Origin: Amoeboaphelidium protococcarum X5
Lineage: Eukaryota > Fungi > Aphelidiomycota
Length of the DNA stretch: 20,456 bases
Assembly (NCBI GenBank): GCA_023515725.1
Contig: JALDTO010000157.1
Span: forward strand, 9,919 to 30,374
Direction of reading: 5' to 3'
Shown: positions 1 to 20,456 of the stretch, piece after piece
How the letters are laid out: each line of letters begins with the position of its first letter
How positions within the stretch are numbered: position 1 is the first letter of the stretch
Position numbers and translations under genes: made by a program
Notes under the pieces: generated by a model
What the model saw: only the letters and a program-made list of their open reading frames with translations
Told to the model about the DNA's origin: nothing
Database searches by the model: none

Positions 1-324
1 AAGCTTCCATCCGGTGCCAAGAAGGTTGTACCTTCGCTGTCCCGTGCCATGGTCGGTATTGTTGCTGGTGGTGGTAGAATTGACAAGCCAATCTTGAAGG
101 CTGGTAGAGCTTATCACAAGTATAAGGCAAAGCGTAACTGCTGGCCAAAGACTAGAGGTGTGGCTATGAACCCTGTGGAGCATCCTCACGGTGGTGGTAA
201 CCATCAGCACATTGGTCATGCTTCTACTGTGGCTCGCGACAGTCCACCAGGTAAGAAGGTTGGTTTGATTGCCGCTAGAAGAACTGGTCTGATCAGAGGT
301 ACTAAGCAGCTGAAGACCGACTGA
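1..324 (+). CDS. RPL2: 60S ribosomal protein uL2 (RPL2 in yeast / RPL8 in animals), 3' part; 5' end lies outside the window
   Basis: Frame 1 reads [10 protein letters not shown]...[54 protein letters not shown]...[11 protein letters not shown], the eukaryotic uL2 C-terminal signature. Ends TGA at 322-324, followed by a second TGA. Confidence 0.98.
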
Positions 325-476
325 TGATAATGTCAGTAATAAATAATTCAGTCTTAAAACAACTCTTTTATAAAAAGGATTTTTCTATTGTTTTAAAAGA
401 TCTATGCTTTCTATTTTTCTATTAAATATCACTATTATCATCATCAATCCATTACCACAGAGATACAAAAGCAGAA

Positions 477-1427
477 TCAGTGAGCGGGCACTTGAATTGC
501 TCTGATTCTCCTCTTGGGCTTTAGCTTCGTGTCTACAGTCAATTGTGGAGGCTTGGGCCGTCTAAGTTTCTTCTTTTCTTATAAGGTTGACAATGCAGCA
601 GCTTATTACTCACTCACTCGCTCGAGTGTCTATCTAAATTCTATAATATCTATAACTTGTATTCCTGATATGGAAGGTCGCTTCGATTTCATAGCTGTGC
701 TCTATCGGCCTGATTAAGAGACTGCTACCAAGTGCGGATGTTACGACAACACTTTGCTATCGGTACGTAGTGGGATACTTGGACCATAATCAGCAATCTC
801 TTTTATTGCACCCAGAGGACTAGCACGAATCTACGCACCACCACCAGTGCCATTACCAGAAAATACATGAGGAGTTCGTCGCTCCAGACATGGCGTGGAC
901 GCAGACAGAGCTACCATTGAAGTAAACGGGGCATCTACTGATTAAGGAGAATCCTCACACATTTCAGTAGAAATTTGACGCGTCAAGGACTACTTACTGC
1001 TCTTGGCCACGGCCGCATTTTGATGATCTTGCTTCTTATCCGCACCTTCAGTGCCCATAAATGACGTGCCATTCTTTACGATAAATACAAACAGCAGGAT
1101 TGCACCAACTAGAGCTACACCCAGAGAAGTGCCAATGATTATACAGATTACCATGGTCGATGATGCCGCCGTCGACATGCCAGACGACGCTTGTTTAAGG
1201 CTGCCCTGGGATTAAGCAGCACCGTCAGAATTATAGGCTGTGTATAGTGTACGCGTCTACTAATTGTCGTCCATCTATTATACTTTCCCTTATTACTAAT
1301 TATACTTTTACTACTACTACTGTTATCTATTGGTTGAAACAACTAGCGGAGAGGTTGCGACCATGGCCAGTTGCGATATAAACAAAATCAAAACAAGCAC
1401 AAAGCAATTAAAGCTCTACTTGTTCAT
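477..1427 (-). CDS. Uncharacterised type I membrane protein (316 aa): signal peptide, Q-rich short ectodomain, one TM helix, disordered cytoplasmic tail
   Basis: With TAR=Gln the frame is open from ATG 1427 to TGA 477-479 (951 nt). N-terminus MNKQSFNCFVLVLILFISQLAMVATS is signal-like. TM is VICIIIGTSLGVALVGAILLFVFIV. A Q run at 1308-1325 is encoded taa cag tag tag tag taa. Confidence 0.8.
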
Positions 1428-1875
1428 TGTACAAATTCTCTATAAGTCTATGTTATTTATTTAATAATATCAATAGTAATGATGCCAAGGGAAAAGCGGT
1501 ATTTTAAAAATGCGAGCCGCACTATCACTGACGGCAACGTGATTGTGGAACTCATGATTTGGACCTCGCGATTCAACGCCGAGTTCTAATTGGACGTTGT
1601 AATCTCCAAATTTTCGTAAAATTTTTTGATGTTACAACCATGATTTTTAGCCATGCTACATCATCTGTATCATTCAGGTATTTGCATACTTCATCACATC
1701 TCCAGGTAGTCTATGATAACCGAAACGCATTGTGTTAACTGAGAGCTATGATCTCGCATCAAACGTTGTCGCCGCGAGATCTTTCCGCTTACCTTTTAAA
1801 CCTGAAATCACCTGTAGTGTTATCTATTACCAGGAACGTAGTTTTAAGGATATAAAGATTAATTTTTGTATAGAG

Positions 1876-3369
1876 ATGGAGCAACATATTATTTGGATAT
1901 CTGCGTTATACTCTTTATTCGCTTTCCTGTTTGCATACAAGTTGTGTGGAAATAAGAATGTATGGCAAAGCTTTATCAAGTGCGGCATGTTTGGCACTGA
2001 TGTCCATAAGAAGGATCGACCTGTTATAGCTGAGTCTATCGGAGTATTATGTGGACTAGCGTATCTTGTGACACTCTTCCTCTTTATCCCGATTCCTTTT
2101 ATGAAATGGTTCATGGATGAGAATGTATCTTTGTTCATACAGCTATCTCATTCTAGGAGCAAGGTGATCAACTATGCAGATTTTCCGTTTGATACATTCA
2201 CCGCCCTGCTCAGCGGACTTCTCTCACTATCCTGTATGCTTCTTCTGGGCTTCGCTGATGATGTTTTGGAATTAAAGTGGAAGTTCAAGTTGATTCTACC
2301 CACCATTGCGTCCATTCCTATTCTAGCAGTGTATTTCACCACATATGGTGTTACAAATATTGTTGTCCCGCTGCCTCTCCGCGATCTGGTTGGATACAAG
2401 TATTTAGACTTGGGAGTGCTTTATTATTCTTACATGGGAATGCTGGCCGTATTCTGCACAAACTCTATAAACATTGTCGCCGGTATTAATGGTGTGGAAA
2501 CTGGATAAACGCTGGTGATTACTCTGTCTTTAATCTTGAATGACCTCCTGTATCTACTGCCGTCCTTATAATCCCTAAATATTGTGGATGCTGCAAGTAA
2601 CACTGTGGCTGCATTCAAGACTCATTTATATTCGTTTTATATGCTTCTGCCTCTGTTTGCCGTCACTCTGGCTCTCCATATGTGGAATAGATACCCATCG
2701 CGGGTATTTGTTGGTGACTGTTTCTGTTACTTTGCTGGTATGTCTTTTGCATCTGTTGGTATTTTAGGCCGTATGTCAAAGACTGTACTGCTGTTCTTCA
2801 TTCCTCAAATCATTAACTTTGTATACTCTTGTCCGCAGCTGTTTAAACTCGTGCCATGTCCCAGACATAGAATGCCTCAATATGATAGTGAGGGGGATGT
2901 GTTATTGCCTAGTATGGTGGATATTACGGAAATTGGAAAATGTTCAACGCTCAAAGATTCTCTTGCTTGGCTCATTGTCTAGGTATTCTATTCTATTGGC
3001 ATCATCGGCGCGTACACCAGCGATGGTAATGATGATAATGTGGTCAATGACAATCATTAGCTGTAGGATGGATCGTCCTCAAAGTCTTTGAATAAACGAA
3101 AGCGAAAGACTAGTGAGCGGTAAAAGCCTGCGTCATTAGCGGAATCTACCGAGGTTAGCAAGAAGTTGGTGGACTAATTATTCAAGCGATGTAAACTGAG
3201 CTAGGCAACTCACGTAAGCAATTTTACATTGATCAATTTAATACTCGTCTGGTTCGGTCCTATGCATGAAGCAACCACTACCAATTGTGTGATGGCGGTG
3301 TAAGTCGCGTTCTCTATCATTGCATTTAGTATCAGATACGGTTTAGTTCTGTACTTTTATCCTGAATGA
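1876..3369 (+). CDS. ALG7: UDP-GlcNAc:dolichyl-phosphate GlcNAc-1-phosphotransferase (497 aa)
   Basis: DPAGT1/ALG7 motifs are present: [27 protein letters not shown][TAA=Q], [67 protein letters not shown]. One frame to TGA 3367-3369 once TAR is read as Gln. Start taken at ATG 1876. Confidence 0.96.
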
Positions 3370-4270
3370 AGGATTTATAAATGTATATTCTATAAGCTTA
3401 TGCCGATTTGCTATAAAATGCTTTCTAGATTTGTTGTTTGAAGTATTATTGTGATTGTTTTCTACTTCAGTTGTCCAGTCGCCCCCTCTCTCTGTTTATA
3501 AAAGCAATGCGATGAAATGTAGACATCATCGCTTCAAAATTCTGTGGCTGTGTTTGCCTAGTTTATGACAACTTTATGTTGGATGATTGTAATGGCATTG
3601 TTGGGATTATCTCGTCCGGAGAACCTTTAATTTGTACGATATGTCAATGACAAATTGTTGCATTTCTCGTGTTTTATGGTACTAGGCGCGTTAATGGAAA
3701 GATCCATGTACACTTTATGGTCGCTCAGTCCCACTGGTTAGCAAAGGGCTTATAATAACATTATAGATTTACAAGAACTTGGCAGTCCATAATCGCGTCT
3801 TTTAAGCAGTAGAATGAGGTATCGTGGACTCAACGGTGCACAGTAATAATCTTACAAACCGGCAGCGGTCGCCTTCCTAATGTGTTTTCTCATGGCAATC
3901 ATCTCAGAAAGCATTCAATCACAACTCTCCTATAGAACGGCAGATCCAATCGACGCGCTCTGTAACATACTCGGACTTTCCACAGGAATCTCACTCTCTC
4001 TGGCTTTGCGTTAATACGGCTGGTGTCAATCTTGCTGTAATTGCTGTTGAATGAATCAATACTGTATAAATGATGGTATCGCTGAGTCTTCTGTCTATCG
4101 TGGAACCTTCATGTTAACTGTTTTCGATTCGATCCGCTCAAAAGTTTCGTTTCAGACACGAAATTCCTTTCATCTTCTTCAAAATAACAGACTTCTTCAT
4201 TACTCAAACTAACTTTGTATTTTACATCCTGAATAACTATACAGACTATATTTGCTGAGTTTAAAACAGA

Positions 4271-6949
4271 ATGGAACGTTGTGAGAGTATGATTGTGAAT
4301 GATGGCTAGAATCCGCAACTAAATATCAAGATGAAAGATTATTTCAGTCCTCTGCCTATTGAGTCATTGTTCATGAATGGTGAAGCAGATAATCGTGATA
4401 CCAAGAGTTGTAACAATGTTAATCGTGCTCAGGAGAAGCCTTAGACTTCGGAATAGAAAGATCAAGCTCAATAATAATAATAGTAGTAAGATTTTGACTA
4501 AACTTTTATGGTGGATGACCATCAGCAACTTAACGTTGACTAATCACAGTTGAGCATTGTCTCTTAGAATTAAATATTACCTAGTAAAATTCATGGCAAT
4601 AATGACTTTGATCTGTCTGTGATTATTATGGACTCTTTGGATGAGATGGTGGATCCGGGGAAAATGTCCCCTATTGGATAGTCATCGTTTAAAGATGATC
4701 GTATGGCGGATGGCTCCATTCACAATGCCTTTAATTAGTGCACTAATAATTCAGATTAACGTCTGGAAAGTGGTGGTGTAAATGATGATAAACTATTTGC
4801 TTTTACTACTCCTTACAAGGCTTAGTGTACTTAAACACCAGCTTTGTAGACGCCGTTTGGTAATTAGAATGTCAAGAAGAACAGCTATGATACTGCTACC
4901 AGGTCGAGATTGAGTCAGTTGATTTGCGAATTGGATGATTTGGACAATATTGAATGTGGTATTGATATAGGTGTGGATGATGGTGATAATAATATGAATT
5001 CCGATAATCAGTTATTAGAGGAAGAGGATGATTAAAGCTTCATAATGCCATTGAAGAAGTTGAAGATGAATGATAGTTATATAAGTGTTTAGGATGACGC
5101 GGAGAACGTTGAAGGTGAGTTGCACAAAGCGCAAGACAAAATATCTCAGTCGTTTAAGGAGGCTGTTGTCAGTTCTGGTCCGAATATATTCAATTTTGCT
5201 ACTCCAAAGGCTAGTAGTAGCAAGTAGCCAACTGGTAGTAGTGCATTGACTTTTAATGCTCACAATGCGAGATAACAGACTTCAATCATCAACACGAGTG
5301 AATTGTTGAACTTTAGTAAAGTTCCTCTCGATGCTTCTGGAATGTAATCTGTGCTTGATTATACTTATAATGATGGTATTTAACCATTGGAGTCGCAGGA
5401 TATTAAGACTGAATCGGTATAGCAAACTAATGATAATGAAGACGAATTTGAGTAGTTGGATGATACTCCAGCTCTATTTTAGTTGGTAGACAATGAGTAG
5501 ACGATTGACACTATTAAAACTGATACTTTACTCCACTATTAGATCCCTCAATCTCGCTATAGTGTGAAAAATACTGGTGATTTTAGCACGGATTAGAAGC
5601 ATCATATGCAAAGTTAAAACTCTTACCAGGCGTAGTCTTAGTCTAGGTAAAAGACATTTGATCATTCAGAGAGTCTCCGTTAGTTTGAAAAGTAATTTGA
5701 TGATATTATTGCAATGAGATAAAGCAATATTGGTGTTTAAGTAGACTTGGATCGAACGCCTACTAGGAAGAATGTTTCTTCTAAGTAGGAGTATGTAGGT
5801 ATGCAACAGTAGTCTGTGTTGTTGGAGAAAGCATTTCAAAAGCTGACTGCTGATAATTCTACTTATACCGGCATTTAATCTTATTCACGTCAATATGAGG
5901 CCGATAAGGCTGATTATAATTAAGAAGTTTTGGCCGCTAGAAGTTGCTCTGAACTAGTTGTTTTGGATGTGAAGAGATTTTTGACGCAAAGCTCTTATTA
6001 TGTAAATCTGTAACATCTGTGTATCAACTGGATTGAAGGCATGACTCCTCTTGGGGATATAGAATTTGTGAAGGAGTTGAGATGTTTACAGAATCTGTAT
6101 ATCATTGGACATAATATCACTAATCTTCCAGAGTTGCCTACTTCTCTTCAGCTGTTGAATGCTTCCTGTAATTTGATAAGTAGCGTTGACAGCGTTTATG
6201 AACTACAAGTCTTGAGTCTTGATAATAATCCTCTAGATTCACTATCTATTCACTCTGATACACTACAAGTTTTGTCTTTACTCAAGTGTCCACTGAGATA
6301 AAGATTGGAGTTATCTGCTGACTCCTTGAAGAGATTGGCTCTATCCTAAGGCTAATGGAGGTCAGAAGACGCGATCAACTTTCTGTTTGGCAACCTGCCT
6401 CGAATGAAGTCTCTATTAGAATTGTGTTTAGTAAATATGGGATTAATGGAGATTCCTGGCTCTATAAAGTCTTTGAATTCATTGGAACGATTAAACCTCG
6501 GTTCTAACATGATTGACAAGCTTCGGGTTGTCGATGAGTTGCCATCTCTCGTCAATCTAGATGTCTCTAATAACAAGTTGCGTGATATTGGTAAATGCTT
6601 GCGACTCTTAAAGAAGATGAATTTGTAATAACTATATCTTTGCGGCAATAAATTCTCAAGTAAGTTCACTGTATTCAATGGTCTACATAAGGAGCAAGTT
6701 CCATAGCTAGTGTAAAGTTCATTCTCAGCTGAAGCTGAATCATCTCTCTCTATGGACATTGATAATGGTAAAGATTCTGCAGTGGATGATCTCACTTATA
6801 TTAATCACATATTCTACAGACATGCAGTGTTTAAAGTTCTCAAAATCCAATGGCTGGATGGTTTACGCGTTGATAAAGCCGTAAAAATCAAGAATGAGAG
6901 ATAATATCAGCACGCAAAGAAGTAACTGTCTCTTGTCTTGAGAAATTGA
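4271..6949 (+). CDS. Leucine-rich-repeat protein with long disordered N-terminus, likely Cdc11/Nud1/SepK-like SIN/MEN scaffold (about 892 aa)
   Basis: Read codon by codon to the LRR region with no in-frame TGA; the frame ends at TGA 6947-6949. C-terminal LRRs (LQLLNASCNLI, LERLNLGSNMI, LVNLDVSNNKL) and an LRR cap (FYRHAVFKVLKIQWLDG). N-terminal motifs KDYFSPLPIESLF and YDTATRSRLSQLI resemble blocks I recall from fungal Cdc11/SepK. The CDS is secure; the ortholog call and exact start are less so. Confidence 0.8.
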
Positions 6950-7079
6950 TTATGTGTACTCGTGGAGTTACTGACTGCTTTGTTTAAGAGTTGTATCATT
7001 TTAATGAATCAAAAAAGTTGATTTAAGTTCGTATTTGAGCAAGATAATGCATAAGTTTTCAATCATATGATACAAAGTG

Positions 7080-7676
7080 TCAACATTAAACCAGGAAACC
7101 TTGTTCAATATATCGTTCAGCTTCGGAGCGTTTCATGTGCTCTTCGTGACCAACTTTGATAATTTTCACCGTTCCAGATTCTGTTTCAAAACTCAAATCC
7201 TTCACGGCTCGTACGCGTATGTAAAGAGACATTGGCGGCACCTGGCTACCCATCAGGTCCACGTACTGCAGATTATACTTGTAGATCAATCTGCAATAGT
7301 CCAGATAATACGTCTACTCATCAGGTGATAGTAATTGCTGAATATTCTTATGAGGCAATTTCTTACCGCCGCTCTCTGCGCGATTCTGCCATGCCAGCTA
7401 CTCAATCTTCTTCATTCTATGATGCATGTAGGTGAGAATGCACTGTTTATTTCTCTGAATAGATTCAATCGCAACATTAACCTGAGCCATTTCATTACCA
7501 GAAGGTTCCATTTGACTGCCACTCTCTTGCATATTATGTAGAATTTCTGTGCCATCATTATGCAATTTCACAATCTCCTGTACAATATACTTGAGGGAAT
7601 CGCCATTGAACTACTTCAGTCCACTTCCACTACGCTTCAACTCCCTCAGCAACTTTATCGCCTCATCACCATACAT
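7080..7676 (-). CDS. PSF1: GINS complex subunit Psf1 (198 aa)
   Basis: MYGDEAIKLLRELKR start, RNKQCILTYMHHRM core and PPMSLYIRVRAVKD...AERYIEQGFL B-domain match Psf1/GINS1. 597 nt from ATG 7676 to TGA 7080-7082 with TAR=Gln. Confidence 0.93.
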
Positions 7677-7833
7677 ATTTTGACTTATTTCGATGGTTGT
7701 CTGGAATTAGTTTTTTAAGTAGACTTGGTATAAAGATGATTAGACACTGAAAGATAAAAAAAATTGAAACAAGTAGCTGTGACAAGGAAGCAAACGACAC
7801 AAATATTTGGGACTATAATGACATACTGTATAT

Positions 7834-10596
7834 TCACATGTTTAATAGCTACTTGACCGTGACTTTACGTCTGACAGCATTGCTGAAGCCGTCATGAAAT
7901 CTGTATTTCACTTGATTCTTGGGAGCCTGATAGATTGGAGAACTCTCAGGCTATTTATCATCAGCCTTTCTAATAACGCGACCAAAGAAGTCCTTCTTTA
8001 GCACACGACTTCCGCTACTGATAGAGAGACCATTATTGTTACCAGTCTTCTTTTAAACAGCTGGAGCTCTAACACTACTGAGAGTGGAATCAGAATCGTT
8101 TCCAGTAATTTTCAAATCGCTAATCTCTTTAGCAATGAGTTAACGCACAGCAAAGTTGGTTGGCAGAGCGCATGGATTGGAAAGGCCATCAAATTTACAT
8201 ATGGTATCAATCTGTGGCTCAATTGTCGATACAAAAGTTCCGTTATCATTTTTTTACTACTTCAGATTGAGACCGAGAGACAAGAGTAAAGACGCAACAC
8301 GTCTGAGCTGAGACAGTTCATCTTAACGCAGCAAAGACACATTGACTCCACGAACATTCACAGCCAGGCACCTCAAAGCATAATACAAATACTCGGATAC
8401 AAATCTCTGATGATCAATGTATGCTGACTTGCACTTGAACTGATATGACGCGGCATTTGATTAAAAAGTGGACATATTAGCAACAGCCGCTTTACGCAGA
8501 TCTAGCAATAGACGAGGAAATTCAAACTAAGGCTTATCCTATGAGACCTGAGATGATGCACGCAGACTGTCAGTATAGATGTCATTCATGGAGCAATATA
8601 ACTGATACGCCTTGACTGGGTAGTGAGAATATGCAGCTAATCCTTCAGATGCCTTGGAACTATATGTTCTAGCATTGATTTAATCATAGAGCCAAGTGAA
8701 CTCATTCACTTTCATTAAGTTTGAACCCCATCCCATTAAATCTCTGTACCTGACACTAGGCGCATACTAAAAACAACCATTCATCACCATATCAATGTCA
8801 TCCAATTGAAACAAAAGTCCTTGCAAGTTACTATCACCCGGACTCTTCTTTTAATTGCAAAACACAGAATCCCAAACCTTGAAAATAGAAGGCTATCTAT
8901 CTTTAATGGAGATCTAATCAGCATTAGATTTCGAAGACTTAACATCTCGTGAACCAGTCTGATTTATGCCAGTTTTAGCATTAGAGTGTTAAAAGTCTAT
9001 CCAATTCAATACTGATCGAACATCACCATCGAACATTGCGGTCAATTAAGTCAAAGTTCTCTTGTCCAACTAAAGGGAATCCTCCTTGTTGACGATTAAT
9101 TGCAGTCGACGCACAACCTGATGAACTGATGGCTCTTTCACTTAATAGTGCTGTACAAACGATTTAAAGCTCTTCAAAGCAGGTGCATAAGCATCATTAC
9201 ATATACAAATTATAGGTCTGAGTAGTTTTTGGTACTTCTTCTCTCCACTCATATTACCATTTCTTTTCACAATCAGCTGTCCCTCCTAATCAGCAGATAC
9301 ACCATTAACATCCTAATGAAACTTTGACAATTTGGCACTTGTTTACACCATCCTTGTAGAGTTATGATCCTCCTTGCACAATTTAATCAGAAAAGACAAC
9401 AAACTCTTATCACCTCCACCTAGTGCACCGTCAATCTCATCTAGAATTAAAAGGTTCGGTTTACTAGAATTTATGCTTAACTTACTCTGCAGAGCATTCA
9501 TTATTTTCTACTATAGCGCCTCACCTGACCTCTCATCACTTGCATTAATTTCAATGACATTGTATCCGCATTACTTGGCTATTACATGAGCTAGAGTTGT
9601 TTTACCCAGTCCAGCTCTACCTGACAACATGAGTATCTTCTTCTCAGGTCTCTGTAGCTTGTCTTGATATGCAAACTATGAAGTATGACGCATTTATTGA
9701 GGATCTTTATTATTCGGAGTCTACAACAATGACTTGTTTTACTTTTTAAATACGCAAAAGTCCCAATGCTTCAACCAAGACATGCACTGCGAATTGACCC
9801 ATTCGTCCGTCACTAGATCCATATAGCTCTGTGGGCGATATTTGTCAGTAAGCAGTCGTTATTAAGACTGTTATTCAACACCATTATCTGCTTGAAGTTT
9901 CTACTATAAACCAGTTTCAACTCTAAGCAAGTCTTACTGCCTTTATTCTGCTTCGACTTGAGTTATCAAGTGGTAGATTGATGAAGATAGCAGCTGCTAC
10001 TGACTAGAATTCATCTTCTTTGACAATATATTCTTCTATTGTCGCAATAGATCTATAGGAAAATACAACTTTCCTCCATTGGACGACTTGGATATTATAA
10101 AGGAACCAGACTCTGGAATTTTGGAAAATCTCCAATCAAAGTTACGAACTGTACTGTGCTGATTCCTACCATCGATAATTGAAGGTTAAGGCACGGCTAA
10201 TGAATCGGTAGCAAGTCCATGAGCATTCGTTGGTACTTTCTTCTTATCACTAGAAGCAGCATACTAAACAGCCGACTGAGTTTAAGTATTAACAACTGTC
10301 AGAGATTACAGAATAGCAGTATCAGTAGTAGGTACAAAGGCAGCAGGAACGTCACCCAGAGCAATCTTCTTCTTGAGTTGAGCAAATGGATTTTTAGAGA
10401 CAGCTTTCGCTATTACAGCTTCAGACTCTTCAGCCAAACGCTTCCTGGAACCGCCAACACTTTGACGTACACATGGAGATGATGGCTAATGATTTGATCG
10501 AAAGACATTACCACCAATCTCAGATCCATCCAACACTTCCATCTCCAGCAAATCCATATTCTCCTTCTCCCACTAATCGATATCGTTATCATCCAT
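7834..10596 (-). CDS. CTF18: Chromosome transmission fidelity protein 18, alternative RFC large subunit (about 920 aa)
   Basis: LTDKYRPQSYMDL...WLKHWDFCVF, Walker A [32 protein letters not shown], Walker B LILDEIDG and the C-terminal Dcc1/Ctf8-binding motif YRFHDGFSNAVRRKV. ATG 10596 to TGA 7834-7836 is 2763 nt (divisible by 3), consistent with no intron; not every codon was checked. Confidence 0.95.
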
Positions 10597-10769
10597 CTTC
10601 TTCGTTACAAAACTTATTTACTGAAAGTGTACGACTATCGATAAGAATTGCTCTGAAACGGTAAAATGCCGAGGCAACTTTTTCGCGAATTGCCCGTGAT
10701 TGCACCGTTTCACTTCATGATGTGAAACGGCATTTGAATTCAAATAGATTCTCTTTTCTCTTGAAAGTA

Positions 10770-11147
10770 ATGGTGTCTCAATTTAATACAAGTGATTATA
10801 AGATGAACAACTCAAAGAACGTGTTCAAGAAGATAACTGCTGAAGAACTGGAGAATGCCAAAAGAAAGAACACTAATGTCAATACTATCAAGTCTTCTTA
10901 GCAATGGATTAAGAAATTCAATGACTATATCCGAGACGAAGGCGAGTATGTGGAAGATGACTGGTATAAAACGGAAGATAGTAAGTAGTATTTTTTGACT
11001 TCCTTGGAATGTTCTTCCTGTCCGTTCGAAGATGGAAATTAGTTCAAGGCAGAGAGTCTGAAAACTGGTTTACGCACGTTGACGCGTGCCATTACTGCTG
11101 AGCTGCCAAGAGATGTTGTGAACTTTAGAACTGATCTTATACTGTGA
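10770..11147 (+). pseudogene. N-terminal remnant of a Crypton-type tyrosine recombinase (catalytic domain absent)
   Basis: Reads FKKITAEELENAKRKNTNVNTIKSSQQWIKKFNDYI ... DGNQFKAESLKTGLRTLTRAI...VNFRTD, then TGA at 11145-11147. A shifted frame in between gives DFLGMFFLSVRR. Together these rebuild the NTxKST.W.vxxF..Y / L..FF.SVRK.DG..Y...SL....L.R pattern I recognise from Crypton and ZMYM/KCTD1/QRICH1 proteins. Confidence 0.6.
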
Positions 11148-11415
11148 ACGATTGATGATATCGTAAGCTCTGTCATCATTACAATAAGATCTGTGACAAT
11201 GCGCAAACAATGCACATTTATGCTGGGCAAAATAATGTTCATCATATTCACCTGAGTCGCTAAATCAAATTGACAAGTAACCGCAATAGTTAATGATAAT
11301 GAATAATATGGAACGCTCAAAGTTTGACTGGCATTTTACCGTTGATATCTGAGCAATTAGTTGGCAATAGCACGCGGCAGCTGTGGGAATTCCCGCTCAT
11401 CGTGCCGACTGCGCA

Positions 11416-11523
11416 AAAATTCCACTCACTTTGCTCGTGTAATTTTATTTTACAGAATTGCACTCACTACGTTCGTGCAATTCTTCATTGTGAATATAGC
11501 ACTCACTACGTTCGTGCAATATT
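11416..11523. repeat. Three tandem palindromic units (10-bp arm + 11-nt spacer + 10-bp arm), period 38-39 bp
   Basis: aaaattccac-tcactttgctc-gtgtaatttt (11416-11446), agaattgcac-tcactacgttc-gtgcaattct (11454-11484), aatatagcac-tcactacgttc-gtgcaatatt (11493-11523). gcactcactacgttcgtgcaat is repeated exactly at 11460 and 11499. Confidence 0.92.
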
Positions 11524-11637
11524 GCAACGAAATCTTCACGAGCTTCGCTCATTCCGATTTCGGGAAAAGATGACGCAGCCGGGCGATTTCACGGAAATTG
11601 CCCGCTGCAGCGTGCAATTACCCATTAGAACCAACTT

Positions 11638-12004
11638 CAAGTACTGCCAAGCGGATAAGCCATTGGAACTGCTTATCCGTTTGGATCATGGGCGCACCCG
11701 GCACCGTACGCCCTATCCTGGAGCCTTCCCTTACCTCGAAGGCTCACCCCAACTAGCTGATCGCTAGACAAAGCCTACAGTGACCAAGCCGAATCCAGAG
11801 GCCGTGGGTGCAGTCTTTAAGGGTGAGCACTAAGCATCTGGTATGCCACTACGAGTAGGCGCTTATCTGCACGAGTAACCGGTGCAGAGAGCTAAAGGCT
11901 AGAGCCACCGGTAAAGGTGTCTCCGACGAGTTCCCAATCGTCTACGGGGAAGCGAACAGTAGTACTTGCCGACCGATTAATCGATTAGGGGTACCTACCT
12001 CCCC
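11638..12004 (+). ncRNA. Candidate large structured RNA or structured mobile-element end, family unknown
   Basis: GC-richer island with a closing helix 11638-11647/11959-11968 and nested helices, including a 14-bp stem 11647-11660/11671-11684. G.U pairs favour the + strand. No convincing ORF. Confidence 0.5.
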
Positions 12005-12150
12005 GGTTATAAACAATGTAATATATTATAACATGAATATCATTCAGAGTAGAGATGCAGCGCAATTAGAAGATGTGGAGAGGCCAACAGCCGTGGATTG
12101 AATCAGAGTGCTTGCTCACTTAACTCGCATTTTGCAGTCAGCAATCTAAG

Positions 12151-12207
12151 GAGCCCAGAGAGCAATTGTGCCAATAATACACCATCTCAGAGCGCCGCAT
12201 ATAAGTC
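12151..12207 (-). pseudogene. Possible calponin-homology (CH) domain gene fragment with nonsense mutation
   Basis: Minus strand reads DLYAAL*DGVLLAQLLSGL, matching the CH signature DL..AL(R/K)DGV.L..L, with TGA at 12187-12189 where CGA (Arg) would fit. A GTAAGT...CTGTAG intron-like segment (12267-12321) lies just upstream. Confidence 0.4.
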
Positions 12208-12583
12208 GTGCTATAGAGGACTCATATAGGATACCCCAGAATACTGAGGAGTTTAAAAGGTGACTACTACAGTTATAGATAATATGAATTATGGTGAAAT
12301 AGGATAAAGTATTGTACTTACACAAATTTGCAGCAGTCATGTCATCATCAGACGCCAATTCATAACTAAGCTCTTTATTTCATATAAAGATTCCCATTTG
12401 ATGCTTGTAGCGCTTGGCTCCATGAGAGATCCAAAAGAGATGTATTACCAGTGAAGCTCATTATATCACAACGCTATTCACAATCAAGAATAGAAGATTA
12501 ACGCGCCATACCAGCCTTTTATGCACAACAACAGCTCACACTTGAGTCACTGATCTCACACCTGTGACATGCTCAACAACACA

Positions 12584-12603
12584 AGAGAGAGAGAGAGAGA
12601 GAA
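12584..12603. repeat. (AG)n microsatellite
   Basis: Uninterrupted agagag run of about 9-10 units in non-coding sequence downstream of the kinase. Confidence 0.9.
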
Positions 12604-13065
12604 AAGCGCGACGAAAACACAAAGGATATGAAACAAGCGTTGCAGCATAATTCTGAAACATACTCGAGGAACGCGTCTCTAACTATGTGTGAAAAAAAGA
12701 TGTACAGTACAGTAGTGTCTCTTGTGGAGCAAAGGCAACGCGTTACACGGTAAGAAACTCCATAAGAACAGTCGCCCGTCCACCTGCAGTACCACTTCTG
12801 TGCCTTGAAAAGACAGCCAACAACTTGAAAAGAAACGGGTGAAACGATAACTGAAAAAGGTAATAATAATGATATATAAAGAGGTAAATAACTCTATTGA
12901 TCTTGATTTTTATACAACTCGACTATACATCGCGTCACATTTCTTATATCTTCTACTATATACAATACTATTGCAGTTACACACACACATATAACACCAT
13001 TCCGAGGTCATTGGGGGACTAAATCAGCAGATACTTTTACCTAACCTTCATCAAGTCAGTGTCAC

Positions 13066-14736
13066 TCACTAGGCACCTGGATGACCAAACCATGGATGTG
13101 ACAGTACTTGGTCAATACTCGGTCTATGTACTGGATCACAGCAAAGCATCCACTGCACCAAATCTCGCACCAGAGTCTGAGGGAAACCGGTATCAGAGCT
13201 GACTTCAAATACACAAGGACCATTGGGGACGTAATGTGCCTCATCGAAATTATCCGGCAAATCTCCATAATTCATCTCATACAACATCATGCCCATCGCA
13301 TAAATGTCAGCTTCAGGACCAATAAAGGTCATACCAGACCGTACCTCGGGCGGAGAGAAGATTGGAGTGCCATAAGATTTGAACGGGCGTATTCCAGGAT
13401 TCTCAATAGGTGTTTAATAGAATGCAGCATGTCCAAAGTCTATAAGCTTCGCCGTGAGATCAGCATCAACCAGAACATTCTCATCTTTCAGATCCTTGTG
13501 CGTAATGCCACAGTGATGGAGTGAGGCTACAGACTCTGCAATCTAGTAGAATATCCTCTTCTATACCGGCTCGGGCAGCACAGGACCACGATGTCGACCG
13601 CGGCGACAAGTCTTACTAAAGCCACCACAGACTCTCAACAAGCCAGCAAGACTTTAATCATTACCATTACGAGGTATAATCACACGCTACTCAGGCATGT
13701 TCAGCTAGCCAGAGTTGAGCACTAGACGATCAAACTCGGAGATCCTAGAGGCAGACAGAGATGTTGGCATCTTATGATTCGGCAAGAACAACCTAGTCAA
13801 TACAGCAGGCAGCTTAGTCAGCGGATCCAATGATTCTCGATTCCAAGCATAACCACCGCACTCAGTCACCAGGAACCAGCATTCATTGCCCTCCCAGGAA
13901 TCGATGTACTTGATAATGTTCAAATGCTAAGGAGCATACTTCAACAGAGCAATCTCAAGGCAACTAGGCTCTCCCGTACGAGGATCCTTACACAATCTAG
14001 AACTGTGGATCTGGCTTTTACGCATAATCTTAATGGCAACCTTCTGGCCATCGGAACATCTAATGCCCTAAACAACTATACCAAACGTTCCATAGCCAAG
14101 CAGCATTGTCAGACAGTAGTCATTAACATGACGATCTGAGATGATACACCGGGCTAGCAGAGCTTTAGCTTCATCCACACATCTCCTTTCATGCTTGGCA
14201 TCTTCGTCTTCCTCCTCAACATCAGCAGCGGCGGCACTATCAAACATGGAATCTCTATTGCATGTGGCATCATGAGCACTCGGCATAGCTTCTGACTACT
14301 ACTGCTACTACTACATCTGCGTATTGTCAGTCAAAGGGCCAACATGAAATATAGTCTTGGGAGTGGATGGCATGTCATTTTCAGCCGAGAGATCCAAAAT
14401 CTATTGCCAATCCTAACGATCATTCAATGAAGGGAAGCGAGGCAAATCTTTAGGCGTTCGCTGTGTGGACTCATCAGACTCGGTGATGGACATGTGCAGT
14501 GAAGGCAGGGTGAGACCAGATGCATCAGACAAGGTTCGCTACCGAATCTCTTCCTCTGAGGACGGCGATACCAGGGATTGGGTAGACTACTTGGGGGACT
14601 CCACCATGCTGGACAGGGACGGCACTTGATATGTGGGACCATTCAGGACTTCCTGGAAGCTGTCAACATTATCATCGTCGGAGGTTTGCGGTGGCGAGGT
14701 ACGACTGTCGGAGGACTGCCCTGCTGCGCCTTTCAT
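13066..14736 (-). CDS. Ser/Thr protein kinase, CAMK group, PASK/PIM-like (556 aa)
   Basis: LGYGTFGIVV, VAIKIMRK, HKDLKDENVLVD, KLIDFGH, YGTPIFSAPE, GPEADIYAMGMMLYEM, HRPSIDQVLSHPWF. The track fragments 14068-14286, 13705-13923 and 13069-13332 share one frame from ATG 14736 to TGA 13066-13068. The KDEN catalytic loop is typical of PASK/PIM. Confidence 0.93.
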
Positions 14737-16076
14737 ATATTTGGGGATCCAACTCAATTAAAGCATTCTCATTTTATAGTATTTTACAATTCTGCAAACT
14801 CTTATCGGTACTAATTAGGAAGGAGCAACGAGTGGAGTAGGGATAAGTTAGCGGCGGCTACACAATTAATTATGACGCAAGTGTCAAGAGTCACCTTTGT
14901 TTGTTTCCCTTTGTTTGTTCGTTTGTTCGAGGACTGAAAGGCAATCGGGCCACGTCAGTCAAAGTTGCAGATAATTACGGTTGGCTTTGTGGGAATACAG
15001 TTGGATGAAAATGATGAGCTAAGCCTCATTTGTAATATTGGGAACCTGCTTACGGTTATTCACATTGAAAATGATCTAATCAGGGGTCATCTTCGGGTGT
15101 CGTGATTGTGCCGGCAAGTGGGATGTACCAGTTCAACTGGACAATAACACCCTGGACTTTTGGTATGCTGCCTCATACTGGATGCTGAATGTGATTTTCA
15201 ATTTTGTTTCTTTTAATTGCTTTTGTTTTCAATAAAGTACCGATAATAAGTGGAATCTGTGATGTAATTCGACTGACGCAACAACTGCGCCGTTCATCTG
15301 TATTACTTAAGCCACCACAGAACGTCACCAGGCCATCAACGGCTCACTAAGTGACTGAATGCACTAGACACGATTTCATGGCTATATGAATCATTAAAGT
15401 AAATGTATGGCTTATTCTCAGTGTGTTAAACTGCATTTACTTTCACCTTGGTGATATTTTTCATTTCGGTACACGATGTCGGTGCGCAATCATCCTCGGG
15501 CGAGCCGAAGTTCGGGAAATCGCCGCGTCACCGTCGGCTGTGGAGTAATGAATCCTTCAATGACTAACATTCGGCTTAGATTCACGCCCGATAGAGAAGA
15601 AATTTTGGTGGCTGAATGGTAGTTGACAAGAGTTGTTGCTACTAGTTGGCTTTTCACAAAGCGTCACTCTTACTGCATTAACAATAGACGTTTTCTGACA
15701 TGTACTGTACAGCGCGCACCGACACCCTTTACCGATTACTAAGAGTTTTTTTTTAGCATTGATGATCTTTTCTAAATTCAAGTTCAGAATTACTTCGACG
15801 CACATAGGCAGTGTAACCGCGGTGTAACCTCAGATGATCTATTATGCAACACAAGCTTTTAATCATCAAATCGTATGTTGCTAAATCAGAACTTCTGATC
15901 AAAGCGTGCCGTTTAGGGAAACGTTACGCGCCTGGCTGATTGGACAATAAGGATCACAGGTAACCTTTAAACAAGCAGCACAAGTTGCTACGGTAACTTG
16001 ACGATTTATTATAGTTATTGGCCATGGACAGTCACTCCTCATCCTCAAGCAGATTCACTATATAACAGGGACAACA

Positions 16077-16709
16077 ATGGACACATAGAAACCTAATACT
16101 ATATCTACTACTTTCGATATCTGCGACAGCGATCAAGACGCTAACTCGTAACTGGTTTAATCCAAAAAACTGGATGATATACTTATCATGATGCATGAGG
16201 ATGATGAATTCGATGAAGACAGTGATACTCAGCTGACAGTGTCAACAACTACCATGTCCTCTAGCTTCTATCGACGACGTCAAATGTCGAATAACTCAAT
16301 GGTTGACGGCTCGGTGATTTCTGACCTCACTCGATCAATGTCCGCCGCGTCTACAGAGGCGCAGTCGTTGTGCACCTCCGATGATACAGATGACGAGCAA
16401 TTCAGATTCCTCACTCTGTAGAGGAGCTAAAGTGTAAGCGGATCCCCTCTGGCTAATCCTAGAAATAAGTACGTGGAATCTTCTGACTCTGTTGAACCGG
16501 TTGTCACACTTCCTCGTCGCTCATCACACAAGACTCATAGGCGCCAGCCAAGTATGCACTTCCACCCGCTCACTGGCATTAGAAGGCTTAGCTCTCTCGA
16601 TGAAGATGTAACGCGTACTCCTATTGAAGCGACTGGTATGTATGATAGCTACTGCGCTCCTCGATCGCCCTCTATAAGTCTGTTCCGAATGATTAAATCT
16701 AAAAAGTGA
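16077..16709 (+). CDS. Uncharacterised Ser/Asp/Arg-rich, probably disordered protein (210 aa)
   Basis: ATG 16077 (acaATGg) is in frame with track ORFs 16188 and 16473 when TAR=Gln. Ends TGA 16707-16709. Several RRxS-type motifs (RRQMS, RRSS, RRQPS, RRLSS). Confidence 0.75.
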
Positions 16710-16758
16710 TCAAGGTGTTGATGAAACCTCTAATAGATATCTTTCATATCAATTCAAC

Positions 16759-17506
16759 TCATAGTCGAGTGCTTTTATGATCTTTCATAAACGGGTCATC
16801 AAAGTGACAATCTTTAAAACATTACATGCAATAACAATCCCCATCACACGATTTACAACGTACAGAGGCATTATCGCTGCAAATAACGCATTCTTTTATC
16901 ACTCTACTTCCTTTCGTCTTCTGTGTAGGTGGTCCTGATTCTGTTAATGCACGGGGTTGTTGTTACTCATCAACAGCCTTCTGCGTGGATTCAGTACCTC
17001 TGACAGTTTAGGCTTCATTGAGGACCTTCTGAACTAGTGGATCCTGCTGTAAGTTCTCAAATCGCTCCATAAATTTAGCATCCTAATCATTTACAAAGTT
17101 CTGGGTTTCTTGCTCCAAATAAATTTACTGATTAACCTGCTCCATAATCTAATCAACTTCTGCATCTTCATTCATTAATCTTTATTCACCAAAAACTTGC
17201 GCTCTAATCTCTTGATAAAGCTGATGTCCAACATTCCCTTAATGTCGAATAGGTGCTATTTCTTAGTAACTAGATTAAAATTGATTCCCTGCTCCTTTCT
17301 AATGAACGTACGGCTTGGCGCCAGATATTTACTCAAATCTCTTCATCAAAGACTCTCTACACCTGGACAATACAAAATGCAATCTGATTGCTAAAAAAAT
17401 TTGACACTTACTCATCCACTTTGCTAGCTCTAGCTGATCCATCTTATAGTTCATTTTAGAGCTATCTGAATCGCCTCTCTAAATCATTATCGTCAGATCG
17501 ATCCAT
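16759..17506 (-). CDS. ZFYVE19/ANCHR-like protein with C-terminal B-box-type zinc finger (232 aa; exons 17506-17412 and 17362-16759)
   Basis: C-terminus CVICSDNASVRCKSCDGDCYCMQCFKDCHFDDPFMKDHKS matches the ANCHR C-terminal CxICxxDAxxRCxxCDGDxxCxxCFxxxH...H pattern. Splicing a 49-nt intron joins the frames (95 + 604 = 699 nt). No FYVE domain seen. Confidence 0.8.
17363..17411 (-). other. 49-nt spliceosomal intron
   Basis: GTAAGT donor at 17411-17406 and pyrimidine-rich ttgtcCAG acceptor at 17363. Unspliced reading hits TGA; spliced reading gives KVDE-CRESLMKRFEQISG. Confidence 0.8.
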
Positions 17507-17680
17507 TGTTGTTGCTGAGAGTATTCACTTAAGTAGAAAGAAGCTGTTAAAACAACTGTCAAATGTAATCGTAGATCAAATTAAAGGGAAATTAGACAGG
17601 TAAAAGTGTACATTAACTTATTTATTTCTTTGTAGAGTCACTTTACAACTGACAGTAGAGAATAGTGAGGAGAAGTATTA

Positions 17681-18274
17681 TCAGAAATCATCAATGCCAT
17701 CCACGCCGGGACCATGAACATTCTGATTGTCTAAAAACCTATTACGCGGCGCCCAAGTGATTCTCTTCTCACGGAATTTCTCAGATGGAGCCAACTGCCA
17801 CTTACGGAGACCCCAGATGGCACCGGCAAATATAAACGCACCTCCAATGACACAGCAGCAGATGATTATGATCGTAGTTGTGCTGACTGCACCGCCACTA
17901 CCTTGCTTGTTATCTTCATTCTCTCTTCTCACATTAGACGCGCCGTCAGTTGGGAATGGCACAGCATCCGACGTTGAAGATGAGCTTGGCGATGATGACG
18001 ATGGCGAGGAAGGAGACGGAGATGGAGGAGGCTGCGGAGAGGACGGAGATGGAGGCGGTTGCGATGGAGGATTGTTCTACTCATCCGAAGGAGGAGGAGG
18101 CGGCGGCGGAGGACTTGGTGAACGATCAGGAGGTGGTGGTGGGGAAGGCGAGTCTGATGGCGGTGGTGGTGAAGGATTAGGTGGCGGTGGTGCTGGATTT
18201 GTATTGTTTCTACGTTGCGCAGCCACCATAGAGACAAGCAGTATAGCCAGAAATATCCATTGTACAAACTTCAT
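17681..18274 (-). CDS. Proline/serine-rich (extensin-like) type I membrane protein (197 aa)
   Basis: Track ORFs 18077-18274 and 17681-17962 join through TAG=Gln (594 nt). Signal peptide MKFVQWIFLAILLVSMVAA, SPPPP-type repeats, Ser-rich stalk, TM TIIIICCCVIGGAFIFAGAIWGL, basic juxtamembrane RKWQLAPSEKFREKR. Confidence 0.88.
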
Positions 18275-19447
18275 CTTTAAAATAAATCAATCTTCTGATA
18301 TACGGTTGTGTTGATTATGATAAATGTACCAGTAAATTATAAAAATCGATTAAAAGAATTAGCCATTAACTGCCACGACTTAATCTAATGCCAGGTAACG
18401 ATTGATCAAAATGGTGACCAATCAGAGCGCTGTGATCATCTCGACGCGTGAGCATTGGCTGGCTCCAGCAAAGATGCTACGCTGCGAAACACGAATCGTT
18501 GACCTCGTAAGTTTCATTATAAGGGATTAATGCTTGGCAAATGATGCACCGGTTACATTTTCCAGTGATAACTTGCATGAAAGTTGAGTTTCCATCTATA
18601 ATCATTGCAAAATGAAAAGTCTGTTTATTAACAAACACTAGTCGCTGCGACACACTACCTACTGAAACGCTCCTTAATGATCAATTGGTCACTTATGCCA
18701 TCACTAACACGTCGTAACATGGCGACTGCCAGTGCACACAAGGTCAGGTGAGGGTTGGCCATAGAGCTACGGGTGCAGAATTGCCACAATTCACATGCCT
18801 GCAGAAAAGACCACTGAGGATCTACCCACATTGCGTTAGACTGTACAACCAGAGAGGCATCCGCAACCCAAGTAGGACTGATCGCCTCTAACACCCCAGC
18901 AGAAGAGATGTATTTATCAGCTTTCTCGATATCCTAGTAGAGGATCCAAGTTAAAAAGGCGCATAAAACGTGCGCAGTAGATGACGGCCACTGACTCCTC
19001 CCACCAACATCAGCAGACATGCCAGCAATTTAGACACAAACTAAATATATTGATCCACTCCGGCCAAAAACAAAGAGGCTTAGACGAGCTTTGCAACGCG
19101 GTTATAATCCTAACTTGATAATACGTTGTCGTCAGATTCGACAGTCTCTTTATATCACGATTCAGAATACCTTAATCCGTCAGGTTCATACTGATCAGCA
19201 CGGTATCACAATTTAGTAAAGCAGGCAGCAGTGATTCCGTTTCGAGGTGAGGCAACTTACCAAAAAACTCTTACACCACGAAGATCTTCTTGCATGCATT
19301 CGTATCCAATCTGACAAGTATCGCCGCGTTACACGCAACATTGAAACAAGAGCCACGAACAAGAGGTAAGACAGAACCCTGCTTTTAGGGAGGATGAACG
19401 CCAGAGTCATGTGCAAGAGATTGAGTGGAAACTTAATCGGAGTAATG

Positions 19448-20456
19448 AGTGTTCTACATTTGCGGTTACTTTTAAATGAAAGCGGAGACTCGAATATACT
19501 AGAAAAGTGTGATTAAAAGCAGCCAAATCTTATTTTATCGCTTTAGTGAATGCCCCACACTTTGTGTGGTGTTTCGCTAAAGTACATCACACCTTGTGTG
19601 GTATGAGTATTTTCCAAGCGAGAACTGTTCTGCATTTGCGGTTACTTTTAAATGAAAGAGGAGACTCGAATATACTAGAAAAGTGTTATTTCATGCTGCT
19701 AAATCTTATTTTATCGCTTTAGTGAATGCCTCACACTTTGTGTGGTGTTTCGCTAAAGTACATCACACCTTGTGTGGTATGAATATTTTCCCAGCGAGAA
19801 GTGTTCTGCACTTGCGGTTACTTTTAAATGATAGGGAGGTTCGAGTATACTAGAAAAGTGTAAATTAATGCAGCTAAATCTTATTTTATCGCTTTAGTGA
19901 ATGCATCACACTTTGTGTGGTGTTTCGCACAAGTGTATCACACCTTGTGTGGAATGAGTATTTTCCAAGCGAGAACTGTTCTGCATTTGCGGTTACTTTT
20001 AAATGAAAGAGGAGACTCGAATATACTAGAAAAGTGTAAATTAATGCTGCTAAATCTTATTTTATCGCTTTTAGTCAATGCCTCACACCTTGTGAGGTGT
20101 TTCGCAGAAGTGTATCACACCTTGTGTGGTATGAGTATTTTCTCAGAGAGTCGTGTTCTGCACTTGCGGTTACTTTTAAATGAAAGAGGAGACTCGAATA
20201 TACTAGAAAAGTGTTATTTCATGCTGCTAAATCTTATTTTATCGCTTTAGTGAATGCCTCACACTTTGTGTGGTGTTTCGCTAAAGTACATCACACCTTG
20301 TGTGGTATGAATATTTTCTCAGAGAGTAGTGTTCTGCATTTGCGGTTACTTTTAAATGAAAGAGGAGACTCGAATATACTAGAAAAGTGTAATTTAATGC
20401 AGCTAAATCTTATTTTATCGCTTTAGTGAATGCCTCACACTTTGTGTGGTGTTTCG
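19448..20456. repeat. 176-bp tandem satellite, about 5.7 copies visible, running off the window end
   Basis: The anchor gcggttac recurs at 19462, 19638, 19814, 19989, 20166 and 20342 (spacings 176, 176, 175, 177, 176). Copies are similar but carry scattered substitutions. Confidence 0.97.

Follow-up and report, generated by a model that had tools for sequence, protein, structure and literature searches.

An apparent multibranch RNA in Amoeboaphelidium protococcarum is very probably the hairpin-tipped end of a mobile element with Fanzor-like cargo

CRe-1/2/3 of Chlamydomonas reinhardtii are non-autonomous Helitron2 elements that carry Fanzor1 genes, and they have been described as having terminal hairpins, one-ended transposition, truncated copies and extra sequences at their junctions (Bao and Jurka 2013, PMC3627910). 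Hairpins are a general recognition feature of Rep/HUH enzymes, and imprecise, 'fuzzy' far ends have been reported for Replitron-1 (PMC10288648). In addition, the ends of Fanzor and TnpB elements can have a role at the RNA level: published omega RNAs combine the right end of a transposon with a guide taken from the flank, do not need to overlap the ORF, and occur at ORF-less 'ghost' loci (Saito et al. 2023, PMC10432273).

In A. protococcarum X5, a first-pass annotation of a stretch of 20,456 nucleotides (hereafter the window) had proposed a free-standing novel ncRNA or ribozyme of about 370 nt at 11638-12008, with the non-coding end or UTR of a mobile element as a secondary option. The headline proposal falls, since the part common to the family folds no better than shuffled sequences, covariation is almost nil and the stretch is the end of an element. 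It is the secondary option that survives, based on the common start base, the dispersed copies and the element that continues behind them, and window positions 11682-12010 very probably form the end of a transposon rather than a gene for a cellular RNA. The copies represent a new family within a known type of mobile element.

Like CRe-1/2/3, this family has a Fanzor-type gene without a transposase of its own, a hairpin right at the terminus, one over-represented end with many copies truncated from the other, and extra or captured sequence at the truncated junction. Other features of the CRe elements were not found here, namely a terminal sequence of 50-200 bp in common with verified Helitrons, asymmetric terminal inverted repeats, insertion after T-rich tetranucleotides and the frequent target-site duplications (TSDs) of 7-19 bp, and the conserved terminal module is, at ~310 bp, much longer than the CRe ends. 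As in Helitron2 termini, a 5' T is followed by a hairpin within 0-2 nt (GGAT...ATCC enclosing GGGCG...CGCCC), whereas the asymmetric inverted repeats and the 3' hairpin of the other end are missing, the far end offering a stem of only 3 bp by eye. The family is also like the right end of IS200/IS605 and the ends of Replitrons (PMC10288648) in its subterminal hairpin, TnpB-type passenger and lack of terminal inverted repeats and TSDs, but it differs from them in lacking an HUH gene and a fixed target motif and in having only a marginal direct similarity between its two ends. Helitron1, which is defined by 5'-TC, CTRR-3', a 3' subterminal hairpin and insertion between A and T, was rejected, since the full copies begin with TGGAT... 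and finish with ...AGCGCT and the flanks are not A/T-specific.

A search of the window's own 23.6-Mb genome, together with alignment of every copy with its flanks, revealed that a dispersed repeat begins sharply at 11682 (TGGAT...) and that the DNA upstream of this base is unrelated between copies. All the helices listed in the first-pass annotation, including its two strongest, the closing helix and the 14-bp stem, are present and complementary in the window, but the ~370-nt interval is not one unit: it straddles the repeat boundary and consists of 44 bases of unique flank joined to a GC-rich, hairpin-tipped element end. Three of the proposed features lie outside the family, because the copies have their common start at 11682 with unrelated DNA upstream: the 14-bp stem (11647-60/11671-84), the 'kissing' loop ggaact (11665-70) and, in the closing helix, the 5' arm (11638-47). 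All three are made of copy-specific flank or junction DNA and are absent from every other copy, so that their complementarity stands while their standing as features of the family does not.

Alignment with the homeologous locus C207 assigns 11628-11681 (unstranded) to host flank and junction filler, of which 11628-11668 is homologous to the empty site C207:176751-176794 and ~11669-11681 has no counterpart there. The 14-bp stem forms a copy-specific junction palindrome (11647-11684, unstranded) outside the repeat family, in which the second arm (11671-84) is an inverted copy of the adjacent flank arm (11647-60) and ends in TGG, overlapping the first bases of the element. Of the two arms, only the first is present at the homeologous empty site (C207:176700-176860).

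From 11682 to 12599 the window holds, on the plus strand, a truncated repeat copy of 918 bp (element positions 1-918), as delimited by genome search and homeolog comparison. It opens with the terminal hairpin (11682-11718, unstranded; GGAT/ATCC outside GGGCG/CGCCC), which is located 1 nt from the element end and forms the tip of a conserved, GC-rich terminal module of ~314 bp (11682-11995, unstranded). The family has about ten copies in the genome, nine of ten starting at the same base; the exception, located at C66 and probably continuing on C106, begins at element position 24. Five further young copies are 92-97% identical, with a range of 92-94% for the window copy against these five, three old copies are 69-80% identical, and fragments are also present at contig ends. 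A covariance model of the conserved core (CM R1, 11813-11971) finds exactly the family's own 10 copies genome-wide, and the terminal 26-mer, with up to 3 mismatches allowed, is found only in the 6 young copies.

Each copy runs on beyond the module into 0.6-5.6 kb of the same element, and it is the far end that varies. It lies at element position 918 in the window copy, at 1148 in the C233 copy, at about 1229 in the old copies C264 and C212, at 1332 in the C205 copy, at 1968 in the C155a copy (which lacks the nested small repeat at 1425-1803), and at 5966 in two full copies, C98:1470847-1476812 and C155:118028-123973, which are 93% mutually identical. The module and element positions 1049-1229 are the only parts that can be aligned between the young and old subfamilies (69-80% identity). 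The old copies C264 and C212 lie in mutually homeologous loci and therefore predate the duplication of these loci, whereas the young copies postdate it. Since the module is retained on both sides of this event, the family has kept this end through a long period of activity.

A terminal inverted match between the two ends of the full copies is not significant (320-352 of 500 shuffles reach its score), and the short direct similarity between them is marginal (9 of 500). At C98, 357 extra bp (C98:1476813-1477169) separate the far end of the full copy from the host. This piece closes with 20 nt (TACGCCCT-GCCCGGTGCCT) that are similar, in direct orientation, to element positions 25-45, with a score attained by 9 of 500 shuffles. 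Together with the start of the C66 copy at position 24, this likeness may reflect a nick site within the loop of the hairpin or a short direct repeat at the termini. About 0.6 kb upstream of the old copy at C136 lies a 112-nt sequence related to the 357-bp piece.

The 371-nt interval that was originally delimited folds at -134.8 kcal/mol, with z-scores of -2.78 (plus strand) and -1.67 (minus strand). Folding against dinucleotide shuffles on both strands, a check that the first-pass annotation had itself called for, went against it: the part common to the family (11682-12010) reaches z -0.64 on the plus and -1.18 on the minus strand, which is not better than the shuffles, and the next 329 nt give z +1.99. 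Nor is a plus-strand RNA, for which G.U pairs had been cited, favoured by the evidence, since both strands score alike and the only transcript seen is minus-sense. Covariation is almost nil. Across nine aligned copies the RNAalifold covariation terms are unfavourable on the two strands (+2.92 and +3.35, with similar energies), the proposed helices are 89.4% paired compared to 88.0% in column shuffles, and only 4 pairs have changed on both sides, a count that is also attained in 50 of 500 shuffles. In the old copies, the terminal gggg/cccc helix has not been kept.

The sole exception is the terminal hairpin, which has been kept via compensatory or register changes in three sequence versions; in the diverged old copies it reads GAGGCG/CGCCTC or GACGCG/CGCGTC with matching outer pairs, the compensatory changes being based on three old copies and hence on one or two events. 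The individual folding z-scores of the hairpin are mostly unremarkable. Apart from it, structured RNA in general was rejected for 11682-12010 by the shuffles and by covariation. Element positions 1-330 have a G+C content of 55% compared to 40% in the remainder of the copy, and the module contains many helices because of this G+C-rich composition in a 40% background. The multibranch RNA fold is thus mostly a by-product of high G+C and flank-specific pairings, and a false candidate for a novel RNA system is removed. Candidates of this kind originate here from a G+C-rich transposon end in an A+T-rich background, where palindromes in the flank, arising by chance or at the junction, help to mimic a multibranch RNA.

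The failure of the first-pass annotation to match known RNA classes is confirmed, as no Rfam family matches the window at gathering thresholds. At permissive E-values (up to 10) the region 11300-12300 yields chance-level matches only (E ≥ 1.8), and an entire 6.8-kb full copy yields nothing at E up to 1. With no covariance-model match near the gathering thresholds, snRNA, RNase P/MRP, SRP, ribozymes, riboswitches and any other Rfam family were ruled out. A tRNA scan of the window and eight loci found none, therefore a tRNA-derived SINE head is absent from these sequences, and an invariant 23-mer gave 0 matches among metagenome contigs. Conservation within the module is blocky, and its longest invariant run, 18 nt at 11831-11848, has a length that none of 5000 shuffles attain.

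Such strictly conserved blocks, the G+C contrast and the z-score of the original interval could be read as marks of a free-standing structured ncRNA or ribozyme gene, or of an RNA partner of the neighbouring putative Crypton-like remnant. This reading is scarcely credible and has been largely refuted: the strongest helices are flank-specific, the z-score is lost once the flank is removed, every copy continues into the same element, Rfam offers no match, the other copies are not adjacent to Crypton-like DNA, and no discrete RNA is visible in the available transcript contigs, which by their nature cannot show RNA ends.

The neighbouring block itself (10650-11627, 978 bp) is absent from the homeolog C207, which has 8 bp (CACTGTAT) in its place. 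According to the homeolog comparison, this block was inserted separately from 11682-12599, which lies about 50 bp away. The other nine copies of the module have unrelated flanks, none of which adjoins relatives of 10650-11628, and a Crypton end or Crypton partner RNA was ruled out by this lack of consistent association; with the two blocks inserted separately, the speculated partnership is refuted on the criterion that the first-pass annotation had itself set. Weak relatives of 10650-11627 are found at C207:712956-713133 and C212:698492-698687.

With 91% identity to the window, the homeologous locus C207:176593-180684 provides an empty site for the two blocks, since neither 10650-11627 nor about 11669-12599 is present in it. 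Many loci in this genome are paired in the same manner, with ~90% identity over at least 4-9 kb (the window and C207, C264 and C212, C98 and C158, C205 and C155, C233 and C207), which looks like a duplicated or hybrid genome, and the locus pairs keep empty sites for the young insertions.

The insertion signatures of four copies were compared with such homeologous empty sites. At the hairpin end, the window copy has ~13-14 nt of snap-back filler and TGG(A) microhomology, the full C98 copy has TGG microhomology, the C233 copy is clean, and the C205 copy is preceded by 84 extra nt that include a 63-nt multicopy repeat. At the far end, the window copy displays (GA)n microhomology and the C205 copy ATT microhomology, the C98 copy is followed by the 357 extra bp, and the C233 copy by 144 bp that are 99% identical to a Fanzor element at C146 (C146:650360-650503) plus more foreign DNA. 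The host sequence replaced amounts to ~13 bp in the window, ~100 bp at C205, 178 bp at C233 and 8 bp at C98. Furthermore, the C155a copy is followed by 67 bp that are 98.5% identical to C146:652443-652509, another piece of the same C146 Fanzor element. The chimeric far ends of these two independent copies suggest template switching or multi-fragment capture. None of the copies has a TSD, and no target motif is evident, the flanking bases of the copies displaying no AT or T-rich preference. The 63-nt sequence at C205:82925-82987, between the flank and the constant end, is present at 15 or more loci with 94-98% identity and is not a tRNA according to ARAGORN.

The first-pass annotation had suggested that Fanzor or TnpB genes be sought among the ORFs flanked by the copies, and this proved correct, as the 6-kb copies carry a degenerate Fanzor-like gene. 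Read with TAA and TAG as Gln, a code with which Pfam matches whose sole internal stops are TAA or TAG are consistent, the 6-kb copies contain long ORFs opposite the window's plus strand, of 524 aa in one copy and of 346 and 341 aa in the other. Inside the second full copy, C155:119978-120127 matches the Pfam family Cas12f1-like_TNB at the cut-off (26 bits, E 2.3e-4); a Pfam search with ten stop-free ORF pieces of the 6-kb copies gave only noise. The 6-kb copies also hold a C-terminal TnpB/Fanzor signature, SSQRCSLC...GDTNAAANI, which aligns with the C-terminus of the C146 Fanzor (E 0.007-0.04), and when the latter was compared by blastp with all six frames of the element, similarity was confined to the C-terminal zinc-ribbon/RuvC-III stretch. 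Between the two full copies the Fanzor-like genes differ by frameshifts, and in both the RuvC-I Asp seems to be missing, the position aligned with it by eye reading GEGQ. Only two 626-bp fragments related to this gene are found elsewhere in the genome. The module shares the strand of the Fanzor-like gene and lies at the element end downstream of it, separated from its stop by ~3.5 kb that contain other ORFs and nested repeats.

The C146 locus contains a largely intact Fanzor1-type gene on the minus strand, its region being given as C146:652709-654939 and also as C146:649938-652168. It is divided between two overlapping frames of 602 aa and 190 aa, owing to either an intron or a frameshift, and, under the TAA/TAG = Gln code, includes the motifs GIDVNRG, TSQRCSNC and RDVNAARNI.

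Parts of the window stretch are held by four sequencing runs of one study, which were available as contigs only and were taken for RNA from their poly-T loose ends, a GT-AG joint and depths that vary between 0 and 2300x within 3 kb. One contig of 1,382 nt (depth ~30) derives from the C66/C106 copy and consists, in minus sense, of element positions 25-707 followed by 756 nt of the C66 flank. It skips the equivalent of window 12267-12321, a 55-nt minus-strand intron (GTAAGT...TAG; joint 12266>12322, ends CT..AC in the window's orientation), and since it skips this stretch, the minus strand gives rise to a spliced transcript in the C66 copy at least. The DNA of every copy retains the intron. On the minus strand of 12187-12599 the window copy has ORF remnants, and the spliced frame stops at a TGA at ~12187-12189. 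Because these remnants and the intron lie within the repeat, 12100-12465, the sequence described in the first-pass annotation as a 'dead calponin-homology gene cut off by the insertion', belongs to the mobile element and not to host DNA. Contigs that skip 10649-11628 come from the C207 homeolog. Contigs with poly-T loose ends before ~12880 point to a polyadenylation site of a minus-strand transcript just to the right of the insertion, and depth reaches up to about 2300x at 13103-13400.

The minus-sense contig, which runs from element position 707 through 25 and then into 756 nt of flank, is what might be expected if the module were a Fanzor omega RNA scaffold, that is, a minus-strand RNA of ~300 nt with a flank-derived 3' guide, the truncated copies being 'ghost' loci. 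As at the omega RNA and ghost loci described earlier (PMC10432273), a conserved non-coding transposon end lies on the strand of the nuclease gene, is kept in copies that lack the nuclease ORF, and can be read into the flank; the module is at the element end downstream of the Fanzor-like gene and is the most conserved non-coding part. Known omega RNAs, however, overlap the stop codon of Fz or lie near it, and both inverted repeats are retained at ghost loci (PMC10432273), unlike the present module with its 3.5-kb distance, its intervening ORFs and nested repeats, its lack of inverted repeats and its one-sided truncation. Moreover, the Fanzor copies are frameshifted and seem to lack the RuvC-I Asp, the minus strand has no support from fold or covariation, and according to the covariance model not one of the other Fanzor loci, which number at least 40, has the module next to it. 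In the copy that is transcribed the first 23 nt are missing, and the long read-through from it resembles ordinary host transcription. An omega RNA role is quite improbable on this evidence, and it could coexist with a role as a transposition end.

For the copying of the family, we give about an even chance to a DNA-level route in which the module is a cis-acting, hairpin-tipped end from which one-ended copying starts, with a Rep/HUH enzyme of the Helitron2-like type supplied in trans. The terminal hairpin would be read as single-stranded DNA and would serve as the signal for both recognition and cleavage; copying of the element would begin at this end, and synthesis or peeling would run inward and often stop early, a one-ended transposition that would leave truncated copies. 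This route is favoured because the hairpin 1 nt from the terminus is kept by compensatory change, because a Fanzor-type passenger gene is accompanied by RepHel genes in the genome, with RepHel-bearing elements at C179:638581, C314:12125, C83:2903 and C207:38143, and because the spliceable minus-strand intron is retained in all DNA copies. It is also favoured by two precedents, the Fanzor1-carrying Helitron2 elements (PMC3627910) and the fuzzy ends of Rep transposons (PMC10288648). Against a Helitron2-like route, the element has no 5'-TC, no CTRR-3', no terminal inverted match and no target preference. It holds no Rep gene, and a genome-wide search for an autonomous partner that shares the terminal 26 nt or the module returned only the family's own copies. 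The microhomology, filler and target deletions, in addition, fit break repair mediated by a polymerase or an RT better than clean HUH strand transfer.

Poly(A)-less tails of non-LTR elements, such as those of R2 and of stringent-type LINEs and SINEs, combine a constant 3' stem-loop end with 5' truncation, microhomology and template-switch chimeras. The present family is like the R2-type tails, by description only, in its constant end with a stem-loop, its truncation, microhomology and chimeras, and its lack of poly(A). It is conceivable, if rather unlikely, that the module is the 3' recognition module of a non-autonomous retroposon, whose minus-sense RNA of up to 6 kb would end in ...AUCCA-3' (window 11682); an RT encoded elsewhere would bind this end and prime on a broken or nicked target, and early stops would produce 5'-truncated copies. 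With a structured 3' end as its starting point, retroposition accounts just as well for the truncation, microhomology and chimeras, and it also accommodates the constant end with random truncation at the other, the presence of microhomology at both junctions, the target deletions and the extra nucleotides. The two 6-kb copies share their end base, which lies just upstream of the Fanzor-like ORF as a transcription start would, the minus strand is transcribed, and a search for the RT family found at least 27 loci in the genome. None of these RT loci is inside the element, however, and the 6-kb copies have neither an RT/endonuclease ORF nor poly(A) or a terminal repeat. No RT element or partner LINE with the same tail was found genome-wide, there are no TSDs, no Rfam ribozyme was found at the 5' end, fold and covariation are not significant, and the spliced 55-nt intron is kept in all DNA copies. 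A non-LTR retrotransposon or its dependant was rejected on similar grounds: only 5' truncation and junction microhomology fit, while RT, common tail and TSDs are absent and the intron is kept.

The DNA-level route and the RNA role could also be combined. In a very doubtful dual-purpose version, the end would be both a DNA hairpin origin and a minus-strand Fanzor guide scaffold of ~300 nt, located 3.5 kb from the nuclease and read into each flank. If this were true, each truncated 'ghost' copy would programme a new cleavage site, and the insertions rich in filler and microhomology would be footprints of Fanzor-made breaks. The family is small and datable and combines a constant hairpin-tipped end with one-sided truncation, untidy junctions, Fanzor-like cargo and preserved empty sites. 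It provides a compact natural data set on how Fanzor-carrying elements copy in eukaryotes and on whether their ends double as guide-RNA genes.

Two parts of the element also occur as repeats of their own. The sub-repeat at element positions 1425-1803 (~300-550 bp) has independent occurrences at many loci. The plus-strand sub-repeat at window 12406-12570 (~170 bp) is likewise found alone at many loci, and it lies 0.6-0.9 kb downstream of other Fanzor genes and on their strand, for example ~0.9 kb downstream of the Fanzor gene at C146.
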